The position numbers and the translations under genes are program-made. Source: a virus (lineage: Duplodnaviria; Caudoviricetes). From it: a stretch of 64,000 bases of DNA. This document shows positions 1-64,000 of the stretch, piece by piece (positions within the stretch are counted from its first letter, which is position 1; the number at the start of each line of letters is the position of its first letter). Where the stretch lies: positions 989 to 64,988 of IMG/VR virus record IMGVR_UViG_3300046170_000411; one strand, given 5' to 3'. Below the pieces are notes generated by a model. It was given only the letters and a program-made list of their open reading frames with translations, had not been told where the DNA came from and did no database searches.

Positions 1-1
1 T

Positions 2-109
2 GGCGGTTTGCTGTGTACGCCTCAGGTTTGGGTTGCTAAGCAATGGAACTTAGTAATAGTTAATTTAAACGTAACGTTGGGTTACTTAATTTATTTATAC
101 AATTTATAA
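2..109 (+). CDS. 3' end of a small hydrophobic/membrane protein (partial)
   Basis: Open frame GGLLCTPQVWVAKQWNLVIVNLNVTLGYLIYLYNL* whose TAA overlaps the nrdA ATG (TAATG). Confidence 0.55.
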   Translation, partial: GGLLCTPQVWVAKQWNLVIVNLNVTLGYLIYLYNL

Positions 110-1854
110 TGTGGAATAATGAATGGAAAAAAGGTGAAGACTACCCAGCCTGGGGAGATACCGAAGTTTACAAAAAGACTATATCCGGGGGATATTTGGT
201 TAACGGTGAATCCCCCAAGGATGCATACTGGAGAGTCTGCAACGCAGTCGCAAAGCGATTATACAAGCCAGAACTAGCCGAAAAGTTTTTTGAGTATATA
301 TGGCAGGGTTGGTTATGTTTAGCGTCTCCTGTGCTGTCTAATACAGGTACAGACCGGGGTTTACCTATCAGTTGCTTTGGTATTGACGTAGCAGATAGTA
401 TACAGGACATAGGCGCTAAAAATTTAGAAATGATGTTACTAGCAAAACACGGCGGGGGTGTTGGTATCGGAATTAATATGATTCGTCCCGCCGGTGCTAA
501 AATAACAGGTAATGGAACTTCAGACGGCGTTGTCCCTTTTTGCAAAATCTACGACTCAACTATACTCGCAACCAACCAAGGTAGCGTTAGAAGAGGAGCT
601 GCATCAGTTAATATCAATATTGAACACGATGACTTCCTCGATTGGATTGAAATTAGGGAACCAAAAGGGGACGTCAATAGACAATCTCTTAACCTACACC
701 AGTGTGCTGTCGTTGGCGATAAGTTTATGCGAAGACTTGAAGCGGGAGATCAAGACGCTCGGCAAAGATGGGCGAAGTTACTCCAAAAGCGTAAAGCAAC
801 TGGTGAGCCATATATCCTTTTTAAAGGCAACACGAACAAGTCTAATCCAGAAGCATATAAGAAAAACAGCCTGAAGGTACACATGACTAATATCTGTAGC
901 GAGATAACACTACATACAGATGAATCACATAGTTTTGTTTGCTGCTTATCATCACTTAATTTAGAAAAATACGACGAATGGAAAAATACAAATCTAGTGT
1001 ACGATGCTACTTGGTTCCTGGACGGTGTCCTGGAAGAATTCATACAGAGAGCAAAGAATATGCGGGGGTTCGAAAATTCTGTAAGGTCAGCTGTGAAGGG
1101 GCGGGCTCTGGGACTGGGAGTTCTGGGCTGGCATAGTTTGCTACAAAGAAACGGTATTGCCTTCGAGGGTTTGTTAGCTCAATTTAAAACTCGCGAGATA
1201 TTTAGCAAAATAAAAATTGAAACAGAAAGAGCTTCAAGAGCGTTGGCTGAAACATACGGTGAACCACTTTGGTGTGTCGGTACAGGCTTCCGCAATACGC
1301 ATTTAAGAGCTGTTGCACCAACCGTATCGAACTCAAAACTTTCTGGTAATGTTTCGCCAGGAATTGAGCCTTGGGCTGCCAACGTGTTCACAGAACAATC
1401 CGCTAAAGGAACGTTTATTAGAAGAAATAAAGAACTAGAAAAAGCATTAAGAAAAGTTGGAATCAACAATAAAGAAACTTGGGACAAAATTTTGGAAGAT
1501 GGTGGATCCGTTCAAGGAATTAAACAACTTGATGGATGGCATTACGATAACGGAGGAAGACTTACTCAAGAAGGAGAAGGAGAACCAGTAAAGAATGTAT
1601 TTAAAACATTCAAAGAAATAAATCAACTGGAGCTAGTTAAGCAAGCAGGCATAAGACAAGACTATATAGATCAGTCTGTAAGTTTAAACTTAGCATTTCC
1701 GTCCGAAGCACCACCTAGATGGTTGAATCAGGTGCATATTGAAGCGTGGAAACGAGGTATTAAAACTTTGTATTATACACGTACAGAATCTGTATTAAGA
1801 GGAGATATAGCAGCAGCGGCTATGGATCCTGATTGTTTAAGCTGCGATGGATAA
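109..1854 (+). CDS. nrdA: Ribonucleoside-diphosphate reductase class Ia alpha subunit, no ATP cone
   Basis: SPVLSN, ISCF, GGGVG, TNICSEI (radical Cys), CCLSSLN, APTVSNS, DQSVSLN, KTLYY and C-terminal CLSCDG motifs. Confidence 0.96.
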   Translation: MWNNEWKKGEDYPAWGDTEVYKKTISGGYLVNGESPKDAYWRVCNAVAKRLYKPELAEKFFEYIWQGWLCLASPVLSNTGTDRGLPISCFGIDVADSIQDIGAKNLEMMLLAKHGGGVGIGINMIRPAGAKITGNGTSDGVVPFCKIYDSTILATNQGSVRRGAASVNINIEHDDFLDWIEIREPKGDVNRQSLNLHQCAVVGDKFMRRLEAGDQDARQRWAKLLQKRKATGEPYILFKGNTNKSNPEAYKKNSLKVHMTNICSEITLHTDESHSFVCCLSSLNLEKYDEWKNTNLVYDATWFLDGVLEEFIQRAKNMRGFENSVRSAVKGRALGLGVLGWHSLLQRNGIAFEGLLAQFKTREIFSKIKIETERASRALAETYGEPLWCVGTGFRNTHLRAVAPTVSNSKLSGNVSPGIEPWAANVFTEQSAKGTFIRRNKELEKALRKVGINNKETWDKILEDGGSVQGIKQLDGWHYDNGGRLTQEGEGEPVKNVFKTFKEINQLELVKQAGIRQDYIDQSVSLNLAFPSEAPPRWLNQVHIEAWKRGIKTLYYTRTESVLRGDIAAAAMDPDCLSCDG

Positions 1855-1878
1855 TTTAATATTACCATTTTAAATAAT

Positions 1879-1921
1879 TAAAGGGGATGACGCCGTAATT
1901 GGTATCATCCCCTTTTTTTTG
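1879..1921 (+). terminator. Rho-independent terminator at the convergence of the two transcription arms
   Basis: AAGGGGATGA...TCATCCCCTT stem followed by a T run, between convergent genes. Confidence 0.85.
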
Positions 1922-1922
1922 T

Positions 1923-4900
1923 TTAAGCATATAACTTTTTACGCTTAATCTCTTTGGTACTCGGTTCAGCATTATATGCTTTCTTTTCCCAAGGTAAACT
2001 AGGATGGCCTTCTATATAAGATTTCCCTTTATAAATAATCTTGCCATTTTTGCGCTCATACTTACTGTCATTCCAATACACATAATTATCATCATAATTA
2101 AGCTTTCCAGCTTTCATATCTTTCATGTGTTGCTCTTCATGAGCAATAGTTTTTCGCACGTTCAACAGGAGATAGGTTAGGGTCTATCTCTATAGTTCCA
2201 TCGTTGTTTGCTCTTCCGGCTATGCCGTTGTCTAACTTATTTAAAGCTGAATCTTCAATTTCAAAATCTTCTGTATTAATTTCAAAATCTTCCGTATCAA
2301 TTTCAAAATCATTAGTTTCAATTTCAAAATCTTTAGAATCAACATCAAAACCTTTTTTAGGTTTATCATCAATACCTAATTCCCATTTACTCCAACCTAA
2401 TGTTAAGAATAGTTTTTCCCAAGCATCAGTTTCTTCATTTAATACAGCCTCTAAATTTTGAGCTTTTCTAATTACTCTATCTAATGGGTAGCCTGCGAAT
2501 GAAGCAGCATTACCTGTAATTTCTAATACTGGGTTATCTAATTTAGGCTCAAAAGGATCTTGCTCTATTTGTTTATGGTTATATTTATATATATTTCCAA
2601 TAGCAACAATATCTTTTAATTTAGTGTTAAGAGGTGGAGATATTGCTGTTGCTTCAAGAGCTAACTTATAAGCATTATCAATTCTTCCTTTGTTTTCTAT
2701 TTGCTCATTAGCTTCCGCTAAAACAGAATATATTGAACCAACAACTGCGCCTGGATTGCCTAAAGATTTAGCATAAGAAGTTAAAGCTCTTTCAATTGCT
2801 GTAATTGTTTTTTCTTCTAATTTATCTTCTTCGTCATCACTAAAGAAAGATGCGAACAATGCGCTCTTGTAAAGCATTAAACAACATTGCTTGTCCAACA
2901 GTATAGTAAAATACTGATTGCAAATCTTTTCTTACTTGATTCATGCCACCTTGAGCTTTAGATCTACCGGAAGCTACATCTTGCAACTTTCTTTTAGATA
3001 TACGAGCATATTGAAAAGGTGTATTTGCAAAAGCATAAATTATTTTTCCAATTGACGATGCTTGTATTTCAGATATTCTAGCCGGATCAGAAGATTGTTG
3101 AGATTCTTCTGCAGCAGCAACCCAATCTTTTAAAGCTTGTGATTCTGCTTCTTGCTCGGTTATACCTTGCTTCATTAAAGCATTAGCTCTATTCCTATAA
3201 AAAGCCGCACCTCCTAAAGCAATAGCAAAACTATCTGCATATCTAGTTGGTAAAAACCCTTTCTTTAAAAGTTTATTTAAAAATGTATCAGGGTTTTCGG
3301 CTATTTCATCAGCAAGAACATCAAACTTAGCGCCTTCTCTTCTATTTGATAAATAATCACTATTCCATAAAGTATTGTAATCTTTTTGCCATTGCGTTTG
3401 ATTTGCAAAAGCTGCTGTGGCTTGAAATAAATTATTATTATCTTGCCCAATAAAGTTTAAAGAAGATAAAAGCTGTAATGCAGCAGATCTAGTATTAAAG
3501 AACATTGTTGTGGCAACAGATCTATTAATCCAATTTAAAAAGTTATTAGATTGTGCATCCGTTGAAATTCTATTCCTACCTGTTTGCATACGTTTTAAAC
3601 TGTTACGTAATGCTTGAACATACTTTTTGCCAAAAACATTTTCTATTTCTTGCAGATTATCTTTATTAAATATTGCATCTACATTATCAGAAAAAGTTTC
3701 TAAATGACGTGTTCTAGAACCTTTGTTGATTGCATCGTAAATAGATTTATTAAAAGGTATGCTTCTCCAGTTTTTATCGTATTCAATGTCATAATTATCT
3801 GCAATTTCTTCCGCCATATATTTAGCTTCAGGATTTGCTTCTACCGCGCCTATCATTCTGTCTAAGTATTCTTGCTTAAGAATATCAACTTCAATATCGG
3901 CTTTATTCCAATTATAAACTTTTATAGCATCACCAATAGTATAAGGTGTTCCTTCAACATTTTCTTCTAAATTTATTTTGCTATTATTTTTTAGCTCAAC
4001 AAATCTTTTCGATAGTTGAAGTATTTCAGCTTCACCAGCTGCTACACCTTCAGAATATGGCTTTAATATAGTTGAATTAAAAAACTTTTTAGCCAATACG
4101 CCTTCTTTGCCATCAGGTAAGAAAGCATACAGTAAACCTTTTATATCTTCAGCATTAGAAGGAATAAACCATTTAGATGGTCTTTTGCCTTTTTGCTTTT
4201 GTATATTAAGTATTCTTCTAAAGTTTCTTTCTAAACCATCCGCTTGCTTTTCTTTTCTTTTTTGCTCGTCGAGTTTGTTTAATTCTTCATTTATTTGCTT
4301 AGAAGATTTGTTTTTATTGTCTTCAGCTAATTTTGCTTGCTGAACTTTTACCTTGCCGTCTATTGTTTTTAAAGCATCTTTTACGGCTTTTACATTTTTA
4401 ATAGCATCATCTGCAAAGTAAAAATCATTAAAAGCCTTCTTGTTCTGCTTTTTGCAACATCCAATCCGCCTTAGCTTTTGCAGATCCGTCGCCAAGTCCA
4501 ACAATATTGTCAAGTTTAAAATCTAAACCTAATGCGTCTAAAAATTCTTTAATAGCAAATTTAGCATCAGCAGGTCTTGCTGTTAATATGTACAAGTCTT
4601 CATTGCCTCTTGCTTTAGCAATTCTTTGAGCAACAGAAAATAAAGGGCCCGGGTTTTCCGTCTATAACTTCACTAAACTGAGAAAAGTTAAATTCAGCGC
4701 CTTTAGCTTTTAAGTCATCGCTTTTTGCGGCAAATTCAGTAGCGTTTAAACTACCAGTTTTGCCATCAGGCATTGTGTATAGCACTTTTGACGAAGAACG
4801 AGCTACAGTATCATCAAAGTCAAATACTCTTATTTTTTTGGCTGTGCCTTCATTTAAAGTATTTAGCTTATTAACTCTATCTTGCTCATTTTTTATAGCA

Positions 4901-7900
4901 TTCTCATTTGCAATTGCTAATGCGATAGTAGCGCCGGTTGGTTCTTTCTTAACTTCAGTTACGGCTTGCTTAGCAAAATCTAACCACTCTTGCCGAGACA
5001 TATAGTCTTGTACTTTTTTGTACCCAGCTTCAAGCGCTTTAGCAAGGTTTTTAGAGCTTCTATAAGCTAGTTTAGTGGCTCTTAATCCTCCAATTAATAT
5101 ATTTATAGGTACAGCTGCAAAGTTGGCCTGTAGGGCTCCTTTTGGGCCCAAATAATCTTCTAGCTTACCTATTGCTCTATCAATTAGAGTTTCAATATTA
5201 TCTTCAGTTTTTTCTTGAATTACTTTTTGCTGAGCATTTATAACATCAGGTGTTTTGTTTGTTGCTTCAGCACCAAAAGTTTTAGCAACTGTTTTGCCTG
5301 TTTCAAAAAATTCAATACCATTAGGGTCAATACCTCCATTATTGTTATTAACCAAGTCATTAAAATAACGAGCCCAAGTATTATCTGTAAACTTCCATCC
5401 TTTTGGCATTCTAGAGGTATAGTTGAAATCTTTACCTTTTAATTTATTGTCATCATTAACAGCTAAAGCTACCTGAAAATAATTTTTTTCTACATTTTTA
5501 AACGCATTATCTACGTCGTCATTCAATATAGAATTAAATAAATATTTTCCAACTAAACTTGCTGGCATAGTATGCTCCTCCCTCATGCCGGAAGAAAGAT
5601 CTCTAGAAAATGCTTTTAAAGGAGCGGCAAATCTTAAAATATGATTTTGATTATTTGATGCGGACTTATACCATGTAGCTATAAATTTAGCCGTGCTTTT
5701 ATCGTCTGCATACATTTTAGCAAATTGCTGAGTTGCAAATTTGAGAGTTTTCATGTTTTCAACCCCTTGAGCTTGTATTTTTTTAAAGCTCTTTTTTAAA
5801 TCTGATAAAGTAACTTCAGCTTTATTTTTGCCTTTAAATAAACCTTTTACATATACCTTAGCTTGTTGGCCTAATCCTTTGTAATCAATTCTACCAACTA
5901 AATTCCAGTTTACCCCAGATGTGTCTTCAGCAAATTTTGAAGACTCTAATTCTTGAGCAACATTTTCTTTGTTAGCAAAAGCCATTCTAGATGAAGAGTT
6001 TGTTAAATGTCCAGATCTAGCTATAAAAAAGAATTCTTTTGGAAAATATTTAGTCATTACATTTTTTACCCAGCCTTTAAATATTTCTTTGTCCTCTTGA
6101 TTAGTTTTATTATCAATTATTAAAGTTTTTTCACTATCTGGCAATTGCTTATTCCAATCTTTAGTTTGGGATTCTGCATCATCCTCTGAAACCTCTGTTG
6201 ATTCTTGAAATTTCTTATAGTCAAACCACTCTGAATCATCATTTTCTACAATAGATTTAGCGGTCTCCTCAACTTCTTGTTTTTGTGTTAAAGCAAATCG
6301 CTCGCGTACTTCAGGATCATTCTGTAACAAGTCAGAAGCATACTCTGCACCAACCGCTTTAGCCAAATATTGAGGTAATTGTTTTTTAACACGATCATTA
6401 ATTGTGCTAGCTTTTAAACCCTCTTGATCTCTACCTAAAAAATAATCTACAAAAGCCTCCTTAGTCGGTGATTTTAAATTCCATTCTTGAAATGTTTGAT
6501 TACGCGTAGCTTTAGCTAAAGAACTTTGCGGTATTGCATCCCATATTGTTCCAGCGAATTGTTCCATAAAAGCTTCACGCTCTTTTGGCTTTGGCACTAA
6601 AGCACGTATGTCTTCAAATATTTCGTTATTAATAGAGTTAACTAAATCTGTAGTAAAAGTTTTGGAATCTACATCTTTAGCTGTTGACAATGCTTTTATA
6701 GCTGCATTGCGAGCTTTATTCATTATTTCATCGCTTAATCCTAAGCGTTTTGTAAATTTAGGGCCTTTAACAGCCGGCATATCAACTTCTTCAGCCTCAA
6801 TTTCTTGAGCTTGCTCTGTATCAATACTCACCCCACCTACAGTAGCTTGCTTACCTAATCTTTCATCAACAATTCTTTTAGACCTATTTTCTAAATTTTT
6901 TGTAATCCAAGTTGTTAATAATTGATCTTGAGTAGGATCAAAGCTTTTATACAATCCGTATAAAGAAGATGCTTTGTTTCTTTCTGTTCCGAATATTAAA
7001 TCTCGTATAAAATCTTCTTTTTTTATAGCTCCCTCCCCAAACTCAGGGTTTTCTCTAAATTTTCTGTTTGTTATGCTGGTTAATAAATCTTGCATATTAG
7101 GCAAGACTACATCATAAAATGTTTTATCGCTAGAATCTTTTTTATATGCATCATTTATTTCATTTGCATTTTTAACAGTTCTAGCTGCTACATCTTCAGG
7201 GACTGCTTCAGAAACTTCTTCAACAATTCCTTTGATTCTATTTTTAGCTTCAATAAAAGAACTTTTATACCCGTCTACAGCAGAATTGTACTCTTCTATG
7301 GTTATTTCTCCTTTACTTAACTTATTTTCTAAATTTTTTACCCGTGTTACTTGCATTTTAGCAAGATCCGTCATATTGTTTATTTCGTCAATATCCTTTT
7401 TAGAAAATAATTCTACTATAGAATTTCCTTTTACTATTCTATCTGAAAGATTTTGTTTTATTTCATTAATATTATTTTTAATTCCGTTTATTACTTCCGG
7501 ATCTTTTGCTTTTGCTAAATCATTATTTAATTTTGAAAGCTTTTCAATGTCTGTTTCTATTGCTTTATAATCAACAGGTGCTCTTAAAGAAGAAATTGCT
7601 TTTCGCACGTCTTTATTGCCAACACCACTAAAACCTGCGCCACCAATAAAACCTTGAACACCGGCTTCCCAAGTTTCTTGATCATCTAATGCTTCTACGA
7701 AAGCATCTGCTGCATCATTTACAGACCCAGTTTTACCATATTCTTCTTGAGATTTTTCTAAAGAAGTTTGCAGTACCTCAGTAGTCATTTCTGCAGACCC
7801 AGCTCCTATAAAATTTCCTAGCTTTTTAATAACCGGCCCAGTTAATTTTTTTGTTGCAGCACCAGCTATTTTATCAAAACCAATTTTTTCAAGAGTGGAC

Positions 7901-8820
7901 ATTGCCGTAGAATAAATGGCAGGTGCTAAAGTTTCGTCCTCTCCGTCTTGTATTAACTGTTCTAGTGTTTTTCCTTCTGATTTAGCTTTTTCTGTATTTA
8001 TTGTTTTGTAAGAATCGGCAAAAAAATCGGCTAATAAAATAGCAGAAGTACCCCCGCCAGCCATTATTTCTAACATTGAAGGTATTAAAGCGGTTCCAGC
8101 ATTTACTGTGCCGGCTAAAACTTCAGCGGCATCAGCATTTTTAAAGCCTTTAATAACCTCTCCGGTAGGCCCCATTTTTTGTTGGTTTAGCTCTATAATT
8201 CTTGCAGCATCAACAGTTTCTTTTTCAGTTAAGCCTTCTGTCCAAAAAGTATCTTCCCCAACAGCATTAACAAATTTATCTACATTTTCATCACCAAATA
8301 TTTTTCTATATACTATGCCGCTAGATAAATTAACTTTTGGAAATATATTTTGTATTCTAAGATACATATTTTCCATTGACTGCGCCATTTTTTCAGTGGC
8401 AGTCATTTCTTCTGGAAGTTTACGTTGCTCTTGAATTCTTCTTAGCTCCCCTTCAAACATAGCTTCTTTATCTAGCCTAACAGATTCTTCATAAGCTTTT
8501 ATTTCTTCTTCTGTTGCTTTAGGGGCTGTTTCAGGTAATACAGAAACATCAAATTCTTCAGGCTTTTGAAATTCCAAAAAACCATCTTCCAACTGCAAAT
8601 CCGTATCTACGGGCTCCACTCCTGCAGGTGCAGTTTCCGCCACAGGAGTTGCTGGCTTTTCCACGGGGTCGGGGTCTATTTCAAAATCAATTGATTCTTC
8701 CGAAGCCGCCGTTATCCCAGCTTCTTTAATATACGTGTCAATGTCTACCCCGCTTTGTTCTGCGGCACTTTGAACTTGTTCAAGTGTGTACTCTTCGTTA
8801 TTAAAAGTGTATTTTGTCAT
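1923..8820 (-). CDS. Giant internal/ejected virion protein (~2300 aa after correcting four +1 insertions); sigma-like, HAD-like and C-terminal HExxH domains
   Basis: ORFs 4615-8820, 2840-4513, 2137-2898 and 1923-2165 join into one frame if single extra bases near 4645, 4432, 2866 and 2152 are removed; last gene of the structural operon, after the ejection proteins. Confidence 0.75.
2251..2352 (-). repeat. 21-bp tandem repeat encoding an acidic DFEI(E/D/N)xx heptad linker
   Basis: AATTTCAAAATC at 2257, 2278, 2299 and 2320, plus a degenerate copy at 2341. Confidence 0.9.
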
Positions 8821-8822
8821 TA

Positions 8823-10592
8823 TTATTTATTTAAAATTGGCAATGCGCCAGGTTTTGTCCCTAAAATTTGTGAGTATGACTCCATAGAAAATGGCGTGCC
8901 TTTTGATTTTTCGCCTTTTTTGCCTTGCCGCACTATATAAGCTTTTCCGTCTTTATAAGCCACTCTATAGCCTTTATCTTTCATGCTAGGGGGAATTGCA
9001 TCATTATATTTGCTTACGCTCGTTTCGTTTAATTCACCTAATGATTTTATTTTGTCAACTATTTGTTTTTGCGTTCTTTCCCCAGCTGTTGTTGCCCCCG
9101 TTTTAGGGGTGGCAAACCTAGTTGTTTGTGTTTGTTGAAAATAAACATTTCCAATATTACGATCATAAAGCTCTTCAGCAGCATCATTTAACATTTCATC
9201 TGTAATTGCACCATCTGCTTTTACAAACTCTTGATATAATGTATGATCAACACCTAACTTAGCCATATAAGATCTAAGTTTATTTTCATCTGCAGCTAAA
9301 CTATTTTTAATATAAGCTGTGCCTATTTCTTTAGCTTTTTCTGGCGATGCTGTTGCTCTACCAAAACCAAATTTAGTTTTAGTATCTTGTTGATATTTAT
9401 TAATAAGCTTTTCAGCGCCGGCCATAATAGGAGCTAAACTTGCGTTTTCAACAAGTCTAAATCCTGCCGTGCCATTTGCTATTTTAGAAACTGGAACTTT
9501 TATTAATGCATTTCCACGTGTTTTGCCGCTGACATAATCTACTCCATTTATATTTTTTATAGATAAAGCTTCAGGATTCTTTTCAAGTGTATTATAAAAA
9601 TCAACCATTTCTTTATCAGAAGCATCTATATCATATGTACCTTTGTTTTCTAAATATTCAGCTCTTAACTTTGTTAAATTAGTTCTGGCTGCTGCAGCTG
9701 ATTTTATTTCTGACTCTAAAGTAGATTTTATATTATTATAATCTAACTTACTTATATCTCCATTGGCATATTGATTAAATGCATCAGCTAGTCTTTTCTT
9801 TTTTTCCATGCCTAAAGCTAAGTAATTCTGCCTGGCTTCATCAGACACGAAATCTGCTTCAACATTTAAAGAACCCATTTCATCATCAAGCTCTTGCTCA
9901 TAATCTGCTTTTACAGCCTGATCATAATTATATTTATCTATAACTAAATTAAATCCTTCAGCTGCTGCTGCGCCTAATCTACCTTTTGCGTATTCAGGGA
10001 TTACTGCTCTTTTTAGTTGTCTATAGTCAACGCCTTCGGTTTGTAAAAAAGGTGATTGAGCAGCATGTATAACTCTTCGCAACGGGGTATCTTCATCGCC
10101 TTTATTTTTATATCTTAAAGAATCTATAGCTTTTAATACCTCTGGGTTTAATCTTTGAACAGCACTAATTCCTAATGTGGTCGGCGATACTGTTCCTGTT
10201 TGTTCAACCGGAATTTTAATTTCTGTAGGAATGTTTGTTAACTCTGTCATACTTATGCCAAAATCTTGCGCCCTCTGCTTTGTAACTTTGTTATTAATAT
10301 TAGTGGGAGGTGCTTTGGTAAATATTCCTTTCCCTGACAGATCAGTATTAACTAATTTTGCCATATTAGCATATACGTCTCCAAAACCAGAATAGTCTTT
10401 TTCATCTATTGAAGGTTTTTTTTCTCCACCCAAACCCCCGGAATCTATAACATTGCTAGCATCTCCTTCACTTTCTTCAGAGCTAAAATCCATTTGAGTT
10501 AATAAAGCACCTAATTGCACAATAGCTTCACCGGTTAAATCTACAGGTTGGCCTGCGGAAGCTATAGCTTTATAATTTAATAAATCTCTCAT
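8823..10592 (-). CDS. Putative internal virion (ejection) protein
   Basis: 589 aa, helical, lies between a pilot-like protein and the giant protein. Confidence 0.55.
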   Translation of the reverse strand: MRDLLNYKAIASAGQPVDLTGEAIVQLGALLTQMDFSSEESEGDASNVIDSGGLGGEKKPSIDEKDYSGFGDVYANMAKLVNTDLSGKGIFTKAPPTNINNKVTKQRAQDFGISMTELTNIPTEIKIPVEQTGTVSPTTLGISAVQRLNPEVLKAIDSLRYKNKGDEDTPLRRVIHAAQSPFLQTEGVDYRQLKRAVIPEYAKGRLGAAAAEGFNLVIDKYNYDQAVKADYEQELDDEMGSLNVEADFVSDEARQNYLALGMEKKKRLADAFNQYANGDISKLDYNNIKSTLESEIKSAAAARTNLTKLRAEYLENKGTYDIDASDKEMVDFYNTLEKNPEALSIKNINGVDYVSGKTRGNALIKVPVSKIANGTAGFRLVENASLAPIMAGAEKLINKYQQDTKTKFGFGRATASPEKAKEIGTAYIKNSLAADENKLRSYMAKLGVDHTLYQEFVKADGAITDEMLNDAAEELYDRNIGNVYFQQTQTTRFATPKTGATTAGERTQKQIVDKIKSLGELNETSVSKYNDAIPPSMKDKGYRVAYKDGKAYIVRQGKKGEKSKGTPFSMESYSQILGTKPGALPILNK

Positions 10593-10595
10593 ATT

Positions 10596-11204
10596 TTATT
10601 GCTTTTTAAAACCGAAATTACCTGATTCTAAACCTGCTCCAACGCCACCAATAGTACTTCCAATACCCCCAACCAAAGATGCTGTAGCTTGAGCCCTAGC
10701 TTGGTCAGCTGCATTTCTTCTCGCTGCCGCTAAATTTAAAAGTTGTTGTTGTCTTCCGTATTGCCTTTGTTGCATAACATCAGCACCTTGAGCTTCCATT
10801 TGTTGCAGTCTTGCTTCTTGCTGCATTCTTCTAGCTTGATTAGTCTGCTCTTGCCTTGCAATATCAGCGGATATACCAGCTTTAGATTGTAAAGCAGCTT
10901 GAGCTATAGCCTGTGCACCGCCTGGCGCTCCGCCAGAAACAGTAGCAGCTTGTAAAGCTTGAGCCAACGCTGCATCAGTTTGTTGGCCTTGAAATTGTGC
11001 AGCCTGTTGATTAACAGTCGCGTCTTCAAAAACATTTTCTAAACCAGCGTATTGATTTTCAAATTGAAAGTCTTTAAACGCTTGTTGCTGAGCCTCAAAT
11101 TCCGCAGCTGCAGCTCTAGCTTCTCTGCGCCTTCTACCGCCGCCAATCAAAGAGCCTGCAATTTGTGTTGCGCCACCGATTATACCCATTATTGGTAATG
11201 CCAT
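10596..11204 (-). CDS. Putative ejection/DNA pilot protein
   Basis: Gly-rich hydrophobic N-terminus, Ala/Gln-rich coiled coil and Gly-rich hydrophobic C-terminus, typical of podoviral ejection proteins. Confidence 0.65.
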   Translation of the reverse strand: MALPIMGIIGGATQIAGSLIGGGRRRREARAAAAEFEAQQQAFKDFQFENQYAGLENVFEDATVNQQAAQFQGQQTDAALAQALQAATVSGGAPGGAQAIAQAALQSKAGISADIARQEQTNQARRMQQEARLQQMEAQGADVMQQRQYGRQQQLLNLAAARRNAADQARAQATASLVGGIGSTIGGVGAGLESGNFGFKKQ

Positions 11205-11220
11205 ATTCTATTTATTTATT

Positions 11221-14200
11221 TTAAGTTTGACTGATATAATATTCTGTTGTTACTGCAAATAATTCTCGTTTGTCAGTGTCTGGGTTTTTAAGCCTTACTT
11301 TGGCAAAGAATCCTTTTACCCCAGCTACATCCTGTGTATTATTACTGTCTTGTATTAAAGGATAAAAACCGTCTGCATTAGGACTAGACCCAGGTTCTAC
11401 AATAAAAACAGGTACCGTACCTACAATTGCAGCATGGTATTTACCTTCTTTAAAAAACCATAAGTCATCCATTAACCTAGCGTCTGTTACAACATTTTCT
11501 TCTTGGTCAGCTAATATATTAACAATTTCCCAATCTTGGCTTCCTTCATAGTTAATTGATAAAAAGTCTGAAATATATGTAGGATTATCGTTGAATATAA
11601 TTTCTACCTCAGAATTATATTGTACTCCATAAAAGTTATTTCTATCGGCAGTATCAGAATTGTGTAAATAAATTTTACCATTTTTAAAAGTATAAAATTT
11701 ATTATTTACAGTTACACCGGATTCTGGTATAAATGAGTATCGGCTAGTCCAGCTTTGGCCTTTTAAACTATAGCCTAAAGTTAGGTTCCCATCCTCTGAA
11801 GGAATTGTTTCAGAGCCAATAGAGGCACTATTAAAGTCATATCCTTGCAATGATACTACATAAAGCTTTTTAGCTCCATCATAAGCACCTATAAGCTTTG
11901 TAGCCGTACCAATTCTATCTCTAAAAAAGTTTGACATTCCAATAGAGCTAATAGGAAATAACTGGCCGTTAGCAGGCGTTAGCTGCATAGCTACTCCTCG
12001 TTTTGCATCTGTAAAATATATATTATTACCAAATGTAGCAAAAGACTCAGGGTGTATACTTATACCATACTCTCCTTGGAATGACATCGCTTGCCCTAAG
12101 ACTAAATTAGTAGCTGTAACATTAACACCTTCATCTGCATTAAATAATGCATCTTTGTCTGCTAATATTTTAAACACTTTGTCTTCACAAAAAGCTAATA
12201 AATTAGTATCAAGAGCATGTAACTTTTGTATACTTCCGTAATTAGGTTCTAGCTCTTTAGTAATACCATCGGCTAAATTAAATTTATTTAATTCATTAAT
12301 TCCTGTTCTAGAATTATATAAACCAGAAAATATTAATCCATATTTACGATGTTCTTCTGAATAATTAGCTTCTGGCGTATTAACTCTGATACCTTTCACT
12401 AAAGACGTAGAGTTAAATTTATCTTGTATATTAACAGATTCTAAATATATTTTATTATTAGAGCCGCCAACAGTAGCAATGCAATTAGACCAATCAAGTA
12501 TGTTAGTTAACCCATGGTCCGCTAAAGGAAATACACTTGAAGTTTCCCAATACAGATTAAGATTAGAATCGTCCCCTTGCTCTGTTTCAAAATCAAAAAA
12601 CTTTAATGTTTCAAGCTCTCCTTCTTCATCTAACTCTGTTTGCCCCGTGGGCAAATTTGGAAATGATGTAATACTTGTTTTCCTTGGGACTTTAACGAAA
12701 AAAGAACCTTTTAATTTTTTTTGCCCCGCTTCAGATAGCCCTAGTTTAAAAAACTTTATATCTACATCTGTTTGAAAATTCCAACCACCAGCTGGTGCAA
12801 CATCAATACCTTTTGTAAAAATTACTTCATCGTTGTCATTAATTTGATTAGATAAAGTGATTTTAAAAATGTTTCGTTGTTCAACGTCACCACCTGTACC
12901 AAATTCCATTTCATCAATAAGAATTTTTTTACTTTCTATACCGTCTACTTGAACAAATTGTAAAGCTAATCTTTCATTAAAACCTGTAAAATCAATAGTC
13001 TGCAAAGAGGTATATGGGCTTTCTTTAGAATCAAAAGTTGTTGAACCACTTTGAGATGTTATATATTGATTAAGTTGTGTTATTATATACTGAGTGTCCC
13101 ATGTAACTCCTAAAGAATCTTTTATATAAAATACCTGGTTGTTAGCAGTATTGGGATTAACAGGGGTAAGTGCATTACTTAAATCAGTATAACTAGTAAT
13201 TATTTGTGCTTTATCATCTCTTATTGTAAACTTTTTAATTGCAGTTCTTTCTATAACTTGAGCCTTAACAATATCAGGAGCTTCGTTTTCAATATCTAGT
13301 ACTGGTATTCTTGAAAGCTCTGTTATAACATTTCCTGCCGATGCGGCAAACCCATCTCTTTTAGGTATTAAAAAAGAGTCTTCTGTTATTTTGTTTCTAT
13401 CTTTAGAATCAAATTGCAAATAAATATTAGCAGCCTCAGTATCTCCAGGATCGCCATCTAAATAACTATTAAAAGCTGTCATATTATAAAAATCTGTAGA
13501 AACGTCTTTTATATAATATTTATAACTTGAAGCCCAAGACGGAGCATTACTGTTTATTTTAGCTGTTAATTTTACTCTAGAATCGTAGGTAAAATCTGTT
13601 TTAATTAAAGAAGAATTGTCAGAGTTATTACCCACTTTTTGAGATAGTAATCCTCCTTGTCTTCCGTATTTGTCCATATAAACAACTCCTACGTCGTAAG
13701 TTCTGTTTGTTTTTACAGAAGGCCCAGACGTTGGGTCAATAACACCTATAGTATCAACTTTTATTTTTAAACCATCACCACCTAAATCATTTTTGCCTTG
13801 ATTAAATTTAGTAACATAGTTACCGTATATTAATCTATTAGCTGTGAACTCTTGTGATTTAGCCTTTAAAGGAACAGCATCAAATTGTCTAGTTAATTCA
13901 GAATCAGGTAAAGCTATACCAAAAGATCTTTTAGATATTATAATACCATTTAAAAATCCGTTGCCTCTATCAGCTGGGTCAATTTCTATAGTTTTTAATA
14001 TATATACTGTAGAGGATATTGATTCTGTGTATAATATGTCCACAGCAATAACATCTTCTCTACCTTTTGGTATATTATTGAGCACAATGTTTTCTACATC
14101 ATTAACCATAAATACGTTAAAACCTTTTTCGTATCTATCGTTTATTGATTCTATAGGCTTAGAAATAAACTGTACCTCCGTAAACGGGGCGTAAGGCGAA

Positions 14201-14277
14201 TATTCGCCATCATCATATTTCCACCTATAGCTTATATAAGGAAATATTTTTTCAAAAGGTTTTACTTTTTCTGCCAT
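11221..14277 (-). CDS. Tail stabilisation/nozzle protein, C-terminal part
   Basis: FPYISYRWKYDDGEYS, NRLIYGNY, YDVGVVYMDKYGRQ, SGLYNSRTGINELN, YGSIQKL, YGISIHPESF, YFTDAKRG, WTSRYSFIPE motifs of the P22 gp10-like stabiliser family. Confidence 0.75.
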   Translation of the reverse strand: MAEKVKPFEKIFPYISYRWKYDDGEYSPYAPFTEVQFISKPIESINDRYEKGFNVFMVNDVENIVLNNIPKGREDVIAVDILYTESISSTVYILKTIEIDPADRGNGFLNGIIISKRSFGIALPDSELTRQFDAVPLKAKSQEFTANRLIYGNYVTKFNQGKNDLGGDGLKIKVDTIGVIDPTSGPSVKTNRTYDVGVVYMDKYGRQGGLLSQKVGNNSDNSSLIKTDFTYDSRVKLTAKINSNAPSWASSYKYYIKDVSTDFYNMTAFNSYLDGDPGDTEAANIYLQFDSKDRNKITEDSFLIPKRDGFAASAGNVITELSRIPVLDIENEAPDIVKAQVIERTAIKKFTIRDDKAQIITSYTDLSNALTPVNPNTANNQVFYIKDSLGVTWDTQYIITQLNQYITSQSGSTTFDSKESPYTSLQTIDFTGFNERLALQFVQVDGIESKKILIDEMEFGTGGDVEQRNIFKITLSNQINDNDEVIFTKGIDVAPAGGWNFQTDVDIKFFKLGLSEAGQKKLKGSFFVKVPRKTSITSFPNLPTGQTELDEEGELETLKFFDFETEQGDDSNLNLYWETSSVFPLADHGLTNILDWSNCIATVGGSNNKIYLESVNIQDKFNSTSLVKGIRVNTPEANYSEEHRKYGLIFSGLYNSRTGINELNKFNLADGITKELEPNYGSIQKLHALDTNLLAFCEDKVFKILADKDALFNADEGVNVTATNLVLGQAMSFQGEYGISIHPESFATFGNNIYFTDAKRGVAMQLTPANGQLFPISSIGMSNFFRDRIGTATKLIGAYDGAKKLYVVSLQGYDFNSASIGSETIPSEDGNLTLGYSLKGQSWTSRYSFIPESGVTVNNKFYTFKNGKIYLHNSDTADRNNFYGVQYNSEVEIIFNDNPTYISDFLSINYEGSQDWEIVNILADQEENVVTDARLMDDLWFFKEGKYHAAIVGTVPVFIVEPGSSPNADGFYPLIQDSNNTQDVAGVKGFFAKVRLKNPDTDKRELFAVTTEYYISQT

Positions 14278-14287
14278 TTATTGTTTT

Positions 14288-17200
14288 TTACGCTTGTCTC
14301 CATATTAAGTTAACACGTGTGGTGTGACCACGAATAGCATCGGTATATATTGCGTCTCCGACTTCGAGCGGCTCACCCTCGGGCGTTACCACACTAATGA
14401 TCAAATAGGTTTTTTGAGACGGAGGATTATTTTTAGGCGTATACACTCTTAATGTATTGCCATTTCTTATAATTGGGGCTGGCCAAGTGTCTGACGCTGG
14501 GATTGAACCGGCAATTCTATTATCATGAAGGCTAAAGGTCCCCACAAATTCCCATTCTTTACCAATAGAAGTTTTAACATCTATATCAACGTATTCATAC
14601 CATTTTCCTGCTTCAGGATTAGAAGAGTTGGTAATTAAGTCATAACCAAGCCCTGTTTCCCTAAAAGAATAAACATTATTATTACGATATTCTATTTGTT
14701 TTATATTTACTAAGTCTAAAGCAATACGCCCAGAGCTGGAATATTCTGTTGGGTTTACTGTTCTAAGAGCACCAGCAAATGAAATTCCAAAAAAGTTGTC
14801 AACTGTTTCATAAAAAGCTACAACATAATATTTTTTATTTGCGTTGTCTGTTGGAAAATCTATATTAAAAGGTAAATTCGCATTCCACAATGTAAAAACC
14901 TCACGCCCAGAACTTCTCATATACGGCTCCCCACTTATAGTTACGTTATATTTTGTTGTGCCTACACTTGGGGAATCATATTCTTCCATAAACTCCGCGG
15001 CACTAGACGGCTCTTGCAAAGACTGATTTTCTAAAAAATAAAAGCCGTGATTAATTATTTCTGGTTTAGTACCTCCAGACCAGGCTGCCCCTCCGGAAAC
15101 CGTAAGGGAGATGGGTCCTGAGTACACAGCATCGCCTATTGCCAGAGTAAATCTTTTAGTGTAATTTGTTGGTAATAATAAAGTGTTGGGTGTATTATCT
15201 ATAGAAATATATGGCGATATAAATGTTTGTATATTACCGTTTGTATTAGTTTTAACAAACGTAGAAGCGTAATATTCTACTGTTGTAATTCCAGTTACAT
15301 TTGCAGTAAAATTAATTTCTTCATTTTTACCGTTTTCTTTAGTATTTGTTAAATCTAATTTCTTTTCAATTCTATTTGTTGCGCTTGCCATAGTAGCAGC
15401 ATTACCTGATTGATCTGAAAATGGATTTGGAAATTCAGAGGCGGGCTTTAAATAAACACCTATTTCTGTAATAGAATAATTTAAAGAGGGTTTTTCAGCT
15501 TTACATTTTACAGAAACACTTGTTTTTGTTAATGTAGATTCTATGTTATCATCTATTATAGTAAGTATTGGATCTACATCTACCGCGCTTAAATTGGCAG
15601 GTGTATCAACTCTTTTTGGCGTTGCCCACTTAGTTCCATTTAGTAAATTAATAAAAGGCTCACCTCCGTCTACCACTTTAGAATTAGCAGTTGTTGATAA
15701 CGTCTGTTCTGGTTTTGCAAATACGGCTACATAATATGTAGTTTCAGCTGTCTTTCCAGTACAAGGTATTGTAATATCTAAAAAATCATTGGTATTTTGA
15801 TCTATATGCGCATTTATTGTTGAAACAGATTCTGTAGCCAAATGTTTAGTAGCTCCTGCTGCCCAAGCGTCTAAATCAGTACTTCTACCGTCTGGTAAAA
15901 TGTTTATAGAAGGTGGGGGCGTTGTAGAAACATAAGCCCCAACCTCAACAATTCTTTTTCCGGTATTACTTATTTCGCAAACAATAGTAAAATTATCGTC
16001 TTCTTTAACAGTAATAAATTCATTATTGCTGTTTGAATTTACTATTTTTGGGCCACCCACTAATGGTTTAATTAATTTAGGCTTAGTATCTGGGTTAACA
16101 TTATCGTTTCTTAGATCGCCGAAAGGCTGGGAATAATAAGTAACTTCATTTTCTCCAATAATATAAGCCACCATTCTAAAGTTAGAAGATGAAATTTTAA
16201 TCCCTTCTTCTATAAGATTGTAATATTCTTCTGTAGTTATAGCGGGTACAATTATAGGGTTTGTGGTTGTATACCTTCCTATATCAGGGTCACCTACGTT
16301 AGCGGTAAAAGTAAAATCTGATTTTGGTATAGTTAAAGTAAATGAATTATTAGGATTAACTATTGAAGGAATATCTACCCATACTCCATTTTCTGATTTT
16401 TCAATTTCAGCTTTTGTTATTGGCTTTGAAATTATTATGCCCGCGTCTACTATATTGGTATTATTTTTATTAGGTTTACCAATTATATCAAATTCTGCAG
16501 TTACTTCAATATTTTCTGTACCCGATGTAGACAAATTATATGTTGAAGGAAAATTCCATTCAGCTTTAAATACATTAAATAAAGGCTCTTCTGTATATTC
16601 GGGTTTTTTAAATTTTTCTAAATTTCCGCATGATTCTGTTCCGCCAGAAATATTATAAGCAATAAAATTTAATTCTTCGCCTTCTTTAATAGTTAAATAT
16701 GAAGCTGTATTTAAGCTGAATATTCCACCTTTGTCATAATCATCAGTAACGCTAACCTTAAATGTTTTACCATCAGTAGATACACCATTTGTAAAAGACT
16801 TTGTAATTATATCTTCTTTTATGGATTCATTGCTACTAAAATAAAAACCTAATTCAGTTATTTCAGCATACCCAAGTGGGTTTAAATAATTATTGCCATT
16901 TGAATAGCCTCTTAAAATGGCCGAAGTGTTAGTATGCTCTGTTACATTTAAAGTATTTACAGGAGCTGTTGGTTTAGTTCTATTTTGTACTTTACTTGTT
17001 ACCGTGTCTGAAAGTGATAAGTTATTACCATATACAGTGCCATTTTTATTTGTTGCAAAAGGAACATAGTAATAAATTAAATTTGGTACCGCTTCAAAAC
17101 TAGAAATTAACTTTCCTGTTCCTTGGTCAAATGTTGATGAAATAAAATTTCCTTCATCTAATAAATCTTGCACAGTAGGGGCAGCTTCATTGTCATTAAT

Positions 17201-18064
17201 TCTGCCTTCAGAAATATATAACCCAGAGTTTACTATTTTGCTGTCTCCATCATTATTTAAAATAGAATCAATTTTTATTTTGTTATCAACTATTATTGGG
17301 TCAGAAGATGTTAAATCTGAAGGAGCAGTACCCGCCACAGCATTATTTAATATTTTAGATTTTGCAATATTGCTATAAAATCTTTTTGAATTACCTTTTT
17401 TCTTACCAAAAGAAACAACAAAAATTTCGCCAGTAGACAAAGTTGCATTATAGTTTCCTCCAGAAGAATTAGTAGATTGTATACTTTCTTGTATGATAGC
17501 TATGCCGCCGCCTAATTCTATATTTTTACTTGTAATTTCTACTGAAGAAGATCCAATACCATTTATAAGTCCTTCTATGGTATCTTCTGTAGCGGACCAA
17601 ATAAATCCGCCTTCTACAAGTTGCCCTTCGTTTAATAATAATCTTCCTGTAAAAGACGTGTTTGAAGTACTATGTGCATCAATACTAATATCCGCATGGC
17701 CCTCGCTCGGGTTTGTTATTTTATTTCCATTTTTATCTATACCGTCAGTTTTACTTTTACTAACACTATCGGTAGTTAAATCGTTAGCCCCAGTTCCAAA
17801 TGCTTCATCAAACTTTTGAGTAGTCATTGAAGTAATGGGATGGTCTTTAACAACCGTTATATCGCCTTCCCTTATTTGTCTACCGTAAATATGTGTAGTT
17901 CCTGAAGAATGATCTACCTCAACCCCCTCAAAGTTGCCTTTAAATTTTTCAATATTAATTTTTTTAGGCTCGTTTTCGTTGTCGGTAAAAAATAGCATAC
18001 CATCAATTACATTAATTCCTGTAATTAATCTGTTTGAACTAAAATTTAGTATATTACTTGGCAT
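14288..18064 (-). CDS. Tail nozzle middle segment fused to a long array of beta-sandwich (Ig/FN3-like) domains
   Basis: N-terminal LNFS..LITGINVIDGMLFFTDNENEPKKINI, then repeated (E/D)xGFY/GxY...YY...FA units. Confidence 0.6.
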   Translation of the reverse strand: MPSNILNFSSNRLITGINVIDGMLFFTDNENEPKKINIEKFKGNFEGVEVDHSSGTTHIYGRQIREGDITVVKDHPITSMTTQKFDEAFGTGANDLTTDSVSKSKTDGIDKNGNKITNPSEGHADISIDAHSTSNTSFTGRLLLNEGQLVEGGFIWSATEDTIEGLINGIGSSSVEITSKNIELGGGIAIIQESIQSTNSSGGNYNATLSTGEIFVVSFGKKKGNSKRFYSNIAKSKILNNAVAGTAPSDLTSSDPIIVDNKIKIDSILNNDGDSKIVNSGLYISEGRINDNEAAPTVQDLLDEGNFISSTFDQGTGKLISSFEAVPNLIYYYVPFATNKNGTVYGNNLSLSDTVTSKVQNRTKPTAPVNTLNVTEHTNTSAILRGYSNGNNYLNPLGYAEITELGFYFSSNESIKEDIITKSFTNGVSTDGKTFKVSVTDDYDKGGIFSLNTASYLTIKEGEELNFIAYNISGGTESCGNLEKFKKPEYTEEPLFNVFKAEWNFPSTYNLSTSGTENIEVTAEFDIIGKPNKNNTNIVDAGIIISKPITKAEIEKSENGVWVDIPSIVNPNNSFTLTIPKSDFTFTANVGDPDIGRYTTTNPIIVPAITTEEYYNLIEEGIKISSSNFRMVAYIIGENEVTYYSQPFGDLRNDNVNPDTKPKLIKPLVGGPKIVNSNSNNEFITVKEDDNFTIVCEISNTGKRIVEVGAYVSTTPPPSINILPDGRSTDLDAWAAGATKHLATESVSTINAHIDQNTNDFLDITIPCTGKTAETTYYVAVFAKPEQTLSTTANSKVVDGGEPFINLLNGTKWATPKRVDTPANLSAVDVDPILTIIDDNIESTLTKTSVSVKCKAEKPSLNYSITEIGVYLKPASEFPNPFSDQSGNAATMASATNRIEKKLDLTNTKENGKNEEINFTANVTGITTVEYYASTFVKTNTNGNIQTFISPYISIDNTPNTLLLPTNYTKRFTLAIGDAVYSGPISLTVSGGAAWSGGTKPEIINHGFYFLENQSLQEPSSAAEFMEEYDSPSVGTTKYNVTISGEPYMRSSGREVFTLWNANLPFNIDFPTDNANKKYYVVAFYETVDNFFGISFAGALRTVNPTEYSSSGRIALDLVNIKQIEYRNNNVYSFRETGLGYDLITNSSNPEAGKWYEYVDIDVKTSIGKEWEFVGTFSLHDNRIAGSIPASDTWPAPIIRNGNTLRVYTPKNNPPSQKTYLIISVVTPEGEPLEVGDAIYTDAIRGHTTRVNLIWRQA

Positions 18065-18073
18065 ATTTTTTTA

Positions 18074-20674
18074 TTAATCATTTAACGTTAGCCTAACTGG
18101 CGCAAAATTAGACGTTGTTGTAACATCATTATTATAATTGTTGTCTATAAGTATATTACACCATATTTGGCTTGGGTATGTAGGATCATTTGTTGGATAT
18201 ATAGTTATACCCCCATTGCTTAATGAACTTGCGAAAGTACCAGTTTGGCTATAAGGCTCACTGTAATCTACTGAACTTGGGGCTAGTCCACTGTAAGTAA
18301 ATTTTACAGTTTTACTACCCGTAGGCCCAGTATGAACATACGCAGTTCCATCATCTATTACGCTTGTTGATCCTGTATAAGAGGATGAAGAAGCTACAGC
18401 TAGTTTATTACTCCAAGTCATTGTGGCGGCTGTAGGTGACGCATTAAAGTCTATTGACCCACTAACTGCACTACTTTGCCCTGTAATATTAAAGACGTAT
18501 TGAATAGAGCTATAAATACCGTAATCAGTTACTGTTTCGCTCACTAAAGTAACCCAACTAGGAAGGTTTGTTGCGCTAGAAGCATTTGCATCCGTAAGCT
18601 TATATCCATCATCGGGTTGAACATTAACAGAAATTTGCTGTGTTGAGCCCGGAGCAATACTCCAAGTATAGCTAGTTAGAAGCGACGCTCCAACGCCGGC
18701 TACAAAATTGCTTCCAACACTATTAAATGTTAAAGTGTGATTATTTGCCGCTGTAGCACCTGCTAAACTAATAGCTACTGGGGCGTTGGAATATGTAATA
18801 CTTTTCCTTTGATCTGCAGGAATAGCTATACTGAAACTTGCTGTTAAACTACCACCCGCACTAGTGGGAATACCTGAATAACTTACAGTTATTAGATTAC
18901 CGCCATATGTTGCATTTTTAGTAGTAGAGTTAACACTGGAAATATATTTACCACTATCTGTTACTGTAATTGTATCAGAAGCAGTTTTAGTGCCAGTACC
19001 AGTAAAACTTATTGAGCTATCCGATGTTGGACTAATAGCTGCCGAAGGATTTGTAGAAGCTGTCCATAAACCAGCAGACCAAGTAGTAACTACCTGCGTA
19101 GGAGTCGCGGCTATATTATAAGTTACACTATCATCATTGGTAGGTGTATTAGATATAGCTATATCTACTTGTATATACGTATGATTATCTCCATTTGTAT
19201 TTTGTGAAATGCTAGCGCTAGCCCATGCGGGTAGCCCTGTTACAGAAACAGAAGAAGCATCAGCAAATTCGTAGCCTGCATCGGGAAATATATAAAATGT
19301 TTCTGTTGCTGAATATCCAGCTGTTTGTGTTGTCGCAAGCCCTGTATAAGCATTTCCAGTAGAAAGAGCTGTTTGTTTTAATGTTGAATTACCTATAGAT
19401 GCCGATGGGGTCAATGAGTAGTTGTATGTTTGGGCTGTACCGGCCGCTTGCTCAATTGTATCAAAAGCTTGTAGGTTAGAAGGTAAAAATACTGTTGACC
19501 CTACTGTTGCAACATCTACTCTTGGAAAACGCAATGGATCTCCTGTACCCTGCGCACTTATTGTTATATTATGTGTAGCTGTTCCTGATCCATCTATTGT
19601 ATGGGTTCCAGCTGGTGCTGTTGCTCCAACAGACCCGGTCAAAGTGTACGTAGCACCTGAAGTTCCAGATACTGAAAAGTTTTCAATTCCTCCTGTATTT
19701 ACAACATTAGAATTAACAAATCCTAAGCTTGTTATTGAAAAAGCTGTATTTGTAGTTGTAAAGCTTTTAACTTCGCCGTCTGTTGTTCCAATAGAATTAG
19801 TAGCAAAAGCTGCGTAACTAATTTGTTTATCAGCAACAAGTCCCGTTATGTCAGCTGTAAAATTATTTTTTATTGAAGAGCTAGAAACAGTATTATTAGT
19901 TATACCAGCTCCACCCGTTTTTAATTCTGATAATGTTAAAGCACTGCCGTCTGTTTTATATCCATAGTAAAACCCCTGCACGGTAACGTTAACACTATTA
20001 TTAGTTAAAGAGCCAGCAATAGTAGCAGTTGTATTTGCTACGGTTTTTATATCTTCTGTAATAACCTCAGGCGCGGTTATAGTAGGTTGAGAGGCCGTAA
20101 CACTTCCTGTTATAGAATCATTGCTATTTTTGTATGCATTTGGCACTTCAATATTTATAGATACATCTTTATTAATTGAAGACCCTGTTGTATTTGGAGC
20201 AAATTTTGTTGTTATTGCTTTTGGGTTTCCAATTTTAGAGTTTACAAATATTGTTCCATCTTGTGCTATTGAAGCGCTAGGTGATGCTGTAGAAAAATTT
20301 AATTCTGTATTATTAGCAACTGATAAATTTGAGCTATCTATTACTATAGTACTTATAGAATTATTAATTATATCATATTCGAATATTCCGTCAGCAACGT
20401 CGCCAGTAACAAAATAATATATTTTTTCTTCCTCCGGGTGAGCGTAAGAGCCCACAACCTTAGCATTAGGATTTGAAGCGGCAGATAAGCCGTATATGTT
20501 TTGATTAGCTATTAGCTCGTTACCCTTTAAATTTTCAACAGCGCCTACATTGGCGTCTTCAGATGTGTCAACAGATATATTAAGGCCGTCTCTATATTGG
20601 CCTTGTTTTAATAACCTGTCATCTACATCTTTGTCCATTCTCGCGGCTTGGAACGTTCTTTTGCTTTCTGCCAT
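18074..20674 (-). CDS. Tail nozzle N-terminal segment fused to Ser/Thr-rich Ig/FN3-like domains
   Basis: N-terminal MDKDVDDRLLKQGQYRDGLNISVDTSEDANVGAVENLKGN; FN3-like YAAFATNSIGTTDG; PDAGY/PDDGY repeats. Confidence 0.6.
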   Translation of the reverse strand: MAESKRTFQAARMDKDVDDRLLKQGQYRDGLNISVDTSEDANVGAVENLKGNELIANQNIYGLSAASNPNAKVVGSYAHPEEEKIYYFVTGDVADGIFEYDIINNSISTIVIDSSNLSVANNTELNFSTASPSASIAQDGTIFVNSKIGNPKAITTKFAPNTTGSSINKDVSINIEVPNAYKNSNDSITGSVTASQPTITAPEVITEDIKTVANTTATIAGSLTNNSVNVTVQGFYYGYKTDGSALTLSELKTGGAGITNNTVSSSSIKNNFTADITGLVADKQISYAAFATNSIGTTDGEVKSFTTTNTAFSITSLGFVNSNVVNTGGIENFSVSGTSGATYTLTGSVGATAPAGTHTIDGSGTATHNITISAQGTGDPLRFPRVDVATVGSTVFLPSNLQAFDTIEQAAGTAQTYNYSLTPSASIGNSTLKQTALSTGNAYTGLATTQTAGYSATETFYIFPDAGYEFADASSVSVTGLPAWASASISQNTNGDNHTYIQVDIAISNTPTNDDSVTYNIAATPTQVVTTWSAGLWTASTNPSAAISPTSDSSISFTGTGTKTASDTITVTDSGKYISSVNSTTKNATYGGNLITVSYSGIPTSAGGSLTASFSIAIPADQRKSITYSNAPVAISLAGATAANNHTLTFNSVGSNFVAGVGASLLTSYTWSIAPGSTQQISVNVQPDDGYKLTDANASSATNLPSWVTLVSETVTDYGIYSSIQYVFNITGQSSAVSGSIDFNASPTAATMTWSNKLAVASSSSYTGSTSVIDDGTAYVHTGPTGSKTVKFTYSGLAPSSVDYSEPYSQTGTFASSLSNGGITIYPTNDPTYPSQIWCNILIDNNYNNDVTTTSNFAPVRLTLND

Positions 20675-20684
20675 TTAATTTTAT

Positions 20685-21629
20685 TTAATGTTTAATCCAT
20701 TTAGCTTTGCCTCGCAGCACTTGTGCCATTTCTTCGGATTTATAATTTGAAAGTCTTATTTTTGCATTTCTCATTTTAGAGCTAGCTTCTTTTTTATATA
20801 AAGGCGCTAACTGCACTGTTGATGGTCTTAGCTTTGATAAATTATATAACATGTAAGCATATAAAGCATCCTCAGCAAGCTTTGGAACATATACTTTAGA
20901 TAGGTCCCCATTGTCTGCAATGCCATCAGAAATATAGTCTAAAATGATTAGGTTATCAGGTCTTCCGCTAAAAGTACTATCAAAAAATATTACGCCAGCT
21001 TCGTTGTCTATAAAAAATGTACCAGCTCCAGACATATCTTCTGGATTGCTTCCGTATCTTTTATTAAGATAAGGAAAGTCGTCATCATCATAGTTATAAT
21101 TATCTTCTAAAGACCTTGTTCTATTGGCTGGGTTATTAGGGTCTTGAAATCTAGTAATTGCAGTTGATTTAGCAGCAACCTGTATTTCGCCTTCACTATC
21201 ATATAAAAAATCGTGGTCCGCGTCTTGTAAAGGAGCCGTTGGATTATCTACTTTTCTAGATGGCAATAGAATATCTTTTTTACCATCTTCGCCCACTTGC
21301 GAAACCTTAACGTAATTTACGTAATCTTGTGGTAATGGAAATTGTAAAGTAGATCCTAGTTCTATTTCTACACTTTTTTCACTATGCAAAATATCATAAC
21401 TAAACTCTTGCATACCTCTTTGCGCCCAAAAATCTACTTCGTATCTAGGCACTTTAGCTAAAGCTTTATCTTCGCCAATATATGCAACAATAAAGTTATT
21501 TATAATATCTTCTAAACTAGTCCTACTATAATAACCCAAACCTTTAAAGTTAGCAGGAACATTACTCGTGTCTCCTTCAAAGTTTGCGTAGTATTGTCGA
21601 CTAGTATATATTTTTTTTGATTCTGCCAT
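20685..21629 (-). CDS. Tail tubular/ring structural protein
   Basis: LPQDYVNYVKVS, LDYISDG, VPKLAEDALYAY motifs; position after the head-tail adaptor. Confidence 0.6.
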   Translation of the reverse strand: MAESKKIYTSRQYYANFEGDTSNVPANFKGLGYYSRTSLEDIINNFIVAYIGEDKALAKVPRYEVDFWAQRGMQEFSYDILHSEKSVEIELGSTLQFPLPQDYVNYVKVSQVGEDGKKDILLPSRKVDNPTAPLQDADHDFLYDSEGEIQVAAKSTAITRFQDPNNPANRTRSLEDNYNYDDDDFPYLNKRYGSNPEDMSGAGTFFIDNEAGVIFFDSTFSGRPDNLIILDYISDGIADNGDLSKVYVPKLAEDALYAYMLYNLSKLRPSTVQLAPLYKKEASSKMRNAKIRLSNYKSEEMAQVLRGKAKWIKH

Positions 21630-22333
21630 TATCGTTCAGATTGTGTTATTTGCTGTTCTTTTACTGTTGCCGCTTGAGTTATATCTGCTGCTCTAACAAT
21701 TACACCTGCATAAGTTAATATTTTTACAACTAATTCCGGCTCTTCAGACGGATGTAATTCAAAATTTTGATAATCAGGGGCAGTTGGGTTTGCAGCAATT
21801 TGGCCGCTTAAGGTACCCCCAGCCCACTTTACTTCTGCAGGTTTTCTTATATAGTTTATATTAACATCAGTTATACCGGTTGTTGGGTACATAACAACGC
21901 CTCCCTCGTGTCTAACGTATACGGGATTATTCACTGTAGGCTTAGTAAGTGGAGATCTATTTAGATATAATATTTTTTGACTTGAAACCTCGTCGGCGTG
22001 TATAGCATTTGCAGATACAGTTCCTAGCCTAAAAAAGTTAGAAGGGTAAGCGTAGTAGCTTGAGGTTGTATTGCCTGCGGCATTAGAAAATGTTCCAGCA
22101 CTTATTGTTTCTTCGTTTTCAAACAAAGCTATTTTTTCTTCTACATTTTTTCTAATATCTGAATAATCAGAGTTATTAGAAACAACATAGTTTCTTAAAG
22201 AAAAGTAACCTTCAAAAATTTCATTTTGAGCCTGGTTAGCCAGCGAATTAAATTCTCTAGGCACTATATAACCTCTATTTTCTTTATTAAGTATGTTTAA
22301 TACTGTTTTATAAACGTTGTCTATGCTTACCAT
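21629..22333 (-). CDS. Putative head-tail adaptor/ring protein
   Basis: NKENRGYI.P.EFN..A..AQ.EIF and YIRKP..VKW motifs; position downstream of the capsid genes. Confidence 0.55.
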   Translation of the reverse strand: MVSIDNVYKTVLNILNKENRGYIVPREFNSLANQAQNEIFEGYFSLRNYVVSNNSDYSDIRKNVEEKIALFENEETISAGTFSNAAGNTTSSYYAYPSNFFRLGTVSANAIHADEVSSQKILYLNRSPLTKPTVNNPVYVRHEGGVVMYPTTGITDVNINYIRKPAEVKWAGGTLSGQIAANPTAPDYQNFELHPSEEPELVVKILTYAGVIVRAADITQAATVKEQQITQSER

Positions 22334-22354
22334 TATTGTTTTTATTTATTAGAT

Positions 22355-22382
22355 GGTTATAGCTAAACAAATAACTATAACC
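22355..22382. other. Intergenic inverted repeat (possible mRNA hairpin/attenuator)
   Basis: GGTTATAG-N12-CTATAACC; no U tract on the sense strand. Confidence 0.5.
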
Positions 22383-22389
22383 TGGTATT

Positions 22390-23115
22390 TTATGAAAGTT
22401 TCTTTTCAATGGCTTTCATAACGTCTACGCCTTCATCTGTTTTTAAGAATCGTGCAAACGCTGCGTATGGATGTTCATCAAATGGTACAGTCATAATTTT
22501 TTTGCCATTTGTGCTCCACTTAAATACTGTATTATCATCTGTTAGTTTAACAATACCAGCTTCTACACATCTATTAGCTAAGTTACGAAGTTTAATATCT
22601 TCGTCTTTTGCTACTTCAATAAATAGTTCTGGATCGCTTTTAGCAAACAAATAACAATCTCTTTTTATTTCTTTAGAAGACATTGTTGTTACATCAGAAC
22701 CAATTTCAGTCCTAAGTATAGCCTCAAGGTGCTCAACATCAAGCTCTTGCACTAGTTTCAATGCTTCTAATTCTAATTCTATAATACTTATATCATCAAC
22801 AGCTTCTTTTACGTTGTCAATTTCTTCCCATAAATTTAGTCTATCAGGATGATATAATGATAATAATTGCTGTAGTAAAGGTTGTGTTCTAGGAACCATA
22901 AGCACCCCATCCCGGAATACTATATGTTTAAGTTGTGCAAAACCATCTTGTTCGTCAATAAATAATGACTTTTGATTATCAGCATATCTTATTTCTCTGT
23001 TAATTGCTTTTTCTTCATCAAAGTGCAATAAACCTGTACTTTTAATTTTGTATGTTAACGGAGACATACCATTCTTAAGAACGTATGTTCTGTCTTTTAT
23101 TTCCCAATTTTTCAT
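22390..23115 (-). CDS. Conserved hypothetical protein following the major capsid gene
   Basis: 241-aa ORF with A-rich start context in the head module. Confidence 0.6.
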   Translation of the reverse strand: MKNWEIKDRTYVLKNGMSPLTYKIKSTGLLHFDEEKAINREIRYADNQKSLFIDEQDGFAQLKHIVFRDGVLMVPRTQPLLQQLLSLYHPDRLNLWEEIDNVKEAVDDISIIELELEALKLVQELDVEHLEAILRTEIGSDVTTMSSKEIKRDCYLFAKSDPELFIEVAKDEDIKLRNLANRCVEAGIVKLTDDNTVFKWSTNGKKIMTVPFDEHPYAAFARFLKTDEGVDVMKAIEKKLS

Positions 23116-23135
23116 AATATAATTTAATAAGATAA

Positions 23136-23168
23136 TAGCTAAAGGGTGGCCGTAACCACCCTCTGCTA
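23136..23168 (-). terminator. Hairpin downstream of the major capsid gene (partial terminator)
   Basis: GGGTGG/CCACCC stem extended by TAGC/GCTA; weak U tract. Confidence 0.6.
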
Positions 23169-23178
23169 TATTAATTCA

Positions 23179-24642
23179 CTACTTCAATAAGAAGAAGTTG
23201 TTGGCTCCTTGAGTAATCAAACATCTTTCAGATAAGAAGTTAACTCTCATTTCGTCCAAGCTAGAAGTGTATGCACCTCCTACTGATCCAGTAATCCAAG
23301 TTTTCATTTTTCTGTCATCAGTTTCAGAAGAACGATAACGTACGTGTAAAAATGGTCTTTTGATATTTTTGCCTAGATCTTGATCGTATACAGTAGATGT
23401 ACCTGCAGGAATAATAGTTCCTTCAACATCACCGAATCCGCCTCTTGTAGCAAAGTCATTTAGATATTTCCAGTCAGTCTTATAAAAATCATAAGCACCT
23501 CTTCTAAATCCAGAAAATCCTAGGTTTAGGGCCATATCTTCAGAATTATTAAATACTCCGTAAGAAGTACCGCCTGCTCCATAAGAATTTTTAGAAGCCA
23601 ATACATCATCAATAGCTAGAGACAAAGCTCTATTGCTATAAATCATATTTTCTTCAATAGCTCCATTCTTATCTAGTTGCTTAAGGATGTTATCAAAACC
23701 AACCATAGTTGGAGTTCCTCCACCTAATAAATCTGTAGATAGTCCGTCATATACATTACCTCTTGCTTCTAATGCAGCAAAGAAACCTTCAGATCCAGTG
23801 TAGCTTGCAGCAGCAGTACCAGCAGAACCAGTTTTCTTTACTGACTCTACCATAGACATCTCTAGGTAATCTTCAAATCTTAGTCTAGTTTCGTGCTCAG
23901 ACTTTAGGTACCATAGGTAACCAGAAGCACCATTTTCAGAAGTAACTTCGATCCAACCAATCTGAGCAGTGTCAGAACCATTGATAGCGTAGTTATCTTT
24001 TAGAATAATAGGCTTGTTAGTATAAGAGCTGTAGTCAGAATCCAAAGATCCAACCATTCCGTCAGTTCCTTTAGCAAACTCAGAACCGTATACTAATACG
24101 TTTGCTTTTGCGTAAGAAGCAGCACCTGTAACACCTGTCCAGTCAGCAGCTGTATAAGCAACAGCAGTAAAAGTTCCGGTATCACCAGCAGCAGCAGCTC
24201 CAGCAACAGTAACGACCCCTTTAACTACAGGTCCTGTAGCAGCACCTCCAGAAGTTAGTCCTTGTACCATAATGGTTTGTCCAGCTCTAACAACAGGAGC
24301 ATCTCCTGCAGCATAAGCAGTCCCGTCAGGCTTAGCGGCAAAAGTGACTGTAAATATAGATTCTCCAGTACCGCTAGCAGTGCCAATAGCTACGTTGTCG
24401 TAACGCGTGTGTAGTCTTCCTTGCTCAATCCATCTGATTTCGTCAGAAGTAGATGGCATTTCAGCTGATACCATACGTAGGAAAGAAGAGATAGAACGGT
24501 TTCCGTAGATCTCAGCTTCTTTTTCGTATACATCAGGTAAAAATTGTTTTGTAAAATCGAAATCGGTAATATAATTACCTTGAAATAATGATCCCTTGCT
24601 AGATGAAGGGGTTAAGTTTTCAATGCCAGTTGATATAGCCAT
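23179..24642 (-). CDS. Major capsid protein
   Basis: 487 aa; follows portal and scaffold; biased high-expression codons; QFLPDVYEKE, WIEQGRLH, LGFSGFRRG, FLSERCL motifs; followed by a hairpin. Confidence 0.8.
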   Translation of the reverse strand: MAISTGIENLTPSSSKGSLFQGNYITDFDFTKQFLPDVYEKEAEIYGNRSISSFLRMVSAEMPSTSDEIRWIEQGRLHTRYDNVAIGTASGTGESIFTVTFAAKPDGTAYAAGDAPVVRAGQTIMVQGLTSGGAATGPVVKGVVTVAGAAAAGDTGTFTAVAYTAADWTGVTGAASYAKANVLVYGSEFAKGTDGMVGSLDSDYSSYTNKPIILKDNYAINGSDTAQIGWIEVTSENGASGYLWYLKSEHETRLRFEDYLEMSMVESVKKTGSAGTAAASYTGSEGFFAALEARGNVYDGLSTDLLGGGTPTMVGFDNILKQLDKNGAIEENMIYSNRALSLAIDDVLASKNSYGAGGTSYGVFNNSEDMALNLGFSGFRRGAYDFYKTDWKYLNDFATRGGFGDVEGTIIPAGTSTVYDQDLGKNIKRPFLHVRYRSSETDDRKMKTWITGSVGGAYTSSLDEMRVNFLSERCLITQGANNFFLLK

Positions 24643-24659
24643 TGTAATAAATTTTTAAG

Positions 24660-25884
24660 TTATTGTTTTAGTTTCATTCTCAGTTTAGAACTAGAATCAC
24701 CAGAAACAACTTTAAACTTTTGGCCTGAAGATGTTTTGATAACACCTTCTTGCCTTGGGTCCATATTTATATTTTTAGCCTCCTTAGCGGATTGGCGCAG
24801 AGCATCGGCACGGCCTTGCTCATAAAAATGTTCAGCTAGCTTATCTGCATTTCTTGCAGTAAACAATGCTTTATGATAACCCTTGGCGTCTTTAATTTGA
24901 CCATCGTCACCTAAAAATGGTTTTACAAAATTATTAATATCAGATTGTTGTGTTTTTGTATCATTAACATTATTGACTTTATAGCGGTATTTATTGTTTC
25001 CAACTTGGAAATCAAAACCTTTAAAATCTTGACTAAACACATTATCTGTTTTTTGTAAAAAACTTTCAGTAAGTTGTTTGCTTGATTCAGCGTTCTGTTG
25101 ATATGTATTGTAATACTCTAAAGCCTCTTGGTACTCCTGAGGAATATCTGTTTGCTTCTTCAACTTGAGGTCAGCATAATATTTCTCTTTGTTTCCTTCC
25201 AAAAACTTTTTAGCATTAAATAGCTCTTCTTTAAATGCTCTTTTCTTAGAGCGTATTTCTCTTGGGTCATCATCTTCTTCATATGAAAAATTATCTTCCA
25301 TATATTCAGATACTTCTTGTGAATCCCAAGGTTTAGATTGTTTATAATATTCTCGCAATAGATCGCCATCGTTGTATTTTGATAGATCTCTATTTAATAA
25401 AACAAAGTCTTCAACACTAGCCACCTGTTTCTTCCATAAACTTAACAAGCTTGTCTACATTTTCCGGAAGTACAACTTCGGGCTCTGCAGGTTTAGGTTG
25501 TTCGTTTACTTGAGCAGCTCTTTCATCTACTTTAGGCTGGTTAGTTTCTACCGCTTCTTCTTCGTCTTTGATGAGCTCGAGCGGCGAGTCTTGCTCTTCT
25601 GTTTCTTTAGCTTCGGTTTGTTCTTGTACTTCTTGCTCCACTTCTTTGCTATCTCCGGGTGCATCTTCCACAGGAACCTCCTCTGCTTCTCGCTCTTGAA
25701 CGGCATCTTTTTCTTTGTTTAATTCGTCTAAGTTAATTTTTGGTACTTCATCAACCTCTTTGCCCGCGGCTTCAGGTTCAATCTTACCTTCTTCAACTGC
25801 TTTATCTAAAACAGCTTGTTCTTGTTCTTGTGCTGACTTTTGTTCAACGTCTTCAGCAGCACCTTTAATTTTCCATTCTGCCAT
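24660..25884 (-). CDS. Putative capsid scaffolding protein (+1 insertion near 25420)
   Basis: Acidic N-terminal ORF 25417-25884 (..KFMEETGG) continues into ORF 24660-25448 (SVEDFVLLNRD..) after removing one base; located between portal and capsid. Confidence 0.65.
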
Positions 25885-25915
25885 AATTTAATAATATATA
25901 ATAGTTAATAATTTT

Positions 25916-28278
25916 TTATCTAGGTTCAAATCCTGCTAAGATCTATACCGCCCTAAAACATCATTTCCACTAGATTCAAAAGCTTTTTTAGGCTCTGGGT
26001 TTGATACTGGCTTTTGTAATTCTATTTGTTTTTTTGCATCAAGCTCCATTCCTTTAAGCTTCATATTTAAATCAAACTCATACTGCATCAATTCACGTTT
26101 TGTTTGTGCTTCTGATTCTAATTTTTGAATATCAAGTTGAGATTGCAACTGAGCTAATTTACCCTTAGCCTCAACCTTCATATTTTCAGCTTGAGCTTTA
26201 GCCATTTCAGCAGCTTGAGCAGCTTGAGCATTGGCTTGCGATTGTGCTGCAATATTTCTTTCTGCTTTTAATTGGTCTGTAGCTTCCTTCTTAGCTCTTC
26301 TATATTTTAATAGTTGATTAGCTAGTTTTATATTTTTTACTTGTCTTATATCAATTATATCTTCAAGATGTATTTGATCTCTTGACAGTGCTACTTGTAT
26401 GTTATTTTCTACAAGTTGTTTTTCATCTTCATCTGGATCTAGCTCTAAGAAAATGCCAAAGTCATGCATATGTAAATTATCCATTTCTTTTAAAGCACCT
26501 ACACTAAATCTTCCAATACCCCCAATCATCGCATCCCTTTGCGGATGATATGCTAGCACGTCTTTTATTCTTACAGATATAGCTTCTGCCAAAGTGGTTG
26601 TAATGTATAAAGAGCTATGTAATATATGCCTAGTTGCTGTATTAGAATTTGCAGCAGCTAATTTTTGTACGCCTACTAAAGCATATGGGTCTGGATCAGA
26701 TCCGTCTCTTGCTTCATTTAATCCAGTAACATCGCGAAGCATTTGCAGATAATAATTATATGCCTGTATTAATGCTTGACTTTGTTGTCCGCCGCCACCG
26801 GGTAATTCCTGTATTGGCACTTTGCCAGGGTTCATATCACCATCAACAGTCATAGACCTTCCTATAACTGATCCTGTTTGAAAATATAAGTTTAAAGCTT
26901 CTTGTGGGTTATAGTTTGTCCCGTTACCTAAATCAATTTCAGCTAATCCATCAGCATCTAAATAAACACCAGATGGTGTCATCCTTTGAATTACTTGCTG
27001 TAGCTTTAAATGTGTAAGCTGAATTAAATCAGCATAAGTAACCATTCTACTAACTAAGCTTTCAATTTTACCTTTATACATTCTAGGAGCACTAACAACA
27101 TAATTCATCATTACTTTGTTAATGTTAGAATCGGGCCTAACCATATTAGTAGCTTTTTGCCACTTTAAAAGTTTGTTAGAACCTAATACTAATACGCCTT
27201 CGTATATAGTTTCCATAGCCTGAGCTACTTTTTCAAATCTAGTTCTTTGATCTTTAGGAGGGTTAAACTTATCATCTTTCTTTATAGCTTTTTTAGCCCC
27301 TGTAGATGTTTCTTTTATTTTATATACACTTTGCTCCCAAGTTTTCCAATTAAAATATAATACAGTCAATGTGTTTGTATCAAACGTATCGTTTGAATCA
27401 TTATCTATATAATCATAGTTATTATAATTAGAAGATTTTTTTATAATGTCTTCAAATTCTTCGTTTGTTAATTCTGGAAATTGTTTTTTAAGCTCATTAG
27501 ATTTAATTTGCTTAACTTCACCAAAATAATATACATCATCAAAATTAGGATCCTCGGTATATGAATATACTAAATTTGATGGATCAACATATTCTAGCTT
27601 TATACCATCTGTATTATTAAATGTATGCTTAGCAGCTGCAATACCTAAAACAGTTTGATCGTAATCACATCTCTTTTTTATTTCGTGATAAGCGTTTCTT
27701 TTAAAAGTATTGTCAATAGCTTGCTCATGAGCTAATTCAATAGATTGTTTATAACCTATTTGCATATGAAGCTCTAACTCTTCTTTGTTAGACGGCAGGT
27801 CTTCTTGCTTTACATTTCTTACATCAACACCTAAAGTTTCATCTATTTGCGTAATCAATTCTTGAGTATTCATATCCTCAAGCATCATTTCTACAAAATT
27901 AGTTCTTTCTTTAACAGATGTTGGATCTTGTGCAAAAGCTTTAACTGTAAACAATCTATCTTGCATACCGTTAACAACTATATCTACAAACTTAGGTATA
28001 ATTGGCACTGGTTTCCAATCTAAATTAAGATAAGATAAATCTCCATTTACAGAAAATTCATCTTTATATTTCTGAACAGATTGCTCACCTCTAGCATATA
28101 ATCTTAACTTGTGAAAGTCTCGTTGATTTTGTACGAACCTTCCCGTGCCAGATGATTTTCTAAACCATTCGTTTTGTATACCACGCGCCACTTCCATTCC
28201 GTAGTCTTTGCTATTTTTCGTAGCATCGTCAACCGATTGGCTGGGAAATTGGGTAACTTGTCCTGTAGCTTCTGCCAT
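25916..28278 (-). CDS. Portal protein
   Basis: About 780 aa; LRLYARGEQS, LNLDWKPVPIIPKFVDIVVNG, TGLNEARDG, C-terminal coiled coil; follows terminase; the last codons are probably shifted by insertions (likely end ..GGIDLSxFEPR). Confidence 0.8.
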
Positions 28279-28281
28279 TTT

Positions 28282-30520
28282 CTATTGTATTATTTTACTT
28301 TTTGAACCTTGGTTGTTGTATTTTGAAAACCCAAAGTCTATTTTCTTAACCTGTCTTGCAGTTTTAGACGCGTATAAATGTCTTTGGCATGCCATTATAG
28401 CAAGGCCAGAACTTATAGATGCATCAAACTTTGTTCTTTTATTAATATCAAATTTAGCCCAGTCTTCTAATGTTCTTTGGAAGTACATTCTGCCACAATC
28501 TCCATTTTCTTTTAACCCAACATGAGTTTCAATATAACTTTCAATTGCAGCCGCATGGGCTTGTCTTATATCTTCTGAGGTATTAGGTATACCACCTAAT
28601 TCTCTTTCTGTTACAGATAATTTATTTCTAGGTCTATCGGGTCTATTCATTGAATATCCTCTATAACCTCTTCTTTTAATATGATATAATAATCTAGGTT
28701 TATTATTTTCAGCAAGTATTGGCATACCGTAAAATATCATTGCCATAAGTACATCTTCAAAAAATATTTCAGCTGTTTGTGGTCTAGCAACATATTCTAA
28801 AAAAAATTGGCTAGACGGTACATCTGTGAGCATACTAAATGTAGTAAGCCCGTGAAGTGCACCATTAGATCCGCTACCATCAGTTGTTCCGCTAATATCA
28901 TAGCTATCACAACCAAAGGCACCTAAATCTTTATTGCCTGGGTATTTAATACCGTTTTTTACTATTATATTGTTTTGCATTTCAAAGGGTGGAATCCAGG
29001 ATAATTTAAATCTACCTGTTTTGTTTGGATGAAATTCTACTGTAGAATCTTTAACTCCATTTTTCCAGCTAAATGAACCGCGGGTTACGTAACCTTGCAT
29101 TGTCATTTCTTCATTGAAATCTACTTGTTCGTATATTTTATTTAAATTGAATAAAGACTTTTCTATTTCATCTCTGAAAGCATGCTTTTCGCTTCTTGGA
29201 AACTGTCTATAAAATTCATTTAAAGCATCATTATTCCCTTTGAGTCCATCTGCTTCATTCTCCCAATGATCGATAACTCCATGTCTGATAAGCTCCCCGT
29301 CGATTCCTTCAACAGGTTTTTCTGGATGATCGAATACAGGAAATCCATATTTATCAATGAACCCTTCATAGTTCCACTCCATAGGTATGAACAAAGAGTA
29401 TAGTCCACTAGCAGTCTGCCCATTGCGGTTTCGGTTTTCAACTTTTGAATCATTATATAATTTTTTAAAGTTATTACCACCTTTGTCTAGAGCATTTGAT
29501 GTAGAACCCATCATACACTTGCCAACAACTTTTGCACCTAACCTTAAACAGGTTTTAGTAACACGCCAGTTATTTAATATATTATCGGGCTTTTCCCATT
29601 TACCAGATTCATCGTGAACTAGTAATTTTAGTTTTTCACCATCATAGGAGTTGTCTCCTGTGTTCTTCCAGTCAATTGTAGTGTCCAAGCCCTTCACCAA
29701 CTTGTACTTCGTTTTGATCAGTTGCTTTGAGTGAATTTCTTGTAAGTCTTTTAGACGGTATTTTGTAGGAAAGTTCTGTTTTAGGTCTTTCCATCCCATC
29801 TTGTATTGGTTTAAAGAAGAACGGGTAGTTAATCGATATAGGTACAATCTTGTCGGTAAACATTTTTTTTGCGTCACTACCGCTTTTGGATAATACTCCA
29901 AATCTTGCATCTTTTGATGTTGTAGCTTGATTAACTGTTTCTGCGCTTGCCATAAAGGAGAAGCCACTCCGTCTATTTTTGAGGTAGCACATTCCATAAC
30001 ATCTGTAATCTGCCTTGCAAGCCTCCCAAAAATAAAAGAATATTTTATTTGATTGTCTGAACTCAGGTGCACCGACATCAATTTTTGTCCAGTTAAGGTA
30101 CATGTAATGCGTTCCTGTAATGTAGGTTGCTGTGCCGTTACACATAAACCAGTAGCCATCACTGCGACGATCAAACTCTGAATTAATATACTCGTAATAC
30201 TTTTCTTTAATTTCATCTGGATATAATTGAAAATCATGTATTGATTTAATTTTTGATAGTGTAGTGGGTTTTAAGGTTTGCTTAAAAACTTGATCTTCAG
30301 GTTTTTCGCTATTTGAATATACTTCTTTTGGTATTGCAGGTAGTGCAACACGCAATCCTTGTATTTCAAAAATTTCACCTATAGTTCCATCTTTACTTAT
30401 TACTACACAATCAAGATCGTCATTATAACCGTACTTGTAATTTTTTAGCTTGTTGTTTCTTTTTACATTTTTAGTAGACAAATGCGCAGAGTGTATAGCA
30501 TATAGATTTTGTTTATACAT
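28282..30520 (-). CDS. Terminase large subunit (+1 insertion near 29690)
   Basis: Walker A-like LKNRRSGFS in ORF 29672-30520; Walker B LLVHDESGKW, GSTSN, nuclease GCDSYD, AENNK and FDASISSG in ORF 28282-30237. Confidence 0.9.
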
Positions 30521-30780
30521 TACTTAACTCTGTTTTCTACACCATAAAAACTATCCTTAGCGGTTTTAGGTGATTCGTTCATCATTTCATTTATTTCTTC
30601 TACTCTTTGTAAAAGTGCAATGGCATCTTCCATTGCAAGCCTATAAGCTGAGGCTGATATTTTTACTTTTTCAGGATCTAGTTCATCTGGATCCATTCTC
30701 TTATTCATTACTTTTATTAATTCATCAATTGAATTTTCTGCAGCATTAAGAATAAGTTTGCGTTTCTTTTTTATGTCCAT
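30520..30780 (-). CDS. Putative terminase small subunit
   Basis: 86-aa helical protein directly upstream of and coupled to TerL. Confidence 0.45.
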   Translation of the reverse strand: MDIKKKRKLILNAAENSIDELIKVMNKRMDPDELDPEKVKISASAYRLAMEDAIALLQRVEEINEMMNESPKTAKDSFYGVENRVK

Positions 30781-31334
30781 AGTTGATAGTTATTTCCGTT
30801 GATAAAATTCTATATAATTTTTTATCATCTATGTTAAATTCATATTCAGATTCTGGTGTAAACCCCTACAATATCTCCACAGGACAATCCTAACGAGCTT
30901 AAATAGTCATTAGTATATGTAAGCACTCCTAGAAGTTTTTGTTCGCTCTCGGTGCTCCATATGTCTTCGTTTTCTAAAGGTTTTACAAAACAGTACATAT
31001 TTGGACAATGCCACTCACCATTTTGTTTGTAAGCAAACAACTGGTCAGGTGATACTGAGTATCTGTTTTCGTCTATATAATTACCTGAATTTCTTTCTTT
31101 ACCTCTAACGTCGTACCACCTTCTAAATACATTATGATGTATTATAACTTGGTCACCTGCTTTTATAGGGGTTTTAATATTTATAGGCGTACTTATTACT
31201 GTACCTATTCGATTTACAAATTCGTAATCTCTTTCTGTAATTTCAGTATTTAATATAAGCTCTTTGCCTTCGACAGATGTTTTATTATTGTATCTGTCAT
31301 TTGTTGATATAATATAATTGTATAATGACTTCAT
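30746..31334 (-). CDS. GroES-like co-chaperonin with two tandem GroES-type domains (+1 insertion near 30865)
   Basis: GTVISTP..IKAGDQVIIH in the first half; CFVKPL..GVL..GDIVGFTPESEYEFNIDDKKLYRI in the corrected second half. Confidence 0.55.
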
Positions 31335-31553
31335 TTAATAATCTAGATTGTATTCTATAGACACAGCCATGTTTTTATTAAAATGTTTCCAAGGCAATTG
31401 TGAACCTTTCTTTTCAATGTATATCTGAAAAGAACCTTCTTGTTCAATTATGTCGCAAATCTTGTGTCCTCCGTAAACTTCCTGGCCTACTGAATAATGC
31501 ATAGCCTCATTTTTATAGTCTTGGCCTATGCTAATTTTTCTAATTAATTTCAT
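31335..31553 (-). CDS. Conserved hypothetical protein
   Basis: 72-aa ORF (IRKISIG.DYK..AMHY.VGQ), abutting the next gene. Confidence 0.6.
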   Translation of the reverse strand: MKLIRKISIGQDYKNEAMHYSVGQEVYGGHKICDIIEQEGSFQIYIEKKGSQLPWKHFNKNMAVSIEYNLDY

Positions 31554-31563
31554 TTAATTTATT

Positions 31564-31908
31564 TTAGTATGTCCATATAGTAGTTTCAGGAGCTCCTGGA
31601 TAACCAATACCTACGTGCACAAAATTATTTTTTCTTGAAATACCTATACGAGTGAATCCTACTTTAATAGCTGCTTTAACCAATTTAAAGGTTGCCTCAC
31701 CGCCTACACATGCAATATCGACTGCAGCTCCATAAGCGTGCTCACCTGGTTTAGATTTTTTAGCTTCTATTGGATGATCAGGGCTTCTATAAGTTGATGT
31801 TAGTTTGATTGGATAGCCATATTCTTCTCTTAAATTATCTAGCATAGCTAGTAGCGCTGGATCCATTTTATCAAATTCACTAAATTCAGATTCTTCGAAA
31901 TATTTCAT
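31564..31908 (-). CDS. Endolysin, peptidase M15 family
   Basis: S.YR...H, H.YG.AVDI and FVHVG Zn-ligand motifs. Confidence 0.85.
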   Translation of the reverse strand: MKYFEESEFSEFDKMDPALLAMLDNLREEYGYPIKLTSTYRSPDHPIEAKKSKPGEHAYGAAVDIACVGGEATFKLVKAAIKVGFTRIGISRKNNFVHVGIGYPGAPETTIWTY

Positions 31909-32063
31909 TTTTTATTTCTATCTTTTAATTTTATATAAATATTCATCCCAGTGTATATTATTGTCATAACCAATACTACGGTTTGCAAAGTGGGGTTAAT
32001 GTTAGGCATGGCTGAAAATGCCACTGCTCCGACGTTTATGCCGTAAATTTTTAAATCGCTCAT
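31905..32063 (-). CDS. Small membrane protein, holin/antiholin candidate (52 aa, not in ORF track)
   Basis: MSDLKIYGINVGAVAFSAMPNINPTLQTVVLVMTIIYTGMNIYIKLKDRNKK*; overlaps both neighbours (TAATG/ATGA). Confidence 0.6.
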   Translation of the reverse strand: MSDLKIYGINVGAVAFSAMPNINPTLQTVVLVMTIIYTGMNIYIKLKDRNKK

Positions 32064-32476
32064 TATTTGTGTTTACTGTTTCCAAATACTTTCTCCACTC
32101 CGCGAGATCCAAAATAGCCACCAATGACAATAGTAAGTAAACCTGTAATTGAATCTAATGGGTAACCCATATACCATCCAGCTACATAGCTTATTGTTAA
32201 AAATACTAAAGTTAAAGGGCGCACATTAGCTGCAAGCCACGACCCTGAAGTCGCATCTGCAACCCAGCGTTTGGTTGTGCCGTCTATTTCTGCTCTTTCT
32301 AAATCTAATTTTTTTAATGCAATTCTTTTATCCTCTTCGCTCATATCTGAGCCACCAATAATAGCTTGTATTACTGAGCCCACGGGCGTATCACCAGCTA
32401 TTGCACCTACGACGTTAGGAATCTTTTCTAATAAAAACTTCCCAACGCCGGTGTCTTTAAAACGTTTTTTAGCCAT
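32063..32476 (-). CDS. Holin (3TM/GTA-holin-like)
   Basis: RW.AD..GSWLAANVRPLTL, two TM segments, YFGSRGVEK. Confidence 0.75.
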   Translation of the reverse strand: MAKKRFKDTGVGKFLLEKIPNVVGAIAGDTPVGSVIQAIIGGSDMSEEDKRIALKKLDLERAEIDGTTKRWVADATSGSWLAANVRPLTLVFLTISYVAGWYMGYPLDSITGLLTIVIGGYFGSRGVEKVFGNSKHK

Positions 32477-32498
32477 TTAATTTAATTTAAATATTACT

Positions 32499-32849
32499 CT
32501 AAGTAGCTTGCTGAGATATTGTATAAAAGAACTCAGGTGTGCCATCGTCATCTGTGCATACTATTTGAATAAAGTTTTTAGCAGCAGAAGTATCATCGTA
32601 GTCTCCACTTAATTTAATTGCCTCTGCCGGAAAAGTAAGGGTATTACCACCCCCAGCTCCGGTAGCTACAATAATTTTTACCATACCAATTTTATAATCT
32701 GTAAAAGAAAAGGTTACTGCATGGTTTGGAGTTATTCTAAATATTTGAGCACTATTCCAATCAACAGATACGGATGTGCCTGACACTAAATTTGCCGAGG
32801 TTGTAAATTCTGGTGCTATAACACCCGATGTTATTTTTGTTAAAGCCAT
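32499..32849 (-). CDS. Tail fibre adaptor-like protein (paralog of 48129-48575)
   Basis: VDWNSAQIF..TP, G.YDDT...KN.I.I.C, YTISQ.AT shared with the paralog. Confidence 0.55.
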   Translation of the reverse strand: MALTKITSGVIAPEFTTSANLVSGTSVSVDWNSAQIFRITPNHAVTFSFTDYKIGMVKIIVATGAGGGNTLTFPAEAIKLSGDYDDTSAAKNFIQIVCTDDDGTPEFFYTISQQAT

Positions 32850-32854
32850 AATTT

Positions 32855-35800
32855 TTATTTAAAAGCCATATAGATGTATTCGCCTCCGTTTGCATTAATT
32901 CCTGTGTCAGTTGAAACTACTTCAAAACCATTAGATAGAAAATTAAATCCATTTCCGAGATTACCTACGGATTCTGATGCTGAACTATTAGGTACTAGAG
33001 CTAAATTAGTAGGGTTTGTAGTATTTCTTTTATTATCAAAAACAAGCCAATTATCTCCTGAATCAGTTCTTTTTACCATTAAAAAAGATGGCGTAAAACC
33101 TAATGTTACATTTGGGCCTGTACTTGAACCATTACCTGTATAACTCCCTATCTTACTATATCCTGCAACTGAATGCCAGCAGTAGGCGATGTAGTTTAAC
33201 CCACTTCCATTTGTATTAGCAATATTTCCTAATGTAAATAATGTACTTGATGGAGCAGTAGAATTAAACATATTATACGATGATTGCGACTCAGTTGCTC
33301 CAGAGGTGTTTAATTGTATATAATCAGAAGCACCAATGCCTGTGTGATATACAATCCAATTTAAAGAATTATCAATACCTTTAACTATTATCATTTCAGG
33401 AGGATTATCTAATCCGTGTCCTACTGTTGCTCCTGCAGTTGCATTACCTGTGTATTTCACAATACTAAACCCAGAATCTTTATTAGCACTAACATCTGAA
33501 TTAATGTCTCCTTGAGTGTTCTGGACTGCCTCTCCGCCAGCCTTGAATACCCAAGCCACATAGTCTTGATTTATTTGATGAGTTTCATAAGAAGCTGTAT
33601 AAGTTGGGTGTGTTGATGACCCCTCCGATAAAGTAAATCCGTTTGAATCAAAAGAACTTAAATACCCAGTGCTTCTTTGAAACTGCTGAGCATCTGTAGA
33701 ATCACTCCTAAGCCAATAACCAGCACCTCTTACAAAATCATATAATCCGTGAGAAGCAGCTAATGTTCTTGACTTTATCCAAACCAATCCTCCATTAGTT
33801 TCTAAATCAAACCCTACATTAGAAATATATTGAGTTCCACCATTCCCAGTATACAATACAGTCTTAAAGTTAGATGTATCTACTTCAGGTTTTTCGTTGT
33901 ATAGTTGTGTTACTTGGCTACTAGAAAGTGCAGATGAATAGATGCGTACTTGGTCTATTAAGCCGTTAAAATAATAAACTCTACTGCCAAACGCTCGTGC
34001 TACTCCAATGCCGAATTGAGTCATATCCCAAGAATCGGTATATGCACCGCTAAACACTTCTGTTCCGTTTTGATATATCTTTAACACACCACTTTCCCTT
34101 GCAAATACTGCGTGATTCCAAGTGTCTTGACTATAAGCAGTATCCCCCTTTTTAGTAACAGTATCATCTGTAACCATTAAAACTTTTGGGCTTACACTTC
34201 CGTTTGCGGCAAACCATTGTGTCGTTGTAGAAAACAACGCACCCTGTGAACTTCCTGAATTTTGATTAAACCAACAAGAAAAAGTAAAATCTCCTGTTCC
34301 AATACTTGGCAAATAATTACTCGTTATATAGCTACTACTACCATTAAACACCGCTGCTTGACCATACCTTCCAAACCTGTATTCAATGTTTGATTCAGTA
34401 CCGTCGTAAGCATACGTTATATTAGCGTCTGTTCCGTTATAGTTACCAGATAAATCTGTAGAATTACCATCTAATTGATATGTTGCAATTGCTGTTTTAC
34501 CAGATGGGAAAGACAGTGTGCTAGTATCACTAACTGTTTCAGCGTATAAATTTGATACATCTGTGGAATCTAATGCTGTATTATATATTCTTACTTGGTC
34601 TATTTCTCCATCAAAGTAGCCGTCCAAAGCATTTCTATTGCCAATGTAAGGAACGCTTTCAGCGTTAACCCAATTACTCATTGATTCGGCTTTTTGAACT
34701 CCATTTACATATAAAGTTGAAGAGCTACTTGTAAATGTTCCTGCTATATGATTCCAGTTAGACGCATTTGATATTGTCCAAGCCACCCCGTTGCTATTAC
34801 TACCAGAGGCATATTGAATATTTAGCTTTCCATTATAAATAAAAATAGCAAAATTATTATTATCAAAAACTTGTATAAATTGACTTGAAGATGTATTATT
34901 TATTTTAATCCACATACTAAAAGATGTAGTTGTAGTAGCACCAACAGTTCCTGATATATAACTACTACTTCCATTAAACCTTGCTCCCTCGTTAAACTTA
35001 CCAGTTGACCTAGCTGAGTCTTTACTATTATTGTCTAATTTATAATATGCAGTATTAGCAATTGGGTAAGCAACGTTATCTGTAGTCGATGTATAAGTAC
35101 AAGCTATTTCTCCTGCACCATTGCCATAAAGTTTACCAACTTCTGCAGTTGATAACGCTTTAGAGAATACTCTTAATTGGTCAATCTCACCTGAAAACTT
35201 TGTAGATGCCCTGCCCCCTATCCAACTATTAGCGGTTGATGTCCCTGTTGATGATGGTATAGTGCCATCATAAGTTAAAGTTCTTTCTGTGCCTTGTATG
35301 TATGTTTTAAGTCTGTTGGAGTTTCCTGTTGCACTACCATCAAAAACCATAACAATATGAACCCATTCATCTGTTGTGTATATGCCTGAATTGCTTATAT
35401 AACCTCTGTTTGCTGATGTTGATGCATCTGGTTGAAAATATATACTCCCATTACCAAAATCATAAAAACCTACATTACCACCTGCTCCTGATTCGCTATT
35501 ATAAAAAATAAAGTTTTGTGTGTTAAGGTTAGCAAAATTAACCCAAGTAGAAACGCTAAAAGCAGACTTACTGCCTAATAATGATGTCCCTAAGTCTATA
35601 TAACTACTGCTCCCATTAAACCTTGCACCATAGTCTGATTTGCCTCCAACGCCAAAGTCTACTGCTGTCGGGGTTCCGTCATATCTATATGTTATATCTG
35701 TTTCTGTACCATCATAAGCCGTGGTACCCATAGACTCTTTTGCACTACCATCAAGATTATAATTTGCAATACATCCAAATAAATGTGTGCCTACAGTTGA

Positions 35801-36457
35801 ATTGTTTTCTTGATATAATTGGGTAACTTGAGATTGTGTAAGTGTGGAATCATATATTCTTACTTGGTCTATTTTGCCATTGAAGTAATTATCCCCCCCA
35901 TCGTGCCTACCAATAGTAACATTTCTTGATATGCTTGAAGGTGCTTTTGCAGTACCTGTTGTAGAAGAACCTTCTTCTGTTCCATTAATGTATAATTTTG
36001 AAAGATTTGGTTCTACAGTAAATAAAATGTGATGCCAATTTCCGTCATTAATGGTTGAGGTTGATGTGATATCTCTTGCAGAAGGATTAGAAGTAGATGT
36101 TCTAAAACTTATTGTACCATCAGAAAGATTCCTTACCCTAAAAATATCTGTAGAATCTATACCATCCCCTAAATATTTTGATATTAAATAAGAAGCTGAT
36201 GTACTTGTAGTGTTTACCCAAAAGCTAATAGAATAGTTAGCGGTTGTAATTCCTGAGGTTGGGTCTCCTAAATTTATATAACTACTACTACCATTAAATA
36301 TAGCAGCTTCACCAAATTTACCTGAAGCACCTCCAGCGTCTGACGCATCATAATCTAAACCATACAGGGCTACGCCACTTCCGTCTTTAAATATATCTGT
36401 CGTATCTGTAAAACACGGACGTGAAAACGTATTAATTAATTGTGATGTTCCTATCAT
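32855..36457 (-). CDS. Tail/receptor-binding protein with four LamG (concanavalin A-like) repeats
   Basis: Four FNGSSSYI...W.H...F.G.IDQVRIY repeats followed by a YTGNG/GHGL..PEMIIVK/YIAYCWHSVAGYSKIGSYTGNG domain. Confidence 0.85.
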   Translation of the reverse strand: MIGTSQLINTFSRPCFTDTTDIFKDGSGVALYGLDYDASDAGGASGKFGEAAIFNGSSSYINLGDPTSGITTANYSISFWVNTTSTSASYLISKYLGDGIDSTDIFRVRNLSDGTISFRTSTSNPSARDITSTSTINDGNWHHILFTVEPNLSKLYINGTEEGSSTTGTAKAPSSISRNVTIGRHDGGDNYFNGKIDQVRIYDSTLTQSQVTQLYQENNSTVGTHLFGCIANYNLDGSAKESMGTTAYDGTETDITYRYDGTPTAVDFGVGGKSDYGARFNGSSSYIDLGTSLLGSKSAFSVSTWVNFANLNTQNFIFYNSESGAGGNVGFYDFGNGSIYFQPDASTSANRGYISNSGIYTTDEWVHIVMVFDGSATGNSNRLKTYIQGTERTLTYDGTIPSSTGTSTANSWIGGRASTKFSGEIDQLRVFSKALSTAEVGKLYGNGAGEIACTYTSTTDNVAYPIANTAYYKLDNNSKDSARSTGKFNEGARFNGSSSYISGTVGATTTTSFSMWIKINNTSSSQFIQVFDNNNFAIFIYNGKLNIQYASGSNSNGVAWTISNASNWNHIAGTFTSSSSTLYVNGVQKAESMSNWVNAESVPYIGNRNALDGYFDGEIDQVRIYNTALDSTDVSNLYAETVSDTSTLSFPSGKTAIATYQLDGNSTDLSGNYNGTDANITYAYDGTESNIEYRFGRYGQAAVFNGSSSYITSNYLPSIGTGDFTFSCWFNQNSGSSQGALFSTTTQWFAANGSVSPKVLMVTDDTVTKKGDTAYSQDTWNHAVFARESGVLKIYQNGTEVFSGAYTDSWDMTQFGIGVARAFGSRVYYFNGLIDQVRIYSSALSSSQVTQLYNEKPEVDTSNFKTVLYTGNGGTQYISNVGFDLETNGGLVWIKSRTLAASHGLYDFVRGAGYWLRSDSTDAQQFQRSTGYLSSFDSNGFTLSEGSSTHPTYTASYETHQINQDYVAWVFKAGGEAVQNTQGDINSDVSANKDSGFSIVKYTGNATAGATVGHGLDNPPEMIIVKGIDNSLNWIVYHTGIGASDYIQLNTSGATESQSSYNMFNSTAPSSTLFTLGNIANTNGSGLNYIAYCWHSVAGYSKIGSYTGNGSSTGPNVTLGFTPSFLMVKRTDSGDNWLVFDNKRNTTNPTNLALVPNSSASESVGNLGNGFNFLSNGFEVVSTDTGINANGGEYIYMAFK

Positions 36458-36756
36458 AACCAGGGAAAACTACTTGTTTCAGTACCTTTATTTAAATTAA
36501 ATTTTTGTTGTATTTCGCTTTGAGCAAAATCTTCTCTTATACCGTCTTTATACCAGTTAACTAAATTTTCTTCTGTTAACTCTTGGTATTCTATAAAAGA
36601 ACCTTCAGAAGGCATGTCTAATAATATTTCATTATCCACATAATTCGATTCGCCGCCCTCTGTACCGGTAATACGTATTTTAAAACTTTTTATATTGTTT
36701 AAAAAATTATCGTTATGTTTTTTTAACGACAATATTTGATATGTATATGAAATCAT
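36454..36756 (-). CDS. Small tail-associated protein/chaperone
   Basis: FIEYQELTEE..V.W motif and C-terminal PW; located within the fibre cluster. Confidence 0.5.
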   Translation of the reverse strand: MISYTYQILSLKKHNDNFLNNIKSFKIRITGTEGGESNYVDNEILLDMPSEGSFIEYQELTEENLVNWYKDGIREDFAQSEIQQKFNLNKGTETSSFPWL

Positions 36757-36759
36757 GAT

Positions 36760-37335
36760 TTATGAATATGCTGTTACTGTTAATAAAGGAACATCTAAAA
36801 ATGGGTATCCGGAGCTAGTTCCGTCGCGCCAAGTAGTCCAGTGGGCTCTTGCTTCATAACTTGAGTCATACTCTCTAGCCATTACTTTTATATTTTTAGC
36901 CCCCGTCCAATCTGATTTTAATATTTTTCCATCTGTATAGTCTGTAGAGCTAACAGTTAAATCAAAAACCCAATTTATATAAACTAAATGATGACCATGA
37001 TTACTAGACCCATAGCTACTTGCATTGGTAACAAAAGCGCTATTTACTTCGTAGCCATCAAAATACAAATTCCAATGGCATATACCACTAAGGTCATGTG
37101 CCGCCCACTTCGCAATATACTCATAGTGTACATAATTAGTGCCATCAGGCAGTATATAGTCTATGGAGCTACCCTGCATATCTTGGTAACTTGTAGTTAG
37201 GCTTATTGCAGAAGCTGTTCCCATAGTATAACTATTAGTAACCCCATACACAGTTCTGCCATCACCAATACCACATATCATTTCTAAAGTATTATTAGAA
37301 GAAACTGCTGGAAATAAATCTGTAAAGTTACTCAT
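36760..37335 (-). CDS. Tail-tip/receptor-binding paralog 3 of 3
   Basis: MSNFTDLFPA..LE...DGR, GSSIDY, GICH, WVFDLT, IKVMAREY. Confidence 0.6.
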   Translation of the reverse strand: MSNFTDLFPAVSSNNTLEMICGIGDGRTVYGVTNSYTMGTASAISLTTSYQDMQGSSIDYILPDGTNYVHYEYIAKWAAHDLSGICHWNLYFDGYEVNSAFVTNASSYGSSNHGHHLVYINWVFDLTVSSTDYTDGKILKSDWTGAKNIKVMAREYDSSYEARAHWTTWRDGTSSGYPFLDVPLLTVTAYS

Positions 37336-37933
37336 ATTTGAATGCTGTTATTTTTATCATAGGCTGTAGGTATTGAAATTCGCCGGAAGCACCTGTGCCA
37401 CCTCTCCAAATATTAGTATGAATAGTAGCTCTATAATACGGAGAGCTATAATCTCTTGCCATTACTTTTATTTCTTTAGGTGTTGTCCACCCCGCGAGCT
37501 TCCCGTTTGATATATCATCGCTGTATGCTGTTAAATCAAAAACAAATTCTATATATTGTGTAAAGGATGCGTGATTATTAGAGTGGCTACCACTGTAATT
37601 ACCAGCTACGTTTTTTTGTGCACGAGCAACTCGGGTTCCGTCTAAATACAAAGCAATATGGTGTATTCCAGATGATCCATAATTTATATCGTGGGAATCA
37701 GATTTGTAAGAAAACTTATAAGAAACATAATTTGCTTCTGCAGGGGGTGTATATGTAATACTACTTCCTGTTACATCAGCATAACTCGTACTTAAAGTTT
37801 GTCTTGCTGTAACGTTACCAAACGTGTAAGTTCCAGAAGGCACTGTAACAGACCTTCCGTCTGCAATCCCGACTAAAGTTTCTAATATTGAATTAGAAGC
37901 GGGGGCCGGAAATAAATCTGTTAAATTACCCAT
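37328..37933 (-). CDS. Tail-tip/receptor-binding paralog 2 of 3
   Basis: MGNLTDLFPA..LE...DGR, GSSITYTPP, GIHH, FVFDLT, IKVMARDY. Confidence 0.6.
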   Translation of the reverse strand: MGNLTDLFPAPASNSILETLVGIADGRSVTVPSGTYTFGNVTARQTLSTSYADVTGSSITYTPPAEANYVSYKFSYKSDSHDINYGSSGIHHIALYLDGTRVARAQKNVAGNYSGSHSNNHASFTQYIEFVFDLTAYSDDISNGKLAGWTTPKEIKVMARDYSSPYYRATIHTNIWRGGTGASGEFQYLQPMIKITAFKYE

Positions 37934-38517
37934 TATTTCAAAGCTATTATTGTTAATGAAGGTATAGTATAAGTATCGTTGCCCGTTGCGCCACCACCAT
38001 TATAATATTGATTATAATTAACAGCAACACCGTAAGTACTATTATATCTTCTAAACTTTACCTGTATTGTTTTATTTGAAGTCCAATTTGCAAATTCTCC
38101 ATTAGCTGCATTATCTGAACTTGCTGTTAAATCAAAAACCCAATACATACTTTCGTTTCGGCCGCCGTGCGTATGGCCATGGTTTCCTGAATAGTTTTCA
38201 GAAAAAGTTTTATTTGAATTTGTTATTCTGGTGCCATCAACATCTACATAAAAATGTGAAATACCAGAAGAGCCAATAGAGTGCCATTTAAAATCAAATT
38301 TATAAAGTACCGATCGTGCATCTTCCGGTGGGGTATATGCTATTAAACTGCCCGGTGCTTTTTGGTAAGAAGTTGTGGCGCTTGTTGTGCCCGTAACGTT
38401 TTCTAATGTATAAGTACCTGAGCCAACAGTTATACTTCTACCATCAGCTGAGCCTTGTATAATTTCTAATATATTACTGGATGTAGCTGCTGGAAAAGAA
38501 TCTGTTAGATTACCCAT
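37933..38517 (-). CDS. Tail-tip/receptor-binding paralog 1 of 3
   Basis: MGNLTDSFPA..LE...DGR, GSLIAYTPP, GISH, WVFDLT. Confidence 0.6.
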   Translation of the reverse strand: MGNLTDSFPAATSSNILEIIQGSADGRSITVGSGTYTLENVTGTTSATTSYQKAPGSLIAYTPPEDARSVLYKFDFKWHSIGSSGISHFYVDVDGTRITNSNKTFSENYSGNHGHTHGGRNESMYWVFDLTASSDNAANGEFANWTSNKTIQVKFRRYNSTYGVAVNYNQYYNGGGATGNDTYTIPSLTIIALK

Positions 38518-38518
38518 A

Positions 38519-41500
38519 TTATTGTCCTATTATTACCCAGCCGTTTGTTGCGTCAGAGTATATTAATTCAAAACTTGCAGATGCTGTATCTAATGTTAAA
38601 TCAGATGCACTACCCATTATATTACTACCATTTCTTGCAAGCACACAAGTTGCAACGCCAGATCTATTTGAAATCTTTATAGAGTCACCTGAGCTTGGGC
38701 TGGCTGGCAGTGTTAGTGTAAGGTTTGCTGTAAGTACATAAACTGAATTTGCAACAGCTGTTGTGCTTGTATTTACTACATATACAGTCGGCGCTGTATA
38801 TGTATCAAAAGTTACAGCTCCTGTTTGGCCGTTAACACTTACTACAGGACTTGTTGTTAAGTTTGCACCTGACACAGATATTACTTCAACTGTTTCACCA
38901 ACTTCAGCGCCTTCTGTTAATACTATTCTAGTAGGACTAGTTAGTAAGCTGTAATTTGCTTTAGCTTGGTATACGCCCTGTACAAAGACCATTGTAAGCT
39001 CTTTCGCGCTTGGCGTACCGTTTGTTAAAGTAAAACTAGTTTGATCTGCAGTGGCTGTAAATGAATCTGAAACTAAATTTGTAGCTACAGCATTAACAGC
39101 AGCAGGAGCAATAGTTCCTGTTGTTTTAACTTCTACATAAGCACCAGTGTCTGGAGCGTCTGTAAATGTTATTTGTGACCCAGCAATGCTATAAGCATTT
39201 TTCTGCTGGTATACACCGTCTATATATACATCTGTATTATTTTCGCTTGTGGGCGCAGTACCTAAAGGTGAAAACTGTGTAGTTGATCCATCACCTGTAA
39301 ACTGGTCTACGAATACAGAACCAACTTCTGTTATACTCGCAACAGTTGTAGTATGAACAACGTGTACATTGTTTGTACCTAATGCAGGAATTGAGCCTGC
39401 GGCAAAAGTAACATTTGCACCACTTACCGTATAGTTTGATGGATATTGATATACACCACTTACGTATACAGATATATTATCAATGTCTTCAATAGTGTCT
39501 GACAGTGTGAATGTAGCTTGAGATCCAGTACCACTAAACGTTTCTTTTACTATTTCTCCACTTCCACCGCCTGAGCCCGCTATTGCGCCCCAAGCACCAT
39601 CTGCATAACCTTCAAATTGAGCATCCTCAGAATTATACCTTAGCATACCGTTTGCAGCAGTAGGTCTTTGTGCTGTAGTTCCCGCTGGAACTTGAATAGC
39701 ATCTGTATCATTTATGTCAAGAGAAACAGAAGGGCTCGTAGTTCCTATACCTACGTTGCCTGCATTTGATATATTTAAAGGTGTAGCTTGGGCAGCATAA
39801 CCACCTAATCCTAAATAAGAATTACCATCAGCTAAAATATGAAAATAATCTCCACCAATAAAATCACCGTCTACTCCATCTAAAAATATTGCGGCTCCGT
39901 TGCTAAACTCTTGTAATGCTATAGAACTAGAGCCATCTGTTACTTCGAATTTAGCACTAGGGCTAGTGGTGCCTATTCCAACTTTGCCAGAGGAATCTAT
40001 ACGCATTGCTTCGGTTGTGCCTACTTCAAATCTTAATTCCCTTGCAGTTAAAGAACCATCCTGTTTACCTGCTTTAACAAATGCAGAAGTGGAATCACCT
40101 CCAATAGAAACCATTGACTCATTAGCTGTTAGGCTTCTTGCTATTATTTCTCCTCCAACTAAAAGTTTTGTGTCATAATTAGCGTTAAAGTTCCCTGAAA
40201 CAATATCACCTATTCCTACTCGACCTGAGGAGTCTATGCGCATTCTTTCAGTAGGCGTAGATGAATTTGCGCCTGTGCCAAAAATAAAGTTTCCGCTTCC
40301 ATCATTATGTATTCTACTATCTAAACCTCCAGAGTGTACAGAAAATAATATTTCAGGAGTTGATGATGAGATTTGCAATCTACCTTCAAATAAAGACTCA
40401 CCAACTGCGTGTAAAGTAGCAGCAGGGCTCGAAGTTCCTATTCCTAGCCTGTCATTAGTCGTATCCCAATGCAGATTAGTATCTTGGGTAAGTGCACTTC
40501 CACTAGACCAAATAGCTAATTTATTGGCAGCACCACTTCCTGATATACCGGCTTGGTTTTCCCAATTACCAGTTGAACTATTATATTGTAATATTTCATC
40601 ATTGGCTACACCGGTTATATTTACGTCGGTTAGGTCGTTTATTGCAGAATCTGCAGCAACTCCGCCTAAATTAGTAGCTGATAAACTTCTAAATATACCA
40701 CCAGTTAATATTTTAGCTTGAGAAGAATTACCTAAATCTGTGGCGTTACCCTTTACTATTAGCGCGCCAAGGTATATAGCTTGGCTAGAGGTATTGTCTG
40801 CTTCTTGAAAATCTTCTAATAAGTAATTTTTTTCAGCCTCATCAATACTCGCGTACTCAGCTTTACCGTAATACGCAACTATTACATTTGTATTATTAGG
40901 AAAATGAAATAATCTTTGCGCAGTATATTGGCCAGCCGAAGCGGTTGTTAGAGTTCCGCTATTGTCGTATTTTGTAGGATCTATTGATGTATACCCTGCA
41001 CCTGCTGTTCCATCGTCTTTTGTAAAGCCCGAAGCTGTACTAGAATATCTGTGGAATGCGGGAGTGCTTGCTACATCGGAAACTAAGTTAGGTTCTTCTG
41101 CGTCTACTTGGTAGTTCCTACCAACACCAAAAGAAATACCAGCTGCCCTATCAAGTGCTAGCGTATTGGTGCTATTTACGGTAAGTAAATGCCCTGATTT
41201 TTTTAATGGACCAAATATTTCTACAAACTCTGCAAACGTATTGCCATTTGAATAAGATGGCCTAGGGAATGTTTTTACAAATCTAATTACGTTACTAGAA
41301 TGTATTACAGATCCCAGTACTATATTACTTCTCCATAGAGCAGGAGAAGGCGTGGTTAAAGTCTGCTGGATGTTTCCAGAAGAATCAACATATACCCATG
41401 TGTTTAATTGATTAGCATCGCCTGCGTTGCCTAAAGTATGCGTGACTGTTGTGGCAGACCACGAAACTTTTTTAATTTCTGGATGCGGGTCAGAATTATC

Positions 41501-43228
41501 TTTGTTAAGTATATTAATAACACCGTCCCCAGCTGCAACGTCAAATGTCGTGGATGTATTTGTAGACAGTACACCTCCGTTTAATATTCCAGTTGGTATG
41601 TTTTCGGTTAAGTAATCAATACTTAAATCATGGCCATGGTATCGGAAATGCAAAGTATCGTGTCCGTCTTCTGTAGTGTAGTATATACCATTATCAAAAG
41701 TAGGAGTTGTAGATTGAGCCGTTATAAGCTCAATAGTGTCATCTACTTGTATACTATTAAAATCTACATCGTCAGTCGTAGCTAAACCTTGATCTATAGC
41801 TTTTACAGCCGCTTCGTCAGTAAGTTCTGAGTCCATCAAAGCTCCCGCTGCAGTTACATTAGCTGTATCAGTTACATCGGCATTAGGCTCAATGCCATCT
41901 AGTTTTGTTTTATCGCCGTCTACAAAAGGCCCTTCCACAGGAGGCTGTTGAGCACTGTCAGCTTTTGCACCCTGCGCCGCTGTTGCATAGTCCGCAGTAT
42001 CAAATGCTTTTACTTGAGCTAAGTTGGTTACTTCCGAATCCATTAAAGCACCAGCCGCCGTTACATTTGCAGTGTCAGTAACATCAGCAGAGTCTTCAAT
42101 TCCCCCTAGCTTTGTTCTTTCTGCGGAAGTTATAACAGCGCCCGAACCAGCTGATGTAACGTCGTTAAGCTCAGTTACACTATGAATAGTTAGGTTTGTT
42201 AAGTCAGACGGTTTGTTTTGAATAAACGCGTCACTTCCTGTGTTGGCTTCGCTCCAGTTAGACTGCACATTAACTTCAGCCGACGCGGCTATACCATTTA
42301 ATTTAGTAAGTAAAGCTGTAGTAAAATCTTCAGTTGATAAACCTTTACCAACCTCTGTATTTTGTTTTGCGTCTAAAGCCGCTTGAAGTCCAGATATATT
42401 ACTTATGCCTAAATTATCTAAAGTATCTCTATTAGCTTCTATATAGTCTACAACCTCTTGCAGGCTATCTAAATCAACATTATCACTTGTTAAAAGTGTA
42501 TTAATGCCGTCTATTAAATCTTTTAATACTTTACCTTGATTAGCAGACAAGGGCACGTCAGCAGCTGTAGACGTTACATTATCTACTACGTCTGCATGTA
42601 AAAGCCCGTTAGCAGTAAAGTTATTTAAACTTTGTCTTTCTGCTGTTGTTATAATTTCGCCAGATCCAGCATTACTTACATCACTGAACTCTGTTACAGA
42701 ATCATCAGAAAAGTCTTGATCGAATACAGCAGAATAATTAGAAACAAAGTATTCTTCGTTTGCTACTATATTGCCATTATTAACACGGGGAGTTACAGTT
42801 AAAAGCTTATAAGCTCCACCATCATGATCAGCTACAGCTGTTACTTCTAAAACACCATATGTATCAATATTGGTTTTCTGAACTATTCTAATAAAACTAT
42901 TTAATGTGTCATCTAAATAGTTAGCTATAGAATTGCCATGCTTATCTAATACGGATATATATATTTGGCTAATACCACTAAATGGCGAATTAGCCGCAGC
43001 GCCTGCGTTGAGGTTTATAACACCTCTTGGATTTGTTGATCCAGCTTCGTAGCTTTTAAAGGAGTATGATACTCCGTCAAAAACATTAACCAGGTCTTCG
43101 CTATTAACAAGGCCTATCATAGAATCAATAGTATAATTCTTAGTAGCGCCAGTAGCACTGTCAGTACCGACTACTTTATCTAGCTTGTTTAGAGTGCCGT
43201 CCTGATCGTACTGTGATATTCTAGCCAT
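38519..43228 (-). CDS. Long tail fibre protein
   Basis: PLSANQGKVLK, GKGLSTEDFT, duplicated KL.GIE..ADVTDTANVTAAGALMDSE, ERMRIDSSG.VGIGTTSP repeats, GTTAQRP, three V.GVYQ...Y repeats, C-terminal LTLPASPSSGD...GWV. Confidence 0.85.
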   Translation of the reverse strand: MARISQYDQDGTLNKLDKVVGTDSATGATKNYTIDSMIGLVNSEDLVNVFDGVSYSFKSYEAGSTNPRGVINLNAGAAANSPFSGISQIYISVLDKHGNSIANYLDDTLNSFIRIVQKTNIDTYGVLEVTAVADHDGGAYKLLTVTPRVNNGNIVANEEYFVSNYSAVFDQDFSDDSVTEFSDVSNAGSGEIITTAERQSLNNFTANGLLHADVVDNVTSTAADVPLSANQGKVLKDLIDGINTLLTSDNVDLDSLQEVVDYIEANRDTLDNLGISNISGLQAALDAKQNTEVGKGLSTEDFTTALLTKLNGIAASAEVNVQSNWSEANTGSDAFIQNKPSDLTNLTIHSVTELNDVTSAGSGAVITSAERTKLGGIEDSADVTDTANVTAAGALMDSEVTNLAQVKAFDTADYATAAQGAKADSAQQPPVEGPFVDGDKTKLDGIEPNADVTDTANVTAAGALMDSELTDEAAVKAIDQGLATTDDVDFNSIQVDDTIELITAQSTTPTFDNGIYYTTEDGHDTLHFRYHGHDLSIDYLTENIPTGILNGGVLSTNTSTTFDVAAGDGVINILNKDNSDPHPEIKKVSWSATTVTHTLGNAGDANQLNTWVYVDSSGNIQQTLTTPSPALWRSNIVLGSVIHSSNVIRFVKTFPRPSYSNGNTFAEFVEIFGPLKKSGHLLTVNSTNTLALDRAAGISFGVGRNYQVDAEEPNLVSDVASTPAFHRYSSTASGFTKDDGTAGAGYTSIDPTKYDNSGTLTTASAGQYTAQRLFHFPNNTNVIVAYYGKAEYASIDEAEKNYLLEDFQEADNTSSQAIYLGALIVKGNATDLGNSSQAKILTGGIFRSLSATNLGGVAADSAINDLTDVNITGVANDEILQYNSSTGNWENQAGISGSGAANKLAIWSSGSALTQDTNLHWDTTNDRLGIGTSSPAATLHAVGESLFEGRLQISSSTPEILFSVHSGGLDSRIHNDGSGNFIFGTGANSSTPTERMRIDSSGRVGIGDIVSGNFNANYDTKLLVGGEIIARSLTANESMVSIGGDSTSAFVKAGKQDGSLTARELRFEVGTTEAMRIDSSGKVGIGTTSPSAKFEVTDGSSSIALQEFSNGAAIFLDGVDGDFIGGDYFHILADGNSYLGLGGYAAQATPLNISNAGNVGIGTTSPSVSLDINDTDAIQVPAGTTAQRPTAANGMLRYNSEDAQFEGYADGAWGAIAGSGGGSGEIVKETFSGTGSQATFTLSDTIEDIDNISVYVSGVYQYPSNYTVSGANVTFAAGSIPALGTNNVHVVHTTTVASITEVGSVFVDQFTGDGSTTQFSPLGTAPTSENNTDVYIDGVYQQKNAYSIAGSQITFTDAPDTGAYVEVKTTGTIAPAAVNAVATNLVSDSFTATADQTSFTLTNGTPSAKELTMVFVQGVYQAKANYSLLTSPTRIVLTEGAEVGETVEVISVSGANLTTSPVVSVNGQTGAVTFDTYTAPTVYVVNTSTTAVANSVYVLTANLTLTLPASPSSGDSIKISNRSGVATCVLARNGSNIMGSASDLTLDTASASFELIYSDATNGWVIIGQ

Positions 43229-43675
43229 TTATAGTTTATCTTTGTTAAATTTATCTATTGCGTTTGAATATACTTTATCTACATAAGTTTTGCGTTTTCC
43301 AAAACCGCGTTTAGCAGATAAAGGCATATCTTCTTCACCTATTAATATTTTATATATTCTATTAATAAGTCTTTTGCCTTTGAAAGATACTTTGTATTTA
43401 TTGTGATCGCCTAAACGACCGTTACCTTTATGTATCTTTTCTACCCACTCTTCTCTCTGTAAACGATAAAATCTTTGCCTATCCCAATGATAGTACATAG
43501 TACCGTTTTGAAAGTCTTTTATAGTAAAGTATTTGATGGGGTCTAAATAAAATAACAATTCTAAATCTGATATTGATATATTGTTTTCTTTACAAGCCCA
43601 GCGAGACACAAGCCTGTAATATTTAAGAAAGTCAACTTTTAGTTCGCCTCGCTCTAAAAAATCGCTTCTATCCAT
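43229..43675 (-). CDS. Hypothetical protein, possible winged-helix DNA-binding fold
   Basis: DLELLFYL...RF.RL...W.....Y.VS.KGK.LI pattern resembling MarR-like winged helices. Confidence 0.4.
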   Translation of the reverse strand: MDRSDFLERGELKVDFLKYYRLVSRWACKENNISISDLELLFYLDPIKYFTIKDFQNGTMYYHWDRQRFYRLQREEWVEKIHKGNGRLGDHNKYKVSFKGKRLINRIYKILIGEEDMPLSAKRGFGKRKTYVDKVYSNAIDKFNKDKL

Positions 43676-43935
43676 TACAATACTATTATAACATCTTGCT
43701 CTTGTATAACTTTATAAATATCTTTACCAATTTCTATATTATGCCCAGCATGTCTGTCATAATATATTTTGTCATTTACATTTACACCCTCTACCGCTGT
43801 ACCTACAGAAATAACATCTGCAGTGCGGTATCTTATATCTTCGCGGTGGTTTTCCGCAAGTAGCAGCCCACCGTCTGTTTTCTTTATGTCTTCTTTTATT
43901 TCAGAAATAATAATGTATCTACCTATTGCCTTCAT
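43675..43935 (-). CDS. groES: Co-chaperonin GroES
   Basis: KT.GGLLL mobile loop, VISVG..V..V...DKIYY, I.EQDVI; adjacent to groEL. Confidence 0.85.
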   Translation of the reverse strand: MKAIGRYIIISEIKEDIKKTDGGLLLAENHREDIRYRTADVISVGTAVEGVNVNDKIYYDRHAGHNIEIGKDIYKVIQEQDVIIVL

Positions 43936-45517
43936 TTTCTCTTACGTTTGAAATTACACAATCAGTTGAAAGAATAGTAGTAGCTACAGATATAGCGTTT
44001 TGAAGCGCTGACTTAGTAACAAGAAGAGGATCAATAATACCTGCCTCGCACATATTTTTGATTTTGCCATCTATAACGTCTACGCCGTGGCATCCTTTTC
44101 CTAAATCAGTATACTCTGCAGAGTTTAATCCCGCGTTACTCAGTATAAGTAAAAAAGGTGCGTATAAAGATTGTTTCAATATACTTACACCTTTGAGCTC
44201 ACCGGGGTTGAGTTTCATTTGCCAGTCAGAGTTTGCTACGTGAACAAGTGCAGAACCACCACCCGGAAGTATACCTTCCTTCTTTGCAGCTCTAACGGCG
44301 TGTATAGCATCGTCAACTCTATCTTTCTTTTCTGAAACTTCAACATCTGTATCTCCGCCTACATATACTATAGAAACTCCGCCTGACAATATGGCCAATC
44401 GGTTTTCTAAATGAGGTCGCATTACATGGTGCTCTTCTTCATCTAGCTGCGCTTTTAAATAATCAACGCGTTCTGTAACTTCTTGTGATACCTCTTTTAT
44501 AGCAAGAGTAGTACCATCATTATCTATGATAGCCTTATCGGCCTGTCCTAACACTTCTGGGGTGATGTTATCTAATGAGTCACCTAAGTTCTCATCAATA
44601 ACAGTAGCACCCGTTAGAAGGGCAATATCATCTAGTATGTCCTTACGCTTCAGCCCAAACGACGGAGGATCTATGATATTACACTTAATATTGCCCTTTA
44701 CGTGATTCATTGCTAAAGCTGACACTACCTGCTGTTCGCAAGGGGCAATAAGCAATAACGATCTGTTGGACTTGATCGCATGCTCTAGTATTGTTTGTAT
44801 TCTTCTTATATTAGTTACTTCAGACGCACATAAGAATACTAATGGCTTGTCTAGTTCACTTACTTCTTTTTCTCTATTAGTATAGAAGTGTATACTTTTC
44901 GATGTAGCATTAATATGAGTTCCATCTACTACATCTATGTATGTTTCATTTGACGGGGAGGTTTCCATTGTAACCACTCCGTTATCTCCCGCAGATTTAA
45001 ATGCTTCTGCTATGAAGTCACCAAGCTCAGTGTCATTATTGGCTGATATTCTAGAAACTTGGTTTAATCTTTTATCATCAACGGGAACACTTCTTTTTTC
45101 TAATTCTTTTATGATATGCTTTGCAAAAGCTGAAATACCATTTTTAATATCTCTAAAAGAATATTCTTCTCCCTTTTGATTAAAGTAGTTATGAATTATA
45201 GCTTGCGCTAATACTGTTGAGGTTGTTGTGCCATCACCTGCCTTAGATGCAGTTTGGCGAGAAGCTTGCTTAAGCATAGTAACACCCAGGTTTTCTACTG
45301 GGTCTTCTAAATTAATGTAGTTTGCTACAGTAACCCCGTCTTTAGTTACGTGTGGGTTACCAAAGTCATCTTCAAGAACTACCGTTCTTCCCGATGCACC
45401 GAGTGTACTACCTACTGCTTTTGCTAGTTTATTAATGCCGTCTATTAGTTTTTGCTTAGCATCTGTACCGAAGCTAAGTTCTTTAACTATTTTAGGCGAT
45501 CCGAATTGTATTGCCAT
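43919..45517 (-). CDS. groEL: Chaperonin GroEL (no GGM tail)
   Basis: TLGASGR.V, TKDGVTVA, AGDGTTTSTVLA, EKKDRVDDA, GILPGGG, GIIDP..VTKSALQNA. Confidence 0.96.
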   Translation of the reverse strand: MAIQFGSPKIVKELSFGTDAKQKLIDGINKLAKAVGSTLGASGRTVVLEDDFGNPHVTKDGVTVANYINLEDPVENLGVTMLKQASRQTASKAGDGTTTSTVLAQAIIHNYFNQKGEEYSFRDIKNGISAFAKHIIKELEKRSVPVDDKRLNQVSRISANNDTELGDFIAEAFKSAGDNGVVTMETSPSNETYIDVVDGTHINATSKSIHFYTNREKEVSELDKPLVFLCASEVTNIRRIQTILEHAIKSNRSLLLIAPCEQQVVSALAMNHVKGNIKCNIIDPPSFGLKRKDILDDIALLTGATVIDENLGDSLDNITPEVLGQADKAIIDNDGTTLAIKEVSQEVTERVDYLKAQLDEEEHHVMRPHLENRLAILSGGVSIVYVGGDTDVEVSEKKDRVDDAIHAVRAAKKEGILPGGGSALVHVANSDWQMKLNPGELKGVSILKQSLYAPFLLILSNAGLNSAEYTDLGKGCHGVDVIDGKIKNMCEAGIIDPLLVTKSALQNAISVATTILSTDCVISNVRENEGNR

Positions 45518-45546
45518 TTAATTTGATTTGATTGATATAAGTTATA

Positions 45547-45891
45547 TTAGCAGTTCCATTTACGGCGTGCTGCTTTACCACGCTCTGACTTCCAGCTTCT
45601 CGATCTGGCACAAAATGATTTTCTACGCTTCCAGGCTTTACTTCCTCTTTTAAGTTTTGATGGTGAAGTTGTCACGGCTGTTTTAAGCTTTGACCCTGGA
45701 TTGTCTTTTCTATATTTAGCTACCCCTTTAGAGGTCATTCCGCCACCTGCTTTAGAACCAGTACCGCTTCCGGACTTTACTTTAGCATAGTAGCCTTTAG
45801 ACTTTTTACGAGAAGGGGCATTTGACTTTCTTCTTGCTAAAGGTGTTGCGCCGCAACTGCAGCTAGCAAACTTATTAGTAAATGGTTTCAT
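45547..45891 (-). CDS. Small basic protein
   Basis: GGGMT.KGV..YR..NPGSKLKTAVT and RRKSFCAR...W.C; Lys/Arg-rich. Confidence 0.7.
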   Translation of the reverse strand: MKPFTNKFASCSCGATPLARRKSNAPSRKKSKGYYAKVKSGSGTGSKAGGGMTSKGVAKYRKDNPGSKLKTAVTTSPSKLKRGSKAWKRRKSFCARSRSWKSERGKAARRKWNC

Positions 45892-46127
45892 TTTGTGTTG
45901 TATTTTTTAGTACCTTTGCCATAACCACCTCTGTTTGTTTTAACTGGTACAAACTTCTTTTTATTGTGGTCGTAGTCTTTACCTTGTATATTTATTCCCC
46001 TTTTAAGTGCACTGCGTCTTTTTCTTTGATTCTCCGCCTTCATAGCTCGACGCCGGGGAGTTTTAGCATACGCAAGGTCACGGGCCGCTTTTCTTTTACG
46101 GGCCGCAGGAGATAGTTTTTGTGGCAT
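45888..46127 (-). CDS. Small basic protein (possible degenerate HNH-like D.DH..NRG)
   Basis: 79 aa, very Lys/Arg-rich, coupled to neighbours. Confidence 0.6.
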   Translation of the reverse strand: MPQKLSPAARKRKAARDLAYAKTPRRRAMKAENQRKRRSALKRGINIQGKDYDHNKKKFVPVKTNRGGYGKGTKKYNTK

Positions 46128-46210
46128 TATCTTACGTCTACGTAAGGTTTTGGTGCCGGCTTAGGCTTTTGTACTTTTTCTTTTTTTACTACTTTTTTTT
46201 CTTCTGACAT
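46127..46210 (-). CDS. 27-aa basic microprotein (not in ORF track)
   Basis: MSEEKKVVKKEKVQKPKPAPKPYVDVR*; TAATG overlap with the next gene. Confidence 0.5.
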   Translation of the reverse strand: MSEEKKVVKKEKVQKPKPAPKPYVDVR

Positions 46211-46214
46211 AATA

Positions 46215-46415
46215 TTATTTTTTATATGGTTTTGATGTTCCTCCACAAAATCTTGGAAGTGGACCTGACATTTCTGTTGGTACAGAACCATCAGCATATC
46301 TCATAAAGCCCATTTTATTTCTTACACCCTCAGGAAGCTTTGAAAGACCTTCATTACCTTCAGGTACGGGCTTTAAATTTTTCCTAAGAGGTGCTGCGTT
46401 ATTTTTTGTATACAT
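46215..46415 (-). CDS. Small basic protein
   Basis: LKPVP.GN.GL.KLP..VRNKMGFM motif. Confidence 0.65.
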   Translation of the reverse strand: MYTKNNAAPLRKNLKPVPEGNEGLSKLPEGVRNKMGFMRYADGSVPTEMSGPLPRFCGGTSKPYKK

Positions 46416-46534
46416 TATTTCATATATTTTTTAATAGGGGACTTTTTCTTAAGCCCTAATAGTTTCGATGATTCAGTTCTGCCTTTTAGCTTAGCGTAAA
46501 CACCAGGCATTACAGTTGTTCCTTTTTTACCCAT
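46415..46534 (-). CDS. 39-aa basic microprotein (not in ORF track)
   Basis: MGKKGTTVMPGVYAKLPattern not used; translation is MGKKGTTVMPGVYAKLKGRTESSKLLGLKKKSPIKKYMK* with a TAATG overlap. Confidence 0.5.
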   Translation of the reverse strand: MGKKGTTVMPGVYAKLKGRTESSKLLGLKKKSPIKKYMK

Positions 46535-46536
46535 AA

Positions 46537-46809
46537 TTATTTCTTTTTACGTTTTGTTTTCTTTCTTCTTATCTGTGATGTACGTTTGCCCATACCCACA
46601 CGTTTCTTTTCAGCAACAGCCTTACGTTTTTCAGAGCTACTCATTTCACCCCAAGTTTTAACTGTCTTACCTGATATACGTTTAGAAGGTCTGCACTTCT
46701 TTACACCTTTGCGTTTAGCAGAACCACAAGGATTGCCTTTCTCGTCAGTCCACTTTTCTTTAAACCAGCGTTTAAGATTTGCTCCTTTTTTAGTTTTGCG
46801 TACTGCCAT
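46537..46809 (-). CDS. Small basic protein
   Basis: LKRWFKEKW.D..G.PCG...CRPSKRIS..T.KT motif. Confidence 0.7.
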   Translation of the reverse strand: MAVRKTKKGANLKRWFKEKWTDEKGNPCGSAKRKGVKKCRPSKRISGKTVKTWGEMSSSEKRKAVAEKKRVGMGKRTSQIRRKKTKRKKK

Positions 46810-46822
46810 TTATTATTATAAT

Positions 46823-47365
46823 TTATTCAGCTTTAAAAAATTGCACGTCATACTTTAATACGTCTACGTAATCACTCAAGCTGTTTACCTCATTCTCAAG
46901 CTTATCTGCCTCTTCTATAATTTCAGATCTATAGGTTGCCGTTACTGAATCAACATCAATATCTCTTTCAATTTTTCTAATTATTTTCCAGTCAGTAGGT
47001 GAAAGTAATTGATTTGCTTTACTTTTTATTTCAACGATTTTAGCTGATTTAATATCTTCTAGCTTGTAAAACTTTTCTTTTTCTCCGGTAGGATTATCAT
47101 CGTCGTCTTTAGCATCAACTTCTTTATTAAAATCTATACTAGAAACACTGTAAGTAACAACTTTGTTTTCGCTGTCAAAATATATATCGCCTTTCACTTG
47201 TGTTTCAGTATCAAAATCCGGCTCAACTATATTATAAAAGCCTAGCTGCTCTAAAGCTTCTTCGCTAGAGCTTTTAAAATTAATTATTTGCCCACTCGAA
47301 ATATCCCAAGTCTTAGGCAATCTATTGTAAACTTTTATTTTACCGTTTTTAACTAATGCTTTCAT
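46823..47365 (-). CDS. Tail fibre assembly chaperone-like protein
   Basis: K..EIK..AN.LLS.TDW...R...R....I pattern; follows a Gly-rich fibre gene. Confidence 0.55.
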   Translation of the reverse strand: MKALVKNGKIKVYNRLPKTWDISSGQIINFKSSSEEALEQLGFYNIVEPDFDTETQVKGDIYFDSENKVVTYSVSSIDFNKEVDAKDDDDNPTGEKEKFYKLEDIKSAKIVEIKSKANQLLSPTDWKIIRKIERDIDVDSVTATYRSEIIEEADKLENEVNSLSDYVDVLKYDVQFFKAE

Positions 47366-47374
47366 TTGTTGTTT

Positions 47375-48127
47375 TTAATCAAATTGTATTGTATGGGATC
47401 CTGAGAACCACTGAAGCACAGTATCCCCGCCCACAGTAGAAGCAGTAGCTCCTGTTGCCGTATATGTTCTATCCGAAGGAAATCTTAATATCACTACTCC
47501 TGCTCTACCATTCCCAGTCATATACCGATATTGATTACATGAGCTTTCATATGTAGCTCCACCTCTACCGCCTTGCCCATACGTAGATCCACTAGGCGCA
47601 TATGTTACATCCGCGTAGTTCATACTATTATAAAACGTTGGCTGTGTCTTGCCATACACATATGAAGATCCTGTTATAGAATTATTAATATTAGCGCCAC
47701 CACCTGCTCTGTGGTAAACGTTAGTGCGGTTTCCACCGTATCCTCCTAAAAAACCACCATTCGTAGGATCAGGTAAAGCATGAGGGGCAGTAGTACTACT
47801 AGAGCTAGTTGTTGATCCGCCTTTGCCACCACCACCCGCTCTTATGTCTACATTTAGGCCAATCAAGCTAGAGGTCCCTCCGTTGCCACCGCCTACAACA
47901 ATATTATATATTTCTCCTGCTTCAAAAAGGGGAGCTGAATGGGTTGCCCCTGATCCATAAGAAAATTTTACCGCACCACTTCCTCCGTTTCCAGCGGCTG
48001 ATCTATATCCTCTGTAACAAGACAAACTTCCTCTGCTACCTCCTTGGCCTCCCCCGCCTGTTATAAGAAAATTGCTTTCTACAGGAGCTGAGGCTCCTCC
48101 TCCTAGTGGTAGTCCCTGCCCAAACAT
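47375..48127 (-). CDS. Glycine-rich tail-tip/fibre protein
   Basis: GGGG.GG, Y.IVVG.G, A.GGG.GG, SITGSS..Y, G..GVVILRF motifs. Confidence 0.7.
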   Translation of the reverse strand: MFGQGLPLGGGASAPVESNFLITGGGGQGGSRGSLSCYRGYRSAAGNGGSGAVKFSYGSGATHSAPLFEAGEIYNIVVGGGNGGTSSLIGLNVDIRAGGGGKGGSTTSSSSTTAPHALPDPTNGGFLGGYGGNRTNVYHRAGGGANINNSITGSSYVYGKTQPTFYNSMNYADVTYAPSGSTYGQGGRGGATYESSCNQYRYMTGNGRAGVVILRFPSDRTYTATGATASTVGGDTVLQWFSGSHTIQFD

Positions 48128-48128
48128 A

Positions 48129-48575
48129 CTATGTAGCTATTTGTGATATTGAATACCAAAATTCCGTAGAGGATACACATAATATATTTATTAAATTTTT
48201 AATACCAGCTGTATCATCATACTCACCGGATATTAAATTAAATGTACCGGCAGCTCCACCTACATTAAGTGTAATGGTATATGAATTGCCCGAACCTGTT
48301 ATAATTAATGCTTTCTGCAATCCTACGGTCGAGTTTACTATATTAAGTGTTGTAGACTGGCTGGGTGTTAGTGTAAAAACTTGAGCAGCATCCCAATCTA
48401 CATTTTCTGTAGCAGATGAACCTAAAGCAGATGCAGTCTTAAACTGATCGTGCACCTTACCTACCGTTACCGAAGCATTACCTAGCTTGCCTGTTGTTAC
48501 TGAGGCGTTGTCTAGCTTACCCGTTGTTATAGAGGCGTCTGTTATTACATCTGCTGTTATTTTAGTTCCTGCCAT
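48129..48575 (-). CDS. Tail fibre adaptor-like protein with 10-aa repeats (paralog of 32499-32849)
   Basis: (D/N)AS(I/V)T.GK(L/V) three times; VDWDAAQVF.LTP; GEYDDTAG.KNLI; YSISQIAT. Confidence 0.55.
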   Translation of the reverse strand: MAGTKITADVITDASITTGKLDNASVTTGKLGNASVTVGKVHDQFKTASALGSSATENVDWDAAQVFTLTPSQSTTLNIVNSTVGLQKALIITGSGNSYTITLNVGGAAGTFNLISGEYDDTAGIKNLINILCVSSTEFWYSISQIAT

Positions 48576-48576
48576 T

Positions 48577-48990
48577 TTATTCTTCTAGTATTTTTTTAGC
48601 TTTAGCGCGGTCATCATAATCAAGTGCTGCTTTAAGGATAATCTTATCCATAACGTCGTCTTGGTTGTCTAACATCTGCTTTTGCAGATTTATAACCATT
48701 TGCTCTAGATCATCTTTACCTTTGGTAAGAGAGTCTATTTGAAGCTGTTTCTTTTCAATGTCTGATTTAAGTGCGTTAACGTCATCTGGCTTAGCGCCTG
48801 TGATTGTGCTAACGACAAGCCCTATAGATGCGGCAAGTGTACCTATGAGCATCATAACGACTTCTTTGTTTGTTTCTAGTACTGGGTATCGCATTAATAT
48901 AAATACGATGGATATAATTAAAAGGAATATAAATAAACTGCCAACATAGTGGCGAATCTCACGGGCTACTCCATTTTTAGGTAATGCCAT
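48577..48990 (-). CDS. Two-TM membrane protein with C-terminal coiled coil
   Basis: Two hydrophobic segments followed by a heptad-rich tail. Confidence 0.6.
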   Translation of the reverse strand: MALPKNGVAREIRHYVGSLFIFLLIISIVFILMRYPVLETNKEVVMMLIGTLAASIGLVVSTITGAKPDDVNALKSDIEKKQLQIDSLTKGKDDLEQMVINLQKQMLDNQDDVMDKIILKAALDYDDRAKAKKILEE

Positions 48991-49130
48991 TAGCCCCCTC
49001 TCTTTCTACATTTAGCGATTGCCCCTGAGGCATAAGCCGAAGGGAATACCTTGTACTGTCTCTTTACTTTATAATAGCATTTGTCTTTCCTTGTCAGAGG
49101 AGACAAACCGTTTACTGTATGTCTTGCCAT
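48990..49130 (-). CDS. 46-aa basic protein (not in ORF track)
   Basis: MARHTVNGLSPLTRKDKCYYKVKRQYKVFPSAYASGAIAKCRKRGG*; coupled on both sides. Confidence 0.65.
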   Translation of the reverse strand: MARHTVNGLSPLTRKDKCYYKVKRQYKVFPSAYASGAIAKCRKRGG

Positions 49131-49131
49131 A

Positions 49132-49443
49132 TCAAATTATTTTACTAAGTGCCTGTTTATATTCCGATGCATCTTTTACACCGACTAGCCTATCTACAAC
49201 CTGCCCATCTTTAAATATAAGGACAGTAGGAATGTTACGCACCCCAAAGCGACTACCGGTCATATACTTCTCTGCATCCATCTTACCAACTATAGCGTCC
49301 CCAGATACATCCTTTGCTACATCATCTATAATAGGTGCTAGAACCTTACAAGGAGAGCACCAGCCTGCCCAGAAATCAACCATAACAGGTTTGTTCGATG
49401 TTAATACTTCATCAAAGGTATCATCGGTAATGTCTATAGTCAT
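49132..49443 (-). CDS. trxA: Thioredoxin (WCSPC)
   Basis: VDFWAGWCSPCK, FGVRNIPT, FKDG...GV. Confidence 0.92.
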   Translation of the reverse strand: MTIDITDDTFDEVLTSNKPVMVDFWAGWCSPCKVLAPIIDDVAKDVSGDAIVGKMDAEKYMTGSRFGVRNIPTVLIFKDGQVVDRLVGVKDASEYKQALSKII

Positions 49444-49554
49444 ATGTTTGTTTTAAATGTTATTAGATAAGAAGAAGAAGTGGGTTGCATTACATATTTA
49501 GCAATAAAACCTTAATTTTAAAGCCATATTCACAACCTATGCCACTATGTATTG

Positions 49555-49799
49555 CATTATTTATAGTGTTTTGTATATATCTATGCATTATTATCAGTAT
49601 ATACTTGCTTAATTTTCAATACATTACATAGATCATTGCATTATTGTTAGTAATATTAACTAAATACTACATATAATGTAAACATTATTAATTATATTTA
49701 TTATATTAGTGAATTTTATTAGGTATATTCACATATTATACAATTGTTTTATACACGTTTACATTATTATTACTAATTAATATGTTTTATCACATTATT
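49555..49799. repeat. Six copies of CATTATT in an ORF-free AT-rich region
   Basis: CATTATT at 49555, 49586, 49639, 49683, 49762 and 49793. Confidence 0.7.
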
Positions 49800-49849
49800 G
49801 TTAATATTTATTTAATTTCTTTGTATAGTTATTGTATTTAGTTACTTTA

Positions 49850-49885
49850 TATAATATATATTACATAAATTTACAAAAAGGTATA
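49850..49885 (-). promoter_or_regulatory. Class-2 phage promoter candidate (leftward, toward the late operon)
   Basis: TATAC-N11-TTTATGTAATATATATTATA on the minus strand; both boxes identical to those at 56825-56860. Confidence 0.6.
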
Positions 49886-49909
49886 TTTTTATTATTTTAT
49901 TATATAATA

Positions 49910-49943
49910 TACGTTACAAATCTTATAACAATGTGATAATATA
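49910..49943 (+). promoter_or_regulatory. Class-1 (early) promoter candidate, copy 1
   Basis: TACGTTACAAA-N12-GTGATAATATA. Confidence 0.75.
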
Positions 49944-49964
49944 AGTGTAATTAAAATATAAACT

Positions 49965-50184
49965 ATGTCAAATTTAAAACACTTAAAAACTAATCATTAT
50001 AAAAGTAAACTTTTAAAAGTATAAAAAACTAAAATTTAATAATACAACTTATTTAGGTTTTAATATAAATGATTTGTTTCAACTAAAAGAATTTATTAAA
50101 AATAGTAATATAGTAGAATTTACTAACAAAGGTTTAAGTTATATAAATAAAAATAATTTAAAAAGTACGTTACAAAACATATAA
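49965..50184 (+). CDS. First early small protein (probable +1 insertion near 50017)
   Basis: MSNLKHLKTNHYKSKLL joins KYKKLKFNNTTYLGFN...STLQNI* after removing one A. Confidence 0.4.
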
Positions 50185-50199
50185 TAAAGTGATAATATA
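50166..50199 (+). promoter_or_regulatory. Class-1 (early) promoter candidate, copy 2
   Basis: TACGTTACAAA-N12-GTGATAATATA. Confidence 0.75.
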
Positions 50200-50522
50200 A
50201 ATGTAAATAAAATGTGTGTGTTATAAAAATTATTCTCTACACTATAAATAAAGTTGAATAAATGAAATTAATTTAAAAATAAATAATATGAAAAATAATA
50301 AAATCCACTTTGTAACTTTTGATAATAAATTAAATAAATTAAATTCTAAAGAATTATTAAACTTTTACAATAACATAAATAAAAATCTAACAAAATGAAA
50401 TTAAATAAAATAATACAAAGTTATAAAAATACAAATATGAATAAAGAATTGTTAAGTTATAAATTAAAAAATTATTATAACTTAAATGAAAATGAAAGAA
50501 TAATTATTAAACATAGTATATA

Positions 50523-50735
50523 ATGAAAAGATTTTGTTGGAATGTAGAAACTATAGATTTTTTTCAACTATTAAAAAATAGTGAAGGAAATGAAAAAATG
50601 AAAGAAAGTGTAGAAATGTTTGTTTATAATGAATGTGATTTAGAAGATAATGAAAGTTATGAAGATTTAATTAAAGATTTATTATATCAAATTGAAAATA
50701 CAACTTTAGAAGAAATAGAAAATTTAAAAAAATAA
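50523..50735 (+). CDS. Small acidic early protein
   Basis: 70-aa ORF with A-rich start context. Confidence 0.6.
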   Translation: MKRFCWNVETIDFFQLLKNSEGNEKMKESVEMFVYNECDLEDNESYEDLIKDLLYQIENTTLEEIENLKK

Positions 50736-51046
50736 AAATTATGTTAAATAAAAAAGAAATTAAAAAAGATATTAAACAACTATTAATGTTCCATGACATT
50801 GATGAATTTAGTAATGAAGATTATAAATATCTAGTAAATAATATTGTTGAATATATTACAGATGATGTAATAAAAAAATAAAAATATGAAAGTAGAATTA
50901 ACACAAAAAGAAATTGATAGATTATATTTTGATCTTAAAAATTATGTAAAGACATTATATAATGTTGATAAATTAAATGAATTATCCGAAAGTGATAAAG
51001 AAGAATGTAAAATTGAATTAAACTTAATAGAAAAATTTAGTAAACT

Positions 51047-51250
51047 ATGAATAAATATTTAATAATTTTAGGTTTAGAAGCATTGTTAGAACAATTAGTT
51101 GATTCAAGAGAAAATTCTAATGATTATAAAGAAAGAATAAAAGAAATTGAAGAACAAATTAATATAATGAAAAAATATAAATTTGATTATAATTTCCCAA
51201 ACCCAATTGACGGATCAAATGATTCAATTTTAATATATAAAAATAAATAA
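51047..51250 (+). CDS. Small early protein
   Basis: 67-aa ORF in the early cluster. Confidence 0.55.
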   Translation: MNKYLIILGLEALLEQLVDSRENSNDYKERIKEIEEQINIMKKYKFDYNFPNPIDGSNDSILIYKNK

Positions 51251-51395
51251 TATGATGATAATAAATAAAATAACAGGTAGAGATATCACAAGTGAGTATT
51301 TAGGTTTAATGGAAAAGTTAATAACAAATGAAGAGTTTGAAACAATTACATTAACTCCGGGAAAAACTGGAAGTTGTGAATTATTTAATTAAAAA

Positions 51396-51429
51396 TACGT
51401 TACAAAACAAATTAATAAGTGATAATATA
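51396..51429 (+). promoter_or_regulatory. Class-1 (early) promoter candidate, copy 3
   Basis: TACGTTACAAA-N12-GTGATAATATA, 15 nt before an ATG. Confidence 0.75.
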
Positions 51430-51444
51430 TATAAATAAAATAAA

Positions 51445-51636
51445 ATGATACAATTAACAAAACAAATGATTGACGATAAATTAAAACAAATTGCTATACA
51501 CGAAAAGCGATTTGGCGAATGCACAACAACCAGAGCAATGAAAAAATATTGCACAAATGAAATGTACAGACAAAATGTAAATGCTTTTAACAAAGCAAGT
51601 GGTGAAACAATTAAAAATTATGTAAGATATGTATAG
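51445..51636 (+). CDS. Small early protein
   Basis: 63-aa ORF directly after promoter copy 3. Confidence 0.6.
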   Translation: MIQLTKQMIDDKLKQIAIHEKRFGECTTTRAMKKYCTNEMYRQNVNAFNKASGETIKNYVRYV

Positions 51637-51943
51637 AGATGATTTAGTATATGATTTCAATGAAGAAATGTGGAACTTATACCATAATGGTACAATTGAT
51701 AATATTGATGATTTTTGGAATGAAAAAAATACATGGATCGATAATCAAGTAATATATACATATGAATGTAAACAAATATGCGATAAATTAGATTATGATA
51801 TATTTGAAGAACATGATATTTATGGTAAAGCAAATAACTGGTCTCAAGCTGCGTATGCTGCAATATATGATTTACTTAACGACCACAATGATGCATTAAC
51901 TTATGATGAAATGAAATTACAAGAAGAAGAAGCAAATGCATAA
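51629..51943 (+). CDS. Ocr-like acidic DNA-mimic candidate
   Basis: About 25 D/E versus 6 K/R in 104 aa; IDNIDDF...IDNQVIYTY...AAIYDLL aligns by eye with T7 gp0.3. Confidence 0.5.
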   Translation: MYRDDLVYDFNEEMWNLYHNGTIDNIDDFWNEKNTWIDNQVIYTYECKQICDKLDYDIFEEHDIYGKANNWSQAAYAAIYDLLNDHNDALTYDEMKLQEEEANA

Positions 51944-52042
51944 AGTTTGGAGATTATATTTAATAGATAATAAAAGTATAACTGAAATAAGTAAACAATT
52001 AAATATTACAAAAAATAAATTAAAAACACAATACGGATTAAA

Positions 52043-52240
52043 ATGAATTTAGCAAGAATCAAAGAATTAAGAAATGTAACGCACGATGCACAAACTAAAA
52101 TGGATCTTATTAGCAAAAGAGTTATGCAAGGCGGTTTATCACTAGACCAACAAATATTGCATCTTGATAATTTTGCCGCAAATCAATCCAGACATATGCT
52201 TGGAAATGAAGAATTATATAAATTATTAAAAAATGAATAA
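52043..52240 (+). CDS. Small early protein
   Basis: 65-aa ORF. Confidence 0.55.
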   Translation: MNLARIKELRNVTHDAQTKMDLISKRVMQGGLSLDQQILHLDNFAANQSRHMLGNEELYKLLKNE

Positions 52241-52349
52241 TAAAATGAATAACTTAGCTGAAGAATTATATGGTGAATTTGGTTATGATACTTGTAGCTA
52301 TTGGGAAAAACAAGAAATACTAAAAGAAATTGAAAATAATTATGAAAAA

Positions 52350-52383
52350 TACGTTACAAACTAATACACAAAGTGATAATATA
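52350..52383 (+). promoter_or_regulatory. Class-1 (early) promoter candidate, copy 4
   Basis: TACGTTACAAA-N12-GTGATAATATA. Confidence 0.75.
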
Positions 52384-52438
52384 AGTGAAGAAATTAATAA
52401 AATGTTTCTTGAACTACAAATAAATAAAACAGATTATA

Positions 52439-52669
52439 ATGAATAAAAACGACAAATTACAAAACTACATTGATTTTCAAAACAAGTTTAAAAGAATGAA
52501 TGATCTTTTGCCTGAGTGGCAAGTTGAATATTCAATTGAAAAATTCAAGCCGTTAATCGATGATGGCTTTGATGGCAATGATATTATTGAATACTTTACA
52601 GTAAAGCTAATTGATTATATCCAAAATAAATATGAACCAACAAAACCAAATGATGATGGCGGGAAATAA
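52439..52669 (+). CDS. Small early protein
   Basis: 76-aa ORF after promoter copy 4. Confidence 0.55.
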   Translation: MNKNDKLQNYIDFQNKFKRMNDLLPEWQVEYSIEKFKPLIDDGFDGNDIIEYFTVKLIDYIQNKYEPTKPNDDGGK

Positions 52670-52802
52670 ATACGATACACCATTTGCTATACACAAACCA
52701 AAGTTTTACAAATTACAATTTGAAGATCAAGATGGCATTGTGCAAAGCATGAACGGTACACCACTACAAGTATTAAATTATATACTAAACCAGCAATTAT
52801 GA
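52632..52802 (+). CDS. Small early protein
   Basis: Probable start at MNQQ (52632). Confidence 0.45.
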   Translation: MNQQNQMMMAGNKYDTPFAIHKPKFYKLQFEDQDGIVQSMNGTPLQVLNYILNQQL

Positions 52803-52879
52803 ATTGTGAAATATGTAACAAACCAATGACTATAGAAGATTACGAATATTGTGATATTTGTGGTGATTGCTTAGAATAA
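52799..52879 (+). CDS. 26-aa C4 zinc-binding microprotein (not in ORF track)
   Basis: MNCEICNKPMTIEDYEYCDICGDCLE*; ATGA overlap with the upstream ORF. Confidence 0.5.
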   Translation: MNCEICNKPMTIEDYEYCDICGDCLE

Positions 52880-52886
52880 ATAAAAT

Positions 52887-53078
52887 ATGAAATATTGTAA
52901 ATGCGGTAATGAAGTACATCCTGTTCGAATTGAAATGGGTTATAAAAATTGTGTGCAATGCTCTGATACACAGTTATATAGTTATGTACCAATCATTGCA
53001 AACAAACAAGTACTAGAAGTACAAATCGTTGATCAAGCTACAAGTGCAAATGTTCACAGAGCTTGGCGACGCAAATAA
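52887..53078 (+). CDS. DksA/TraR-type C4 zinc-finger protein
   Basis: CKCG.EV...R.....NCVQCS. Confidence 0.55.
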   Translation: MKYCKCGNEVHPVRIEMGYKNCVQCSDTQLYSYVPIIANKQVLEVQIVDQATSANVHRAWRRK

Positions 53079-53160
53079 AATATTAACGACACCGAAGGAA
53101 TGCTGACGAGCAATATATACTAGTTAAAAAGACAGGTAATGAGCTGCGCCTTCGGCCACT

Positions 53161-53239
53161 GGGCGTGACGGGTAAGTGCTGACAAAGTTCGAAAGTACAC
53201 TATCAGCAAACGGAGGTTCGACTCCTCCCACGTCCACTA
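53161..53239 (+). ncRNA. tRNA-like RNA resembling the tmRNA tRNA-like domain (G3.U70, A73), lacking D-stem, anticodon loop and tag ORF
   Basis: GGGCGTG/CACGTCC-A acceptor stem; GGAGG-TTCGACT-CCTCC T arm; TGCTGA/TCAGCA central helix; intergenic GC-rich island. Confidence 0.65.
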
Positions 53240-53249
53240 AATTAAAATT

Positions 53250-53492
53250 ATGACTAAAAAACAAATTGACTTGAGAATTGAATCAAAACTGATTGGCAAA
53301 ATGGCTAATCATAGGTTAATGGCACGTGATCTATTTAGAAAACGGCACAAAGGTGCATTTCCAGAATTAAATGTAAATCAATGTATGTATCATCTAAACG
53401 AACTTAGAGTGTGGAAACGTATTGCTGAACTTGTAGATAACACAAATTCTATACCTTATGAAACTTATTATGCAAACGAATTAACTAAATAA
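53250..53492 (+). CDS. Hypothetical protein
   Basis: 80-aa ORF with A-rich start. Confidence 0.55.
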   Translation: MTKKQIDLRIESKLIGKMANHRLMARDLFRKRHKGAFPELNVNQCMYHLNELRVWKRIAELVDNTNSIPYETYYANELTK

Positions 53493-53498
53493 ATATAT

Positions 53499-53819
53499 AT
53501 GACTGCAATTGAAAAATTACAAAACAAACTAAACATTGAAATTGATGAAACATACAGATATAATTTGTATGATCTTGAAGTATCAACCTACAATACGGCT
53601 GATGGCTACGAAGTATATGTTATGAACAGTACTCCATTTGAAAATAACCTTGATTGGGAGAATGATGTATTTTATTATCAACCATCATTTGATGACATTA
53701 TGTCACGTATTATGGAATTAGATCCTGACTCTAAAGTATATATTGATGACATTGAAGAGTATATGCCTGAATATGAAATTGAACAATGGATTAACGACAA
53801 CGAAGATACAGATGACTAA
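53499..53819 (+). CDS. Highly acidic hypothetical protein
   Basis: 106 aa, D/E- and Tyr-rich. Confidence 0.6.
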   Translation: MTAIEKLQNKLNIEIDETYRYNLYDLEVSTYNTADGYEVYVMNSTPFENNLDWENDVFYYQPSFDDIMSRIMELDPDSKVYIDDIEEYMPEYEIEQWINDNEDTDD

Positions 53820-54117
53820 CGAACAATTAGAGCAGCTTGCTCAGCTTATTGCAGACAAAGTTACCGATAAGCTTGAAAAACTTTTTGAAGAAGAACCACC
53901 TGCTCCTACATGGCCAATGAGTCCTCAAGAGTTTTTTCATCATCAAGTTGATGGTTTTGGTAACATAAAACATTTTAGCCGCAAAGATTTGCTATACACC
54001 CAACTTCAACAATTAGACGAACAAAGAGCAAAATTATTAGCTGAAGAAAAATATGAATTATTAATTGAATTAGAAGAAATTTATGAAAAACTTAAAAAAG
54101 AGCATGACAAACTTTAA
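53812..54117 (+). CDS. Hypothetical helical protein
   Basis: Probable start MTNEQLEQ overlapping the upstream ORF; UVR-like EEKYE C-terminus. Confidence 0.55.
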   Translation: MTNEQLEQLAQLIADKVTDKLEKLFEEEPPAPTWPMSPQEFFHHQVDGFGNIKHFSRKDLLYTQLQQLDEQRAKLLAEEKYELLIELEEIYEKLKKEHDKL

Positions 54118-54198
54118 TAAATTAGTAAAAACTTAAATAACAATATCACAATTTAACAAATTAACAAAAAACTTAAATAGCAATATGACAAACTTTAA
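54084..54198 (+). repeat. Three imperfect ~40-bp tandem repeats upstream of the ligase gene
   Basis: AAAAACTTAAA at about 54086, 54127 and 54167; ATGACAAACTTTAA at 54104 and 54185. Confidence 0.65.
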
Positions 54199-55030
54199 AC
54201 CAATGCTGGCACACCCAGTATCAAAACAAATCAACTATGATCAAACATTATTTATTCAACCCAAGCTCGACGGTGTTCGCTGCTACATTACAGCCGATGG
54301 AGCATTTAGCAGAAACGGTAAGCAATTCTACAATTGTAAACATATACTCACTGAGCTTAAGCCACTCTTTGCCGATAATCCTTATCTTATTCTTGATGGC
54401 GAGCTTTATAATCATAAGTTCAAAAACAACTTCAACAAAATAATTTCACTTGTCCGCAAGCAAAAACCTACGCAACAAGATAAATTTGAAGCAGCAAGTT
54501 ATTTGCAATTCCATTGCTACGATTTATTTGAAACAACAAGCTTTTCTAATGTTGATTTTATTGATCGTACACTTGCTATTACAAATCTTAAAAGCAAATA
54601 CAAACTTAAGTTCACTCACGAAGTTGATACTAAAGTTATTTACTCAGAAACTGAACTAAACAAATTTCACAAACAAAACAAAGCAAACGGCTACGAAGGC
54701 TCTATGCTCAGACAAAACAAACCTTATGAACAAAAACGAAGTTACACACTACAAAAAGTCAAAGATTGGTCGGACACCGAGATCACAATCACTGGTTACA
54801 TTGAAGGCCGTGGCAAATTCAAAAACGGTCTTGGCAAATTCATCGGTGTTGATTCAGACAATCGAGTAGTTGAAGTGCCTTGGCCATCACTTACAATACA
54901 AAAGCGTAAAGATATTTGGGCTGCACGCGGTTATTTTATTAATAAACAATTAACATTCGAGTACTTCGAGCGTACACCATCTGGCGCATATCGTTTCCCT
55001 CGAGCTAAAACAATTCGTAATTATGAGTAA
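54185..55030 (+). CDS. ATP-dependent DNA ligase
   Basis: PMLA, QPKLDGVRC, LDGELY, YEGSMLR, KRS..LQKVK, RFP motifs. Confidence 0.93.
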   Translation: MTNFKPMLAHPVSKQINYDQTLFIQPKLDGVRCYITADGAFSRNGKQFYNCKHILTELKPLFADNPYLILDGELYNHKFKNNFNKIISLVRKQKPTQQDKFEAASYLQFHCYDLFETTSFSNVDFIDRTLAITNLKSKYKLKFTHEVDTKVIYSETELNKFHKQNKANGYEGSMLRQNKPYEQKRSYTLQKVKDWSDTEITITGYIEGRGKFKNGLGKFIGVDSDNRVVEVPWPSLTIQKRKDIWAARGYFINKQLTFEYFERTPSGAYRFPRAKTIRNYE

Positions 55031-55101
55031 ACTTATATGGGAATTATACAATACAAATCAAATTAGTGAAGAAGTAGCTAACAAATTATTAGATAAATTA
55101 T

Positions 55102-55347
55102 ATGAATAGTATTATACTAGCTTTAACGTTAGTAAGTATTGGAATATTTATAATGTATATTAAAGATTTTTTTAGTATATTGCCTATTATTTCAATAGTG
55201 CTAATGATTGCAATTGATGCATTAGTAATATTTATATTTTATAAATTAAACATAAACAAAACTGATATTGCACTAGGCATATTTGCCTCAACAATATTAA
55301 AAGTAATTTCATTCTTAATAATAAATAAACATGAACAAACCAATTAA
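55102..55347 (+). CDS. Small multi-pass membrane protein
   Basis: Three hydrophobic segments. Confidence 0.55.
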   Translation: MNSIILALTLVSIGIFIMYIKDFFSILPIISIVLMIAIDALVIFIFYKLNINKTDIALGIFASTILKVISFLIINKHEQTN

Positions 55348-55883
55348 ACTAACAGATTCTCAAGGTAAAGTAAGAAAATTTAAACCTTATCAAATTAGTA
55401 ACATACCACCAAGCTTTGATAAGAAAAAGCATTTACATTTTAATAAAGGAGGTATAACTTATATAGAAGACCAACCTCACTGGTCAGACGCATTAAAATG
55501 AGCAAGCTAGGAAAACTTATTGTAGACTGTCCAATATACGGCCATGAAGAATATATTATCAATACAGCAGTAGCTGAGCATGTACAAGATGCAACTATTA
55601 AAAGGATATTAAAATACCATCCTAGTGAAGCTATAATTGATTTTGAAGAAATATGCTAAAAAAAACATGGAGAATATGGGCTAAAGCTCTTGGAGAAAAA
55701 GCGGCAGAAAACGCAGACACTGTTGCTTTTGTAAGAACATTATTAATAGCGCAAGCTGTTATAACAAATATATTAATATCAATTAACATTATAATTAACT
55801 GGTTATGAGCGCAATACAACAATATAAACATTTGCTATACACCAACGCTTTTGGCGTTGCTAAAACAATAAAACAATTACGCA

Positions 55884-56096
55884 ATGAAAATAAAAATAGG
55901 AAACAAAACAATTCTGTGTACAAGAAAAAAAGATCATAGAGATTTTCTTTTTGAAAGAATAATGCAATTAAGAAATGAAATAATACAAGATGTATTAGAA
56001 TCAACTTTAAAAAACAGGATTCCAGTAAAGCTGCTTAAACATAAAGCAGAGCTTATAAGAAAATATAGTAGAAGATTAAAAATATTACATACATGA
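55884..56096 (+). CDS. Small basic hypothetical protein
   Basis: 70 aa; ATGA-coupled to the sigma gene. Confidence 0.5.
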   Translation: MKIKIGNKTILCTRKKDHRDFLFERIMQLRNEIIQDVLESTLKNRIPVKLLKHKAELIRKYSRRLKILHT

Positions 56097-56824
56097 AATG
56101 GTACAGCCATGCTACATATAAATCTCATTTAGCTATTCTAAAATCATACAATAGAATAGACCCTATGCGTGCACCTTACATTGAATGGCCTAAATCTCTT
56201 GCAAATATATTTGAAAGATCTTATCCTAGAATTGGTATATTAGATCTTACAGATTTATTGCAAGAAGGATATTGCGCTTTTTATAAAGCGTGGACTAAAT
56301 TAAACTGGGATATAATTAACGAAGCAGATGAACAAGACAAACCTGCAGTAATAACAAACTATTTAAAATTGAACATAAAGAACGGTATTAAACGAGCCAT
56401 AGCTCGCGATAGAGACACTATTAGGATTCCGGAGGCATATTATACAGAAAAGCCTCACGGAGACGCACACGGAGGAAAATACGATATGAATTATCAAACT
56501 GATATATTCTTAACACGCACATTTTCTTCCTTCTTTAATAATCATTATTTAGATGTTGCCAATGAAATATCTAATTATGATAATGATTTATTAAATGACT
56601 TTTTAAATAAAGTAATGAACAAGTATTTAACACCCATGGAAAAAGGTATCATATGTAAATATTATGGTATTGATGAGCCTTATGATAAAAAAGTTAGTGT
56701 AGCTAAAATTGCTGAATGGGCAAACAAATCAGAAATATGGGTTAAGAAGAAAAAAGCAGAAGCTTTAAAAAAGCTACAGAATCAAGAAGTTAAAGAAATA
56801 ATTGAAAATTTTATGCAAGAATAG
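56093..56824 (+). CDS. Phage-encoded sigma70-family sigma factor
   Basis: Region 2 DLLQEG..AFYKA and I.RAIARDRDTIRIP; region 4 LTPMEK.II...YGI and KIAE...KS...V...K.EALKKL. Confidence 0.88.
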   Translation: MKWYSHATYKSHLAILKSYNRIDPMRAPYIEWPKSLANIFERSYPRIGILDLTDLLQEGYCAFYKAWTKLNWDIINEADEQDKPAVITNYLKLNIKNGIKRAIARDRDTIRIPEAYYTEKPHGDAHGGKYDMNYQTDIFLTRTFSSFFNNHYLDVANEISNYDNDLLNDFLNKVMNKYLTPMEKGIICKYYGIDEPYDKKVSVAKIAEWANKSEIWVKKKKAEALKKLQNQEVKEIIENFMQE

Positions 56825-56860
56825 TATACTTAAAGCTATTTTTATGTAATATATATTATA
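56825..56860 (+). promoter_or_regulatory. Class-2 phage promoter candidate (replication operon)
   Basis: TATAC-N11-TTTATGTAATATATATTATA directly after the sigma stop codon; matches 49850-49885 on the minus strand. Confidence 0.6.
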
Positions 56861-56863
56861 CCT

Positions 56864-57121
56864 ATGAATAATAACATTAATAAATTATACGACATCGAAG
56901 ATGACGCAATTGACAGAGGTGATGCTTCTAACTTGTCTGAAGAGCTTAGCTATTATAACATTGATAATAGTCCTTCGGACATTAATCTTAATCAAAAAAT
57001 TGAAGCAGACTATCATAATACTTACTACAAAAAAGGTAAGTTTAGTACAAGAACGCTTAGAATGAATAATATTAAATGGCACAAATTAAATAAATATGAC
57101 AACAGCAGAAAAATTAAGTAA
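56864..57121 (+). CDS. Hypothetical protein
   Basis: 85-aa ORF; if the class-2 promoter is real the mRNA would be nearly leaderless. Confidence 0.45.
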   Translation: MNNNINKLYDIEDDAIDRGDASNLSEELSYYNIDNSPSDINLNQKIEADYHNTYYKKGKFSTRTLRMNNIKWHKLNKYDNSRKIK

Positions 57122-57629
57122 AATTCAAATCGAGTTCAAAGCTAAAAAGTCTAGGTTTAATTCTTTCGGTAAGTATAATTTCAGATCAGCTGAAGATATA
57201 CTGGAAGCATTGAAACCTATGAATGAAAAATACCGAGTGTATTTTACTATTGACGAAAAGTACATTCATACAGATCAGCTACCTATCATTGAAACAAAAG
57301 CAACCATGTTTGATATAGACGAAAACAATGCTATACATTCAAGTGCTATTGTTGGTGTTGATTTACATCAAAAAGGTATGGCTACGCCCCAACAGTTTGG
57401 GAGTGCTTCTAGCTACGCTAAAAAGTATGCGCTGGGTAATCTACTATTAATAGATGATACTGCGGATGCGGATGCTACAAACGACCACGGAGCTATGCGT
57501 AAGCCTAAAATAACTTCTAATAATATTGAAAAAGCTAAAAAGTTTTTATCAAACGGAGGATTGCTTAAAACGCTACAAGATAAATATGATATAGAGCCTG
57601 CAGCTCTTAAAGAATTACAGAATGGATAG
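57096..57629 (+). CDS. ERF-family single-strand annealing protein
   Basis: L.KIQ..FKAKK..FN.FGKYNFRSAEDILEALKP; Q..GSASSYAKKYALG.L..IDD..DAD. Confidence 0.85.
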   Translation: MTTAEKLSKIQIEFKAKKSRFNSFGKYNFRSAEDILEALKPMNEKYRVYFTIDEKYIHTDQLPIIETKATMFDIDENNAIHSSAIVGVDLHQKGMATPQQFGSASSYAKKYALGNLLLIDDTADADATNDHGAMRKPKITSNNIEKAKKFLSNGGLLKTLQDKYDIEPAALKELQNG

Positions 57630-58353
57630 ACAAGAGACATTAGATAAATTGCGTGATGATGAGAATTATTACGGTGAGTTTGGAAAACAATACCTAAGTA
57701 ATTCTGATATATCAGCATTATTAAATAATCCTCTTGATTTTAAGAAGCAAACACCACCGTCTGCTGCATTGGTAATTGGTGGTTATTTTCACACATGCAT
57801 CCTCGAGCCTCATAAGCTTGATAAGTACAAAATAATTAAATCGAGTACACGTAACACTAAATTGTACAAAGAGCTTTCAGAAGGCGATATATGCTTGCTA
57901 GAACATGAAGCAGACAATATTGAATTAATGAGAGAAACAGTTCTAGACAATGAGCTATTTAAAGATTTAATTCAAGAAGGTGAAGTTGAGTATGAAGTAC
58001 CTGGCTTAGTAGAGCTTGAGGGCATGACGTGGAAAGGTAAAGCAGATATTGTAAATCATTCGCACCAATTAGTGGTTGATTTAAAAACTACTGGAAATAT
58101 TAATGCATTTCAAAGTAGTGCTTACAAATATAATTACGACAGCCAAGCATATATATATTCAAAAATGTTTGGCTATGAACTTGTTTTTATTGTTATTGAT
58201 AAAAACACTAAGCAACTAGGTTTATTTGATTGCAGCGATAAGTTTATGCATTCAGGTTCAAACAAAGTAGCTCGAGCCGTGCAGGCTTATAATGAATTTT
58301 TTGTAAATGGCGAAGGAGATTTTAGCCAATATTATATCTCCAAAACACTTTAA
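57622..58353 (+). CDS. PD-(D/E)XK exonuclease (RecE/DUF3799-like)
   Basis: YLSNS, G..FH..ILEP, WKGKAD, VDLKTT, Y.Y..QA..Y. Confidence 0.8.
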   Translation: MDRQETLDKLRDDENYYGEFGKQYLSNSDISALLNNPLDFKKQTPPSAALVIGGYFHTCILEPHKLDKYKIIKSSTRNTKLYKELSEGDICLLEHEADNIELMRETVLDNELFKDLIQEGEVEYEVPGLVELEGMTWKGKADIVNHSHQLVVDLKTTGNINAFQSSAYKYNYDSQAYIYSKMFGYELVFIVIDKNTKQLGLFDCSDKFMHSGSNKVARAVQAYNEFFVNGEGDFSQYYISKTL

Positions 58354-58369
58354 TTTAAATTTAATTATT

Positions 58370-58537
58370 ATGGCAAGAACAAGAAAACAAACTTGTGATG
58401 TTACTGGTATGACAACCAGTGTAAACAATTTTTACAACAAACAAAACCATGTAAAAGCGGTAGATAATCTGCGTAGAGTTACTGGCGCTAACAAAGACCA
58501 GCTCAGAAGAATGTTTAATCAATTAGCTACATACTAA
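58370..58537 (+). CDS. Small hypothetical protein
   Basis: Start MARTRKQ after an A/T-rich leader; TAATG-coupled to the next gene. Confidence 0.55.
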   Translation: MARTRKQTCDVTGMTTSVNNFYNKQNHVKAVDNLRRVTGANKDQLRRMFNQLATY

Positions 58538-58851
58538 TGGCAAGTATTATTTCAGCAAACATTGACTTAACTAAAATTGATAAGTCAAAAATTTACGAAG
58601 GTAAAAAAGGTAAGTATTATCCAATTACTATTGTTCTTAACGATGAGCCTGGCCAATACGGCGACTCAGGATATATTCAAACGGAACAAACTAAAGAGGA
58701 ACGTGATGCCAAGCAACCTAAAAGTTATTTAGGTAATGTTAAAGTGGTCTGGACTAACGGCGAAAATGTAACTACTGCCGCTAGAGAAGATTCACCTCAG
58801 CAAGCTTCTATGCAAGCGCAGGCGCCTGTAGAACCTGATCTTCCTTTCTAA
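58537..58851 (+). CDS. Putative single-stranded DNA-binding protein
   Basis: Beta-rich core and acidic C-terminal DLPF tail; located between exonuclease and primase. Confidence 0.65.
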   Translation: MASIISANIDLTKIDKSKIYEGKKGKYYPITIVLNDEPGQYGDSGYIQTEQTKEERDAKQPKSYLGNVKVVWTNGENVTTAAREDSPQQASMQAQAPVEPDLPF

Positions 58852-58922
58852 TGAATGAAGACTTTGATTTTTACGACGTCGAGTACGACGAAGACGGTGA
58901 AATAACTTTAATTGAAGATTAA

Positions 58923-60627
58923 ATGAATACAACAGAGATCAATGGATTTACGATTGACCAGTTCAATCAATATGACCTTGAGGTTGGCAAGAAAGAGGGT
59001 ATATGCCCTAAATGCTCACATGATAGGAAACCTGAAAATCGTAAAGCTAAATGCGCTATGTATGATTGGGAACGTGGTCTCGGCACTTGTATGAATTGTG
59101 ATGAAGTATTTCAACTTCACACCTTTAAACGTAAAGGTGGTAGTGATAAAGTTTATGTTAGACCTGAGTGGAAAAATACCACTGAGCTATCTGACAAGGC
59201 TATTAAATGGTTCGAGGGTAGAGGCATATCACAATCTACCCTCAATCGTTTAAAGGTATCTGAAGGAGTAGAATGGATGCCTCAAACAAGTAAAAACGAA
59301 AATACTATTCAATTTAATTATTTTATAAATAACGAATTAATAAATATAAAATATAGAGATGGTAGAAAAAACTTTAAACTTGTTAAGGATGCAGAAAAAG
59401 TATTCTATAATCTTGATAATATTGTTGGTCATGACTGGTGTATTATTGTGGAAGGCGAAATGGATGCTCTTAGTTTTTGTGAAGCTGGCATATATAACGT
59501 CATATCCGTACCAAACGGTGCTACACTTAATAGGCTTAACCTTGATTATCTTGATAACTGCATTGAGTACTTTGATGATAAATCAAAAATCATACTCGCT
59601 ACAGATTCTGATGAGGCTGGTCAAAATTTACAACAAGAGCTTATACGTCGATTTGGCGCGGAAGTATGTTGGTTGGCAAGTTTCGGAGAGTATAAAGATG
59701 CTAATGACCTTCTTATTGCTAGCGGCAGGAACGCTCTTCGCGATGCTATACACGATGCAAAACCTGTTCCATTAGAGAACGTTGTAACAGTAGGGGATAT
59801 AAATGAAGAACTTGAAGAATTTATTTATGAAGGTTTTAAACCTGGGTATCAAATCGGTCTTGATAACTTTGATAGCATATTCAGTACTTATACAGGGCAA
59901 TTCATCACCGTTACAGGAGTGCCTAGCTCTGGCAAGTCTGATTTTGTTGATAGAATGGCTGTGGGTTACCAAATGAAGTATGGCTGGAAAACAGCATTTG
60001 CTTCACCAGAAAACAAACCAACATTTTTACACGCTCACAAGCTAATCAGAAAGATTGGCGGCTGGATGCCTAAAGAAAATGATTTAGGCACTGAAAAGTG
60101 GAATCGCTGCTTTGAAATAGTAAATGATAATTTTTACTTTATAGAAGCAGAAAGATATGACTTAGACACAGGTACTTAAAAAAGGTGCTGAGTTAGTTAA
60201 AAGAAAAGGTATTAAATGTTTAGTAATTGATCCTTACAATAAAGTTAAAATGAAAGGTGCTTCTGATATGTCTATACCAGATGCAACAATGGAGTATTTA
60301 GCTAAAATAGAAGCTTTTGCAAAAAAGTATGATGTTTTAGTAGTTGTTGTAGCGCACCCAACTAAAATGTACAAAAAAGATGATGGTACTATTGACGAAC
60401 CTACTATGTATAATATTAAAGGTGGTGGTGAATGGTATGACGCATCTTATCACGGTTTATTAGTGCATAGAGATTATACTAATAATTCTGTGAAAGTTAA
60501 AGTACTTAAAGTAAAATTTCAAAACTTAGGTGAGAATCAAGCAGAAGCACATTTTAAATGGAATCACGCTTCTGGAGACTATATGCCTTTAGCAGAAGTG
60601 CCTAGTGGGCCAATGCCTTGGGATTAA
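58923..60627 (+). CDS. T7 gp4/Twinkle-like primase-helicase (+1 insertion near 60171)
   Basis: Zn finger CPKC..CMNC, TOPRIM IVEGEMDALS and ATDSDEAG, Walker A GVPSSGKS; corrected frame gives LVIDPYN and VAHPTK. Confidence 0.9.
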
Positions 60628-60893
60628 TGGCAAAGAAAAAAGAAAATTGGATGCCAAAGTATCATCCTAATCCCGAAGAAATTAAAGCTTCTAATTATTG
60701 TATAAGAAACAATATTAGAATTTCACCACTAGGTATTAATGGTGAAATTGGAAAATGGAAAATAGGTATAAATGTTGGACCATATGTAAAAGGTGAAAAA
60801 ACTAATATAGCACCTCATATATATGACAAACATACTATATGGCCTAGTTATTACGAAATGTGTAAATATTATTATGATAAACGTACAAGATGA
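60627..60893 (+). CDS. Hypothetical protein
   Basis: TAATG-coupled start MAKKKEN. Confidence 0.55.
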   Translation: MAKKKENWMPKYHPNPEEIKASNYCIRNNIRISPLGINGEIGKWKIGINVGPYVKGEKTNIAPHIYDKHTIWPSYYEMCKYYYDKRTR

Positions 60894-61704
60894 GTACAGA
60901 GGATTACTATCAGGAATACTCCACGGTGGAGCACAAAAAGAGGATAGAACAAAGACTGGGACACAATCTGTCTTTGGAAGAATGCTTCGACATGACATGG
61001 AACTTGGGTTTCCATTGCTAACAACTAAAAAAATATATTTTAAACATGCAGTTACGGAACTATTATGGATCTTACAGGGACGCACTGACATTGCTTACTT
61101 GCACGATCACGGTGTTACTTACTGGGATCCTGATTATAAGCGCTCAGGTAGAACTGACGGTACGCTCGGTCCTGTTTATGGGAAGCAGCTTAGGAACTTT
61201 AATGGTGTTGATCAGCTTGAAAAAATACTCAAGCAAATTAAACAAGAGCCAAGCTCAAGGCGCATTATGGCAAGCTTATGGAATCCCAATGATATGGATG
61301 ATATGGCACTCCCTCCTTGTCATTATGGCTTTCAAATATATATAAACGATGGAAAACTTAATTTATTATGGAACCAGCGATCTGCTGACGTCTTTCTTGG
61401 GTTGCCTTATGATTTTGCCATGTATGGTTTACTCTTACTTATGTTGGCAAAAGGAGCGGGTTATAGACCTGGGCGTCTTACTGCTTCACTGGGTGATTGT
61501 CACCTTTACAATAACCATATCGATCAAGCTACAGAGCAATTATCCCGTGATTTTAGGGAACTTCCTCGCGTGGGAATTGATTTTGGATTATCTATTGAAG
61601 AAGGAGCAGGAAACTTTATAAGGATACCAACACATAAAATGATTCACTTGGTAAACTATAAACCTCATGAAGCAATTAAAGCCCAGCTCAATGTCGGAGT
61701 ATAG
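60874..61704 (+). CDS. thyA: Thymidylate synthase
   Basis: DRTKTGT, FPLLTTKK, ELLW, LGPVYG, SRR, MALPPCH, QRSADVFLGLP, GDCHLY. Confidence 0.95.
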   Translation: MINVQDEYRGLLSGILHGGAQKEDRTKTGTQSVFGRMLRHDMELGFPLLTTKKIYFKHAVTELLWILQGRTDIAYLHDHGVTYWDPDYKRSGRTDGTLGPVYGKQLRNFNGVDQLEKILKQIKQEPSSRRIMASLWNPNDMDDMALPPCHYGFQIYINDGKLNLLWNQRSADVFLGLPYDFAMYGLLLLMLAKGAGYRPGRLTASLGDCHLYNNHIDQATEQLSRDFRELPRVGIDFGLSIEEGAGNFIRIPTHKMIHLVNYKPHEAIKAQLNVGV

Positions 61705-61781
61705 ATACTGGTTTCAAAAAAATAATCATATGGGTAAATTTCTTAGCAAAAGAAGTTTAGAAATAATTAAATCAATAAAAA

Positions 61782-62567
61782 ATGGAAACAGTTCTAAGTA
61801 AAGGTAAGTACAAAATTTATCATATACCTGGTGTTAAAATTGGGTGTACAACAAATGTTCAAAAACGTATTATTGAAACTCAAGGCTATAAGCCAGGTGA
61901 ATACGAAATACTTTTTGAAACAGATGATGTAGCAGAAGCTTCTAAAGTAGAGCAAACACTACAAAAAGATTTAGGGTATAAAGTAGATAGAAAACCTTAT
62001 AAAGATTTATTTAAAAAGACTATGAATAAACACAGTTCATCACCAACTACAACTACATTTAAAATATCATCCAAAGAATTAAATGCAAACTTTTTAGCAG
62101 ATTTAGAAATTAAAACACAGTATGGAACGTTCAAGCTTGACTCGACTGATAAGATTGATTGGGTTATATCTAATGTACATAATAGTCAATTTGGTCCTAG
62201 CACCTGTTATATTTATAATAAAGCCATGGCTGAAGCGGGAGAGTTCCAAACTTTAACAAAAACTGTATTGTCAGATAATATGTTTGAAGATATAAGACAA
62301 TGGGCTAATGATCGCGGCTTATATGATAAAGGCGACGCTAAAACACAATTAATTAAATTATATGAAGAATCCGGAGAGTTATCCCAAGCTTTACTTAAAA
62401 ATGATAAGGCAGGTATTATTGATGCTATTGGTGATAGCGTTGTTGTTCTTACTAATCTTGCCCACCTTGTCGGTACCGATATTGAAATTTGCATTAAGTC
62501 TGCTTATGATGAAATATCTAATAGAACTGGTAGAATGATTAACGGAACATTTGTAAAAGATGCGTGA
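61782..62567 (+). CDS. GIY-YIG-like N-terminal domain fused to a MazG-like NTP pyrophosphohydrolase
   Basis: YKIYH...KIGCTT....R...Q N-terminus; QWA.DRGL..Q..KL.EE.GEL...DAIGD..VVL.NLA...CI..AY.EI..R.G.M..G.FVK C-terminus. Confidence 0.7.
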   Translation: METVLSKGKYKIYHIPGVKIGCTTNVQKRIIETQGYKPGEYEILFETDDVAEASKVEQTLQKDLGYKVDRKPYKDLFKKTMNKHSSSPTTTTFKISSKELNANFLADLEIKTQYGTFKLDSTDKIDWVISNVHNSQFGPSTCYIYNKAMAEAGEFQTLTKTVLSDNMFEDIRQWANDRGLYDKGDAKTQLIKLYEESGELSQALLKNDKAGIIDAIGDSVVVLTNLAHLVGTDIEICIKSAYDEISNRTGRMINGTFVKDA

Positions 62568-62892
62568 TAAAATTATACAACAAGTAGTAAGTAAGATTCA
62601 AAAGCGATCTGACGTAGGTTTTAAAAAGTATGGCGTTACTCTTTTCGATGATGACCAGCCACTAGATACTTGGCTCAATCATTTACAAGAAGAACTTATG
62701 GATGCCGTAAACTATATTGAAAAAGCTCGTATGTCATTACGTGAAGAGATTGAAGAGTGCTACATTAAAGACTGGGAAGTAGATGCTGAACTTGTTTCTG
62801 CATATCCAGATCCTGGACCACCCGATCAATTAGGCTACAATATAAATAAAACATGGACAACTAATCATACTAATGAGACGAAGGAAAAGTAA
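62560..62892 (+). CDS. All-alpha nucleotide pyrophosphohydrolase-like protein
   Basis: R..VG.KKYG.TL...WL.HLQEELMDA..Y. Confidence 0.55.
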   Translation: MRDKIIQQVVSKIQKRSDVGFKKYGVTLFDDDQPLDTWLNHLQEELMDAVNYIEKARMSLREEIEECYIKDWEVDAELVSAYPDPGPPDQLGYNINKTWTTNHTNETKEK

Positions 62893-63322
62893 AAAGCGTG
62901 GGCCTGTAACAGCAAAGAAAATTACATATGACGGTATTAACTTTGCTTCTGGCCTTGAACGCTACACTTATATGGCTTTAAAGAAAGAAAAACTATTTGA
63001 ATATTATGAAGGTGAAGTTTTCCAGCTTATCGAAAGTTTTAATTTTACAAATGAATCTTACGAAAAACAAGCAAACGGGAAAGGTGATTACACTAACCGA
63101 GGGAGCAAGAAAGTATTGGGTATTAAATATACACCTGACTTTACTGGAAAAGACTACATCATAGAATGCAAGGGGAGAGCTAATGAATCTTTCCCCTTAC
63201 GTTGGAAACTTTTTAAATTATGGCTGACAAAAAACAATATTGGAAAGACACTTTACAAACCGCAAAATCAGAAGGAAGTAGACCGGACGATTCAGTTAAT
63301 AAAAGAAAACAGAAAAAATTAG
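62873..63322 (+). CDS. T7 endonuclease I-like PD-(D/E)XK nuclease/resolvase
   Basis: F.SGLE, YTPDF, IIECKG motifs. Confidence 0.75.
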   Translation: MRRRKSKKRGPVTAKKITYDGINFASGLERYTYMALKKEKLFEYYEGEVFQLIESFNFTNESYEKQANGKGDYTNRGSKKVLGIKYTPDFTGKDYIIECKGRANESFPLRWKLFKLWLTKNNIGKTLYKPQNQKEVDRTIQLIKENRKN

Positions 63323-63489
63323 CGTCATTACATTACAAAAGACGAAAATTAGAAAAAGATATTAAGAAGTATGCAAAATACAGCAAGCGAATTAGCTCAA
63401 GAGCAATTGACGAAATTGCAGGACGACACGGATTTTACATTGAAGAATCATTATTTAGAGAGGATCAACCATCACATGAAAATGCTTAA
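63220..63489 (+). CDS. Basic hypothetical protein (start uncertain)
   Basis: ORF overlapping the end of the endonuclease gene. Confidence 0.35.
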   Translation: MADKKQYWKDTLQTAKSEGSRPDDSVNKRKQKKLASLHYKRRKLEKDIKKYAKYSKRISSRAIDEIAGRHGFYIEESLFREDQPSHENA

Positions 63490-63500
63490 TTATTATTTAA

Positions 63501-63638
63501 ATGAAACCGTGGGAGCTTAGTATAGGATTATATCCCGGTATAGTTATCGGAGCAAGAAGTTATATCAACAAAGGATATAACGAGCATGTAATATATTTAC
63601 CTTTTGTAGAACTTTGTTTAACAGTATATTATGAATAA
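63501..63638 (+). CDS. 45-aa hypothetical protein (not in ORF track)
   Basis: MKPWELSIGLYPGIVIGARSY...HVIYLPFVELCLTVYYE*. Confidence 0.5.
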   Translation: MKPWELSIGLYPGIVIGARSYINKGYNEHVIYLPFVELCLTVYYE

Positions 63639-63773
63639 TTGGCAAGAATACTTATTAAAAAAATACCCTAAAAGATTTAAAAACAAAAAAATTATTGTAA
63701 CAGAAAAGGAAACTCATTTTGAAATACAAACTAATAAAGATGAAAGTCCTTTAATATTAAGTAAAGACGCATT

Positions 63774-63983
63774 ATGAGCACACCAACAAGAGCTGAGCTA
63801 GCTGGTAAAGTTAGCCAATTAAAAGCTGTATCAGAACAAATAATTATGGAAATGCGGATGCTTGATGAGCGCATATCTGGGCTATATGCTTTCATACAAC
63901 AACTTCCTAATTATGATGAAATGGTTGAGCAGTTAAAAGAAAAAGCAAAACAAAACAAAAACGATAAAAAACTAGAAATATAG
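63774..63983 (+). CDS. Small coiled-coil protein
   Basis: 69-aa ORF. Confidence 0.55.
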   Translation: MSTPTRAELAGKVSQLKAVSEQIIMEMRMLDERISGLYAFIQQLPNYDEMVEQLKEKAKQNKNDKKLEI

Positions 63984-64000
63984 ATGGGGTTATTTGAACC
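63984..64000 (+). CDS. Start of a gene, possibly the RNR beta subunit (partial)
   Basis: ATG directly after a TAG; MGLFEP resembles NrdB N-termini; only five codons visible. Confidence 0.3.

Follow-up and report, generated by a model that had tools for sequence, protein, structure and literature searches.

What kind of RNA does a marine phage encode at a locus that carries the acceptor end and T arm of an alanine tRNA and, between them, neither a D stem nor an anticodon arm? The locus lies on the + strand of the window, by which we mean the whole stretch of DNA analysed, 64,000 nt from an IMG/VR virus record of 64,988 bases. The initial annotation, made from the letters alone, had described a minimal alanine-identity RNA resembling the tRNA-like domain of tmRNA without its mRNA domain. 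Its coordinates and every structural element that it listed at 53161–53239 (+) agree with the sequence base for base (Table 1), and the element is present in the window in one copy only.

Table 1. Features of the mini-tmRNA locus; positions are those of the window unless a related locus is named.
Feature	Position	Strand	Basis or remark
Tag-less mini-tmRNA body (TLD-only RNA), 76 nt, G1 to discriminator A	53161–53236	+	Sequence, fold
Acceptor stem, 5' strand GGGCGTG; G3 = 53163	53161–53167	+	Pairs with 53229–53235
D-loop ACGGGTAAG, 9 nt, stemless, conserved GG inside	53168–53176	+	Unpaired in fold
Arm at helix-2 position: 6-bp stem TGCTGA/TCAGCA around 20-nt module	53177–53208	+	Fold, covariation
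Arm stem strands TGCTGA and TCAGCA	53177–53182 and 53203–53208	+	Sequence
20-nt module CAAAGTTCGAAAGTACACTA inside arm	53183–53202	+	Single copy in window
Linker AAC, 3 nt, 5' of T stem	53209–53211	+	Sequence
T arm GGAGG/TTCGACT/CCTCC	53212–53228	+	Sequence, fold
Acceptor stem, 3' strand CACGTCC; U70 = 53233; with discriminator A, 53236	53229–53236	+	
3' trailer CTA; CCA not encoded	53237–53239	+	Sequence
Zinc-ribbon ORF P0001, 63 aa, syntenic partner upstream of RNA	52887–53078	+	Translation, homologues in relatives
Spacer, 82 nt, ORF stop codon to RNA	53079–53160	+	Absent in L003, L004, L006
tRNA-Met(CAT) gene downstream of RNA in related loci	L004 1525–1598; L026 615–688; L281, L292, L298, L307, L313, L314, L318, L324		

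Folded by minimum free energy, the 76 nt adopt precisely the structure described (−25.5 kcal/mol, z = −2.5), and only 1 of 200 shuffles of the element folds equally well. The acceptor stem contains 7 bp, the third of which, G.T in the DNA, corresponds to G3.U70. The 'ACG' that enters the T stem agrees with the consensus of the tmRNA model, and GGT.AG of the D-loop is kept across alignments of relatives. The arm helix enclosing 20 nt is present as originally claimed, but its loop is not open: the fold places in it a 4x4 internal loop, CAAA/ACUA, followed by a GUUC/GUAC stem of four pairs (including a U.U mismatch) that is capped by GAAA. In the tag frame test, no frame meets a stop codon inside the 76-nt body. 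A tag reading frame running through the arm was considered and rejected: the stop of the only long frame lies past the mature 3' end.

Standard gene finders are silent at this locus. ARAGORN reports 0 tRNA or tmRNA genes in the window, and Rfam at the gathering threshold returns no match there. When the element is scanned alone, the best family of its clan is tmRNA (RF00023), ahead of the tRNA model RF00005, at 22.8 bits against a gathering cut-off of 47. The RF00023 alignment spans model positions 1 to 374, with 326 positions deleted and 39 nt in their place. The same element in five related genomes scores 24.8–37.8 bits, and 12 of 20 other loci align end to end at 20.6–47.7 bits, one of them at the cut-off; in one relative, L136, the tRNA model scores above the tmRNA model (30.5 bits). 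Because sub-threshold RF00023 matches also occur in archaeal control genomes, which have no tmRNA, such a score reveals a tRNA-like top half, not tmRNA ancestry.

It is the anatomy that points to the head of a tmRNA rather than to a tRNA: there is no D stem and no anticodon arm, the arm exits at the helix-2 position, 'ACG' enters the T stem and the acceptor carries G3.U70. The tmRNA features present are thus the G3.U70 acceptor, the unpaired discriminator, the T arm with its T-loop, the stemless D-loop and helix 2. Of the tRNA cloverleaf, the fold shows the D stem to be missing and a 32-nt arm to replace the anticodon arm. An mRNA-like domain with resume codon and tag frame is absent, the 39 nt between the model ends forming one hairpin, and so are the pseudoknots PK1–PK4, which fall among the 326 deleted RF00023 positions. 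Without tag frame and pseudoknots, the RNA is not a tmRNA in the full sense. Plain sequence comparison adds little: blastn with 201 nt of the locus gave short T-arm matches to tRNAs only, megablast with 2.5 kb against 50,697 phage records gave no match, and neither did blastn with L111, a GC-rich family member.

To find relatives, we used several kinds of search. A 22-mer spanning T arm and acceptor has exact matches in 5 other viral contigs. Pattern scans returned at least 119 stretches for the acceptor, mostly chance matches in GC-rich DNA, and at least 117 for the T arm; sorted by eye and by script, the pattern matches contain several dozen distinct elements that have a common body and different arms of ~20–85 nt. 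A covariance model, R1, derived from 8 sequences that bear the module, gives the window element 109.1 bits and other body types 30–60 bits. As these samples had partly been picked by RNA sequence, we drew an independent one through the upstream protein, consisting of 60 loci that encode a relative of the 63-aa ORF, and scored R1 hits at E ≤ 0.001 as RNAs. Such hits, 35 in all, occur in 34 of the 60 loci, invariably downstream of the ORF and on its strand.

The helices of these RNAs are maintained by compensatory change. In an alignment of 31 sequences, 97.6% of cells pair, and both partners vary in 12 of the 21 pairs; the 32 distinct protein-ascertained rows give 97.1% and 15 of 21. Alignments fitted to the model favour pairing, and the controls still stay far below the observed values: none of 500 shuffles reaches the covariation score, and slid controls pair 35–52% of cells (38–49% in the protein-ascertained alignment). 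All three outer helices covary in relatives. Every pair of the 6-bp arm stem changes on both sides, as illustrated by 53179/53206, which turns from C-G to T-A in L003 and in the RNA-library contigs of X15 and X17, and pairs 2 and 3 of the T stem covary as well (GGAGG, GCAGG, GTAGG, GCGGG and GGCGG). The initial annotation would have been undermined by a lack of compensatory changes in homologs; such changes are found in every helix. We conclude that the element is, with high confidence, a real, conserved and structured RNA gene.

Variants of the scaffold illustrate the breadth of the family. L014 carries two scaffold RNAs with different arms (1660–1753 and 2144–2233), as does L324 (1472–1551 and 1555–1650). 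In L025, a 123-nt version with a long branched arm (1364–1486) lies beside a stand-alone module hairpin. The scaffold RNAs of L306 (1558–1636) and L310 (1492–1570) have no D stem, a long arm, the acceptor GAACATA/TATGTTC and discriminator C, and an RNA of the same design in L159 has a non-alanine acceptor, TAAGAGT/ACTCTTA.

The G3:U70 pair is the main determinant for alanyl-tRNA synthetase (AlaRS) and is sufficient in acceptor minihelices; in tRNA-Ala and alanine acceptor minihelices, it is read together with A73. Among the 32 distinct protein-ascertained rows, pair 3:70 is G.U in 28 and A-U in 4, and never G-C, while at the neighbouring pair 4:69, 16 rows have C-G and 15 have A-U. A wobble that is kept while the next pair flips is as predicted under selection for the AlaRS determinant. 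The alanine identity that had been read from a single sequence is thus retained in relatives found without reference to RNA sequence. G3.U70 is combined with discriminator A in 30 of the 35 hits, and 3 have A3-U70, namely the second copy in L324 and the hits in L306 and L310 with the unrelated acceptor noted above; in the other two hits (L295 and L305), the 5' ends are probably misplaced by the model.

A precedent exists among phages. Mycobacteriophage DS6A has a tmRNA described as 'TLD only' in passages of Hudson, Lau and Williams 2014 (PMC4131195). We located this element at 28478–28560 of JN698994.1, between gp33 and gp34, where it is unannotated. RF00023 aligns to it end to end, also under the cut-off (43.2 bits). 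R1 gives a weak match (19.6 bits, E 0.0011) in which the acceptor and T arm alone align, so that common descent with the window element is not established. The reading of the locus as an alanine-identity tmRNA head lacking the mRNA domain is supported by the end-to-end RF00023 alignment, the DS6A layout and the retention of G3.U70. The description that suits the RNA best is that of a tag-less mini-tmRNA of the DS6A kind, from a marine phage lineage that has many such genes without annotation.

In contrast to the conserved body, the arm is hypervariable among family members. Only 3 of the 60 protein-ascertained loci, 34 of which have the scaffold, contain the window's 20-nt module. An exact search with a 17-mer from the arm returned 20 stretches that represent three settings: the tRNA-like body (8 of 20), the same outer stem and arm with no T arm and no G.U (5 of 20, in 2 sequence variants) and a plain 8-bp hairpin that starts within the zinc-ribbon ORF's stop codon (6 of 20 contigs); the remaining match is due to chance. 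Contigs of the third setting have a separate scaffold RNA with another arm further downstream. The 20 nt are letter-identical across contigs whose zinc-ribbon protein is 59–83% identical to that of the window, an invariance that for the 17 central letters was partly forced because the search required the exact 17-mer. The flanking stems covary in all three settings, and the folds agree; the variants are TGCTGA/TCAGCA, TGTTGA/TCAACA, TGCAAA/TTTGCA, CGCGAA/TTCGC, CCGA/TCGG, GTAGTTAA/TTAACTAC and GTAGCTAG/CTAGCTAC. Module copies reached by other search routes are either identical or nearly so, or entirely different: a 4-nt insertion in L004 adds two pairs to the module stem, the cap changes from GAAA to TAAA in L049, and the first loop base is altered in L026. 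We also considered a preQ1 aptamer, a sarcin-ricin loop, a kink-turn and a CRISPR repeat as identities of the module, and rejected them: Rfam gave no such family at E ≤ 10.

Arms can differ on a given scaffold, as seen in L021 and L135, which combine one scaffold with different inserts. Other arm tips recur in different scaffolds or nested in a longer conserved arm, for example ...AACCGCGGCGAAAGCAAAGGT... and ...CCAGGGT(T/A)TCCCATGG...; the sets comprise L183, L244, L243, L338 and L317; L182, L187, L253 and L298; and L226, L228, L238, L242, L264 and L265. The arms look combinatorial. Since the module stays unchanged and is also found outside the tRNA-like body, titration of SmpB alone leaves the pattern unexplained. 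The irregular 20-nt hairpin probably plays its own role, most likely that of a protein- or RNA-binding site. A search of genome contigs with the 17-mer gave 13 matches, of which 12 have no flanking stem and are attributed to chance. The other, L158, is an 11.8-kb contig of an assembly labelled Rickettsiales; it has an identical copy of the RNA and is 79–85% identical to window positions 53075–54763. L158 probably belongs to a phage and was binned with bacterial contigs, and its label gives no host assignment.

The conserved partner of the RNA is the upstream ORF, P0001. Its product has CxC...CxxC cysteines and a basic C-terminus, and gave no match in Pfam or PHROG. An AlphaFold model (mean pLDDT 79.7, pTM 0.45) compared with the PDB by Foldseek gave no match at E ≤ 0.001. 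The 85 homologues, drawn from ocean surveys, are hypothetical proteins of marine metagenomes, none with a functional name, and of seven neighbouring ORFs searched against Pfam and PHROGs, DNA ligase alone matched. In several relatives, the RNA begins 0–2 nt from the stop codon of the zinc-ribbon ORF or inside it. The TAG stop codon of the ORF supplies G1 of the RNA in L003/L280 and L004/L281, and the RNA starts 0–2 nt past the stop codon in three more relatives. Where G1 lies inside the stop codon, an RNase P cut at G1 would leave the ORF mRNA without a stop codon. A similar overlap, of smpB with ssrA, is mentioned for Carsonella in passages of PMC4131195. The corresponding stretch of the window, 53076–53161, differs in having an intact TAA and the window-specific 82-nt spacer. 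A promoter-like site, TTCACA-17 nt-TAAAAT, lies at 53053–53081 (+), over the end of the ORF and the start of the spacer, ~80 nt before the RNA.

On the 3' side, many relatives have a tRNA-Met(CAT) gene that starts 2 to ~100 nt past the mini-tmRNA; it is present in 8 of the 11 protein-ascertained loci that we scanned and, in the earlier set, at 5 loci. This tRNA looks like an initiator: its 1:72 pair is mismatched, and its anticodon stem has three G-C pairs at the foot. The window itself contains no tRNA gene at all according to ARAGORN, and has no tRNA-Met beside the RNA. CTA follows discriminator A in 33 of 35 family hits, and discriminator C in the other 2; the same trailer is found in 5 of 5 phage tRNA-Met genes and one further tRNA in related loci. 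This A-CTAA 3' context, common to the RNA and the tRNA-Met genes, argues for a common processing route.

The surrounding genome is that of a phage, with genes for portal, large terminase, tail fibres, GroEL, ribonucleotide reductase, thymidylate synthase, MazG, primase/helicase and DNA ligase. The GroEL-type chaperonin (532 aa) is encoded at 43919–45517 (−) and matches phrog_5725 at E 3.7e-135. Two relatives with terminal repeats measure 63 and 68 kb. Searches of the phage's own record and of five related genomes (three being ≥91% complete) revealed neither a full tmRNA nor an SmpB gene, and no integrase was found in three genomes, namely its own record and two complete relatives. The habitat is marine: 20 of the 24 sequencing runs listed, from seawater, marine, viral and coral metagenomes, hold at least part of the stretch.

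The RNA lies on the + strand among small early-type ORFs, past a divergent junction near 49.5–50 kb. Positions 50001–52000 have 19% G+C. On the + strand, the pattern GTTACA-16 nt-GATAAT occurs at four sites (49913, 50169, 51399 and 52353), which may be phage early promoters; a general promoter and terminator scan was uninformative, with 56 promoter-like sites versus 45.6 expected. Assembled contigs from four marine RNA-seq libraries of three studies cover the locus or close relatives, and include the compensated C53179T/G53206A variant; in one of them, X16 (record 11), 53079 is joined to 53161. As these contigs are assemblies, possibly derived from DNA, that give presence and not ends, strand or level, and whose uncovered parts are uninformative, their support for expression is weak.

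How might such an RNA work? From its sequence, we propose a mechanism, at about even probability, in which the RNA would be processed like a tRNA, alanylated and then compete with host tmRNA for SmpB and stalled ribosomes. Transcription on the + strand together with the surrounding small early genes, the step for which there is partial evidence, would be followed by a cut of host RNase P at G1, directed by the tRNA-like acceptor and T arm. The CUA trailer would be trimmed and CCA added, as for the phage's own tRNA genes, and host AlaRS would charge the product via G3.U70 and A73. The elbow of stemless D-loop and T-loop, with the base of the arm, would then bind host SmpB, and EF-Tu would bind the charged acceptor end. 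With no resume codon or tag frame, the RNA could not direct protein tagging, and would hence act as a competitor of host tmRNA for SmpB and stalled ribosomes; as a result, either ssrA tagging would be reduced or the RNA would donate one alanine, the most that it could contribute. The tRNA-like body would also supply processing and stability to the 20-nt hairpin. Of the roles suggested in the initial annotation, namely an SmpB/AlaRS/EF-Tu decoy, a tag-less rescue RNA and a defence decoy, the first has indirect support in print: passages of PMC4131195, citing Mao et al. 2009, describe a molecule similar to that of DS6A as a strong tmRNA inhibitor, perhaps by SmpB titration, and the 2025 tmRNA database paper (PMC11915505) states, in the part that concerns DS6A, that its form inhibits endogenous tmRNA in E. 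coli.

The modularity of the arm invites a different view, in which the hairpin is the functional part, the tRNA-like body serves mainly as a scaffold for processing and stability, and trans-translation would not be targeted. A stable small RNA, cut out of the early transcript by RNase P and 3' trimming, would bind a phage or host factor through its hairpin, possibly the upstream zinc-ribbon protein. The identical 20 nt in three scaffolds (8, 5 and 6 contigs of 20) with agreeing folds, the covarying flanking stems, the different inserts in the one scaffold of L021 and L135, the recurrence of other tips in different scaffolds and the position of the plain hairpin right at the ORF stop codon all speak for it. 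Yet a mere carrier needs no G3.U70, which is kept while 4:69 flips; the body is far commoner (34 of 60 loci) than the module (3 of 60); the invariance of the 17 central letters was partly imposed by the exact-word search; and the hairpin has no known partner, the zinc-ribbon protein having matched nothing in Pfam, PHROG or PDB folds. We therefore regard this explanation as possible but doubtful. An extension of it, which we think improbable, would be a modular RNP system with an alanine-type tRNA-like carrier, the arm as a swappable slot for small RNA modules, of which the 20-nt hairpin would be one that also functions alone, and the zinc-ribbon protein as a dedicated partner. If this were true, tRNA processing, and perhaps ribosome delivery by EF-Tu and SmpB, would deploy RNA 'payloads' against host targets.

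By sequence, competition for SmpB is indistinguishable from a role in counter-defence, in which the RNA would soak up a host anti-phage factor that recognizes tRNA or tmRNA acceptor ends or tRNA-like domains, such as toxins that modify the 3' CCA or proteins with SmpB-like domains, and would thereby protect host and phage tRNAs. The early-gene region, with small ORFs without assigned function around the RNA, would suit such a role, and a hypervariable arm on a conserved body is what an arms race might give; CoCoNuT restriction systems have SmpB-like domains predicted, in passages of PMC11090510, to bind tmRNA-like RNA. However, an RNA that has no anticodon loop cannot decoy anticodon nucleases, and no defence system or target was identified; we consider this explanation rather unlikely. 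Least probable by far is that the locus is a functionless, decaying fragment of tRNA-Ala or tmRNA, for example an attachment-site remnant acquired from a host. Its absence from the calls of ARAGORN and of Rfam at the gathering threshold would fit such an origin, and prophage ssrA fragments are mentioned in passages of PMC9004378. Nevertheless, neither acceptor strand is missing, every helix shows compensatory changes, the place downstream of the same ORF is conserved in 34 of 60 loci, and neither its own record nor two complete relatives contain an integrase; moreover, the only match in a bacterial genome, L158, is a contig 79–85% identical to this phage.

In the IMG/VR sample, a marine phage group commonly has tag-less mini-tmRNAs, which escape both ARAGORN and Rfam at the gathering threshold, while the published phage example is DS6A only. 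If they block or bypass ssrA tagging, phages would have in them a widespread means of attacking a core pathway of bacterial quality control. Two observations go beyond the published description: the hypervariable, modular arm, with the window's 20-nt module present also outside the tRNA-like body, and the association of the RNA with a conserved zinc-ribbon ORF and, in many cases, with a tRNA-Met gene of initiator type. The modularity of the arm and the links to the zinc-ribbon ORF and tRNA-Met gene make the function of the arm directly testable.

With which known systems can this RNA be compared? Alanine tRNAs and acceptor minihelices have G3.U70, A73 and the T arm in common with it; in contrast to tRNA-Ala, the window RNA has no D stem, anticodon stem-loop or anticodon, and ARAGORN reports no tRNA. 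For RNAs of its own kind, the reports found in the literature concern only DS6A, organelles and full-length phage tmRNAs. Phage Melnitz, whose two-piece ssrA is described in passages of PMC9004378, likewise is a marine phage with a trans-translation RNA in its early region, but full-length phage tmRNAs such as this one keep the mRNA-like domain and tag, and ARAGORN detects them. CDS-less tmRNAs have been reported in mitochondria and two plastids, as stated in passages of PMC11915505. According to the same passages, those of jakobid mitochondria and Mallomonadaceae plastids (the latter ~65 bp) likewise have no tag frame, but these organellar RNAs are vertically inherited and co-occur with their own SmpB; we liken them to the window RNA by description. 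The closest counterpart is that of DS6A. Both it and the window RNA are phage-borne, ~80 nt long and annotated in neither genome, with a 7-bp acceptor containing G3.U70, discriminator A followed by CTA, a stemless D-loop, a short helix 2 capped by ~20 nt, a short linker and a T arm, and both have neither tag frame nor pseudoknots. They differ in origin, DS6A being an actinophage with the acceptor GGGGCCG and the window deriving from a marine phage with GGGCGTG, and in the D-loop, which has a GGTCGAC stretch in DS6A and is without it in the window. Finally, the arm module of the window RNA also occurs in scaffolds that are not tRNA-like, a feature not reported for DS6A.
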